The position numbers and the translations under genes are program-made. From Torpedo marmorata (taxonomy: Eukaryota), in NCBI GenBank assembly GCA_977017645.1, contig OZ360220.1, positions 185,690,001 to 185,754,000 of the forward strand: DNA of 64,000 nucleotides, given 5' to 3'. Shown piece by piece: positions 1 to 64,000 of this stretch; position 1 is the stretch's first letter; every line of letters begins with the position of its first letter. Under the pieces are notes generated by a model, which made no database searches, had not been told where the DNA came from, and saw nothing but the letters and a program-made list of their open reading frames with translations.

Positions 1-3000
1 CTGTACAATGCGCAGTGTCAAGACTTAAATGGTATTTGGGCCATTACACACATCAATGCAATATATATATATGTGTAACTGCCTTTGTGAATATGGAGCA
101 GGTAAACAAGCTCTTGGAAGCTGACAGCTAGGCAGGATTTACCCTTCTGCAAGTTGGATCCTTTTGCAGAAAACAAGTTGTCTTAATGAATTGATTTACA
201 ACTGAACTCAACAGAGACTGCAAGATTAAACAGGCACTGCTTGTTTGACATTTTTGGTAAACGTATGCTGGTATTTTTTGATTCAAATCCTCATTTTGTA
301 TTAACATAATTCAATATAACATCCCGAGTCTCCATATATGGAACATACATTACTGTAGTGACCAGGGTTATAACAAAGTTCCTTCAGTTGATAATACACA
401 TCAGTCCCTGCAGCACAGTTTCGATAATAAAAATGCATCATGCTATTTCTTTAGAAACACAACAGTTCTATGATGAAATTGGTTTCAGTGTCAGTGGACC
501 TGACTGCTGCCTCTTAAGCACAATGTTTTTGCAACCTCTTTTCAAATGGGAGAAATGTCTAGCTATGTTGCAGAAGATAGGACAAATCCTACAGCATTGA
601 ATGATTTTGTCCAGTCAAGCAGCACTAGAGAAAAGTATTTTATTTCTGCCAGTTCCGACTCGTAATCCCTATGGCTTTAGGAGGAAGAAGGGATGCTGAG
701 ATTTTCTGACTACCTTGGAAGTGAAAAGATTAGAAGGTCAGGGTATGGTCTAACTATCTAATATGAATATCTAACTACACATGTTCTTATTGAAACTACT
801 CTTCCTTAGAAGTACCCACCTTATAGCATTGTAGATCTAACACAATATCCATTGGTTTAAACTTTCTCAAAACATACCTATTACTAAACAATGTTGTCTT
901 TAACAACTACATTTTAATTCCTATCATTCTAAGAAGGGTAACTTTAATACAAAAGTACTGCCCTGTTTTAGTTACCCAGAATGTTTCAATATTAGTAAAA
1001 AGAGCATTGACGTGCAAGTTTAATTGACGTATGCATTGCAAGAAGATAATAAAATGAAACTCAGATCACAGTGATGGGCTAGAAATCTGAAACAAAAAAA
1101 TAGTAATGCTGAAACAGACAGCTGATCGTCAGAACTTAGGCAAAGGATTGTTTTGGTCTAAGTTTTTCCCAGAACACCAACAAAGGTTAATTTCCAATAA
1201 AAGCCTTTCCCGATGTACTCCTTCTCCAGAAACCTGACAAAGAGTTGTGCCCAAAACGTCACCATCTTTTCTTTCCCTGTGCTCGCTGCTTGATTTGCTA
1301 ACTGTGTTCTGCAATATTTCTTTCAATTATAAGTAGATAATTCCATCGGCTGCAAGAAAAATGCTGTGATCAGTTTACACTGTCAAATGTGATTAGTCAA
1401 TAATTTATAATGGAGTCTATTATTGCTATTGTTTGCATCTGGAATCTTAATCCAGTCATTTCTATTAAATCAGCAGAAGGACTTTGCAATTGTTCATAAT
1501 CAGGAAAAATCAGAATTCATATAAAGTCTGGAATAAAAAAAGAGGTCAAATGGCTTAAACTCATGGATGGTTGGATTGAATGCACTGATTTCATCAGAGT
1601 GGTTAAGCTTCCTTTTGGTGGAGTGACAGAGTCACCACTGATACTGAGACCATTTTTTACAAATTTAAACATACAGTAAATTCTTAAAATACAGATATTT
1701 CCAGAGATTCATACCAAGAGAATTTTTTTTAACTTTTTTTTCTATTAAATACATCCTGTAAGAAAAAAAGCTGCAACAAAAAGGTGAAAATTGACCATTT
1801 CCAACATGTCCCCTTTAACTACTAACAAAGTGGCAAAAGCACTGTGGGATGGAAACAGTACAATAAGTTGCTGCTGTGGCATCTGCGCCAAACCCACCAC
1901 CCACCCTCCCCCAACAATGCCCTCGAGAGGGAACTGGTGCAAATGCTATTTTGCAGGTCAAAACAAAGCAACATCAGTGGTCCTGACAAGGTTTAGTCAG
2001 TATAAACAATTGATGTTGGCTGTCCTGCTGCATATTCCAGTGAAGTCTGTTCAGCTGCCAACTGCACACTTGGGATGAATAAAATACGGAAAAAAAAAGG
2101 TAACGAAGAAAAATAAATGCTCAAGAGCAATTTTCTGTTTGAAAGGCATGTGGAGAATTAGTTTTAAAAAGTGCAAATCTGAAAGAGTTAATTAGCACCC
2201 TTTCTTAATTCATTTTCTGACTTTTTTCTTCCTTCTGAACTTGCATGTGCTACACATTAAAGATAAGCAGGAATAAATTTTGCTATCAAATTGGGAGAAG
2301 TTCCACAAGGCATGCAGCTGGTTATTATCAGAAGCAGACTTTAATAGGAATAAGTAAACCATGTCTGGTATCTATCTTGGGACCTAACTGCCAGCAACAT
2401 TGCATTGTCCTTTCAAAAACAGAATACTGTACACTGTATATGGGATATCTTTCTGTTATCTTTGTATGGTGTAAGTGCAATGCAGCGGTATGCAACAAAA
2501 ACAAAACCCTTACCAGTGCCATAGCCAAGAGGCCCCAGGTAGATTCCCAGAGTATTCCAGTGTGGTTTCAACACTGTGCAAGATCAACCAGGAATCCTCT
2601 CTGGGTTCATTCATTGGGCGGGTTGCCAGTACTGGATTTGTTGTCAAACCCCATGTGCACTTTCTCTCTAATCATAAATACCAACATTTAAACTCACACA
2701 AACTTTTACTGGAGGCCATACACACTAATAAAAAGACAGTATTCCTTCCGACATTATGAAATGTTTCTGCAAACCAACCTTTCAACACTAAATACAACAA
2801 AATAACCTTCATAAAATATAACTTTTCTCCATTTAAAACTGGATTAAAAATTAGGAACCTACACTTTTTAAGCATAGGATTACACAAGTTCAGCATATGG
2901 ACAGTCTTTTTTGTAATATATAAATTAGGCAACTGGAGAGTTTTAACTCAAGTCCAGCTTCCAGACAGGATTTTTTTCTCTTAAAAATGGCATAATAAAC

Positions 3001-6000
3001 TGGTCTTTCAAAAGCCAGTGTAATCATTTCTTCCCCCAATCAACTTATTTAAAAAATGTTAGCATTACAAAAAAGGGTAATTACTTTAAAATGTTCTTAA
3101 CAAAACTATACAGTGTACAAATTACAGTCTGCAAGGCAGGTGGTTCATTTTCAAGACCCCTCTTTGTTTCCCTCACATTACACAACCATAACAAATCTAC
3201 TAACACTTATTCACTGAGATGCCGTGCTTGAATCATACTCCCACAGCTATTGCTATAGATATTTGTTTTTGCCAGATTTATTTCAATTTAAGTCTCCTTT
3301 GCTATTAATTTTTTCCCAATCTATTGCGCCTTAACTTTTACAACACGCTGGGGAAATGGCCAAGGCTGCAAAGCACTTTAGCAAAAGGCAGAAACAGTGC
3401 ACATAGAACGGGGTGGCTTCAGCTTGTCAGAATTGGCATCCTGGCGAAGGAGGAGAGCTGAGACTTGACTTGAGTTGCAAAGCCCTCTGATCTCATACGT
3501 TTGATTCTCAAGAAGCTCCTTTTTATTATCTCCCTCTTCTTACGAAGAGAAAAGGGACAGAAAGGCTCTTCGGCATACAACTTAGACTACACATCATAAA
3601 AATTCCATAGCCATGCAGTGTGGAAATGATTGGGTAATTCCCCTGTCGATCAAGCCGAGAGCCCATACTGCTGTATGTACCCGAGCCTGATTTTAGGCAC
3701 ATAATTCATAGAAAACTATCCTTTACTCACTGCAATTTGTGGATAAATAACCCTGATTTTAATGGGGAACGTTGCTGTAATTTTTCTTTCCACCACTCTT
3801 TAAATCAATTTTGTTTTCTGAATAAATTGACTTTGTTACTTTAACAACATATTGCTCTGTCATATTCCAGCCAACCTCCAATACATTGCCTGATGAATTT
3901 TCAATAAATACTTCAAGTCAGAGACAACGTATAATAATAATAAAAAAATGTGTTCTCGTTTCCTGGTGGAACTTCAGATTTGTCACTGCAGTAAAGCAGT
4001 ATGAAGACTTGCATCCAATAATCTTCTACTTATGATCAGTCAAGTTAATTAAAATCACCTTTGTTTAAAATTATATTTGGAACCAAATTGAATTTACATG
4101 CTGATTTGAGATTTTTACTACTGTATTCTAAAAAAATGGGCTTTTGGTTGAATTAATACTTAACAACCAGGAATAGATGTGCTGATAATATATATGATAA
4201 AATAAATCACCTTGGGAAGCCAATTTGTTAAGTACTATAAAAATGGAAAAGATTCAACCTTTCTTTTTAATCAAGCAGACTATTAAAGAAATGAACGGAA
4301 GATCAGTTCGCCTCTAAAATATTGCTACACTAGTTCCTGGCTGAATAGAATAAGTCACCTCGGTAGACAAAGAAGAAAACTGTTTTGTTGAGTCATCGGT
4401 GTTGACTATCGAAAGGAAGAATTAAGATCTATAGTTCTCCTTCTAGAATTGGAGGCCAGCGGAGTGATAGGTCTCCACCAAAGTCAATTTATTCCAAGAG
4501 AAAAATCCCAGCTCTAAATTAATATTGAAGCTCAAGTCAAGCCTGTCTCCAGTGAAAATGACAACTTTTTATTTTTTTTAAATTTAATGAGTTCATCTTG
4601 CACCCCAGGTGGAAAGTCAATAGAAGGACCAAGTTGAAAGCTTGTCACAGTAGACAGAACAGTTACTTTGCAGCCTCTGTCTGGCAAATAGCATTATGCT
4701 TCACAGCTGTGTTGTCAAGTTCTCCTTAAAAAAATCCCCCCTCCCAATGCATCCTCCCCTAACCATCTTTTAAGGACCTATTATACTGCATAGAAAGCAG
4801 CACCAACTTTGGTCAATTAAAATGGAAAAAAAAAGCTTACATCACCTAATCTGCATACTAATGTGATAATCAATATAGCTAAAAGCTTTACCTATATAGA
4901 CAAAACTTGGTATTGCATAATTCTTACAAGTTCAAAAATTCCCAAACAAGTAATTGATAGATGAAAAACATGAAAGATTAATAGAAAAAACTTGCCAAAA
5001 ATACTGAAAAATATTACTGGCTGATTAAAAATTTTAAGCACCAACTATACACAGCCATGATATGCTTTATAAATGAGATAACAAAGTCAAAGTATTTGAA
5101 TATTGACAATTAGTGATGTCACACTGTCCTCTGGAGTACAAAATAATTTTTTTTCATACAAATGGTAAATTTCATAGGATGAGCTATAATATATGCAGCA
5201 AACGTGTGCAGTGATGTCACTGTTTTATTTTAAAGGCAAGGCACGTAATGTGGACTATATAACTTCGTGCAAATCAAGGATAGATCTATTAGAGTTACAG
5301 AGAAATAGAAGAGGCAAAATTGACTTGCCATGCACACTGGTGTCCTGCCACTAGCACTATCAGGCAGACAGCAAGGCTAAAGAAAAGCACCATGCAATGC
5401 TCAGCACCCTGTGATTAAAAATAGCGTTTACATGGTAGAGTGCGAAAAATCTTAGCGGCTGCATCCCTGTTGCCATTGTAAACTGCGGTGCTCTTCACCA
5501 ATGCCCTCTATGAGACACCAATTCACCTTGGCATCTGTGTCCTTGGAAACTGCTTATGCCATGCTTTTTTTTCCTGACACACCTGATACATATATATTAC
5601 ATTTTTTTAAAATTCCATAGTTATTGGAGTACAAGGAATCAAGTGCAGAATTTTCAATTCTATTCAATTGCTTTCCTAAACAAGCATGTCACAGCAGGAT
5701 GTGTCCATATTTCATTATTTTCTTTCCTTAATTAATGCACATTCGAAGGGGACGATAAGAACTGTTCAGAATTATTTAAAGGTTATATTGCATCCCCTCA
5801 ATTTAGAGTCCTAGGGCATAAGGACTTACATTAATCTCCTTAATCAGATATGTTAAATTGCACTTGCCTCTTAAGTGTTCTTTTAAAGAATTACTGATAT
5901 TTTAGGGGCAACATAAAAATATCAGTGAGCTTCATTATAGCATTCAAATACTTGCAAACATCTGAAACTTTGAGGGACAATTACTGCTTCAAACTACACT

Positions 6001-6694
6001 ATGGTGCTTTTCCAAATGCAGTCTTGCATCAAATTTGTTCTGTTTAGATCTGTATACTCAGCATTAAAAGTGAAAGGAAAAAGGGTTCAGTGACAAGAAA
6101 CAGCTTGTGGAGCCAATCATTAAATGTAAATCCAGTAAAACTGCATCTAAATCTTTTTCTTTTTTTCGTTTTGTTTTCTGCAGTAGCATAGTGTGCATAG
6201 ACTAATTGTGTGCTTTGTGGGCTTTTTGTCCCCTCAGACAACAATTTCGTAGAAAACACAAAATTACATGTACATTCCTCATCCAACCTTTACCTTACAA
6301 AGTTTAATCTCATCAACCAGGAGGACTAGGCTGTAGTTTGACTACTCTTGGACTGAATGAAAAAAAAGATACCTGAACCCCACTAATTGCCTAAACATGC
6401 AAACTCTTAAACATCTAAAAGCTAATAAGTGTATAATGTTTATCAGATCTGGAAATTAAACATTTGTCCCCTAGTGGATTCCATTGTTCAATAAAGGCTG
6501 GTTGCTTAGACATAATCTGTCACTTTACCATCAAATACTAAAATCATCCTCTTTGTTTCACAGATGAAATACCATTTATGCAGATTTTAAGATTGTGAGA
6601 AATTGGTGATTGTGAGCGCAGCAATCACTTGTCTTGTCTCTGAAGACTTCGCTTTACAATCTGGAGATGCGGTTTGATTTTGTTTTTGTTGTCC
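1..6694 (-). other. NFIB: NFIB long 3' UTR (3' end unresolved; may end inside or beyond the window start)
   Basis: Directly downstream of the stop codons. AU-rich and almost free of transposons, unlike the intron. Many miRNA seed matches and several AATAAA candidates (e.g. 639-644, 3277-3282). Mammalian NFIB has a multi-kb UTR. Confidence 0.65.
1075..1330. mobile_element. Degenerate Penelope pLTR-derived fold-back element
   Basis: Left arm gaaatctgaaacaaaa...atgctgaaa. Right arm cctgacaaagagttgtgcccaaaacgtc...gctgcttgatttgcta resembles the other pLTR hairpins, with a decayed hammerhead core. Confidence 0.45.
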
Positions 6695-6824
6695 TCAGTT
6701 TGTCGTTTCTGCTTGGAGGAACGGTTCACTGATGAAGTTTAAACTGTAATTCTGAACATTTGTTGGCAGGATGGTAGTCCCATTCGACACTTGGAATGGG
6801 ACCAAGCTAGCCCAAGTACCAGGA
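6695..6824 (-). CDS. NFIB: NFIB terminal exon, long frame (S)PGTWASLVPFQVSNGTTILPTNVQNYSLNFISEPFLQAETTN* (used when the 89-nt exon is included)
   Basis: ORF track 6695..6889(-) contains this peptide downstream of the acceptor at 6825-6826. It matches the recalled long NFIB C-terminus SPGTWASLVPFQVSNRTPILPANVQNYGLNIIGEPFLQAETSN, and the phase fits AG|T = Ser. Confidence 0.93.
6807..6824 (-). CDS. NFIB: NFIB terminal exon, short frame SWYLG* (used when the 89-nt exon is skipped)
   Basis: Polypyrimidine tract and acceptor ttttttctctccgcag|TCC TGG TAC TTG GGC TAG. SWYLG is the known C-terminus encoded by the last NFIB exon. Confidence 0.95.
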   Translation of the reverse strand, partial: SWYLG

Positions 6825-7000
6825 CTGCGGAGAGAAAAAAATAGAAATAAATAAATATAACTTAACTTTGTAGATCTAAGAATAATCAATTAATATAATT
6901 GATGTTTGTGGAGTCACGTTAAAAACTCAATAAATAAACCCAAAATTACTGCACAATGAAAAAAAAGTCTCTTGTCTCAGAAATATGTAGTTCTAGGATA

Positions 7001-7451
7001 CACAAAACTCTGATCATCTGGCATCTAATTGCTTGGAAATTCTGATGGTTTGGCATGTGACTCACTCATTCGACTGGAATGTGAGCCAGTGCTGGGGAGG
7101 AGAAGGATGAGTGGAGAATGAGGTGTCCACAACACTGGGGGTTTGGAATGCAGCTGAGGCCAGGGTCTGGAGTGTGGATAAATGTGAACCAGAGCTGGAG
7201 TTAGGTCCAGAACATCAGATGGTCAGAAATGTAAGTGGCCAGAACTGGGGTTCATAGTGCTTGTATATTTCATTATCACTTTAATCTCACTGGGTTCATT
7301 GGAAAATGAATTATACTACTGTGTTACATGTAACAACAGAGCAAAATAAAAGTGTTTGGGTATTAATAGGAGGAACATCCAATAGTCCAGAAAGTCTGCT
7401 GGTCTGGCACTATCAAAGCCCTGAGGGTGTCAGATCATCGGAGTTTTATAG
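7001..7451. mobile_element. Old Tc1/mariner-pogo (Tigger-type) MITE
   Basis: Imperfect TIRs cacaaaactctgatcatctggca / tgtcagatcatcggagttttatag, flanked by TA on both sides. Confidence 0.6.
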
Positions 7452-8847
7452 TAGTTTTTACTTGCACACTATCATTTCAATGGACCTCCGTTCTGGTGAA
7501 AGGCTGTTGATGTGACACATTAATTCTGTCTCCACAGATACTGCACAATTGCTGAGCATTTCCAGTCTATTCTATGTTTAATTCAACAAACAAGAGCTTG
7601 ACTACAAAGTGTTTCAACCAACAATAGAAAAAATATTTTGAATGCTTGGGGCAGCTGCCTTCCAAAGGCAGTTCATAATAAACAACTAAAATCATGTGGC
7701 ATCCATTTTACAGGTTTATAAAAGTATATTACTGGTACCAATCTTGAAATCCTAGATTCTGGAATCATAAGAGGTCTGTAACAAGGTGTAATTAATCCAT
7801 TATGCCTGTGTCAGCCCTTTGTAGAGCACTAAATTTAGCACTAAACCTGCTGTCTTGCTCTCTTCTCGGTCATCTATTACTTAACTATTTCTCCCATTTC
7901 TTCTTAAGTAATATTGTAGTCTGTAATTCAGTTCCCTGTAGCAAAGAATTCTCTTCACATAACCTTCTCCCATCTCTCTTCACATCCTCCAGTGATGAAT
8001 TGAAATTAATAGTCTCTTATCACTGACTCCCACCAGAGGGAATAATCTGTTTCTATTGTCTCTACAAAAATCCTGTATAATTTAAAACATCTGTATTCTG
8101 TATCTTTCTTTGTTCCAATGGAAATATACTCCGTACTTTAAGTCCTTTCACATAGCTGCTGCTTCTCTCTGGCGGACCTTGTCTTACACTCTCTGTGATC
8201 CATGTTTGTCATGGAACATGCAAAACCGCACACAGTAACCTGCACATAGGAACGTGCAGGGGTGCACACAGGAAATTAATGTTTCCTTCTTTTAGGGAGG
8301 GGAGCTGTTAACTACACATATTATGCATGTGCATGCACAATTGTTTAGGTCTTCGCTGTGCTCAATGACAATTCTTGCCCCAGGATAACAACTACTTTTT
8401 ATTCATCCTTATCTGCATCACTTTACCATATTTATTATATATTCCTTCCCATGTCATCTTAAATACCATTAGTCTATGATGTGATTTAAATAACCTGCAA
8501 TGATATTGTCTGTGAATTATTTATTTGAATCTCAATGACACCCTGCTCAGGCATTTCCTTCAATATCATACTCCCATCCATTCTTTATACCCCACCAACT
8601 TAAACGCATGCCTTCCTACATAAGATTGCACAGTCGTGAGAACTGACGAATCACGTAACCCATGCCTCCTTTACATTCCTTTTTTTCCTTAATGTTTGTC
8701 AAAATCCTCTTATGTGCAATCAATAAGTTTTGAGGAAGTGTTCCATATTTCTGTTCAGATTAAAATTAGCACAACATTCCTCTAAAAACTTAAAATCAAT
8801 CCTTGTGCAGTTACTGTCACTTCACTCCCTAATTATCAGGATGTCCA

Positions 8848-9620
8848 AAGTTCAAAAGTTCAAATTTATTGTCAGAGTACATAAATGACATCACATACAA
8901 CCCTGAGATTCTTTTTTTCTGCGTGCCGGCAAAATTTCAACTTATCGGTAGCTGTAAACTGTACACAAGAAAGATAAGTATACAAAAGAGAGAAATGTTA
9001 TCAAAGAAAGAAATGTAAACAAACTGTGCAATACAGAAAAAAATAAATATTCACTAATAAATAATGTGCAAAGTAAGAGTTCTTAAATGAGTCTCTGATT
9101 GAGTTTGTTGTTTAGGAGTCTGATGGTGGAGGGGTAGCAACTGTTGCTGAACATGGTGGTACAAGTAATGTGGCACTTTTATCTCTTTCCTGATGGCAGC
9201 GGCGAGAACAGAGCATGTCCTGGGTGGTGTGGATCCTTGATGATTGCTCCTGCTGTCCGACGGCAGCATTTCATGTAGATTTTCACGATGGTGGGGAGGG
9301 TTTTGCCTGTGACGTACTGGGCTGTGTCCTCTACCTTTCGCAGGGATTTCCACTTAAAGGTATTGGTGTTCCCATACCAGGCCGTGATGCAGCTGGTCAG
9401 CACATTTTCCATTACACATCTGTAGAAGTTTGCCAAGGTTTCCGATATCATACTGAACGTCTGCAAACTCCTGAGGAAGTAGAGGCGCTGACGTGCTTTC
9501 TTTACGATGACATGTTGGGTCCAGGAAAGATCCTCAAAGATGGTGACTCCCAGCAATTTAAATGTGTTCACTGAGTCCACCGCTGATTCCCCCAATGATC
9601 ACTGGATCGTACACCACATG
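8848..9620 (-). mobile_element. 5'-truncated Rex1/Babar-type LINE (RT C-terminus + 3' UTR)
   Basis: ORF 9179-9595 has FKLLGVTI..DLSW..KKARQRLYFLR..FYRC..E..L..CITAWYGN..IKDPHHPGH, typical of Rex/Babar. Ends with AATAAA plus a short TTGAAC-type tandem tail. Confidence 0.85.
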
Positions 9621-10310
9621 ATTCTCATGTAAATGTCCACCAAGTGGAAGAACTCAGGGCTGCTCAGTGTTATCATTCTGATGGCCCTCTGCTGTTGGAT
9701 ACTCCAACAATAGAATGCACACCACCTCCATTTTCTCAGCAGTCATGCAGGGAAATATACTGACTCATTTTATCAGGTTGGATGCGCACAGGTTCAGCAA
9801 CTCCAGTCATTTCAAAAGCGGGGAATGGTTGTGAGGGAGTGAAACAAGTTTCAGATAAGTTTCTTTTTAATTTATTTCAATGAATTGAAATTCATTTAAT
9901 TGTTTTAATTTTACTTCTGAAATTATTTAAATAGATTAGCTCTTTAAAGTTTTTCAGTGCTATTTGACAACTGGTTCAGGTTATAAGCCTGGTTTAACTG
10001 TCAAATCATTTTTAATATTCTCTAATCTTTTATATACAGTAAGAGCTCTTATTCTATCCTTTAATATTGTCTGCTGGGCATTTTTGAAATTGCTTTTTAT
10101 TCCTACTAATTGGCTTTTTTAACTCTAAAGTCGACTTTCAATAACCCTCACAATTATTATGAACTTAATTAGCTCGAACTGTATTCTATTAGCTCATTTT
10201 CAGCATCTTTACTTTTCCTCAGTGATAGAATTTTTGCTGCATCCCAGTTTGCAGCAAGTTCTTCAGATGGCTTTGCATGCAAGATGTTCAATTTACTTTT
10301 TGATCAATTA

Positions 10311-11260
10311 CTGTATATTTCGGCGTATAAGTCGAGTCTTGAAACCCTCAAAAATCTCTCAACAAACGGGGGTCAACTTATACGCCGGATATACTTTTGA
10401 GACCTTAAAATCAGCTCAAAAACCAGTCCACACTGATTCGGCGTATGTCGACCCTTGAAAACACGATACGGCGTATAAGTCGACCCTTGAAAAACAACAA
10501 GACATTTAGAACCCTTCAAAATCACTTTCGCTATCATCGTCTGAGGCAAAGATCTCGGCAAGCACATCCGGGGTCTCACTGTTTAAACAGTCATCGTACG
10601 GGTCCCAGTCTGTATCTGATGAGGCGTCTTCAGCTTCGTCATCAGTGTCCCACAATAAATCATCTCCCGTACCATCAATTGCACAAGAGATACCGCACTT
10701 TTTAAACAATTTTATTATAGTCTCTACTTTCACTTTGTCCCATGCCTTGAGCACGAAGTCACACAGCACATCAAGCGATGCAGCACGCATTGCCCCGCCT
10801 TTTGTAAATGATTTTTCTGCACTCGTCATCCATGTATTCCACTCTTCACGCACGTGGTCTTTGAATGGCTTGTTCAAGCAGACATCGAGAGGTTGCAATA
10901 TAGACGTCAAACCACCCGGGATAACCGCCATGTAAGTATTATGTTGTGCTAATCACCCCCAGCCAATGCCCAGCAGCTCAATCAGCGCGATCGTTGTGGG
11001 TCGACCTATACGCCGGTCAACGCCCAGCAGCTCAATCATCGCGATCGTTGTGGGTCGACCTATACGCCGGTCAACGCCCAGCAGCTCAATCATCGCGATT
11101 TTTGGGGGTCGACTTATACGCCGGTCAATGTGCAACATCTCAGGCATCGCGATTTTTGGGGATCGACTTATACGCCGGATATACAATAAAACCATTAAAA
11201 TGAGGCTGAAAAAGGGGGGTCGACTTATCTGCCGGTCAACTTATACGCCAAAATATACAG
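10311..11260 (-). mobile_element. Non-autonomous pogo/Tc2-like DNA transposon retaining the transposase C-terminus
   Basis: TIRs CTGTATATTTCGGCGTATAAGTCGA / TCAACTTATACGCCAAAATATACAG with TA TSD. ORF 10506-10931(-) IPGGLTSILQPLDVCLNKPFK is the DDE_1 third-Asp motif followed by an acidic tail. Confidence 0.92.
10969..11180. repeat. 54-bp tandem repeat (~4 copies) inside the pogo element
   Basis: cccagcagctcaatca..gcgatc..gggtcgacctatacgccggtcaacg recurs at 10969, 11023 and 11077, with a degenerate fourth copy. Confidence 0.9.
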
Positions 11261-11481
11261 TAAATATGATTTGTAGATTTTAGACTATGCCTGGATTTAC
11301 TGAACTAAGAGCAGAAACTGTTATCAACAACACAACAGAAATGTAGAGGGAACTTTATAACATCTTTCACAGCATCTGGATACTTCAAAGTTTTTAAATG
11401 TCATTGGAATGATTTTGATCAGAAAATACCAGAGATACTCAACAGGTCACGCAGCATCTGTAAAGAAAGAAAGACTGAATA

Positions 11482-11995
11482 CAGGTATCCCCTGCTTTTT
11501 GAAAGTTCGCTTTATGCCATTTGGCTTTTACGAAAGACCTACATTAGTACCTGTTTTCGCTAACCGAAAGAAATCCGAAGAGGATTTTCGCTTTTACGAA
11601 AAAAGGCAAAAAGCGAAAATAGCGTTCAGCGTTTGTTTTGCAGCGAGCCGTTATAGAGGCAGCGCGCACCCCGAGCAACAAGAGTAGCGCCACCAAGCTC
11701 CTTCCCCGGGAACTACACTCAGCATCAAACCGCCATAGCTTTGAACTGTGTCTGTGAGCATCTGTAATTTATCTCAATTTATTTTGTGCATTCGTTAGCA
11801 AGATGTGTCCTAAGGTGTCAGAAAAGCCTTAGAGAGCTCGTAAGGGTGTTATTTGGTAGGTTATTTTTTGGGCCTGGGAACGCTCAAAAAATTTTCCCAT
11901 ATACATTAATGGTAATTGCTTCTTCTCTTTATGCCATTTTGGCTTACGGAAGGTTTCATAGGAACGCTCTACTTTCGGATAGCGGGGGAAACCTG
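11482..11995 (+). mobile_element. Tigger-type MITE (internal deletion derivative of the family at 36648-42956), nested in a pLTR fold-back (~11410-12130)
   Basis: TIRs CAGGTATCCCCTGCT / AGCGGGGGAAACCTG with TA TSD. Shares 5' (gagagctcgtaagggtgtta) and 3' (tttggtaggttatttttt...ggaacgctc) sequence with the long element. Confidence 0.92.
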
Positions 11996-12369
11996 TATTT
12001 CATTTCTGATGAAGGGTCAATGACCTGAATCAAAGGTTCTATTTCTCCCTCCACAGTTGCTGTCTTATTTGCTGATAATTTCTGGCTATTTCTGTTTGTG
12101 TTTCAGATTTCCACTGCCTGCACATTTTTATTCAAGTGTTTTTTGAAATCTAATAAAAGTTGTGTTTATTCCAATAAAATAAGGCATAACATATATCAAT
12201 TAGGAAATGACAGTGGATGCAGAGAAATTAGATTCAAAATTTGCATTTTTGCATTTTAGTGAACAAACTTTATGTGATGATTAAAGCATCCAATATTCTA
12301 TCCATTGGAACTTTCTAAGTTGAAGGGAATATTAAGAAAAACATTTTCTCGATGGAGTACAGTAACATA

Positions 12370-12550
12370 GTAGAGACACAAGAGAGACTACAGCTGCTGG
12401 AATCTGGAGCAACAATATCTTCTGGAGGAACTCAGTGGGTTGAGCAGCATCCATGGGAGAGAAAGAATGGTCAATGTTGACGGTCTTGATGAAGGGTTCC
12501 GACCGGAAATTTTGACATTCTTTATCTCTCACTGAAGTAGCTCGACACTG
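12370..12550. mobile_element. Penelope pLTR-derived fold-back with decayed hammerhead motif
   Basis: gctggaatctggagcaac..ctggaggaactcag..gcagcatc arm, and ttgatgaagggttccgaccggaaat core remnant. Confidence 0.65.
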
Positions 12551-12552
12551 AG

Positions 12553-14085
12553 TTAGAGTCATAAAGCATGGAAACAGGTCTAGCTTGTCCACGCCGAACA
12601 ACGTGCCCTCCTGCTTTATTCCCACTTGCCCATATTAGGACCATACACCTCCAAGCCCTTCCTATCCATGTAATTATCCATGTTTCTCAAAGGAAGCTAA
12701 TGTACTTTCCTCCACCACTTTGTCTGGCAGCTTGTTCTATGTGCCCCCCACCCTCCAAGTAAAGAACAGTCGCCTCTCAACCCTTCAAAATCCCACCCCA
12801 CTCACCTTATAGTTATGCCCCCTCCTACCCTAGCAAACAGACTGTCACTATTCACCTTATAAATGCCCCTCATGATTTTATAGATCTCAATAAAATCCCC
12901 TCTCAACCTCCCACGCTGTAAGGAAAACATGCCGAGTTTTTTCAGTCTCTCACGATAACTCAACTTCCCTAATCCTGGCAACAACTTTGTAAACCTTTTC
13001 TATACCCTTTTCAACTTTATAATATCCTCCCTATAGGTAGGTGACCAAACCTTTATGCAATATTCCAAATGTGACCTCACCAACGCCTTGTATAACTTCA
13101 ACATGACATTCCAACCCTTTAATTCAATGCCCCGACCAAAGAAGACAAGTATCCCAAAAGCTCTCTTCATTACTGCCATCTTTAAAGAGTTTTGTACCTG
13201 CACACCTAGGTCCCTATGCTCCATAAAACACCTTTAGGTCACTGCCATTAACAGTGTAAGTCTGGCCCTGGTTCAATTTATCCAAGTGCAGCACCTCGCA
13301 CTTCTCCAAGATGAACTGCATCTGCCATTCCTTAGCCCAGTTCCCCATTGTAAAGCCAGGTAACTTTGTTCAGTGTCCACTGTAGTACATGTTTTAGTGT
13401 CATCATCAAGTTTGCACTCCTTGCCACAAGCATCCTTGTCCAAGTCATTTGTATATATTACAAAAAGCAAGGGACCTAGTATTGAAGCCTGAGGCTCCCA
13501 TTGACCCAGTTGTCCAGTCTGTAAAATTTTCCCTCTACCTTTGCCATGAAGAATGCTGTGTGACCTGCTAAGTTTCTCCAGAACTTTTGTGTATTAAACT
13601 CCAATCACAGCTTCTTCAGACTTTCTTGTTTAACTCCTCTACCAACACTCTCTGACACCTATCAATAGGTCAAATTCTTATCCAATTGGCTAACTGGCCT
13701 CCAATCATATGTGCCCTCATACCAACCTATCATGTGGGACCTTATCAAATGATATACTAAAATCCATATATTATAAACTGCCTTGCCCTTGTCTACCCTC
13801 TTTGTCACCTCTTCAAAAAAATCTATCATATTCATGAGTCATGATTTCCAACATCGAATCCATGCTGCCTCTCCTTAATTTTCCCCGATCATCAAAAAGT
13901 TTATACTGTAGACTCTATCTCTCAGAACCCTCTCCAGCAGTTTTGCTACCATGGACTAACACGTCTGTAGTTACCCGGATTATCCTTTCAGCCCTTTTTA
14001 CATAATGGCTCCACATTTGCCATCCACCAGTTCTCCAGAACTTCTGTCCTCAGCGTTGAGTTAAAAATGTTTGCCAAGGCCCCAG
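12553..14085 (-). mobile_element. Decayed CR1 LINE 3' fragment
   Basis: ORF fragments LFVIYTNDLD..DDTK, LYKALVRSHLEYC..WSP, LSYRERL..LGMFSL..RLRGDFIEIYKI. Confidence 0.88.
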
Positions 14086-14117
14086 TGTTCTTCATCCGAT
14101 TGTTTTTTTTTTACTAC

Positions 14118-14495
14118 AGTAGCATAATGATCAGGTTACTGGATTGTTAACCAGAATTCTAGACTAATAATCTGGAGTAATGGGTTCAAATCACACCTCA
14201 GCATCGAGGAAACTTAAATTTAATCAATCCAGAATAAATATTTACAGTTTGTCATGGTGACTTCAAACCTATTGGATTGCGGTTAAAACCCATCTAGTTT
14301 ATTAATGTTCCTTAAAGAAGGAAATCTGCTGAATTTATGTGATTGGTGTTACAGCCAGAACAATATCAATGCGGTTGACTTTTAACTGCCCTCTGAAATG
14401 GCCCAGTAAGCCACTAAGTTCAAGGGTAATTAAGGATGAGCAATGAATGTTAGCTTTGCCAGCAACATCAACAATCTTATGAAGGAATAAATAAA
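14118..14495 (+). mobile_element. Old tRNA-derived SINE with LINE-like tail
   Basis: B-box-like gggttcaaatc, body aaaacccatctagtt..gaaggaaatctgc, tail ctttgccagcaacatc..gaataaataaa that recurs elsewhere in the window. Confidence 0.6.
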
Positions 14496-14768
14496 TATAC
14501 AACCAGATGGTAAATACGCTGTGGAATTATTCAAATAAATATTGAGAGCTTAAAATGATAGATACTTTTTTTGTTCATAAGTAAGAAGACAACAGATGAA
14601 ATTATGAGCGAGTGAAGGGAAAGCTGAGGTTGCAATCAATGGTATAATGAAATGATTTCCAACAATAGATAGCAATGTAAATCAACACTTTTGGTCTGAG
14701 CTACTTCTGACCTGAAGCAAAAGTGAAGCTCCCTGGTAAAGTACCAAACATAGTTTACAAAGCAATTA

Positions 14769-15775
14769 CCGTATATTATGGCGTATAAGTCGAGTCTTGA
14801 AACCCTCAAAAATCTCTCAAAAAACAGGGGTCGACATACGCCGGATATACTTTTAAGACCTTAAAATCAGCTCAAAAACTACTCCACGCCGATTCGGCAT
14901 ATGTTGACCCATGAAAAACCGATTTGGCGTATAGGTCGACCCTGGAAGCACCTCCCCACCGCTGCCGCTCCCCGACATTACCCCACTACCGGGCGCCGCC
15001 ATAAACCACCCAGACATTCTACAATTGTACAGCCCAAGATCCCCGCTCCTACCCGGGAGCCTGAGGTCGCCGCTCCTGCCCGGTAAGCCGAGGCTCCTGG
15101 CCGGTAGGGTGAGGGTCCCGCTCCCGCCACGTAGCCCGAGTCAGTTCCCGACCTGCCGGGAGAACGAGGTCGCCACTCCTGCCACGTAAGCCGAGGTCAC
15201 CGCTTCTGCTGAGGAGAACGAGGTCGCCGCTCCTGCCCGGGAGAACGAGGTCGCCGCACCTGCCCGGGAGAACGAGGTCGCCGCACCTGCCCGGGAGAAC
15301 GAAGTCGCCGCTCCTGCCCGGGAGAACGAGGTCGCCGCACCTGCCCGGAAGAATGAGGTCACCGCTCCTGCCCGGGAGCCGACACATAGCCGTGGTTCCT
15401 GCACCGAGCACACTTGAGCAGCGAGGCGACTTTTTCGATGCGGACGGCGCTGCACCCGATATGGAGAATGGAGTCGCTCGTCGCCGACTCTGGCTGCAGC
15501 CGAAGCTGAAGACTTGGACCCAGCTCCGTTTGGCATCTTCCCGGCCAGAAGCAAAGGTTTTTTTTACTTTTTTTTTTACTTACTTGCTTAATTTACAGCT
15601 TTGTTACTTGGTGATTGGGGTGTTGTAACAAATTTTGGGTTGTTGCTGGGAGGCCCGGACAGCCCGAAAATTGGGGGTCGACTTATACGCCGGATGTACA
15701 ATAAAACCATTAAAATGAGGCTGAAAAAGAGGGGTGGACTTATCCGCGAGTCAACTTATACGCCAAAATATACGG
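14769..15775. mobile_element. Second non-autonomous pogo/Tc2-like element, same termini as 10311-11260, GC-rich interior
   Basis: TIRs CCGTATATTATGGCGTATAAGTCGA / TCAACTTATACGCCAAAATATACGG with TA TSD. About 170 bp at the left and 110 bp at the right are shared with the first copy. Confidence 0.92.
15040..15380. repeat. GC-rich 27-bp minisatellite inside the second pogo element
   Basis: gagaacgaggtcgccgc(t/a)cctgcccgg repeated with period 27 (15241, 15268, 15295...). Confidence 0.9.
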
Positions 15776-16168
15776 TAGCTCAGTTAAATACCTTGCTGGT
15801 TTTAAAACTTACTCAACTTTAATTGAAATGTTTAGAGAGTAACTCCTGCATATTGGCAGACTTCTCTTTGGATATGGTAATTTAGACAAACACCATGCTC
15901 ACTCATACATAGGATGAGTTCAAGGATATTTGGGAACTTGAGTTTGTGGATGCACTAGTGGAATTGAGGATTGGACGAAGCAGAGTTAAGAAGGAATAGA
16001 AGATTTAATACACACGGACAAAGGTGAACTGGATGACTGGGAAGGCTCTCAAGGTCTTTGAGAAAGCATCTTCAGCAGTGAAAAGTTGGATTATTGAAAT
16101 AATTGCATATAAATTGATGAGGCTGCAAGTGATAATAATAATTAATAATAGGTCAATATATCCTAAAT

Positions 16169-16455
16169 GGGCAGCAAAATGGAGCATTTAGTAGAGCCGC
16201 TGCCTCACAGCCCCAGAGAACGAGGTTCAATCCTGACCTTGGGTGCTGTCCGTGTAGAGTTTCTATGTTCTCCCTGTGACCATGTGGGCTTCCTCCGGGG
16301 AGTCCCATTTTGTCCCACATCCCATAGAGATGTGGTCTGGTAGGTTAATTGCCTATTCTAAATTGTCCCTTAGTGCGTAGGGGAGTGGCTAAAAGTCAGC
16401 ATGGAATTGGTAGCGAAGTGCCTGTTTCCGCGCAATGGGTCTCAATGACTATGGC
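16169..16455 (+). mobile_element. HE1/V-SINE-like tRNA-derived SINE
   Basis: gctgcctcacag..ggttcaatcctgacc..tgtccgtgtagagttt..tgttctccctgtgacc..cccacatcc V-domain, with a CR1-like tail. Confidence 0.8.
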
Positions 16456-17789
16456 ACTCTGTGATCAGGAACAGGCAGAGTTTAGAGGAAATGTGATCAG
16501 GGCAATATCCTAGGCAATAAGAATCAAATTAGTTGATGAACAATCCTCTGTGGAAGTACCTGTGACCAGTTGCATTGATTTACTTCTTCATGTGTAAGTT
16601 TACCAAAGTACTTTTGATATTCAGTTAATGAATACAGATTAATAACCGTGAACCTTTTATGGCTTTCTTTGCTTGCAATCTGTATCATCTACAAGAGGCA
16701 CTGTCATAAGTCTAGGTTCCAGCACTGACATCAGGCACATGGGAGCATAATCGCCTCCAGGTCACACTCCATCCTGGGTCAATCTTCCTTCGCTGACACT
16801 GAATTAAAATTCTGGCAGTGGTTTCCCAATACCAGTGTGGTAACATCTTTAACAAATAAAGTGCAGGAGGTCAGGTAAAAACTCAAAACCACACTCTCCA
16901 GGGCAAATTCTGATAGAGGGAAGAATATTAACCTTGGCAGCAATGTTCACATCACAAAAATAAGCATTAAATGAGTGAACAAGGATGTCCTGAAGTTCAC
17001 CATACAGTGATTACATAATCTATAGAAGAAAGGTTAAGTGTGCTTGGATATGACTTCAGCATTAAATATTGACTATATCAGATGGATTAAATGTAAATTA
17101 AATTGGAAACATAATTACAAAATAAAAGATTACATTGGGATAAATATCTTCCTCAAAACTCATTTTTGAAGATCCTTCAACGTTTCAAATATTGTGATGC
17201 GACCTTAGTAATTAACATACTAAAAGTTTCATGAGCGACTATTATTTCAAAAATGGCTTTATCTACTTGGGAACTACTTTGATGCTGGAATGTCAGAATA
17301 ATGTACCAAGCCATTGCTTGCTAATATAGTATAAAACGACTTCAAACCCTTTATACTGGATACTGCAGCAGGATAGACTTCCTCAAAAAAAGGATCCAAA
17401 GTCAAAACTGGAAATTTTTAAATGAAGGGCAATTAAAATTATAAAAATTGATGAAGCACAACACTAAGCAAAATTTAAGTACATTTCAGCTGCATTACAA
17501 ATTGACAGTGTTAAACTCCAGACTACTACTTTGAAGGATAAGTGGGCTATAAATATTATAGAAGATCATTAACAGATAATGATTTTGAAGTAAATTACTC
17601 ATATTGGCCTTCATTAAATGAGATTGTGGACAAATACCAGATCCAATCAGTTTGGCTCAGAATCCACAAAGTACGCTGAGGTCATAAAACATATGTGAGG
17701 AGGACACTTGAAGGAAAAACTCTCAGAACACATGAATCAGTTGGGATAATCCATAGTATTCTCAAGCAAATAAATTCACACAATGTACA

Positions 17790-18900
17790 TAATAAAATGG
17801 GAGCAAGAGTAGGCCACCCAGCCCTTCTTGACTGCCCTGCCATCCACGATGATCATGACTGACAGAAAAGATGTCAAATGCTGGGATCTAGAGCATAAAA
17901 TAAATCACTGGAGGAACTCAGGCAGCATCCATGGAGTGGAGCTTTGACTTGTAGCATCAACTGTCCATTTCCATCCATGGATGCTGTTTAACCTGCTGAG
18001 TTCCTCCAGTCGTTTGTTTTGTGGATGATCTACGCCAGGCCTCAATCCTCCTCTGAACCATTTCCACATCATCTTCAATTTCCTGTTCTTTCATGTTTAT
18101 CTACCTATTTAATTATCTCTGGTGATCTAATGTCCACAATCCTCCAGGGCAGAGAATCCCCACTCCCTGTTGAGAAAAAAAAATTCCTATGCAATTCAGT
18201 TTTAAAATATCGCTCTCCTTATTCAAGACCCTCCCATTCGTGGAAACATCTCAATATCTACCATGTTAGATCTTACATGTTTCAATAAGAACACCACTCA
18301 TTATTCTATGCTCCAAAGGATGCATTATTACTTTTTTTTAGCTGTTCATGATAGGACAGCCCTCTCATCCCTGGAATTAACCAGCTGTTTCCTTTTTAGA
18401 TAACCTTCAATGCTGCGATATCTTTTTTTAAAAATAATTGGACCAAAATGTACAAAGTATTTACCAAAACCATTTGGATTTTAATAATACTTTTCTCTTT
18501 TTAAACTCCCACTCCCTAGCAATAAATGCCAAAATGCCATTTGCCTTCTTAATTACTTGCTATATGTACATGCTAACTTCATCTCATTCTTGCACAAGAA
18601 CACTGAGATTGCTTATTTGCAACCCCAGGTAAGAGCCCTTTGATTCTTCCCACTGAGGTGTAGGACCTCAAACTTTCCTACTTTAAGCTTCATTTGCTAA
18701 CTTTTTGCCCACTCGCTCAACTTATCCATATCCAGTTACAGAGTCCAAATATCCTCATTGCTACATTCCCTCCCACTTTTTTGGTGTCATCATCAAATTA
18801 CACTTTGCCACTTCCTCCACCAAGTTATTGATTATACATAACTGAGGGTCACGTCATGATCTTTGGGGCACTCCAGTAGTGACATCACTGATCCCTAGTG
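17790..18900 (-). mobile_element. Old CR1 3' fragment with a nested short pLTR hairpin (17865-18020)
   Basis: CR1 3' end ggagcaagagtaggccacccagccc and later RT-derived sequence. Hairpin arms ctggaggaactcag..gcagcatccatgga / tccatggatgctg..ctgagttcctccag. Confidence 0.7.
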
Positions 18901-19744
18901 CTCAGTCTTGATAAATTATTGGGTAATAATTTGAAAGAACAGTTACACTGGAACAAAGGTAATTCTTAGTCCAATATTTTTTTTAATGGGTCCAATTGCA
19001 GAATTACCTGAACATCCCTTGTAAGGAATGTTTCCAAAGGTCATCTATGAGATGTCAGAAATGTTACTTTAAAGGAGCTGAGCTCAGATTGAATGAATAT
19101 TGATTTAAATGCAAAACTTAAACCACCAATGTCGTTATATTCTTTGAGAAAGTGCAACATCAAATGATTTGGAAATTATTTGGAATTTTAAGAGATATTT
19201 GATCATCTTCTGAAAGTATGGTTTTATAAGTTATTAAAAGTTACCGAGCAAACTTAAATTTGGCATCAAGACTGAAAACTGACTATCAAGCTGCAAGTGA
19301 TAAGAACTTTTATTGAGGTTACTATTCTATGATAATACAACAAAAACAGATGTTGAAGACTCTTGATCCATGGCATATCAAACAGAACTAGATTGGGCAA
19401 CATGATAATTTTGTCACTTCAGAAGGAACCAAACACTTTTAAACAATTTTGACATAATCCAAATTATAATGTACTACTTATGAAGTCATGAACGAATATA
19501 TGCATTATTTATGAACCCACCTAAATATCAAAAAGATTTGTCTGAATTGACCAAATCAGCATTTGAAGGATTTAGTATCTAAGACCATTCTGTTAGAGTC
19601 CAATTAATTCCCCCATGTTGTTCAGGCTGAAAATCAATTCAAACACTGACAGATTACTGGAAATAAAAGGGACATTGCATTTTTTTTGTTAGATTAATTT
19701 ACAACATACAGAATCCTAGTTGTTGAAAAAGTGGAAAGACAAAG

Positions 19745-19936
19745 ACATCTACAGACAATCGGTGACTCTGGGGGGACTCTCTTTTGCTTCTATTTCTCTG
19801 ACTGTAAGGAATGTTTGAAGAACTTAGGCAATTTCTGCCAGTGGCGAATCTGTCTGCCTTGCAGCAGGCAAAAAGAAATTTCATGGAATATGACACTGTC
19901 TTATTACTATGACAATAAATTGAATCTTGATCTTGA
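19745..19936 (+). mobile_element. 3' end of a non-LTR element with AATCTTG-type tandem tail
   Basis: gacaataaattgaatcttgatcttga tail. An inverted homologous copy lies at 48086-48350. Confidence 0.65.
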
Positions 19937-20543
19937 CATTTCATCATTGCCCTTTGAATTAGATTGCAGAAAACTAACAATCTAAAAGAACACATTGTAA
20001 GCTTCAAATAAAATAATGAACATTTCTGGGATTGTCATTCTGAATTTAAGAATCAAGACCATTTTATCTACAGCTCTACACTACATAATCTCCAATGACT
20101 AGCAATAAAATGTCCTTTCTAAAGCAGAATTACTGTAAATGTGGTTTAAATAACTGAGAATTTTAATCCACTGGGAATCCTAGACTATACACTGGCAGTT
20201 CCCACCTCCACCCGGGGAAAATTAGGCTGCAGTTGGACATTAACTGCTTTGCTATTTTTCTCAAATATATCCTTGAATTTTCAAAGAACTAAAACATGTT
20301 GATTTTATACCTTACTCAAATAAGAAGTTTTAAATTTAACCAGATCTGCATTACTTGTCCTATTACCGATGTTGAAGGAGAATGGATGTTGTCGACAGTG
20401 TTTGGGAATTCCATTAATATTTACATCATGATTGCCCAAGGTTCAACAATTGCTCCCATTTCTAACTAAACAAGGTTCATATTGAATTTGTAAAAACACA
20501 CAGCAGGTCAAACAGTGTCCTTTATATAGTAAAGGTAAAAATA

Positions 20544-20584
20544 CATAACCGAAGTTTCGGGCTTGAGCCCTTCATCAAGGTATG
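20544..20584 (-). ncRNA. Second hammerhead motif copy, stem III palindrome mutated (GAAACTTC)
   Basis: Reverse complement reads cataccttgatgaagggctcaagcccgaaacttcggttatg. Confidence 0.6.
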
Positions 20585-20772
20585 GAAAAATGTCGGCAGG
20601 CGTCCGAGCAAAAGAGTAAGGGGGGGAGGTGTGGTCGCAAAGGCAGGAGGTGATAGGTGGAGAAGGGAGGGAGGGAACAGCAGCGATCAAGGGGAGGAGG
20701 GATGGCTAGGTGAAGGGAGGGAGGAGAACTGGAAAGGGGGAGGGGAGGAGGGAGGGGGAAGTGGAGAGCAGG

Positions 20773-22646
20773 TTAGCAGAAACCGGGAAAGACGATGTTA
20801 ATGCCATCTGGCTGGAGAGTGCCCAGACGGAAAATCAGGTGTTGTTCCTCCAATTTGTGGGTGGTCTTGGTGGGATAGTACATAAGGCCATGGACAGACA
20901 TGTGAGTGTGGGAGTGTGACACAGAACTGAAATGGTTGGCTACTGGGAGGTCTCTGTCTCTGGTGCAGACGGAGCGAGGGTGCTCAGCGAAGCGATCTCC
21001 CAATCTGCACCCAGTCTCTCCGATGTAGAGAAGGCCACAAAGGGAGCACCGGATGCAGTAAATCAGTCCTGCGGATACACAAGTGATACACAGTTTGGAG
21101 CCCCGGACCGTGGTGAGGGGGGAGGTGTGGGCACAAGTGTTGCACCTCCTGCGTCCACAGGGGAAGGTGCCGGGGGGGAGAATGGTGGGGAGGGATGAGT
21201 GCTCGACAGAGTCATGGAGGGAGCGGTCCTTATGGAAGGCAGAAAGGGGAGGAGAGGGGAAGATGTGTCTGGTGGTGGGATCCTGATGTAAGTGTCAGGA
21301 ATTCCGGAGGATAATGTGTTGGATGCGTAGGCTGGTGGGGTGGTAGGTGAGGATAAGGAGGATTCTATGTTTGTTGCGTCTGGGGGCAGATGAGTGGGAA
21401 GTGGAGGGGAAGCCACGTTTGTGGAAGAAGGCAGTCATTTCGGAAGATCTGGACTGGAAGACCTCATCTTGGGAACAGATGCGGTGGAGATACAGAAATT
21501 GAGAGAAGGGGACAGAATCCTTGCAGTGGACAGGGTGTGAGGAAGTGTAGTCAACGTAGTTGTGGGAGTTAGTGGGCTTTTAATATATGTCAGTGGAAAG
21601 CATGCCTCCCGAGATGGAGACAGAGAGATCCAGGAAGGGAGAGTGTTGTTGGAGATGGACCAGGTGAGTTTGAGATCAGGGTGGAAGTTGGCTGCGAAGT
21701 GGATGAAGTTGACAAGCTCATCGTGGGTGCGTGAGGCAGCCCCGATGTAGTCATCGATATACCGGAGGTAGAGTTGAGGGGTCTTGCCTGCGTAGGCTTG
21801 CAGCATGGATTGCTCCACAAAGCCCACAAACAGGCAGGCGTAGCTGGGACCCATGCAGGTACCCATGGCTACTCCTTTGATTTGGAGGAAGTGAGACGAG
21901 TTAAAGGAGAAGTTGTTTAAAGTGAGGACAGGTTCTGCCAGGCGGAGGAGGGTAGTGATAGAGGGTGACTGTTCGGGTCTCTGGTCCAGAAAGAAGCGAA
22001 GTGTTTTAAGACCTTCTGTATGGGGGATGGAGGTATAAAGGTATTGGACATCCATCGTGAAGATGAGGCGGTCCAGTTCGGGGAATCTGAAGTCATTGAA
22101 GAGATGGAGGGCATGTGAGGTATCGCAGATGTAGGTGGGGAGGGATTGGACCAGGGGAGAAAAGATAGAGTCAAGGTAAGATGAAACTACCGGTAGTTCG
22201 GTGGGACAAGAGCAAGCAGAAACAATGGGTCTACCCAGATGGTTAGGTTTGTGTATCTTGGGTAGAAGGTAGAAACGAGCAATGCGGGGATGGGAGACAA
22301 TGAGGTTGGCGGCCGTGGGAGGGAGGTGACCAGAGGTGATGAGGTTGGAGATGGTGTTGGAGACTGTGGCTTGATGTGTAGTGGTAGGGTCCTGTGGGAA
22401 GGGTAGATAGGAGGAGGTGTCTGAGAGCTGTCGTCTGGACTCAGCAAGGTCAGAGCGCCAGACCACAACAGCACTACCCTTATCTGCGGGTTTGATGGTG
22501 AGGTTGGCATTGTTGCGGAGAGCAGAGCGTTCGGAGGAAGTAAGATTAGAATACGAGAGGGGAGTGGTGAAGTTGAGATGGTTGATGTCTCGGCAGCAGT
22601 TGGAAATAAAAAGGTCCAGAGCGGGCAGCTGGCCAGGACGAGGTGT
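20773..22646 (-). pseudogene. Frameshifted Penelope RT/GIY-YIG ORF
   Basis: ORF pieces 21435-22652, 21063-21416 and 20773-21003 lie in different frames. Confidence 0.9.
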
Positions 22647-22890
22647 CTCCAACCAGATGGCATTAACATAGACTTTTCCAGTTTCTGCTAACCTGCTCTT
22701 CTCTTCTTCCTCCCTCCTTCCCTTCCCCTTTCCAGTTCTCCTCCCTCCCTTTCACCTCCCTTCACCTAGCCATCCCTCCTCCCCTTGATCGCTGCTGTCC
22801 CCTCCCTCCCTTCTCCACCTATCACCTCCTGCCTTTGCGACCACACCTCCCCCCCTTACTCTTTTGCTCGGACGCCTGCCGACATTTTTC

Positions 22891-22931
22891 CATACCTTGA
22901 TGAAGGGCTCAAGCCCGAAACGTCGGTTATG
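22891..22931 (+). ncRNA. Minimal type I hammerhead ribozyme motif in pLTR
   Basis: CATACC-TTGATGA-A-GGGC TCAA GCCC-GAAA-CG-TC-GGTTATG. C3U core variant, 4-bp stem II, palindromic ACGT stem III (dimer type) and a bulged stem I. Confidence 0.75.
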
Positions 22932-23731
22932 TATTTTTACCTTTGCTATATAAAGGACACTGTTTGACCTGCTGAGTTTCTCCAGCATTGTGTGTTTTTA
23001 CTTCAACCACGGTGTCCACAGATTTTCGTGTTTTACTTTATATTGAATTTGTGTGTTTCAAATTAGTAAAATACATTTCTCAGTGCTGTTCTATAATTGT
23101 AGAGTTTAAATTCTCTCTCAATCAGAACCTGAAAGAAGAAAGCTGTTACATGAAACATTATTTTGAAATGTGCATGGTGACGATGTAAATTAATTAAATG
23201 TTGGATATTAATTATAAGCGTCAAATAGCAGTGGAAATTGGGATAGAATTTGTAATCAATCGGGAAAAGATTTTTGATGTGATGTTATGGTGGATTATGC
23301 ATTGGGGACAGGAGCAATTGGGGTGGAGGGTGAATTGGTGCCTCTGAGGGAGACCTCAAACAAAACTACTTCAGGTATCAATAAAGCTGGCTTCACCTTC
23401 ACCATGATGCCCAGCTTCTCAACGAATGCCCTTCAGTGCATGAGCGGATTGAACTTCCCACATCTCGTATATAACTTTCCCGTCCACAAGTATTGAGCCA
23501 CTGCATGTGCCTGGAAGCCTCTGTGTGGACTTTGTGAATGATGCAGACACTAGCTGACTCGCTACGTATATTTTAACAAAACCTATTGCATTTAATCATT
23601 CGGTTTTATAATATTATTTCTTGAACATTTTGTTTAAAATAGTAAACTTTTAAAATCTCTATTTATCATAATTCAGCTATATTAACCATGTGTGTTCTAA
23701 TGTTTATTCAGTATTCAATGTTACTTTAATA

Positions 23732-23946
23732 CAATAAAACACCTGGTATCTGGCACCTACGAGGATCGGTAGATGCCGGATAAGATTCCGGTTGCTTGAG
23801 GTTGCATGTTGCGTGATTGGTGAACTAACGGCGAGCCGCGCCAATTTTAAACTTCCATATTTTTTACCTATTTATTTTCCGCGATTTTTTTGCCGATTGC
23901 TTGAGGCTGCAGGTTGCTTGAATTCCGGGTAACAGGGGTTTTACTG
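23732..23946. mobile_element. Tigger-type MITE (215 bp)
   Basis: TIRs caataaaacacctggta / taacaggggttttactg with TA flanks. A related longer copy lies at 56871-~57585. Confidence 0.8.
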
Positions 23947-25299
23947 TATATCACGTGTGTTCACTGGAATTGTCAATGTTGCATTCCAGGAAGGTTCTTG
24001 AAATGGCATCTGACAGCATGATATGTAAAAAGGGATAATTTACTCTACAACAGTACTAGGTACCCATAGGGATCTTCCCTCAAAGTGAGATCTATTATTT
24101 TGACACTGACTGTTATATCCAAGAGCAAAATCACAAAAATATGACTGGTGATATATTCGAAACACAATGTACAAAGAACTGCAAATCCTGCAAAATTTAT
24201 TCTGGATGGATTATCAATCTGTTGCTAGATAACTCGTGTTATTTTGGAATGTCTCACATTTTTTTAATGCACTAAACATTCAGGAAAAATGCAGCAAATT
24301 AATTACTAAGTGTTTAATCTGGGTTTGTTGGGCATCCAATACAGATTTAGAAATTAAATGCTCTGATTATGAGAAATCTATAACGTCAACACAGAGTGAA
24401 AAAATCTTAGTAACTTATGCACAGCAGACAGCACATTCAAGTCGTCACGATTAGTGTTAGACAGAAATCGAGTGAATATCATACAGGCTGATCTGTTAGT
24501 AAGCCTACTGCTTCACTGGAGGAATCAATTGCCAGTGGAACTCCGTGAACATTTTTGCTGGGGTATGAGAGGTGAAACACTTGCTCAACGTGAAAACATT
24601 TGTACGATTTGGTATGCACAGATCACATTTTATCCATATTTCAACACAACTGCAACTGCTTTCTGATGAACTCCCACCCATCGTGAAGCTGGTCCGGACT
24701 TCTGGGCATGATCTGCCTTGGCAAGGATGACATGATGACAACATCAGCGTACCTTAGCGACAGGAGCTGGAGCGATAATATGCAAATGTGACCTTCATTT
24801 ATAACTCCCAGTTAAACAAGCAGCAACCCCAAGGACATGTGAAGTAAAAGGTCCCCACTGGGACATTGATGCATGGCTGACTGCCCTTGCCTTCGATAGT
24901 TTTCAAAGCCCTGCAGATTTCACACATCACTGCTAAGTCTCACTGTACTTACTGCACCAATGCACAACAGTAGTGAATGCATTGATCTCTGCAGGGTGCA
25001 TGCCTTGCAATAAGTTGGGGTCACAGACATCACAGGGCATGATATGCACCAATGAAAGTGTGCCTGCCACCACTTTTCACTGCTCCCTACACACACGTGG
25101 GCACACATAAAGCAAAATAAAGACATAAAATGTTAGAAACACTTGTAAATCAGGCAGCATCTGTGGAAAAACAGTGGAAGTACATGCTCCCAGAATGTTT
25201 ATTTTAATCATTTGTTTTCAAGCAAGATCTGCAGTCTTATTTTTCATTCTCTGAAAAGAGGAATTTTCCCTTATCTCTATGTCAGCATCTTTTATGGCA

Positions 25300-25530
25300 C
25301 ACACAAAAAAAAACTGCTGAAGGAACTATTCAGCAGGCCGAGCAACATCTGTGGAGGGAAAGGAATTGTTACTCTTTCAGGTTAAAAAAAAATGAAATCA
25401 GGACTGAAGCAAGATTTTAACCGAAAACATTGATCATTCTTTTCCCCCACACAGATGTTGCTCCACATGCTGAGTTATTCCTCGAGCAGTTTGGTATTTT
25501 TGCACCAGATTTCAGCCTCTGCTGTTTCTT
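25300..25530. mobile_element. pLTR-derived fold-back element (another partial copy at 25115-25230)
   Basis: Arms ctgctgaaggaact..cagcaggccgagcaacatctgtggaggg / ccccacacagatgttgctccacatgctgagtt. Confidence 0.7.
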
Positions 25531-26781
25531 TTGGCTCCATTCTTCTACAGATGCTCTGGTTGCCATGGAGACTATTCCTTCCCATGATTCTTTGCAGCAA
25601 TGATGCAGTGGCGACAAATTCTGAAGGTACGGTAGATACCATCAGAAACTGCAGAGATCGTGTTTTTATGGATGAATCATGGTGTAATTTTGCAATTTTG
25701 TTAAGGCTTGCAATTGGGCATTAGTGCCAAATGTAGCACCTCGGGAGGGTGAACTCCAATCTCCAGACATTTTTACTTGAGACTTGAAACATTAAATTAA
25801 GGTGATTTTTCCTTATCTTTGCATGAGGGCATAAAAACAATGGCTAATCTTTTAAAATATTTGGAATGTCAAAATTCTCACGAAGAATAACAAACTATTC
25901 CATGAACTTCTCAGCAATTTACATGGGAATTAGAGAAGGCAAGCTTAATCACTCATGATAAGATTCACAACTGTACAGTTACACCCAGAGGAAAAAGAAA
26001 TAAGCAGAATGTGATTTCTCAGAAAAGCAGACTTATCTGCTGTCACACTGTACAGATGAGATGTGTGCGTGTGACTAAGCCTCCAATACACCATGGCCAA
26101 AAGATCAGTTCTGGTGCCCTGGCCCAGGAACTGGAACAGAATCAAAACCTCAGGACTAACTGAGAGAAATCTTATCCTAAAAAATTATGATATTTCTCTT
26201 TTTTTACTGTTGAAATCATTTTTAATGTTTTTTTAATGTCTTACAAAGCTTATATGCAGACTTATCATCAACGGAAATGATAAGTCTAGATATTTATATT
26301 GTTGAATGATTTAATTGGCTTTTTTTTTTCCGTGAGGCACTCGTTCTTAAGATGTTTGTAGCCTTTTACATTTATCTAATGACAAATCCAAATATATAAG
26401 AGAACAAATTTGATCAACTGGTCAGATAATAGTTCCTAAACTATGACATAATGGAAATATGTACATTTTTAAAGTGTTACAATTGCACATGTCATTAACA
26501 TATAACATTTCCATTGCTTGATTATCCATAATCCAACCATAAAACATAAACAAAAACATGTATTCAATGATTTCTATATTTCTCAAACTGCAGATACTAA
26601 TAGCTCCCACTCTTACAATTAAACATTTATTGACCAATTAAGCCCGTATGCTGAGGAGATATCTTTGTAAAAAATCAGACCCACAAACATTGCAGGATCA
26701 AAACTGCGCAACAAATCTTTGTTTAAATAAAACAGAAAAATCCAGGTTTTAAGGGTAAGATTCAAGGAGCGTACTCTCGAT

Positions 26782-27008
26782 CAGCCATTCTCAACCTTTT
26801 TTTGGCTATGGCCCCCTTAGGACTCTGCTCAAAGTTTATGGGCCCCCTTCCCTGTGAAGCAGCCAAATTTAGTTGGTTTCTTCCATACTTCTCTCCTACC
26901 GACTATATAAAAAACATAAAAAACATTTTATGATTTCAGTCCGTGGCCCCCCTTAAATGTGCCATGGGCCCCCAGGGGGGCTATATGGCCCCCCGTTGAG
27001 AATGGCTG
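26782..27008. mobile_element. hAT (Charlie-like) MITE, 227 bp
   Basis: Perfect 14-bp TIR CAGCCATTCTCAAC / GTTGAGAATGGCTG and repeated ggcccc subterminal motifs. The 8-bp TSD is not recognisable. Confidence 0.8.
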
Positions 27009-28034
27009 GTTTAAAGACTGTATGTAGCTCAGTCAATAGCTTAGACATTGTGACATGCATAAATAGGTTACTTTAAGACAATGATAAATGCCACAATCAA
27101 ATGAATGATTGTGAGTGCTCTAAAGGTTATTAAATAATTTACAGCCTCCTATAAACTTCAATGCTCTTGAGTCTTTAATTTAAAGGTACGTCTCCATTAG
27201 ATTCCAATGACTCAACCTGGTATAAACTGAGCAAAATGTTGCAGATAACCTCCAAATTTTAACAGATTAATATCCTTCTAGAAAAAATACTTGAATGCCA
27301 AATGCCTTGGCATGTTCGTTTTTAAACATTTTTATAATAATAGTTGATGTTATCCAAACCACATAAAATTGTTGATGAAGAATAATGTCCATATGGCAAG
27401 TGCCTGTTACAATTATAAACCATTGCATGAAGAGCCCAAGTTTTCTTCTTCCATTTACTTTCTGACTCTCTAACCCGAGCTCTACAGTATTTCTTGGCAG
27501 AGGTCACCTTTAGTCATTCTAACCAAGACTCTGCTGGAGCTGCATCTAGTTGAAGTGTAAGGAACATGATGTAACTGTTCTCTGATCTCCTTTCTTTCGC
27601 TGTAAGGTAAGGCCTCTCCTCACCCAATATTCCCCCCACCAAGTCTACGCACTGATCAGATAACAAGCCACAACTGAAACATTATGCCAAGTTCGCAGAC
27701 ACCTGCCAGGCATCTTATTCAGCCAACAACATACTGCATTAAGTTTTCCAACAGCAAAGTTACTGACAGTAATGATATCAATACATTTACTGTACTTTTC
27801 TCTTCTACAAATCAATTCACACAATATATGGAGCAATTTTCTGGCAATATGAATGTGCATAGAATGAAAACCATTCATAAGCTTTGGACATTGATGTCTT
27901 TAAATGAGAATATCCTCAAACATATTTCTATATTGAAATTTAGCGACATTTTATTTCTAAAATATCTTCAGCAAAACACTGGGATGAATTAATTAACATC
28001 CATTTCAGTCAAGTTTAATCAATCAAACCAAAGC

Positions 28035-28198
28035 AAAATGCGACAAAAATTGTAAATCTAAAAACAAAAACAAAAAATGCTATAAGTACCCAAAAGGTCA
28101 GGCAGCATTCGTGGAATGAGGAAAGGTCAAAATCTGTGGATTTTCTCCACAGATGCTGCCTGACCTGCAGAGTCTTTTCAGCAGATTCTTGTTGATTT
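28035..28198. mobile_element. Short pLTR-derived fold-back
   Basis: aggtcaggcagcattcgtgga / tccacagatgctgcctgacct inverted arms. Confidence 0.7.
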
Positions 28199-29139
28199 TA
28201 ACAGGGAACATGTCTTCCATAGCCCTGTGATCAGTGCCTTGAGCAATGCTGTTTTTACATCTGTACTCACTGTGCTTTGAAACTGCAGAACCTCTGCACA
28301 GACTCACCAGGTGTTTCAGCTGTCATCATTGTTGGAATCTATGTTAACCTTTACACCAAGATCTGATTTCTCCCATTCAATGTAAAGGGGCTTAGGCCAA
28401 GCTCAACTTGCCCGAGGGTTCACAGATCTATGGAAGTTGGCATGAAGCTACTGGATTCTAAGGATTCCATTAGCGGAGTGCAGGATTGTCCCTGGGTCAT
28501 GTTCAGCTCCAATTGTGTCTATGCATGGGAATTATGCCCTTTTTGACTCCATCCCAATTTGATCAATTAGGACTGGGGTGGCTTTGAAAATCTATTGTGT
28601 TTAATGAAACTGTCCCAACAGAAAATGCAGCATCTCTCCATTAAAAAATAAATGTTCTATAAAAGTTTCAGAATATAACCGTGATTGTTGAATTCTCTGC
28701 CTGACTCGATATAGTTTCAGTAATCTGCCCTTGTAAAACCTATCCCATAGGACAGAAATGATCCTTTCAAGAAACATGTTTCTCTGACTCCATGGAAGCA
28801 ACTACACCAGTGTAACATACATTACTGAACCTTTTCAGTTACTGACACTTCCTCATTATAAACTGGGGAGTTGTGTTCCACAGAGATGTTTATTTTCATA
28901 AAATAACATGAATGGAATATTGTGCAACAAAAACCAAATGTTGAGCTCAGCAATCACAGGGAAAATAAAATCATATTTCAGCAGCAAGCAGTTTAGCAAC
29001 AGAGAACTCAATGCCCACACACAATCAATTTAACAATGCCAGAAGATTTAACCGTTATACACCTGGATCACACCAATGGGTGCAATATTTAATGTCAATT
29101 ATGAGTGCAAACTTGACTTTCACATTACGAATTCCCTTC

Positions 29140-29485
29140 CAACATAGCAGGAGGACATTTAGCCCACTGAGTCAATGCTGCACTCAGAGCAATCCTGTCA
29201 ATCCCATACCCCTCACTTATTTGCCTGTAACCTATCTCTCTCCACTACACATTGACTGTCCCATGATCCTCCTCCCTCCCATTCATCTCTTCAAAAGTCA
29301 GTTAAAAGTAAAATTCACAGCATCACATTATCGTGCCAATCTGCACATCTTTGGAATATGGGAGGAAACCAGAGAGCCCAGGGAAACCTATGCAGTCAAA
29401 AAGAGAGCATGCAAACTCCACACAGACAGCAGCCAAGGTCAGGAACAAAGCTGGGATTGCTAGAATGCTACTGTGCTACCGTGTG
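29140..29485 (-). mobile_element. HE1/V-SINE-like SINE
   Basis: gcacatctttggaatatgggaggaaaccagag..gcaaactccacacagacagc is the reverse complement of the V-SINE core. Confidence 0.75.
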
Positions 29486-32089
29486 TCTGACTTCATGTAA
29501 GTTCACTGGTAACTTCTTTTGAATCCAAAAGTATTTTGTTATTATTAAAGGACTATAAAACAGGCCTTATTTCACTTTATAAAGATGCTCACTGTTTGCC
29601 AAGATTTACTTCTAATTGATAATTAAGGCTGTGTTCATGGATCTAAGCAGATGGTATAATTACAATCTAAATGTGAATTGAATAATCAACATGTTCTTCT
29701 TGAAGTGTAAAGCAGGCCTATATAATATTACCTTTTTGTCTGAGATGTCTATAATCAAGAGAATAAAAAGAAACAACACATTATTTTGCAGAAAGTCTGA
29801 CTTTTCCTTTTTATACATCTGAGAAATACATATATACTGCAAGCTCTCAAGAATATCAGTTTACAAACTTACGTGAATAAGTACGGTATTTAAAAAAACA
29901 CAATGAATTAATAATGGATTAAATTGCTTCCAAGTGGATGTCGTGTAAATTTGGCAAAGAAGTTAAAAATAAGATTCTGCTTAGTCTGATGGATTAGCAA
30001 TGCGGGTATTTTTTATTCCCCCCAAAAGTATCTCTTGCTGTTGCCTTTATTCCAATAATCTATGAAAAATTAACAGCTAAATATGTTTCCATCAATGTTA
30101 ATGACTTGAGGAGAAACACAATGGTTAACTGTCCACAAAAGCATTGAGCTGTGGAATGGCAATGGGACAATGCTGAGGTCCAATGCAATGGGACAACGTT
30201 GGACATGTTCTTGGAGCACAAAGGTCAATTACTTCCATTTAAGGAAGTGAAAATGCACGACTCCCACAGGAAGGTATTCATCTCTTCAAAAGTCAGTTAA
30301 AACTTGTCCCACTCCAGAACAATGGACATAATAAATCTTACAGGTATCTCTGGTCTGAGCAAATGCTGCAACCAATATTTGCAGCTACACCAATTGCATC
30401 TAGTCCTGACTCTTGTGAAGTTAAGGCAGGGAATGTGAACTTAGCTGACACTCACCGAAATTAAGGTTAAAATGCAGATCAAGAAAAACAAAGAATTAGG
30501 AACGGCAAACAGTTGCACCAACTCCATTGTTCAATCATATCATGGCTGTTCTTTTAATTCAACACTTATTGACTGGTGCCCGATTCACCATCCTCAACAC
30601 TGATCAGGATCTGGCTATTCTGCCAAGACCAGCACTTATTACTTATTTTGAGCTGTCCTTGAGAAATTGATGTTGAGTGCCTTCTTGAGCTGCTGTAATC
30701 ATTTTGTTGATAGTATTCACTGCTGTTCAGAAGGGAGTTCCAGTTTGACTATTTTCTAAGGACCTCAGCTTCATACAAGTCATTGGGTAGATTTTATTGA
30801 TTTCATCCAATTGTCTAAAATTCATAAGATTTCTACAATAATTGGCTGCTTCATTACTCTTGTGTAAGGCAAATGATGAAAATCGACCAGTAAACCAGCC
30901 AACCAATGATGACAAACAGTAATAAGGAAGAAACAGAATTATAATCAAAGTAAATTAAATTATACGTGGTTCCACAAGAGTGCACCAAAGAGAGACTTGG
31001 TCACCTCCAATCTGTCCTATTAGATTAGACCATGGACTTCTGATGGGGACTATGGCTGCATTGGAAGGATCTTCCCAAAATTCCCTACATTCAGGATTGT
31101 TTTGGAAGATAGCAAACATCGTACACTTATTCAAGAAAGGAAGGAAAACAAAGGAAATATGGGTTTACAGATCAAGTGACCCCATCCATGTCAGTTGTTT
31201 AAAAACAACTTAATTGTTTTATTTTTAACTGTATTTATTTTCTTTCAGAATCTGGCTGATGCTGACAAGGCCAATGTTTATTGGCCATCCCAAATTATTC
31301 ACGCAGAGGTGGTGGGTGTTGAGTTTCCAGTCTGCCTGCTGCCCCTGTCTTTCCTGGTGGTTGATGTTGCAGCTTTAGGATGTGTGTTGGATTAGCCTGG
31401 GCAGTGATTGAAGTGTAGTTTGTACATGATGTACACTGTATCCACTGTAGGCTGGTGATGGAAGGTTTAGAATGGTGGATGGGCTGGGTGGTGTTGAGAA
31501 TCTTGGGTGTTGGACTTGCACTCATGCAGGTCAGTAGAGAGTATTCCATTACAATCCTGATTTAACTTGGCCGCTTGTATATCTCTGTTCTTCCACAAGA
31601 TCTAATCTGGCACAATTTATTCAAGTGGATTAGTGCAATGCCACTGTTGGGAGTGTAAAGTAGCGAAGAGTTCAGGACTTTTTCCACTGGCAACATGTAG
31701 ACACAGGAATCATAAGCTTGATGGCATTTATGCAGCCAATGTCAACATTTATGGTTGCAACTGCTCCGAATCTGCTTGCATTTCCCACAAAATCTGGTCC
31801 ATTATAACTTCATAAATTGGAATTGTTAATTTAATTTAAAAAGGGCATGGAGGGCAAAGGGCTAGGTTAAGTGGTGATCAGTAGTAGTGAGAAATTGGGT
31901 ATTTGAGTAAATTAGCAGTGTCCTATAACAGGAAGGGAAGTTGAGGGAGCAGTCAGTGAGTGGCATAGGGAAGGAGTGGAGCTCTGAGGCTTTTGCTCAA
32001 GAGGCTTCGGCGAGCTGAGGAAGTGCTACTGGTGAGGTACGATTGGTAACTCTATTCCTAATTAATCTAATTGAAGTTAAGAGGGGGTT

Positions 32090-33012
32090 ATGGAGGCAGT
32101 TGGGGTAGTCATGTGCTCTGAATGCAGGATGTGGGAGGTCAGGAACAGCACAAATGTTCCTGATGACCACACCTGCAAAAGGTGCACCTTGAAAGACCAT
32201 GTTGGGGAACTGGAGCTGCAGCTTTATGAACTTTGGATCATGAGGGAGGCAGAGTTAGTCATAGATAAGAGTTTCAGGGAGATAGTCACCCCAAATAGAC
32301 AGGAGGAAGCTAACTGGGTGACTGTGAGGGAAGGGGGTGGGGGAGAGACAGACAGTGCAGAGAACCCCTGTGGCCGTTCCCCTCAGTTAATATGCTGTTT
32401 TAGATACTGTTGGGGGGGACCTACCAAGGACAAGTCGCGGGGGTCAGGTCTGTGGCACGGGGGCTGGCTCCTCGGCTCAAGAAGGGAAGGGGGGAAAAGA
32501 GGAGAGCTCTTGTAATTGGGGACTCACTGGTTAGAGGAACAGATAGGAGGTTTGCTGGACGAGATCGGAGCTCCCGGTTGGTATGTTGCCTTCCAGGTGC
32601 CAGGGTCAGGGATATCTCTGATCAAGTACACAGCATTCTGGAGGGGGAGGGCGAGCAGCCAGATGTCCTGCTCCGCGTAGGGACCAATGACATAGAAAGA
32701 AGTGGGGATGAGATCCTGAAGAAAGAATATAAGGAGTTAGGAATGAAGTTAAAAAGCAGGACCTTGAGGGTGGTAATCTCGGGATTGCTGCCTGTGCCAC
32801 GCGCTAGAGAGGGTAGGAATAGGAAGATGTGGAGGTTGAATGCGTGGCTAAAGATTTGGTGCTGGGGGCAGGGGTTCACATTTGTGGATCATTGGGATCT
32901 CTTCTGGGGAAGGTCTGACCTGTACAAAAGGGACGGGCTGCACTTGAACTGGAGAGGGAACAATATCCTGGCAGGCAGGTTTGCTAGAGCTGTTGGGGAG
33001 GGTTTAAACTAG
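32090..33012 (+). pseudogene. CR1 ORF1: Cys-rich zinc finger/coiled coil + SGNH esterase domain (frameshifted)
   Basis: CSECRMWE..CKRC, then VIGDSLVRG, CLPGARVRD, VGTNDI, RDGLHLN. Confidence 0.9.
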
Positions 33013-33013
33013 T

Positions 33014-35873
33014 TTGGCAGGGGGTGGGAATCAGTATGAGAATGCGGAGATTAGGGTAGATTTGAAGGAAGAGAGGAACCAGAATGTTAAAGTTAATGAA
33101 GGAGAGGGTAATCAAAGGAGTGTATATGGGGGACATTCTTTCAAGTGTATATATTTCAATGTAAGGAGCATTGTAAGAAAGGTGGATGAGCTTAGAATAT
33201 GGATTGATACATGGAAATATGATATTGTAGCCATCAGTGAAACTTGGTTGCAGGAGGGGCATGATTGGCAGCTAAATATTCCAGGATTCTGTTGTTTTAG
33301 GCATGATAGAACAGGGGGGATAAAAGGTGGAGGAGTTGCATTGCTTGTTAGAGAAAGCATTACAGCGGTGCTATGGCAGGATAGATTGGAGGGCTCGTAG
33401 AGTGAGGCTATTTGGGTAGAATTGAGGAATGGGAAGGGCATGAAAACACTAATAAGTGTGTATTATAAACCACCTAATGGGCAGTGGGAATTAGAGGAGC
33501 AAATTTGTAAGGAGATAGCATATATGTGTAATAAACATAAGGTGGTGATTATAGGAGATTTTAACTTTCCACACATTGACTGGGACGCCCATACTGTAAA
33601 AGGGCTGGATGGGTTAGAGTTTGTCAAATGTGTTCAGGAAAGTTTTCTAAATCAATACAGAGAAGAACCGACTAGAGAGGGGGCAGTATTGGATCTCCTA
33701 TTTGGGAATGAGATAGGTCAGGTGACAGAGGTTTGTGTTGGGGAACACTTTGGGTCTTGTGATCATAATACCATTAGTTTTAGGTTGATAATGGAGAAGG
33801 ATAGGGCTGGGCCTAAGGTTGAGATTCTTGATTGGAATAAGGCAAATTTTGAGGAGATAAGAAAGGATTTAGAGGGTGTGGATTGGGATAATTTATTTTT
33901 AGGGAAATAAATAGATAAATGGAGGATATTCAAAGGGGAAATTTTGAGAGTACAGAGTCGGTTCGTCCCTGTGAGGATTAAAGGAAGAGTTAGAAAATAT
34001 AGGGAGCCTTGGTTTTCAAAGGATATTGGGAATTTGGTTCGGAGGAAGAGGGATGTGTACAACAGGTATAGACAGCAGGGAATAGATGAGGTCCTTGAGG
34101 AATATAAGGAGTGTAAAAAAAAATCTTAAAGAAATTAGAAAGGCTAAAAGGAGATATGAGGCTGCTTTGGCAGGCAAGGTAAAAATAAATCCAAAGGGTT
34201 TCTACAGGTACGTTAAAAGTAAAAGAATAGTGAGGGATAAAATTGGGCCCATTGAGGATCAGATGGGTAGGCTATGTGAGAAGTCAGAGGAGATGGGGGA
34301 AATTTTAAATGAATTTTTTTCTTCAGTATTTACAAAGGAAAGGAATATTGAGCCAGGTGAAGTAAGGAAATCTGGCAGTGAGGTCATGGATAATATAAAG
34401 ATTAATGAGGAGGTAGTATTGGCTATTTTAAAGAGTATAAAGGTAGATAAATCTCCAGGTCCTAACAGGATATTCCCGAGGACTCTGAGGGTCCTGACAG
34501 AAATATTTAAAATGTCACTGGCTACGGGGGAGTTGCTGGAGGATTGGAGGGTAGCTCATGTTGTGCCACTGTTTAAAAAAGGCTCCAAAAGTAAACCTGG
34601 AAATTATAGGCCTGTGAGTCTGACATCGGTGGTGGGTAAATTAATGGAGAGTGTTCTTAGAGATGGTGTATACAGTTATTTGGAAAGACAAGCATTGATT
34701 ATGAGTAGTCAACATGGCTTTGTACGTGGTAGATCATGTTTAACAAATCTCATAGAGTTTTTCGATGAGGTTACTAAGAAGGTTGATGAGGGGAAGGCTG
34801 TGGATGTTGTCTATATGGACTTTAGTAAGGCATTTGACAAGGTTCCGCATAAGAGGCTAGCTAGGAAGGTTCAAGCATTAGGTATTAATGTCGAAGTAGT
34901 GAAATTGATTCAACAATGGTTGGATAAAAGATGCCAGAGAGTAGTGGTGGAAAACTGTTTGTCAAATTGGAGGCTGGTGACTAGTGGAGTGCCTCAGGGA
35001 TCGGTACTGGGTCCATTGTTGTTTGTCATATATATTAATGATCTAGATGATAGGGTGGTAAATTGGATTAGTAAGTATGCAGATGATACGAAGATTGGTG
35101 GTGTTGTGGACAGTGAAGAGGGATATCAAAGCTTGCAGGGGGATATAGGACAGTTAGAAGAGTGGGCTGAAACATGGCAGATGGAGTTTAATACTGATAA
35201 ATGTGAGGTGCTACATTTTGGTAGGACTAATCAGCAAAGGTCATACATGTTAAATGGAAGACAATTGAGGAGTGCAGTAGAACAGAGGGATTTAGGAATT
35301 CTGGTACATAATTCCCTGAAAGTTGAGTCACACGTAGATAGGGTGGTGAAGAAAACATTTGGAATGTTGGCCTTCATAAATCAGAGTATTGAATACAGGA
35401 GTTGGGATGTCATGTTGAAGTTGTATAAGGCATTGGTGAGGCCAAATTTGGAATATTGTGTGCAGTTTTGGTCGCTGAATTATAGGAAGGATATAAACAG
35501 AATAGAGAGAGTGCAGAGGAGATTTACAAGAATGTTGCCTGGGTTTATGGGTTTGAGTTACAGGGAAAGGTTGAGCAGGCTGGGACTTTATTCCCTGGAG
35601 CGTAGAAGGTGAGGGGTCAACGTGAACAGGCTTTTTCCATTGAGAGTGTGGAAGATTCAAACACGAGGGCATGGATTGAGATTGAAGGGGGAAAAGTTTA
35701 GAGGAAACATGAGGGGGAATTTCTTCACTCAGAGGGTGGTGGGAGTGTGGAACGAGCTTCCCGCCGAAGTGGTAGATGCAGGTTCAATTTTAACGTTTAA
35801 GGAAAAGTTTGTTAGGTATATGGACGAGAGAGGTGTGGAGGGTTATGGGCCGGTTGCGGGTCAGTGGGACTAG
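33014..35873 (+). pseudogene. CR1 ORF2: APE endonuclease + reverse transcriptase (stops at ~33398 and ~33908, frameshifts, small deletions)
   Basis: YFNVRS, ISETWL, GDFNFP, LDLLF, CDHN; NYRPVSLTS, QHGF, MDFSKAFDKV, GVPQGSVLGP, YADDTK. Confidence 0.95.
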
Positions 35874-36902
35874 GTAGGAGAAGGTGTTCGTCATGGACTA
35901 GAAGGGCCGAACTGGCCTGTTTCTGTGCTGTAATTGTTATATGGTTCATGAAAGGGAAACCATAAATGTCAAACCTTCTGAGGTTTACAGAGAAGTGGAT
36001 ATAGTGAACTTGTACTTTCAAAAGGGCATGCCGCATAGAGCTTTTCTCAAGATACAGGCTCATATAGTCAGAAGATAATATCGAGTACTGGTGCAAGAAA
36101 GAAGATAGAGGTAAGGAATAAATAGGTTGTTCTCAGATTAGCAGGGTATTACTAGAAGGCTGGAGCAGGAATCAGGGTCCTTGTTACTTGCAGTCAATGT
36201 TATTGAGTGGGCGGCCAAAATAGTGGTGGCTGGAATATGTTGCGGGATTTGTGTGAAATCATTCACTTTATATCTCTCTCTGGTGGGAAAACAGTGACTA
36301 GCAGCACTCATAAGGATATGAGGGTTTATTTCCATGTAATACTTACGAAGACACATTTTCTTATGTGCACTTAGAAAACACTTAATCACCTTCAGTGCTT
36401 CACCCAAACAGCTGGTTGATCTGGGGATCATGTATTTGTATGCCTGTCCAGATCAATTTGATATAGTAATTTGCCATACTACTACATCATTAACTTTGAT
36501 TAATGATATTTTAAACACTTACGTGCAATGATAAAATCAGTTAAAAGAAATTAAAGTGGAGCTCATGTAATTATCCCCTAAGTTGCATTTATCTCTCTCT
36601 ATAAAATATAGATCAAGATAGAATAAAAGAAAAGGCAGAACAGTATACAGGTACACCCCACTTTACGAATACTCAAATTACGAAAATTTGCTTTTACGAA
36701 GAAAGCCGTGTTCGCTTTTACAAAAGGGTTTTCGCATTTACGAAAAATGTGAGCCGATATAGAGGCTGCGCGCGCATCCCGAGGCTGCGCACGCACCTCG
36801 AGCAGCTCCTTCCCCGGGAACTACGCCCAGCATCAAGGCTTTGAACTGTGACTGTGAGCATCTGTGCTTTATCTCGATTTATATTGTGCATCCGTTAGCA
36901 GG

Positions 36903-39900
36903 ATGTGTCCCAAGGTATTGGAAAAGCCTAAGAGAGCTCGTAAGGGTGTTACGCTTACTGTAAAACTTGACATAATTAAACGTTTGGATCGCAGTGAACG
37001 AAATAAAGACATTGTGCGTGCGTTGAACCTGCCTGCGTCCACCATTCGTACTATTTACAAGCAGAGAGAAAAAAATCTTGAAAGCTGCCGAAGTTACTAT
37101 TGGTTCTGCTAGCAACAAAGTGATCTGTTTTAGTCGACATCCAGTAATGGAGAAAATGGAAAGTCTATTATTTGAGTGGATTGATGGGTGTACAATGTGT
37201 AGTGTTCCATTAAGCTATCTTATACTTAAGGAGAAATCAGTCACTCTTTTTCATAAACTGAAACAGAAAGCACTGGGCAATCGTGATGAAAGTGTTGCGA
37301 AAATGGAATTTAAAGGTAGTCATGGGTGGTTTGATCGATTTTTGAGGCGAGGGCAGCTTCATAGCTTAAAGTTTACTGGAGAGAGTTGCTTCGGCTGATA
37401 CTAAAGATTACTGGAGAGAGTTGCTTCGGCTGATACTAAAGATTACTGGAGAGAGTTGCTTCGGCTGATACTAAAGATTACTGGAGAGAGTTGCTTCGGC
37501 TGATACTAAAGATTACTGGAGAGAGTTGCTTCGGCTGATACTAAAGTTTACTGGAGAGAGTTGCTTCGGCTGATACTAAAGATTACTGGAGAGAGTTGCT
37601 TCGGCTGATACTAAAGATTACTGGAGAGAGTTGCTTCGGCTGATACTAAAGATTACTGGAGAGAGTTGCTTCGGCTGATACTAAAGATTACTGGAGAGAG
37701 TTGCTTCGGCTGATACTAAAGATTACTGGAGAGAGTTGCTTCGGCTGATACTAAAGATTACTGGAGAGAGTTGCTTCGGCTGATACTAAAGTTTACTGGA
37801 GAGAGTTGCTTCGGCTGATACTAAAGATTACTGGAGAGAGTTGCTTCGGCTGATACTAAAGATTACTGGAGAGAGTTGCTTCGGCTGATACTAAAGATTA
37901 CTGGAGAGAGTTGCTTCGGCTGATACTAAAGATTACTGGAGAGAGTTGCTTCGGCTGATACTAAAGATTACTGGAGAGAGTTGCTTCGGCTGATACTAAA
38001 GATTACTGGAGAGAGTTGCTTCGGCTGATACTAAAGATTACTGGAGAGAGTTGCTTCGGCTGATACTAAAGATTACTGGAGAGAGTTGCTTCGGCTGATA
38101 CTAAAGATTACTGGAGAGAGTTGCTTCGGCTGATACTAAAGATTACTGGAGAGAGTTGCTTCGGCTGATACTAAAGTTTACTGGAGAGAGTTGCTTCGGC
38201 TGATACTAAATATTACTGGAGAGAGTTGCTTCGGCTGATACTAAAGATTACTGGAGAGAGTTGCTTCGGCTGATACTAAAGATTACTGGAGAGAGTTGCT
38301 TCGGCTGATACTAAAGTTTACTGGAGAGAGTTGCTTCGGCTGATACTAAAGATTACTGGAGAGAGTTGCTTCGGCTGATACTAAAGATTACTGGAGAGAG
38401 TTGCTTCGGCTGATACTAAAGATTACTGGAGAGAGTTGCTTCGGCTGATACTAAAGATTACTGGAGAGAGTTGCTTCGGCTGATACTAAAGTTTACTGGA
38501 GAGAGTTGCTTCGGCTGATACTAAAGATTACTGGAGAGAGTTGCTTCGGCTGATACTAAAGATTACTGGAGAGAGTTGCTTCGGCTGATACTAAAGTTTA
38601 CTGGAGAGAGTTGCTTCGGCTGATACTAAAGATTACTGGAGAGAGTTGCTTCGGCTGATACTAAAGTTTACTGGAGAGAGTTGCTTCGGCTGATACTAAA
38701 GATTACTGGAGAGAGTTGCTTCGGCTGATACTAAAGATTACTGGAGAGAGTTGCTTCGGCTGATACTAAAGATTACTGGAGAGAGTTGCTTCGGCTGATA
38801 CTAAAGATTACTGGAGAGAGTTGCTTCGGCTGATACTAAAGATTACTGGAGAGAGTTGCTTCGGCTGATACTAAAGATTACTGGAGAGAGTTGCTTCGGC
38901 TGATACTAAAGATTACTGGAGAGAGTTGCTTCGGCTGATACTAAAGTTTACTGGAGAGAGTTGCTTCGGCTGATACTAAAGATTACTGGAGAGAGTTGCT
39001 TCGGCTGATACTAAAGTTTACTGGAGAGAGTTGCTTCGGCTGATACTAAAGATTACTGGAGAGAGTTGCTTCGGCTGATACTAAAGATTACTGGAGAGAG
39101 TTGCTTCGGCTGATACTAAAGATTACTGGAGAGAGTTGCTTCGGCTGATACTAAAGATTACTGGAGAGAGTTGCTTCGGCTGATACTAAAGATTACTGGA
39201 GAGAGTTGCTTCGGCTGATACTAAAGATTACTGGAGAGAGTTGCTTCGGCTGATACTAAAGATTACTGGAGAGAGTTGCTTCGGCTGATACTAAAGATTA
39301 CTGGAGAGAGTTGCTTCGGCTGATACTAAAGATTACTGGAGAGAGTTGCTTCGGCTGATACTAAAGATTACTGGAGAGAGTTGCTTCGGCTGATACTAAA
39401 GATTACTGGAGAGAGTTGCTTCGGCTGATACTAAAGATTACTGGAGAGAGTTGCTTCGGCTGATACTAAAGTTTACTGGAGAGAGTTGCTTCGGCTGATA
39501 CTAAAGATTACTGGAGAGAGTTGCTTCGGCTGATACTAAAGATTACTGGAGAGAGTTGCTTCGGCTGATACTAAAGTTTACTGGAGAGAGTTGCTTCGGC
39601 TGATACTAAAGATTACTGGAGAGAGTTGCTTCGGCTGATACTAAAGATTACTGGAGAGAGTAGCTTCGGCTGATACTAAAGATTACTGGAGAGAGTTGCT
39701 TCGGCTGATACTAAAGTTTACTGGAGAGAGTTGCTTCGGCTGATACTAAAGATTACTGGAGAGAGTTGCTTCGGCTGATACTAAAGATTACTGGAGAGAG
39801 TTGCTTCGGCTGATACTAAAGATTACTGGAGAGAGTTGCTTCGGCTGATACTAAAGATTACTGGAGAGAGTTGCTTCGGCTGATACTAAAGTTTACTGGA

Positions 39901-42693
39901 GAGAGTTGCTTCGGCTGATACTAAAGATTACTGGAGAGAGTTGCTTTGGCTGATACTAAAGATTACTGGAGAGAGTTGCTTCGGCTGATACTGAAGATTA
40001 CTGGAGAGAGTTGCTTCGGCTGATACTGAAGATTACTGGAGAGAGTTGCTTCGGCTGATACTAAAGTTTACTGGAGAGAGTTGCTTCGGCTGATACTAAA
40101 GATTACTGGAGAGAGTTGCTTCGGCTGATACTAAAGTTTACTGGAGAGAGTTGCTTCGGCTGATACTAAAGATTACTGGAGAGAGTTGCTTCGGCTGATA
40201 CTAAAGATTACTGGAGAGAGTTGCTTCGGCTGATACTAAAGATTACTGGAGAGAGTTGCTTCGGCTGATACTGAAGATTACTGGAGAGAGTTGCTTCGGC
40301 TGATACTAAAGTTTACTGGAGAGAGTTGCTTCGGCTGATACTAAAGATTACTGGAGAGAGTTGCTTCGGCTGATACTAAAGTTTACTGGAGAGAGTTGCT
40401 TCGGCTGATACTAAAGATTACTGGAGAGAGTTGCTTCGGCTGATACTAAAGATTACTGGAGAGAGTTGCTTCGGCTGATACTAAAGATTACTGGAGAGAG
40501 TTGCTTCGGCTGATACTAAAGATTACTGGAGAGAGTGCTTCGGCTGATACTAAAGATTACTGGAGAGAGTGCTTCGGCTGATACTAAAGATTACTGGAGA
40601 GAGTTGCTTCGGCTGATACTAAAGATTACTGGAGAGAGTTGCTTCCGCTGATACTAAAGATTACTGGAGAGAGTTGCTTCGGCTGATACTAAAGATTACT
40701 GGAGAGAGTTGCTTCGGCTGATACTAAAGATTACTGGAGAGAGTTGCTTCGGCTGATACTAAAGATTACTGGAGAGAGTTGCTTCGGCTGATACTAAAGA
40801 TTACTGGAGAGAGTTGCTTCGGCTGATACTAAAGATTACTGGAGAGAGTTGCTTCGGCTGATACTGAAGATTACTGGAGAGAGTTGCTTCGGCTGATACT
40901 AAAGTTTACTGGAGAGAGTTGCTTCGGCTGATACTAAAGTTTACTGGAGAGAGTTGCTTCGGCTGATACTAAAGATTACTGGAGAGAGTTGCTTCGGCTG
41001 ATACTAAAGATTACTGGAGAGAGTTGCTTCGGCTGATACTAAAGATTACTGGAGAGAGTTGCTTCGGCTGATACTAAAGTTTACTGGAGAGAGTTGCTTC
41101 GGCTGATACTAAAGATTACTGGAGAGAGTTGCTTCGGCTGATACTAAAGATTACTGGAGAGAGTTGCTTCGGCTGATACTAAAGATTACTGGAGAGAGTT
41201 GCTTCGGCTGATACTAAAGATTACTGGAGAGAGTTGCTTCGGCTGATACTAAAGATTACTGGAGAGAGTTGCTTCGGCTGATACTAAAGATTACTGGAGA
41301 GAGTTGCTTCGGCTGATACTAAAGATTACTGGAGAGAGTTGCTTCGGCTGATACTAAAGCTGCCGAAAAGTTCCCAGAAGAACTGAAGAAAATAATCACA
41401 GAAGGTGCTTATTCGCATAATCAAGTGTTCAACTGTGACGAAACTGCAATTTATTGGAAAAAATTGCCGAGCAAGACATTCATTTCAATGGAAGAAAAGC
41501 AGGCTAAGGGACACAAGGCATCGAAGGTCAGGTTTACCCTAATACCTATTATTAACGCCACTGGTGATGCTGTTCTTAGGTCTCTAAAGGTGTAGCATTC
41601 AGAAAATCCGACGGCACTTAAAAGCATTGATAAGTTTACGCTTCCTGTTATGTTTCGTTCACATCCAAGCAGTTGGAATATCCAAGTGATTTTCTCCGAG
41701 TACATAAGTGGATACGTTAGTCCTTTTATTGAAAAATACTGTAGAGAAAATCGCATAGATGATAGGTGACTTGTGATTGTTGATAATTGTGCTGCTCATC
41801 CACCTGGCATTACCGAGATTGGTGGTAACATTTGTGTTGTGTTCTTACAGCCGAATACGACGTCGTTGCTGCAACCATGTGACCAAGGCCTAATAGCCAC
41901 AATTAAGTCTTACTACACGCAAAGTGTGATGCGTTTTATTACAGAGAGGGCAACTCCGAAGCATCTTTGGGAGAGATCTGGAAAGATTACAATATAAAAT
42001 TGGCAATCGGCAACCTTGGAGATGCTCTCGATAGGCTAACAGTCTCGATGAGAAATGGCGTTTGGAGGAAACTGTGTCCCGAAGCAGTGAACGATTTTCA
42101 AGGCTTCGAACCAACAACAATAAATACGAAAATAGCGAATCTGACTAAGGAGGCTGGGTTTGTGGAAGTTGACGAAGATGATGTTGAAGAGGTTTTGGCA
42201 TCCCATGACTAAGAACTGACAGATAAAGACCTGATGCAATTGGAAGAGGAAAGGATACCAATCGAAACTGAACGCAATAGCGAACGGCCCGAAAGTGAAG
42301 TCGTCCAGGAACTGAACGTGAAGCACTTGCGTGCGATTTTTGCCACGATTGACAATGCTGCAATGATTGCAGAAAAGTATGACTTTAATTTTGAAAGGGC
42401 ACGTAGGTTTAGAGCAACTTTGCTGGATGCTTTGAGTGCCTACAAAGAACTGTATGATAGCAAAACGTGTGAGGCTAAGCACTCAAGCATACTGTCATAT
42501 TTCAAGCCTTCCATACCAGCCACAGCAGACGACAAACCTCGACATCGAGGCAGGCAGACATAGAAGGTGTAGATGTTAGTGACCTGACAGATTCAGACGA
42601 CAATGAGATGTCAATAGATGACCCTATTCCTCTCTCTCTTACATCCCAGTCTCCTGTACCTCCCACCACCCCAACCTCCGAAGACTCAGCCTA
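36903..42693 (+). pseudogene. CENP-B/Tigger-like transposase pseudogene (two HTH domains + DDD catalytic domain)
   Basis: KLDIIKRL..LNLPASTIRTI; MESLLFEWI..FKGSHGWFDRF; after the array QVFNCDETAIYWK, IVDNCAAHP, LQPNTTSLLQPCDQG. Multiple stops and frameshifts. Confidence 0.93.
37371..41358. repeat. 35-bp minisatellite/satellite array, 114 units, derived from transposase CDS
   Basis: Unit g(a/t)ttactggagagagttgcttcggctgatact(a/g)aa. 3988 bp = 112x35 + 2x34. Confidence 0.98.
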
Positions 42694-44439
42694 ACTACAC
42701 TGTACATACATTATTTCTACTTTATAGGCTGTGTATTAATGTGTATTAATCATATTGTTCCTGCTTTTAATAAATGTTAGTGTTATTTTATGTTTTGTGT
42801 TATTTGGTATGATTTGGTAGGTTATTTTTTGGGTCTGGGAACGCTCAAAAAATTTTCCCATAGAACTCAATGGTAATCGCTTCTTTGCTTTACGCCATTT
42901 CAGCTTACGAAAGGTTCCGTAGGAACGCTCTAGTTTCGTAAAGCGGGGTATACCTGTTATAGAAATAAGACAAATTAAATTACTTCTCAGTTGCATGCAG
43001 TAGCAAGGGTTTGATGCATGCCTCACATGAAGTTTAACAATTTCCAGGTAATGTTCAACTTTCACCATCAGCATATGCCAGCAGGTAGCTGGTCTTCCAT
43101 CACTGCTAAAGGTAAATGTAAGAACATCCAAAATAGTCCATTAAATCATTTGATTTGACAAATTGTCTAATATTTTCTTTCGGACCCTCCAAGTTAACGT
43201 CACAAAGTTAACATGCAGCTCCCTTGTGCTGTTCCCTTACTCTTGATGTCATCCGATTGATGGAAGGTGGCCCCTCATGTTTTAGAATTGTCCTGCGGCT
43301 TCTTTGCTATGGACTAGCCTGTCCTATCACTGATCTTGCATGGTTTCAATAGTCAAGTTCAACTAGCTTTTAAAACGTAATTTTGAACAGTCTCTGGTGT
43401 GCAGTTTGCAAAATAAAATTGGATTTTCTCTCTCCACTAATTTCTATAGACTTTTTAAAATTCTGTACACTGTATGGTATTTATTTGCTCTTTCTTTACT
43501 TTCAATTTCATATGGAAGTTTTTTTTTAAACAAATGAGAGCAAATGAAAGAAATGCACTTAAGCAGTTGCTTCCAAGTGAATAAAGTGGGTTGGGAAAGA
43601 GTGATACAGAAATTATTTTTGCACCCTTTGGCTCAACAAGATATTCCTGAGAAGCAAAAGCATGTACAAAATAAATGAATGCTAAATTATGAGAACAGGT
43701 TTCTCTTCAATTATGAGTCAATGGGACTTTACTCAGTATTGAAAATGCATTTGAGAAGAACCAAAGAGGTATACATTAAGATTTATTGTGGAACACATAA
43801 TCTTTGATAATGGCTAAGCCTGTTAGAATCATGTAGCTTTGCACAGAGCAATGCAGGAACAAAACCTGGACAACTATACAGAATGAGACTTGTCTGAATA
43901 AGGATACGCGAGGAAATGTAAAATGTGACGAATTCAAGATTGAAAAGGGGAAATCTGGTATCTGCTACCAGCTCTAACACAACTACAATTAATTTTTGGG
44001 AGCTACAGTTCAAATTCCTTCTGCAGCCTTAACCAATAAAGCTAACAACTAGCATAATAATTATGGTCCATATTTATAAAGTCTGGTCTGTGCCCTCTTC
44101 CTTGACCTCAACAATCTTGTTTGCCTTCATGAACATCTCCACTCAGTCTATGCACAAGGTGGATGGCCAAACTTGCTCAAACCTTTCGAACTCTCCGACA
44201 TATCCAACACATCCACTGCCTTCCATCATCACTGCTCCATTTCGAGAATCCTGTTCTTTATTCCATAAGGCCATTCTTCTGCTGCTCCCTTAGGCAGAAA
44301 CATCCCAAACACGAAATGGATGGATCGTCAGGAGGTTTCTTTGTTTTGCTGCTTACTTACACAAATTAATGAAAGTGGAGTTATAAATGAACACCCTTTA
44401 TAAAAGGAAGTAACTCCCAAACAAAAAGCTGCATCAGGT

Positions 44440-45190
44440 GCAACAAGGTGTCAAAGTCATGCTACACTCATTTCTAAAGGGTGCCCATACCCTGCAGAAA
44501 TATTTGTTGGTGGCAATATACTGGAGTTGTGAGGGGTGGTGCAGGATGGTTTAGTGACGGGTGGTGGGTGAGAACAAGGTGAACACCATCAGGGTTTTTG
44601 GAAGGACTTACAGCAGAACTGGGAGAAATACAACAGGCTCAATCATGGGAACCGCAGATAACCTGAGTGCAGGGAAGTCTTCATTGAGGGAAAAGGATAC
44701 AATGGCATCTACAGATCAGGTGTGACAGAGACAGAGAAAGCTGAATAGACTGGACAGCACAGGTGGAATGAAATGTAGTTGAGGTAGCTGTGGGAGACAG
44801 TGGAGTTGAGGTGAATGCTGACCACTAACAAACCCCTCGAAATGGAAGTGAGGAGCCAGAGATGCAGTGTGGGAAGAGTGGGGTTAGGGTGAAAAGTGCA
44901 AAGAAAGATAATGAATTTTTCCAAGTTGAAGTGAGAACAAATAAAAACTGCACATGTACAGTCATTGACAGGAGTATAAATGCGATAAGGGGTGGACACC
45001 TTGTTAGAACTATGGTTGTTTCAGGTATCTCACGAAAAGATGACCAGAACGGGGATGACTGCATCTCCTAAATGGAGGAAATGAGCAGATTTGAAGGAAA
45101 AGTCATTCAATATGAGGGGACGAGTAAAGGGGGCTGATGGGTCCTCTGTTTAAAGTAGAAGTGAAGGACCCTCAGTCTGCCCTGACAGGA
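44440..45190 (-). mobile_element. Highly decayed Penelope-like RT fragment
   Basis: Purine-rich plus strand resembling 21300-21950 (ggtggaatgaaatgtagttgaggtagctgtgggag.., gtcattgacaggagta). Confidence 0.5.
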
Positions 45191-46244
45191 TACCAAAATG
45201 TTCAATAAAACTAACTTTCTTCAAGGTCATTCTAATTATATCTTATCAATGTTGTACTGAAGCTAAATATAAGCCTTCATCACATGCCAAAAATTGCCTC
45301 TGGATGTCTCAAAGACATATACCAAAAGATACCCTTGTCAGACTGAAAAATGTTAGATTTCATGAAATCCTACGTTTTTTTTAGTTATACAGACGGAATA
45401 AATCATGAATAGTTTTAAAATCTGCATATGCACATGAATGTGGAGAACCATTAGTGTATTTATCAGAGGCAAGGGAATTATTCTTGTAAAAAATATTTTC
45501 ACACTCTGGCTGCACAAGTCTTTCACACTTGCACATCAAAATGCAAAACAAGGTTAATTAACTACAAATGTATGAATTTTTTAATTCATCTTTTTAAATT
45601 GTTACATATGTGAAACCAGCTGCCAGGACCATTGCACAAATTAAGCTATTTAAGACATTTGCAGCCTTACAATCTAATCATTGCCCTGTTTAGTTTTAGA
45701 TAAATGCCGTAAATGGATGTTAATGAAATGCACTAATTTGAGTTCTATTCACTGATGCTGCTAAAGTGTCATCTTCTTTCACTCGCAAATGTTTTCTGCA
45801 AATTTCCTTGAATCAGAAATGGAGGACAAACTTGAGCAAGAGATTGTAGATAGCAAGTATTGCTGAACATCTAATTTAGCAGTATATTCAAATGGAGCAC
45901 AATGGCAATATTGGAACTAGGTGTACATAAATCACGTCCTCAAAAGTCTTTGTGGAATCAAATCATATTAGGAACATAAGAAATAAGAAAAATAATAGAA
46001 ATCAGCCATACTTTTCACTAAAACTATGGCTGTTCTTGTTGATGTAAACTCCAATTTCCAGCCAAACATCAGAAACTGCAATTCTCCTGTAGTCCAAAAA
46101 TGCACCCAATTCAGTCTTGAATGCACTTAACAAGAGAGCACACTGCCCTCAGTGGAAGTAAATCCTAAAGATTCACAATTCCCTTAAGAGAAAGATTTTC
46201 TTTCACATCTCAATCATAAACAGGAAACTCTTTATCAAACAATG

Positions 46245-46914
46245 GAGTTAAATAAGAAAATCTGCAGATGATGTGATTGTAGTTTACACAGAAATGCTGG
46301 TGAAACTCAGCAACTCACACAACGTTCTTTATGTAACAAAGATAAAGATACATAACCAATGATTCGGGCTTGAGCCCTTCTCCAAGGTATGAGCAAAAAG
46401 CAGGCAGATACCTGAATAAAATGGTGATTCATTCAGGCACCTGCCTGCTTTTTGCTCATACCTTGATGAAGGGCTCAGGCCATCATGTCACTCCATCGAG
46501 GACATTTACACGAGGAGGTGTCTTAAAAAAGAAGCCTCTATCCTCAAAGACCCCCACCACCCAGGCCATGCCCTCTTCACTCTGCTACCATCAGGAAAAA
46601 GGTACAGGAGCCTAAAGTCGAGCACTCAACGGCACAAGGACAGCTTCTTCCCCGCTGCCATCAGATTTCTAAATAATCAATGAACCAAAGACACTGTCTT
46701 ACTTTTCGTGCACTATTATTTTTTTTTTATATAGTAATGTCGTAAGATGGTTATAATATGAATATTTGCACTATGATGCTGCCACAAAACACTGAATTTC
46801 ATGACTTGTTCATGACAATAAATTCTGATTCTGAAACGTTGGTCATGTATCTTTATCTTTGCTACATAAAGAATGCTGTGTGACTTGCTGAGTTTCGCCA
46901 GCATTTTTGTGTAA
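46245..46914. mobile_element. Penelope pLTR-only fold-back with TSD, same family as 20492-23039
   Basis: Inverted arms centred near 46420, a hammerhead motif on each arm, and TSD tctttatcaaac at 46229-46240 and 46915-46926. Confidence 0.88.
46482..46832 (+). mobile_element. Rex1/Babar 3' fragment inserted into the pLTR hammerhead
   Basis: KDPHHPGHALFTLLPSGKRYRSL motif, ending gacaataaattctgattctga. It interrupts gggctcaggcc|..|tgaaacgtt. Confidence 0.88.
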
Positions 46915-48085
46915 TCTTTATCAAACTATGCTCCCTAGTTCTAGATTCCCCTGCCAGGACACTATTGGTTGCCAGTAACAAGCACTCTCAGATCCTTAAA
47001 TATCTGTCAGTCACTTCTTATCCTATAAATTCCATGGAGATATGGTCCCATTTTATTCAATCTTTTCTCATAAGGCTACTCCTATCCACAGGATCAATCC
47101 AGTGAACAAACTGGCAAATGTATCCTTCCTTGAACAAGGAGTCCAAAACTGTATGTCATATTCCAGGCAGGAACTCACCAAAGTTCTATGCAGTTGTAGC
47201 AAGATTTCCCTCCTTTTGTATTCCATGCCTCTTATAATAAGGGTAACATTCCATTTGTTTTCCTAAAAAAATGTCATATCACGATATTTCAGTGTTTGTT
47301 TTCATAGAAGGACCATGTGAAATCTATGAATAGCTACATCCTCAGGCCATTTTATATTTTGCTTTTCTCATCTTTCTACAAAAATGGATTACCTCACATT
47401 TCCTTACACTGTTGTCCTTTGGCATCATTTTATCCAGCTATGAAAATCAATATCCTATTGCAAACTTATTGTGACCTCCTCTCAACTTTCTATAGGACCC
47501 ATCTTTGCAAACTTTACTGAAGTCAATAATATAAACTGCAAACTGTTGAGGTACCAACATGGTCATCATGGCCAAAAATTCTTACAATTCAGTAATCTGG
47601 AAGAACTTATTTATCCCTACTCATAGTTTTCTGTCACTTGACTGAACTCTTATCTTACGTGACATCTTCTTGAATGCTCTTTGAAAATCTAAATGCACTA
47701 CATCCACTGCTTCTCCTTTATCTGTGTTACATCCTCAAAGAAATTTAATAGATACATTCAATAGAAAGCCATGCTGAATTCAGACAAATTGTATTATGAT
47801 TTCTTCAGTGCTTACCATTGCTTTAATAATGAACTCCAGCACTTTTCCAACAGCAGATAAAAGGTGACAAATTCTCTGCTTTCTCTCTTTTTTTCTTGAA
47901 TAGGGCCTTACATCTGCAGTTTTACCCAATCTGCTGGGATCTTTCCAGAATCTTGGAGATTTTGAAAGACCAGATTGTTGCCTCCACTATCTCGGCAGCT
48001 ACTTCCTTTAGAACCTTGGCATGTGTGGACCATCCCTTCCAGTAGATCTTTCAGTTCTGGACCCCATGGTTTCCCTTGTACTTTT

Positions 48086-48350
48086 TCAAGATTCAAGATT
48101 CCTTTATTGTCATGTAATAAAGACATATGACACGGAATTTGTTTTTGTCTGCCGTAAGGCAGAAAGATTCGCTATCGGCAGAAATTGCCTGAAGCGCCTC
48201 TTAAAGTCAGAGAAAGAGAAGCAAAAGAGAGTCCCCTCAGTGTCACCGCGTACCCGTGGATTCACCTCCAGTGCTGCCGCAACCCCTGCAGCCACACAGA
48301 GTCCAGTCCAAACCAATAGCAGCCTGAGCTCCAGGTCTGAACCTCCGACA
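48086..48350 (-). mobile_element. Non-LTR 3' end with AATCTTG tail (same family as 19745-19936)
   Basis: caagattcaagattcctttattgtcat..gcagaaagattcgc..gagaagcaaaagagagtcccc. Confidence 0.65.
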
Positions 48351-51300
48351 CGATCTTTTCCTGATACTAAAGATTGCATTTGCCCCTTAAGGTCCATTTT
48401 GGTGTACGTTAGGTGTTTTTCTTTTGAAGTTGGATGCAACATAATACTCTAAGATCTCCACTTCTTTTTCTTATTCACCTCTATCAATTCATCTGCCTGA
48501 GCTTTGAAGGGAATGATATTGCCTTCCATTATCAAAAGTCTGTCTACAGAACAGGAAATTAAGTGTAATATTGCACAGCTTTGCATCTGGTTCTGCAAGG
48601 AAGCCTCTGACCAGTTGGTACGTTTGTCCTCCAAATGTAGCCGCCACTTCTGAGAGAACTCTGTGAGATCAGAATTACAAGTGGCATGACAATGAGTGTC
48701 GAGTGCAGAAATGGGTTCTTCGGCTCACCACACCCATACTGACCTTTTTAACCATCTACATTCATTCTATTTGCCTGCATTAGGACCATTTCCTTCAATG
48801 CCTTCAGAAGAGGCAATAGAAAAGTGGGGAGGGGTGATCTTTGATCATCTGTTGCCTTCACACATGAGCACCACTGATTCATGCTATTCTTCCTCTTCTG
48901 AATCAAGAGAGCCCTCTGATGTGTTTGTGTCTGGTCTCATGCTCACTTAAAATGTCAGTTATGTTGCCGCTACTGCTGCGAAGAGAAGATTTTCTGTGAA
49001 AAAGATCCAGCTTGAGAAGGTGCTGCATCTGTACAAGACAGTGGCACACACATCAATGTGCACAGTGAGGGTTCATTTGTTCATGCATAGGCAGCAGAGG
49101 TTAGATGATGTGGTCCACCATAGTCACTGCTTCTCAAGAACTCATGTGAATGTATAGCTCTGACGCATTATGTACATAAACTGTCCTTTCCATAACAACT
49201 TTGAGAGAATATATGAAAACTGACTGACAACCTCCAGGCTTTCAGTTTTATGTCACAATATCTCGACTTACAATTTCCTCATTTATGGTGATTCATTTTC
49301 TCTTCCCCTAAATCCTGCTCTGCTAACTATGAACTACAAGATAAATTACACGAGGCAGTGTTCCTAGCCTGTTGGGACAGCCAATAGGAAGTCAGTTCAC
49401 CTCATTCTTAGTTCACCCAAATTCCTTGATTATTATTATAATGGCAGTTACTATAAATCAGCAATTCTGAGAAGTGGGTTCAACCACCATGCTAAGAACT
49501 CTCCACTCTCCACCTTGCCCAAAAGAGGCACTGTTTCCAAAGCACTAACTTGTTAAACTTTGTCTAAATACACTAACATCAAATCCTTGAATTCAATTAC
49601 ATGAATTTTGAGAAGCTATTGCAATTATCTTCAGAAAGAGTACAACATTGTTAATTTTCAGCTCTTGACTATGTGTTCATTTTCTGGGATGTAGGCAAGG
49701 CCAGGAAGACCACAATTTACTGCTCATCCCCCAAGTACACATGCAAAGAGTGGTGAGCTACCTTTTCCTCCCAGAGTTGTCGTTGTGCCAATAGTACTCT
49801 CATGCTGCGAGTGAATTGGGAGTTCTGGGAAAGATGAAGGAACGCCCTGGTTTTCCAAGTTAGAATGGCATATGACTAGAAGGATCTGTGCCAGTGCTGG
49901 TGTTTTCTATGTCCCTGTTTACCATTCATTGCATCTGAAATCTTCATCTGGTCCAAACTTTTGATCAAAGCTTTGTGTGAGATGCTACATTTTCTTCCTG
50001 CACGTTGGTTTCCTGCGTTGATTTCAGTTTTGGACATGATCATTTGTAAATAGCTTCATAGGAAACTCAACTACATCGCCTTTCCACTTCTGAACAAAAT
50101 GATACACCCTGCACTTTTATCAGCTATGACTGTTAATTTACACAACGCATCTGGTTACTTGGCTAGTTTAGCAACATTCCTGCAGATACTTTCCAACAGA
50201 CCTTTCAAACATCACACCCTAAAGCACCTAAGCCTTCACAAATGAAGTTGACTACAAAAGGTAGAATGGCAATTATTGTTATTTTTCCTTGATAAGGTAT
50301 AAACTGTCAATTATGGAAGCCAGAAACTTAACCACAGTGTTAATTTTAAAGACAATGCTTCAACTTCTCAACTTTAAAATCAATCATTAGATTGATCAAA
50401 GCCAAACAGAAAAATAAATTTGGCAAAAATGACACCAAAGAACAAAATAAACTCATTTATCTAATTTGTCAGAACAAAACTGTATAACCCATGGGAAGCC
50501 TATTCTGTTTATAATTCAAAGGCATTCACAGAGCACAAAAGCACTCTTTATGATATTGAATACTCAAGATGTAGAACTTGAAAAAATGTTCACTGCTCAG
50601 TGTTTCTTTGCAATCTTGACAGCAGTCAAAGTTTTTGCCATGAACGATGTAAACGTAATTCAAAAATTTAGAATAATGATTTATATGTACAGGGTTTTCT
50701 TAAGTGTTTATTTTCATTCAATCACATCACTGTATTAGGTTTACCAAAGGAAAGTAAAGATTACATTTATAAGTTTTTGTAATATATTGTGTACTCATTA
50801 TCCAAGTTATATGCTTCACTTCTGTACAAATTATTTTAGAAAAGAGTGCTGTGTAGTGGGGCAACATGCAAATACCCATTATTTTTCAGAGGAGACAGCT
50901 TTAATTTAATTTGCTCAAGGACCACATTTGCTGGATTTTCAAGGAAGCCACCTCTGCGACTGGAATCCCTAATTAGCTCAGAGTGAAATCTGCATCCCAA
51001 TTGCTGTATGGCTAGATATTTCCACTGATATTTTCTTCTGTAATCCATTTCCCAGGCACAACTAGTAATGCAAAGATTGCGCCTTCAGAACAGCCTTCAC
51101 ACTGTGCTGGGCAATATTAGTGTTGTATTCTGAATTATGTTTCATGCTCCTCCTATCCTATCCCCCACACAGCCTCTGCCAAAGTCATCTGACAGGAAAC
51201 TAAAGATTAAGTTTGCCCTACTGAAGAGAACAAAGAACCCACAGAGCAGTGAACCAGTTTACTGCAGAGTGCAAACTTTCTAATCCACCCCAAATCTTGG

Positions 51301-52424
51301 GATTTTCTGGAAAGTGTTAATGCAATGTTGTTTCAATGCTTCACTATTTTGTCTGTGGATCATCTTTCGACACTTTAGCATTTACACCCACCATTTCCAT
51401 AAAGGTTAACTTGAAGCACCAAACATAATCATGTGGAAAATAGACTTTATTGATTGCTATGGTCTATTGTTCCCCTTTTTTAAGTCCCTGTAGTTCAAAT
51501 CCAATCTGGAATTACATCATGTCTGGTTTCCCCTGGTTACCAGACAGCTTGCGACGTGACCATGATCAGAGAGAAACAAATAATCATCTTCATGTATCAA
51601 CTTTTCATCTACTCAAATGTAAACTTTTTATCCACAAGGACACCTGAAGTATACACTGCAGTCACTTTATGGATTATAGTCTAAATTAGATTATCTAATG
51701 GTTTCTTTATGGATTTTAATCCACTCACATTGCATATCTGGGTTTTTCAGATTAAAATTCCTGGGAAGAGTAACTACAAAAATATATTTACCTCTGTGAA
51801 AATTTGATAGATTCATCTGCATTATTCAGATAGGATAAGTACAGCAAGGTTCTTGGCTGCAGGTTTATTTTAAAAAAAACAATCATTGTTAATTTGCTTT
51901 TTCCTCATACAAAGAATTAACAATTTTTTCTCGTTGCTCTTTCTATCAAGTAAAAAAAGTTCAGCTAATCTAAATTACAGTGCTATGGAAAATAAAAGTA
52001 GGAATAGGTCATTTAGTCTGATTTTTTCCCAAAGACTTTGATTCAAGAATACTAAGCAATCATTTGAGTCTTTCACATACAGTTATCGAGTTAAACATCC
52101 TTCTTCAGCGTCCAGTCTGAAACAGCTGTTTCACTGTAAGTTTAATGTAAGTTACCGCAGTAACATAAACTTATGGCAGGAAGTGCTGACCCAGTGTATT
52201 TGCCAGGATGGTCAAACAGAAACATTTTTTTTTTCAAGAAGAGGGAAAGAAATAAGCGTATTGATGCTACATGTAAAAGGATTAACCTCTTGAGTACTGA
52301 ATTTCAATTTTTTTCATTCAGCTGTGCACATTTCTGCTTCCCATTCCCCAATATCTAAAAAACCATTAGATTTTTGACCAATCAGAAATCTAGAGATTAA
52401 CAATGAACCATAGGCAATGAAATT

Positions 52425-52765
52425 TATGGAACTAATAGAACAGTACCGCACAGGAACAGGCCCTTCAGCGAACATGATCCCAAATTAAATGAAATCTCTG
52501 CTGTCTGTCCATGATCCATATCCCTCCATTCTCTGAATATTCATATGTCCATCTGCAAGCCTCTTAAATGCTACTCTTGTGCCCGCTTCCACCACTACCC
52601 CTGGCAGCCCGTGCCAGGCACCCACCACTCTCTGTGTAAAAAACGTGCCCCGCACATCTCCTAAAACTATCCCAATCTCACCGTAAATGCATGTCCTCTG
52701 GAATTCGTCACTTCCACCCTGGCAAAAAGACTCTGGCTGTCTACCCTATCTACGCCTCATAACTT
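52425..52765 (-). mobile_element. CR1 3' fragment
   Basis: gaacagtaccgcacaggaacaggccctt..ccaggcacccaccactctctgtgtaaaaaac..tctaccctatctacgcctcataac. Confidence 0.8.
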
Positions 52766-53345
52766 CCTGCAATATAGCAATTAAGTGACAGACATGGCAA
52801 CTGCCAAATAATACCATTCCTTTCCCATGATTTAGAAGAAACTTAAATCTGGCCTGGAATATGCAAATACTCCTAACAAGATCTCACACATTTGGATTAC
52901 TTTAAACAAAGCTGCCCCAATGTTTGACTGTCACTGAACCATGCTATAATGCACAGTTCTTAAAACAGATATAGCACCTGGAAACAGAAACAAACAAATC
53001 TAGTGCACAGTGGCTTTAAAATCCCTATACATTACCATCATTGCATTACATTGTACACACATTTACACTCAATAAGGAAAATAAACATAATTTGGCCTGT
53101 GATTCAATCTAATGTTATAATTAGAAATCAGAAAGAAATACACTCAATACATAAGCAATAGAAAGTAGTCCTAAACTTTCAAAATACTGAATTTGTAACT
53201 GCACTTTAAATATTAATTTGAAAATACACATAATTTTTAATAAACAAAAGAGCAAAATGTAAGGCACCAATAGTGTAGTGCAAAGGGTATTGTAAATGAA
53301 CATTTCTTCAAAAGTGTCCCTAATTTACTGGCTGGAAACTAACTT

Positions 53346-53653
53346 TGCATACATTTAACAAAAAGTAATCTCTTAAAAAAAATCAGAATGGTAACTTTTA
53401 AGACTGCAGTATCCCTCTTTGCTGCCCTGCATCTGTTTATTTTCAACATCATTAAATGTGACTGCTGCTCCATAAAGAGCTCAATTTTGCTTTCATGAAG
53501 TTGCATTAAGTAGTTGATTTTGCACATTCTACTGCAAGTGCCTGGTACATTGAGAAATATCCCCACTTGATTCACTATTTCAAACACAGTTATTCAGTGT
53601 TTTCATTGAGACAGTATCATAAGAATTTATATGTTCCATCTTTTGCTCTCTAC
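53346..53653 (+). repeat. Copy A of a ~300-bp local direct duplication
   Basis: Colinear with 55881-56177 (ttaacaaaaagtaat..tcttaaaaaaatcaga.tggtaacttttaaga..ccataaagagct..ctatttcaaacaca..tccatcttttgctct). Confidence 0.9.
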
Positions 53654-54305
53654 ACTGAGTCACCTGCATCAAGCGCTGGCTTTGACTGCAGTCAATGCAT
53701 GTTTTGCTCCAGGAACCACTGCTTTGCTATTGGTTAAGTAGCCTTACTTGCCTTTCCTCTCTCTTCCGTAACCCCAGGTCTTTTCTGCCCTCCATGGTAC
53801 AGGGCAGCTGAGATAAGAGTTTCAGGCAGATGGGAGTGGAACTTATGAATCACAAATCTCAAGCTTCATATCCTGGTGCATCAGTGTATTGTGCTACTTC
53901 ACTGCAGAGCAAACTACTTATTAAACAAAAAGATTTTTATTTTAGAATGAAATGAAAATGAAATAGAGTATTCTGAGTACCAAACATTAAGGGGTTAAAA
54001 TTTCTTCAGCAAAAAATTTCTTTTTATATAACTCCAGTCGTCTTACAGTACTGTGAACAGATGTTTTACATTTAATTCTCTGAAGAGGATGGCAGCCATG
54101 TTTATATCGAGCAGTGTGGGAAAATACAAGTAGTTTAACATTTCCAAATCCACTGTTCTCAAAGTACTACAAAATGCTGAGGTAGAAAGAAACTCTTTTG
54201 ATTTATACCAAATAGTAACTGTCTTGATGCTGGACAACAAGAAGAGATAATGCAGCTTCATTTTTGATATGCACGTGTAGATTTTAGAAATATTTAAAAT
54301 ATTAC

Positions 54306-54394
54306 CTTTGCCAAGCAATTCCCAATGTATCGTCACTGGCACTGGGGTATAAATGCCTGCCGTTTTGATTCATGGTCCAGTCACAAATCCTCAG
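54306..54394 (-). CDS. NFIB: NFIB alternative (cassette) coding exon, 89 nt, LRICDWTMNQNGRHLYPSASDDTLGIAWQ + AG
   Basis: Minus strand reads ...caattgacag|CTGAGGATTTGTGACTGG...GCTTGGCAAAG|gtaat with canonical AG/GT. The translation closely matches the recalled long mammalian NFIB isoform segment LRICDWTMNQNGRHLYPSTSEDTLGITWQS. Length 89 = 29 codons + 2 nt. Confidence 0.95.
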
Positions 54395-54947
54395 CTGTCA
54401 ATTGAAACCTATCAGTGAGATTGGTGTCGAGCAGAACTAGACTCCAAGAATACATGCAAAAAATTCACTTCCATTAAGAAAGGCATTAGTCTGATTAAGG
54501 TGCAACACAGATTTCAATCAAGAAATATTAGAAAGTCAACCACACTGGTTCAACATTACAGACAGAATAAAGGTTAACAAGAGAAAATGTTTACTTTGTT
54601 CACTTAAAGTAACTGTTTATGCAGCTAGAACTGGCTATTCATTTATTCCAGTCCAGAAACCCGTTCCGTAGAACTGTGAAGAACTGATGAGGAGCTTAGA
54701 CTGATCTTGAATGATTCCACAGGAGATACCTCCAGGAATTTTGTTTAGAAGCACTTGGGATCAATAATCTTCTTTGTCTGACCTTTTTTTTAAAATAAAT
54801 TACACAAGTAATGACACCCACATTTAGATTCAACTTCAGTGACAGACCCGAGCAGTCATAAAACATCATTGGACAGATGTGCCCATGTGCACCAAAAACT
54901 GAATCGTTGCACTTTATATTGAACCCTGATAAAGAGTGGAGAATGAA

Positions 54948-54949
<2 letters not shown>

Positions 54950-55003
<54 letters not shown>
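54950..55003. repeat. (AC)27 microsatellite
   Basis: Direct observation. Confidence 0.98.
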
Positions 55004-55005
<2 letters not shown>

Positions 55006-55880
55006 AAAAAGCTGAGACAATGTAAACTGTTAATCTTAGAACAAAGAGAAAAATATAACTGACAAGGAGTTTATATTTGCTTTTATGTATCTAAAGTTTC
55101 ACAATACTTACAAACCACACATTTAAATTAGTTCACTATAAATAATACAAATAAAAAGATTAACTTTATAGGATCAAAACATAATGATGTCTGTTAAGTA
55201 TATAAACACTAGTTATTAAAATACTTTAATCAGTACTATTGAAGTATATTATCAATCATAAAAAAGAATAATACTGGTAGATAATTAATAATGTTCATTG
55301 TATTTTGATGTAAACTTTATTTGGCTTCTTAAACAAATTTCAGGACTTCAGCTGAGTTTTGATTTTCATTATATGCAGGCAAGTTTCCTAAGAGGTTGTT
55401 TATCTCCATTTCCATTATTTAACTGGTTCTTTCCCAATCTTTAGTCTGTGATGTAATTGACTTAGAATTCATGTGGTGGAATGTAAAATATTTAATATTA
55501 AGTGAGAGCAGAAGCATTATTTATTTCTGTGTTCCAATGCGTTTGATAATACCAAGAAGTCAAAATAGGTCCTGGTTTAATGTTAATTCCCATTTTATAA
55601 TAAGTTCATGTTTCTGGAGGTACCAAGCATTGTTCAATCAAAAGAAAACCTTCCACTTATTTTGTATCACTTTGAGTAGAATAGAAGCTTCAAATTGTTA
55701 CAGTAAAGAAAGCCATTTGGCCCATTACATCATGGAGCATCTATTTGGTCCTATTTTCCCACCTTTAGACCTGTTGATAATCTCATTTTCACTAGAAAGT
55801 TGCAGCAGAATCTGAATTCACCACACTTTAAGGTGTGCTATCCAACTTTCCACAATTAATTTTTATTACTTTTTGTTAAG

Positions 55881-56177
55881 TGCACACGCTTAACAAAAAG
55901 TAATAACTTCTCTTAAAAAAATCAGATTGGTAACTTTTAAGATTCAGTATCCTTCTTTGTTGCCCTTCGGCTGTTTATTTTCAACATCTTTAAATGTCAC
56001 TGCTGTTCCATAAAGAGCTTGATTTTGTTTTCATCAAGTTATATTATGCATTTGGCTTTGCACGTCCTGTACATTTAGAAATATTACCACGTGATCCACT
56101 ATTTCAAACACACAGTTATTCCAAGTTTGCTTCGATACAGTATTCTGAGAATCTACATGCTCCATCTTTTGCTCTAC
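55881..56177 (+). repeat. Copy B of the ~300-bp duplication, beginning within a perfect 18-bp inverted repeat (55863-55906)
   Basis: Colinear with 53346-53653. ttattactttttgttaag-tgcacacg-cttaacaaaaagtaataa. Confidence 0.9.
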
Positions 56178-56870
56178 TGGATCTTTCATTCATCATACTA
56201 AATCTGTGTCAAATTTGTATCAATAATCACGTTCTCAAGCCATCCTACATTTTTTAAAAGATTTGTGGACATATGCTCATAGGTCCCTGCGTTCCTGCAC
56301 CCCCTTCAGTTGACTAGTCTCTTTACACACTGCATCATTTCACCCTCTTTCCTGTTCCATCTGGTGTACACACTACACCAGTCCAAATACCCCACCCCCC
56401 CTCCTCTGGAAATCTACCACAACCCTCTGCAATGTTCACATGTTGTTACATTTTGTATCAGCTACAGATCGTGAAACCTGCACACTCACGTCTGTATTGC
56501 TAATATAGTTTAACATGCGAATGAAGTCTCTGCGGAACACTGTCTACAATCCCCAAGCCTGGAATCCAATGACAGAATTATCGAGTCAGAGAGCACAGAA
56601 ACATTCCTCTGCCCTCTATGTCTATGCTGCCCATCAAGTGCCCACCTACACCAATCCCATATCCTAAAACTTGGTCCACAGCCTGTTACGCTTTGTGATT
56701 GAAGTACTCAAATCTACCATAACTCTAAGCTAATACCACATTTTACTGTGGTGGAACAAGAAAGTCTGCAGATGCTGGGGTCGACTGCAGTACACAAGCG
56801 GGCTGGAGAAACTCAGCTGGTCACACACATCCATAGGAACTAAAGGGTAACCTTCGTTATATACTGTATA

Positions 56871-57585
56871 CAGTAAAACCCCAGGCATCTGGAATTCAAG
56901 CAACTGGCAGCCTCAAGCAACTGGCAAAACAATTGAGGAAAATAAATGTAAAAATTAAAATAAATAAGGATAAAATAATAGGTAAAAATAAGCAAGTTTA
57001 AAATTGTAAAAGTAAATGTTCTCTGAAGTAACACATAAACCTTTGGTGAAGATGGGAGCATATATTCAGCCAGCGGAGTGCCTTGGTCGTGCTTTCCTCG
57101 TAGCAGCTGTTTGAATAAAGTTGTGTGAAACAGCAATGGTGTTGCTCAGGATGAAGAACTGGTTGATGCTGCTCACCATTGGGGTGACTCTCTTAAAGTG
57201 TCTCCTTATCCCTGCTTAGTAAGAGTCGCCCCGTTCAGAATCTTTATCTGTAAACTTGGGGAAGGGGGTGTTAATTATCTATAATGTCATTGTTCATCTT
57301 TCAGGCGGCTCCATAGAGGGGGAGGAACCTGCAGATGCAGCGACGGTTAAATGTTTTCAAAGAATGTGACTGAAAATAAAGTAAAATGCTTTAAGGTTTA
57401 TATATTCATGCAAGTGAAGTTTGTTCAGTGTAAGTACAGTACAGTATTTTTTTCTTTTAAACTGTTTATTCTTAATGCAGGTATATTAGTTAGGCATTGT
57501 AAGAGTAAGTCTCAGGCAAATGGAAAATACACTTATCTGACATCTACCAATCCCCATAGGTGCCGGATACCTGGATGTATCACTT
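56871..57585. mobile_element. Tigger-type non-autonomous element next to a pLTR half-arm (56755-56860)
   Basis: TA + CAGTAAAACCCC TIR. Termini are homologous in inverted orientation to MITE 23732-23946; the right end is degenerate. Confidence 0.7.
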
Positions 57586-60500
57586 TCAGACATTCACTTC
57601 CGGCATAATCAATCTTCTCAGTATATTCTCCTTATCAATTATCATCGCATTCATATCTCCCTTATTTACTGAGAGTATGTTAGCATCCTTTTGTTTGACA
57701 AAGACCAATATACCCATTGGAGCAAATAGTGGTGGATTATACCTGCTGACTAAACTGCCCACATCACTTGCCTGCCCACACTTGCCTAGCTGTACACTAA
57801 ACCTGGGAGTAAGAGAGCAAGGTGTAATGAGGCCTCACAAGCAGGTAGGGTACGGGCAACCTACACCTGAGGCCTGCCAGAGTAGTGCCTTGGCAGTCTC
57901 TGACAGCAGGTAATGCCAGGTAATGGATGGAGTCTAATCTTCTGTAAAGATGTGAAGTATTTTAAACCATCTTAAAATGTCTCTAATCTGTAGGAATGCA
58001 ATATATTAACATTTTATATATATTCTCATAATTATTCAAAGCCATTTAAACATTTTAAAGAAATGATTTAAAATAATCTATTTAAATACTAGGATATAAT
58101 AAAAGGTGTTAAAATAAACAATGTAAAATAGATCAATTTTTCCTTGTAATCTCCAGGTTGGGAAACCTATTCAAATCACCGCTGTGTTTGATTGTTACAC
58201 TGGGGAATTCCAGTATGTTCAGGCTCCACTACTGGATCTCACAATGAGCCCAGGATGGTACATACATGGCGAACACATACCCTCCTTTGAGTGGCTGCTC
58301 ACAGGCAGTTGTCAGTCACACCCTCTGTCTCCATAGATTGACATTTTGATCACGAATTAGCCCCACCTTCATGGCTTCCCACTTATTGAATATACCTTTG
58401 CCTTCCTTTTCATGTTCATCATCAGATTATTCTCATTCACCCATTGCCCTTCTTTCCTCTCTTCCCACTTTCTGTTTTTTTTTCCTCATTCTGCATCCTT
58501 CCTTTTACTTCATCATTCTCTCCATCTCTTTTTTCATGCAGGGAGCTTTGCCTTTGGATAGCCAAGCTTGTTGGCAAAACACTGCTTTTTCAAACGCCGC
58601 CTATTGTTTTCTTGTGATTTTACTAAATCATCATTGATTCCTATCACCCACAGCAGGTCTCCTCTCATCAGAGTGAAGTTGGCTCTCCTCCAATTAATTC
58701 AGTTGGTTGCTTCCTAATTTAAACATTTTACTATGATCAATGTTACCATTATGTTCCTTCTCTCACTCTTGGTCATTTATTCCCCAGAATCAGATCCAGC
58801 AACGTCTCCTTACTTTGTTGAGATGGAAGCAGACTTCAGAAAATTGAACCCCCATCCCCATTTACAGCTCTTTTACTTAAAAACGTTGCAACTAACACCC
58901 CAGTACCTGAAATGCCACATTACATCATTGCACTACAGACCTTCCCACCAGATTTCATCCACTCCCTCCTTGCACTCTGATGGACTGCTGAATTCCTCAC
59001 AGCAGAATGCCAGTACATTTATCGATGAAACAGACGGGTTCCGTCTTCAACACTCGACCATCCTCTTTCTCAATGACTTTAATAATCTTTAGAAACCAGT
59101 ATTGACACCCCAATCCTTCTCCCTTCACCTTTCCTGAACAGAAGTGGTCAGTGCTCAGACCTGATTATTTTAATTCATATCTTAGTCACTTGCCACCATA
59201 TCATTTTACTGAGGACAATTTTTGATTTACTGTAAATCATCTGATCCCAATCAATACTGAATTATTTCTTTCACTGGTACAATCTATTATTCCCAGTCCT
59301 CCCTTATTCCTTGCATGACGTACTCATTTGCAGACTAAATAATTTCATTTCTTTAAAATTCAATGAAAGGCAGACAAACCCAAATACTACATGTAACAAT
59401 TGAAAGTTAGTGTATTTATTACCTGAAATGAAAGAAAGATGAAAAAGAAAACCAGAAAATGTAATTCCTACCCACACACCACCCCTGCCATCAATCAAAG
59501 ACTTCTGCGAATTCCCTTCCTTATTTAAATATCAGAAGTGAAGGATGACGAAGAACAGGGCAAGGATGAGAACGTAAGATAAATTTTGCTGATTTTTGTA
59601 ATTTATTTATTCCTTTTGTTTTCTGCGTGGACTTTGCAGTGCTCATGAATGTTAAGCTACAATTATACATGCATCTTAAGTAGCCTTGAGCTTATGTGAA
59701 CCTAGATCATGTCTGGTGTTTTACCGTAATACTTTCACAGCCAAGGTGAGCTTTTTAGATTTCACCTTTCCATGCCAGTGTGTTCCCAATTTCATTCACA
59801 TGAATAGGAAGCTCCAAGCAGCAACATCATCAATTGGGAGAGGGAAATCCAAAAGCACATTCATCTCTAGAACGCTAATATTCTTTTTTGCGACAATACA
59901 AGGTAGCAACAAGCTTGACTCTTGACCACAGAGGCATATGGCCAAAGAAATCAGTAAGCAATAACTTGAAGCCCTAATAAGCAAGTATAAATACAACGTT
60001 TATACGACATGCATTAACATTAAAATCAATGCATAAAAAGTGACAAACAATTTTGTTTTAGAATGAAATTAAACAGATGTTTCTCAAATAGCCTTTTTGT
60101 TTTAATCCTTCAAATAAATCACAAAACAGTCTTCAGGAATGAGATTCTCATTGGTCAAAAGAGGGAGAAATTGAGATGCAATTTCAAATATCCTAAAAAT
60201 ATGGGTTTATCAATAACATTGAGTTAATACAAGGAGATAACAATTGAGGGGAAATGCAACCCTGCACATGTTCACTCCATTTCAAATATTAATAATTACT
60301 GGTAACAATGTTATAATATATATCATCTTTGAAGATATGTTTGAGCAAATCTAGTCCCCTAACGTCTGCATGATAGGAATTTTCATTTTGGTAAAGAACA
60401 ATTTGCACATTTTGCCTCATTCACTGTGTTTTTAATTTCAATTATAAGTTATTATCCATGTATTACATATGAGTCAAACATATTATAATATTATTAGAAA

Positions 60501-63500
60501 CTAAATGGCCCCCTACTCTGACATCAGATCACTGATTGTGCAGCTGAACACCTTCAGGTACAGCAGCCGATTTGACAAATTTGCTGCTGTAGCTTCAAGT
60601 ATTTTTGATCATTTTTGGCTGAAGAAAAGAATCAAGAGCTTTAATTCCCTGATCCAAGTTTGGCTGCTTTAAGCATAACTTTCAAATGTCTCCATGTCTT
60701 TATTGGCTTTTTAAACTTCAATTTTTAACGTTTATACTCAAGCATAGTCCATTCTAAAACCTACAGCTGCTTATTACATGGTCATAAAAGAAACGTGTGT
60801 CAGAATCACAACCACCAGTGGGCTGAGACGCAAGAAGGATCTGCTGCGATGACAGGTGAGTTCCCCTGGAGTTTGCACAAAGCAATGACAAAATTGTTCC
60901 CTGATGAAAGAACCAGGCTAAAAGAAGTTGGAAAAGTGAAACCAAAATAAAATGGCCATTTATCCTCTATACCCCGAAGGTTCTATACTTTCAGCTCAGA
61001 TCTATTTTTACTTCCTTCAGTTGACGGAGATTTGAAAGGTACAAAGTTATCCCACAAACAATGACCATCAAACCTGGCTGCACCAGGCAGAATCTTTCAG
61101 CGTTTCATCTGCCAATTTGCTTTCAACTTCATTCACGAATCTTGAGCAACACATACTTAACATGGATTAAACTGCTTTGATAATTGGATCGCACGGTAGC
61201 CTGCAAGTCACCCATGCAGAGTTGGCAAGATTTTAATCTTTGCAGAACTCCGAATTTATACCAACCCTAATATGTTGGACTGCCATGACCCTATATGCTG
61301 AATCCTGCTAACCCTGTGATAGACTACTGGGATTTATCCTTGTATATGCAAACAGCTTCTGGACCATGGAACACAGATATTTGAATACAGACGTTACAAT
61401 AGATTCTTCGCCGTAAATTGGTTAGTATGTTTTGCCACTGGACTGCAACAGGAGGCCAATGATGGAGCATAGACTTCCATGATAATTTCCAAACGCCACC
61501 CCACCCCACCCCCCCCTCCCACTCCGCCTCCACCCGCACACACCTCAATTGAGAATTTACAGCTGCCAGGAAGAGGTTATAGAGTTTTACAGCATGGAAA
61601 CAGGCCCTTCAGTCCAACTTGTCAATGCTGACCAAGTGTACTTCCCAAACTAGACCGATGTGCTTGGGTTTGGTCCCTAACGCTCTCAACCTTTCCTCTC
61701 CATGTACCTGTTGAAATGAATTTTAGGAAAGTGACACTTCTTCAATAATTATTTGGTGTTTCAATTATTTAAAATTTTTTGCAATGACTTTATAGCTTTT
61801 GGAAATGTTTTAATCATTTATTTCAGGTACAAGAGTTGTTGAATGCTTTTGGGCATTCACAGCTATTAACAAGCTTCAAAGTTTTGACAGAGAGCAAAAG
61901 AGGGAGCATTCTCGAGGCTTTCTTAGCTGTTTTATGACTACGGGGAGGGGGATCGGTGTTGGTCCACTCATTGTGTGAAGATGGGGTTTTATTGATCAGG
62001 TCCACAATACAGTCAGACAGCAAGTTCAAACTGAAGCATACAAACTCGGTGTGTGCAGGGTAATGAGAGCAGCCAGTGGGTCTCAGTAAGCAAACCCAGG
62101 CCATTGTGTTAATCACACATGGAAGTGTTTTGATATTTTGCAGCAAGAAGATTTCCCACTCCAACTTTCCCTATTTAAAGGGTTCCTGGATGATTTTGCA
62201 GGTTTATTGGAGTGTAGCTTGCTGGCGAGAGCTGCAGGTACCTATCCACAAGAGATAAACCTCTGCCAACATTGCAGAGAATGCTGTGGCAGGGTATGAA
62301 TCCAGAATCTCCTTAAATGCCTCCACTGGCTGCACCAGTCCACCACATGGCAGGTATGAGCAGAAGGGAGAGATGAGCTGGTGAGCGAGATGACCGACGA
62401 GAAGGGAGGTGGAGATGGCAAGAGGTGGTGAAGGCACTTCGCCAGGTGGAAGTGTCCAGTAAAGGTGCTCAGTGAGCAGTCACGGTATTTGAATCTGACT
62501 GAGGAGAAATAACAGCTGAGACCCCACTGCAGGGAGGTCGTGTCCGAGAGCTGCCACTCGCTGGACCATGTCTTAAGCTACATAACGATCCATGGAAAGT
62601 TCTGCCTCTAGAAATGGCCTTTATTATTCTTTCTATGGAAGAGTTGTTCCAGAATGATTGTGATCAAACAGCAAGGTGCAACTCCCTGTGCATTAAGGAG
62701 GGAACAGGCCTCTCTTGTCCAGGAAAACCAAACCTAAGATCAACATGCACAGAGGTTTGCTGATATTGTGAGCGTCCCAATCATGCACTGACTGTATGAT
62801 TGAGTGCGATTATATTGGCTTGAAAGCTTCAGCTCAGAATACAGACCTAGATCATAACTAATGTCAACCCCAGACTCTGAAGATCCCACACAATCCCAGA
62901 TGCCATGCCAGACGCTTTGATCACTGCTTGGGGACTCCAGCTCCTGATTCCACTCTGTGCTACATGATAGTAAAATACTTGTTGCCTTCCATTACATCAC
63001 TGAATGCACGATGAGTGTGATGAAGCAAGAATATCGCTGTATGGACTGAAATTGAGGTGCCCTCCTTTAAACACTATAGAGGGGATCTGAAGACATAGCA
63101 GCTTACTGCACCCTGGAGATTGCATAGATATTCCTTGCTAGTGGCTGCAGGGAAGAGGGAAGGGTGAAGAAAGTAAGCAGCAATGAGGACAGCAATGACC
63201 TGATCTATTCCTGTACATACTCAGAAAGAGGCATGATGTTTGGAACCTCGTTTGAGAGGTGGCCTGAGCAGAACTGACAATGTTCAGATCATGAAACCAG
63301 CTGTATGGAGTATCACATAGACTACATTGTGGTTTCATGGCAACCAACATCTGTGCTACTTGCAATGAGAGAGTCCAGCCATCTACTATTGATATTGTTA
63401 AATCCCTTGCCATCAAGATCTTAGGTTTCCTCCTGATCAAAATTTTAATTGGATCAGCCCCTTAATTGTTGTGTTTATCATGATACAGCCGAGGCTGGGA

Positions 63501-63604
63501 TCAGATAGTGAAAAGTCTTTTCACAATCTGTGAGCTACAAGTCAAGAGCACAATGGAATGCTCTTCACTTGCCCGAACAACACCCAGAGTAAATCAATCA
63601 AAAT

Positions 63605-64000
63605 CATAAGTATTGAGTATAGGAGTTGGGATGTTGTGGTGAAATTGTATAAGACATTGGTGAGGCCAATTTTGGAGTATTGTGTGCAGTTTTGGTCACC
63701 TACCAACAGGAAACATATCAATAAGTTTGAAAGATTGCCGAGAAGATTTACAAAGATATTGCCGGGACTTGAGTTACAGGGAAAGGTTAAACAGGTTAGG
63801 ACTTTATTCCCTAGATCATCGGAGAATGAGGGGAGATTTGATAGAGGTATATAAAATTATGAGGGGTATAGGTAGAATAAATGCAAGCTGGCTTTTTCCA
63901 CTGAGGTTAGGTGAGATAAGAATGAGAGGACATGGATTGAGGGTAAAAGATGAAATGTTTAAAGGGAACATTAGGGGGAACACTTTGACACAGAAGAAGG
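63605..64000 (+). mobile_element. CR1 ORF2 3' fragment running off the window
   Basis: IEYRSWDVVVKLYKTLVRPILEYCVQFWSP, similar to 35385-35720. Confidence 0.9.

Follow-up and report, generated by a model that had tools for sequence, protein, structure and literature searches.

Minisatellite arrays of one transposase linker segment recur in a Tigger/pogo family of Torpedo marmorata, with instability at a single base and signs of transfer between copies

We found tandem arrays of the same transposase linker segment in nine of the 40 examined copies of a Tigger/pogo family, namely, in the copy located in the 64-kb stretch of DNA analysed here (the window) and in eight others, while 31 copies are single-unit. 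The nine arrays contain 2, 7, 8, 10, 25, 49, 61, 114 and about 400 units, their unit ends are identical at all nine loci, and the array-bearing copies lack common descent. A preliminary description of the window array had read it as a one-off local birth; that reading is partly supported overall, but the uniqueness of the birth is not, since eight other copies carry arrays and at least one of these looks imported. We consider it rather probable that a lineage-specific break-and-repair hot spot, together with interlocus gene conversion of arrays and variants and subsequent local expansion, accounts for these observations.

The element around the window array is dead. Its left terminal inverted repeat (TIR) at 36648..36669 on the plus strand matches the reverse complement of the right one at 42935..42956 (minus strand), and the target-site duplication is TA on the left (36646..36647, plus strand) and TT, an altered TA, on the right, with TA on both sides of the other copies shown. 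The 5' part of the transposase open reading frame (ORF; 36903..37371, plus strand), which has a frameshift near 37068, harbors the CENP-B_N (PF04218, 1e-10) and HTH_Tnp_Tc5 (PF03221, 1.5e-4) domains, and is 81% and 77% identical to a Mobula and a Hypanus protein, respectively. The 3' part (41360..42563, plus strand) harbors the DDE_1 domain (PF03184, 4e-9) and has stops at 41593, 41767 and 42210 and frameshifting deletions near 41940 and 42538. The HTH and DDE_1 domains, the short TIRs starting with CAG and the TA duplication identify the element as Tigger/pogo. With these three stops and three frameshifts, the flanking ORF is as decayed as had been noted before, and differs by ~4% from the family majority, which is a 634-aa open frame with the 34-bp unit as its ancestral in-frame state, as had been proposed. 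The majority protein is 90-91% identical to P0001 of Mobula hypostoma and P0002 of Hypanus sabinus ('TIGD1-like'), full-length batoid transposases known from annotated proteins only, which have the same domains and the same single-unit linker. As the family linker reads KITGESASADTEAA, the F and K in the linker given for the window copy are derived.

The array occupies 37372..41359 (plus strand; 3,988 bp) in the linker between the HTH and DDE domains, and its unit is the transposase's own linker sequence. In the one assembled haplotype it consists of 114 units, 112 of 35 bp and two of 34 bp; this earlier count agrees with our unit listing and with TRF (period 35, 114.1 copies, 98% matches, score 7769), and the next-best TRF array in the window scores 319. 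As described before, the array is nearly homogeneous, with 84 identical major units, 21 T-start variants (the first unit among them), four CTGAAG units and four singletons. An exact dimer of the major unit was found in the genome search at the window locus only. The CTGAAG units, which have the family-ancestral G31, lie in the zone 39962..40869 (39962-40031, 40242-40276 and 40835-40869; plus strand) and are either back-mutations or an imported patch. The two adjoining 34-bp units, with a single T and thus ancestral at position 15, are at 40522..40589 (plus strand) rather than at ~40511-40578, the earlier coordinates being in another phase; the extra T at position 15 is present in 111 of the 114 units. 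One CpG was indeed lost by C>T, but a second was lost by G>C (40625-40659). No long higher-order blocks emerged from aligning the units of the window array, whose best block score is 11, versus 136 in another array, L020. Singleton changes amount to 0.1%, versus a non-CpG divergence of 2.8% in the flank, which supports a much lower age for the array than for the insertion.

At kilobase scale and with head-to-tail 35-bp units, this array is a minisatellite and, as had been proposed, a candidate VNTR; the term 'satellite', used at first, is overstated for a 4-kb array of 35-bp units. Classical satellite DNA is ruled out, as all arrays together have 675 units and 23 kb in a 6.2-Gb genome. We also rejected a CENP-B box satellite: the CENP-B box pattern used for the scan has nine essential bases, and the best match has seven of them, which we estimate to occur by chance in ~1 in 10 cases at such a unit length.

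The census supports repeated origin or arrival of arrays in this family. Matches to the unit junction number 604 forward and 41 reverse genome-wide, as expected from the nine arrays, and no other segment of the element exceeds about 3 copies. The family copies are dispersed in unrelated flanks on many contigs, with array landing sites on at least five chromosome-size contigs. The 40 copies exclude L030, which duplicates L029; L056 and L057, whose retrieved sequence lacks the linker; and six partial left-end matches ending before the linker. L055 was counted in subfamily 1. A tree built without the unit needs nine array-label changes and places arrays in both subfamilies (support 100/100), and a single clade of array-bearing copies is rejected (AU test, p=5.7e-5) in this tree, whose inner branches are mostly weak. 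Therefore, an array inherited by the copies as a feature of the element, as in DINE-1 or Xmix, is rejected by the majority of single-unit copies and by the failure of the one-clade topology; likewise, the proposed refutation that the family consensus already carries the array fails. A more flexible form of descent, in which the templates already carried a dimer or an extra T at transposition and the present states result from descent with subsequent losses, could draw on the poorly resolved tree, on the extra T in six of nine copies of one sub-lineage, and on G31A, which is clearly inherited (four changes on the tree; it occurs in other organisms too). However, we regard it as very improbable, since one clade is rejected, the ancestral and both derived states of position 15 occur in both subfamilies, L013 is a dimer with two different derived states, and the A31 contigs of another organism are without the extra T.

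Several arrays have private bases in nearly all of their units, namely, C20G in L015, T19C in L024 and A31 in the window, which fits local birth. The microhomology TAAAG proposed to bound the units is present at the window junctions, with the left one at 37367..37371 (plus strand), but this identity was acquired via the G31A of a sub-lineage; ancestrally the unit ends in TGAAG, as it mostly does in seven of the nine arrays, and the perfect 5-bp repeat is found in A31 copies only. The ancestral junction match is T-x-AAG, four of five bases, whereas the Haber-Louis criterion is a direct repeat of 5-10 bp. As a trigger, perfect TAAAG was rejected, as arrays are present in two of 10 A31 and seven of 30 G31 copies.

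The extra T at position 15 (+T) is not confined to the window array: it is present in 12 of the 31 single-unit copies and in seven of the nine arrays; T>A at the same position is found in four of the 31 and again in seven of the nine. On the tree +T needs 11 changes, and T, +T and T>A all occur in both subfamilies. As a control, the same 10-base context GAGAGAGTGC in a LINE has +T in 4 of 18,507 cases and T>A in none of the 100 listed, so that the +1 insertion at position 15 is in about 1,800-fold excess (12/31 vs 4/18,507), and a generic GA-run or assembly-context error as the source of +T is ruled out. Elsewhere in the element we counted 32 one-base insertions at 25 sites, with at most four copies per site, at an A-run. 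Neither +T, on the evidence of the complete indel table, nor the go-back joint is present in 18, 18 and 31 short-read contigs of three other organisms, whose kinship to this genome is not established and in whose contigs rare variants are dropped and tandem arrays poorly shown.

An assembly or base-calling artefact would be conceivable in that assembled copy numbers may be wrong, and none of the read runs sought for spanning the array holds half of the query words (0.10-0.28 in the best six). Yet in identical context +T is present in 84 of 86 window units versus 0 of 67 in L020, the same extra base is nearly absent from the LINE control, and a duplicated 59-unit block in L020 repeats its position-15 pattern in 59 of 59 units, including 8 of 8 minor states, while differing elsewhere. 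We therefore consider this explanation extremely unlikely.

An alternative that dispenses with exchange between loci is that the arrays were born independently, the polymerase pausing at a hairpin, which generates +T and T>A, and slipping between the T-x-AAG ends, with shared variants as parallel errors. In the family majority the unit is bracketed by a 10-bp inverted repeat (left arm at 37352..37361, plus strand; in the window copy, G31A weakens the other arm), within which folding predicts a GCTTCGG/CTGAAGC stem whose base abuts position 15/16. The fold is the third-strongest non-overlapping 30-nt fold in the element (-6.3 kcal/mol, with 0.4% of windows folding more strongly), the stem is extended by T15A and by the G16T variant of L021, some arrays have fixed private bases, and the model of short flanking repeats is established, as outlined in PMC6947457 and PMC3389668. 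On the other hand, position 15 is changed in five of eight stem-broken (G31A) and 11 of 23 stem-intact copies (p=0.69), the stem is broken in most of the two longest arrays, and the same sequence in other organisms is without +T. Independent birth also leaves the all-G31 array and the foreign flank bases of L006, described below, unexplained; we hold it to be possible, but on the unlikely side.

Signs of transfer between copies are clearest for L006 and L021, which are on different chromosomes, yet both begin with the same odd unit of 32 bp and contain units of 28 bp. Although both are near 124.24 Mb, homologous or duplicated regions are rejected, as their 9-10 kb flanks share short repeat matches only. 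The sole rare element variant that they have in common is -31C beside the array, which is otherwise found in subfamily 2 only, and L006 additionally carries the subfamily-2 variant -34G. Given the shared odd first unit and the foreign flank base, at least one of the two was likely copied from another locus; no intact donor was found for their array. Moreover, in the nine-copy sub-lineage marked at +368/+375, in which +T is present in six copies, seven have A31, and the exceptions are L006, with G31 in all units, and L048, which has +T, G31 and a flank base in common with the array copy L024. Sharing across the subfamilies is more frequent close to the unit (14/26 vs 67/243, p=0.012), in a span picked post hoc. 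On the other hand, most single-unit +T or T>A copies are without a co-converted donor marker, and all five changed A31 single-unit copies keep A31; thus, many of the position-15 changes could be fresh mutations. No peak of W>S versus S>W changes by distance, as expected of GC-biased conversion, was seen in the small counts near the unit, and the substitution rate beside the unit is not raised.

Under the break-and-repair model that we favor, breaks would recur in the linker segment, and their repair would likely copy units from other family copies. The first duplication may have arisen by slippage of the Haber-Louis type between the T-x-AAG ends. We strongly infer that the start of the L006 array, and probably that of L021, was copied by interlocus gene conversion from a donor of the subfamily-2 type, either by SDSA with an ectopic template or via a circle. 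The window array would have grown for the most part out of the A31 unit of its own copy, through unequal exchange or slippage, probably recently relative to the insertion. The least supported step is the initiator, putatively a lineage-restricted factor that cuts or stalls at position 15. More tentatively, the arrays may be homing minisatellites, in which a sequence-specific activity of this ray lineage cuts one linker base and copies on other chromosomes serve as repair template, so that arrays and cut-resistant alleles (+T, T>A) would drive through the 40-member family without transposition; we think this rather doubtful.

A PRDM9-type meiotic hot spot would be one specific form of the break-and-repair model, with the motif in the unit, +T and T>A as motif-killing alleles driven by conversion, and arrays mutating like human hypervariable minisatellites; PRDM9-minisatellite and PRDM9-THE1 associations are human precedents. 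It would account for the lineage specificity and for ectopic conversion focused on the unit. We consider it improbable, because the GC-bias peak is absent, the changes are confined to one base instead of spreading across a motif, and about three quarters of the about 400-unit array (295 of 399 units) keep T; a genome search for SSXRD (PRDM9) gave 0 matches, a weak test with a 31-position model in a 6-Gb genome.

Minisatellites derived from transposable elements (TEs) are known in mammals. As far as outlined in PMC9659126 and PMC6947457, they include the mouse B1-derived (GGCAGA)n VNTRs (Bois 1998), the MaLR-derived Ms6-hm and Hm-2 (Kelly 1994) and Alu-derived minisatellites (Jurka and Gentles 2006; also Ahmed and Liang 2012, PMC3389668). 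In the account of Ahmed and Liang, short direct repeats flank the unit of TE-derived tandem repeats, as in the Haber-Louis model, some TE regions are hot spots, and a mechanism could be assigned for only 6% of them (PMC3389668). The present arrays are similar to these described cases in that one particular segment of a dispersed repeat expands at several loci after insertion. They differ in that this segment encodes the linker of a cut-and-paste transposase whose family has about 40 copies, that nine of 40 copies are affected, with identical ends, that the +1 excess at one base is ~1,800-fold, and that one array has a foreign flank tract. The Rsp-like satellite that enters 1.688 clusters in Drosophila simulans and D. 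mauritiana, as outlined by Sproul et al. 2020 (PMC7403614), is likewise lineage-specific and reaches distant loci with prior homology, interlocus conversion or circle reintegration being proposed; however, it lands in satellite clusters of one chromosome as an unrelated repeat, whereas the landing sites here are single-unit transposon copies, and what is repeated is a segment of these copies themselves. Internal arrays that vary between copies are also described in other class II elements, namely, the Helitron DINE-1, Xenopus Xmix/Xstir and miDNA4, and bivalve Pearl MITEs (outlined in PMC9659126), but there the array is mobilised with the element, while here most copies are single-unit and the array copies form no clade. 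Our literature search, with subscription papers outside its scope, returned no report of such arrays in Tigger/pogo elements or cartilaginous fishes.

How a minisatellite originates from a single sequence is an open question, for which these 40 near-identical loci of one genome, 31 without an array and nine with 2 to about 400 units, offer rare natural replicates. As the ancestral state is known and other organisms serve as controls, one can compare how arrays are born, imported and enlarged much as in an experiment with replicates. Both the hot spot at one base and the flank tract of foreign type suggest that, in a vertebrate, arrays can pass from one dead transposon copy to another across chromosomes, and position 15 gives one exact site at which to seek germline breaks. 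If the homing reading were true, this would be a self-spreading repeat with dead transposons as landing pads, pointing to a vertebrate target of a germline nuclease that is so far unknown.

The window array sits in the last intron of a minus-strand gene of the NFI family. Splice, motif and Pfam scans inside the window (40 segments included) gave no host-gene hit; the gene was identified after adding 100 kb on each side. Its exons are in order on the minus strand: the coding stretch of the last one (SWYLG-stop, good acceptor) is at 6807..6824, and the two preceding exons lie outside the window at 74729-74814 and 79183-79324 on the window scale, with Pfam CTF_NFI (PF00859, E=1e-11) in the exon near 79 kb. 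Thus, the intron of a transcription factor gene in the preliminary description is borne out; the gene is presumably NFIB-like and dosage-sensitive, with NFIB as the probable paralogue, and the SWYLG match of the terminal exon is likewise presumed. The nearest exon found is ~30 kb from the array.

The tandem array in the window occupies positions 37372-41359 and comprises 114 head-to-tail units, of which 112 measure 35 bp and two 34 bp (TRF: 98% matches, score 7769), each unit being a piece of the linker between the HTH and DDE domains of a Tigger transposase. It splits a Tigger/pogo element whose inverted repeats lie at 36648-36669 and 42935-42956, the Pfam domains CENP-B_N and Tc5 HTH lying to its left and DDE_1 to its right, and the named proteins nearest to this transposase are from batoid rays. 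The preliminary description rightly took the flanking transposase to be dead, as its ORF carries three stops and three frameshifts and is ~4% off the family majority. The variant counts reported there were also reproduced, except for CpG loss, where a second CpG is also gone, by G>C. The late amplification proposed there is borne out, because the array shows four singleton changes in 3,990 bp (0.1%) against a non-CpG flank divergence of 2.8%; thus, its last turnover is much younger than the insertion. Since 110 of the 114 units carry the derived A31, as does the sub-lineage of the window copy, the array appears to have been amplified mainly from its own unit. The four G31 units and two single-T units, which restore family states, could be remnants, reversions or patches of imported sequence. 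A search of the window array for higher-order blocks found no long ones. The exon positions on either side place the array within an intron, as previously described, here the last intron (~68 kb) of an NFI-family gene on the minus strand, with its terminal exon (SWYLG-stop) starting at 6824 and, on the window's scale, a second exon at 74729-74814 and one with a Pfam CTF_NFI match (E=1e-11) at 79183-79324. We take the SWYLG-stop sequence to be the terminal exon of such a gene, and the gene to be presumably NFIB and dosage-sensitive.

Genome searches yielded at least 40 distinct family copies that include the linker (the DNA searches scored the best 40 of 70 and the best 40 of 2,019 candidates), leaving out L030, a duplicate, and L056 and L057, without the linker. 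A single 34-bp unit, within a 634-aa open frame, is present in the majority sequence, and therefore this unit is ancestral, as had been suggested; the majority linker reads KITGESASADTEAA. The proposed TAAAG microhomology is perfect in one sub-lineage, the ancestral unit end being TGAAG; G31A is found in other organisms too. At least two units are present in 9 of the 40 copies, with identical ends in all nine and array sizes of 2, 7, 8, 10, 25, 49, 61, 114 (window) and about 400 units (13.6 kb). A genome-wide junction search allowing one mismatch returned 604 forward and 41 reverse matches, exactly as these nine arrays predict; therefore, the assembly is without a further array of this junction. 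Elsewhere in the element, repetition stays at or below 3.4 copies throughout the family. The window array is thus not the unique local birth first envisaged, since eight other copies carry arrays of the same segment with the same ends, nor does the family consensus carry the array, since the majority holds a single unit. In a tree built without the unit, the copies form two subfamilies, one of 8 and the other of 32 copies (support 100/100), with arrays in both. A single clade of array-bearing copies was rejected (AU p=5.7e-5), nine changes being needed on this tree, where most inner branches are weak and the starred branches alone force at least four. Four copies (L007, L020, L022 and L054) form a third group, in which a subfamily-1 background is combined with several bases of subfamily 2, either an intermediate or a mosaic lineage. 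The largest array, made up of L041, L042 and L020 (G000:C2:23,894,4xx-23,908,0xx of the assembly), contains 40 unit types; within it, one block of 59 units is duplicated at lag 63 and another, of 8 units, occurs three times.

Among the 31 single-unit copies, unit position 15, ancestrally T, reads TT in 12 and A in 4; among the nine arrays, seven show TT and seven show A, and the two-unit array has one unit of each kind. One-base insertions elsewhere in the element number 32, spread over 25 sites. In a high-copy LINE that shares the 10-base context of position 15, four of 18,507 exact-flank matches, which favour young copies, have an extra T, and T>A occurs in none among 100 matches listed. Sequencing errors are unlikely to account for these states, and artefact is hardly credible as an explanation, as, in one and the same context, TT occurs in 84 of 86 window units vs 0 of 67 in L020, whose duplicated 59-unit block repeats its position-15 pattern at 59/59. 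The ancestral T shows a weak polarity, with a right-half excess in seven arrays, a deficit in one and a tie in one. L029 and L030 (G000:C31:185.61 and 185.78 Mb) lie ~168 kb apart in an inverted segmental duplication and represent a single copy whose 5' truncation falls immediately upstream of the unit; both have +T.

Neither +T nor the go-back joint was found in family contigs of three other organisms (18, 18 and 31 contigs; complete indel table), and T>A was absent over the whole stretch in two of the three. If the 16 pieces listed for this site from two runs are separate copies, 0/16 for +T has p=4e-4 at this genome's rate. The position-15 changes are only likely to be lineage-specific, because such contigs lose rare variants and show arrays poorly, and these organisms may be near or distant relatives. 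Pure slippage finds support in the unit hairpin, which is among the strongest of the element and has its base at position 15/16, yet seems a doubtful though possible cause, since position 15 has changed as often with the stem broken (5/8) as otherwise (11/23), the longest arrays have a broken stem, and the sequence occurs in other organisms without the changes. G21A, which perfects the hairpin (L022:1488), accounts for roughly half the depth in runs X6 and X2, from two other organisms, and occurs in 1 of 31 single-unit copies here.

Two subfamily-1 arrays with unrelated flanks, L006 (contig C2) and L021 (C1), have in common an odd 32-bp first unit, and both contain 28-bp units. They alone in subfamily 1 carry the upstream base -31C (chance 1 in 465 for a given pair), otherwise seen in three subfamily-2 copies, and L006 also carries the -34G of those copies, without their markers farther upstream. 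L006 belongs to the sub-lineage of the window copy, where 7 of 9 copies have A31, yet its units are all G31; L048, the second non-A31 copy there, has +T, G31 and a flank base in common with array L024. We read these patterns as traces of short conversion tracts with the unit at their centre. The case for transfer is weaker for L017 and L045, both arrays with a common 8-bp flank deletion, and for L013 (A1G, otherwise subfamily 2). Donor markers are missing from most changed single-unit copies, and a private base has become fixed in several of the arrays, both of which count against generalising transfer. The explanation that we consider rather probable is that a break or stall would be focused on the unit, which would then be repaired, partly on the template of other family copies, before the array expanded locally. 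A PRDM9-type hot spot is improbable, as neither GC bias nor an SSXRD search gives support, and inheritance from mobilised templates is very unlikely.

Comparable cases are B1, MaLR and Alu, for which minisatellites born repeatedly from a single TE segment are described (PMC9659126, PMC6947457, PMC3389668), and Drosophila Rsp-like satellites, for which spread between loci is proposed (PMC7403614). A literature search, with most subscription papers outside its scope, found no comparable report for the coding region of a Tigger/pogo element or for cartilaginous fishes. What is new is a set of traits taken together: the family is small yet often hit, its arrays have fixed ends, and it shows both a one-base hot spot and a visible import tract. 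The value lies in this family-wide pattern more than in the single window array.

Residues 1-578 of the Mobula hypostoma protein P0001 (1,626 aa) correspond to this transposase (90% identity with the family majority) and are joined to GTF2I repeats (PF02946), which may represent either a true fusion of host protein and transposase or merged gene models. At 10506-11178 on the minus strand of the window lies a second remnant of pogo type (DDE_1, E=5e-11); the 54-bp x 4 tandem repeat adjoining it is a further array within or next to a DNA transposon. A GC-rich tandem repeat at 15152-15378 (27-bp x 8.4) has several frames open. Two reverse-transcriptase frames were also observed, an open one of 508 aa at 34086-35612 (plus strand), presumably CR1-like, and one of 438 aa with a GIY-YIG-like tail at 20773-22751 (minus strand), which we take to be of the Penelope type.
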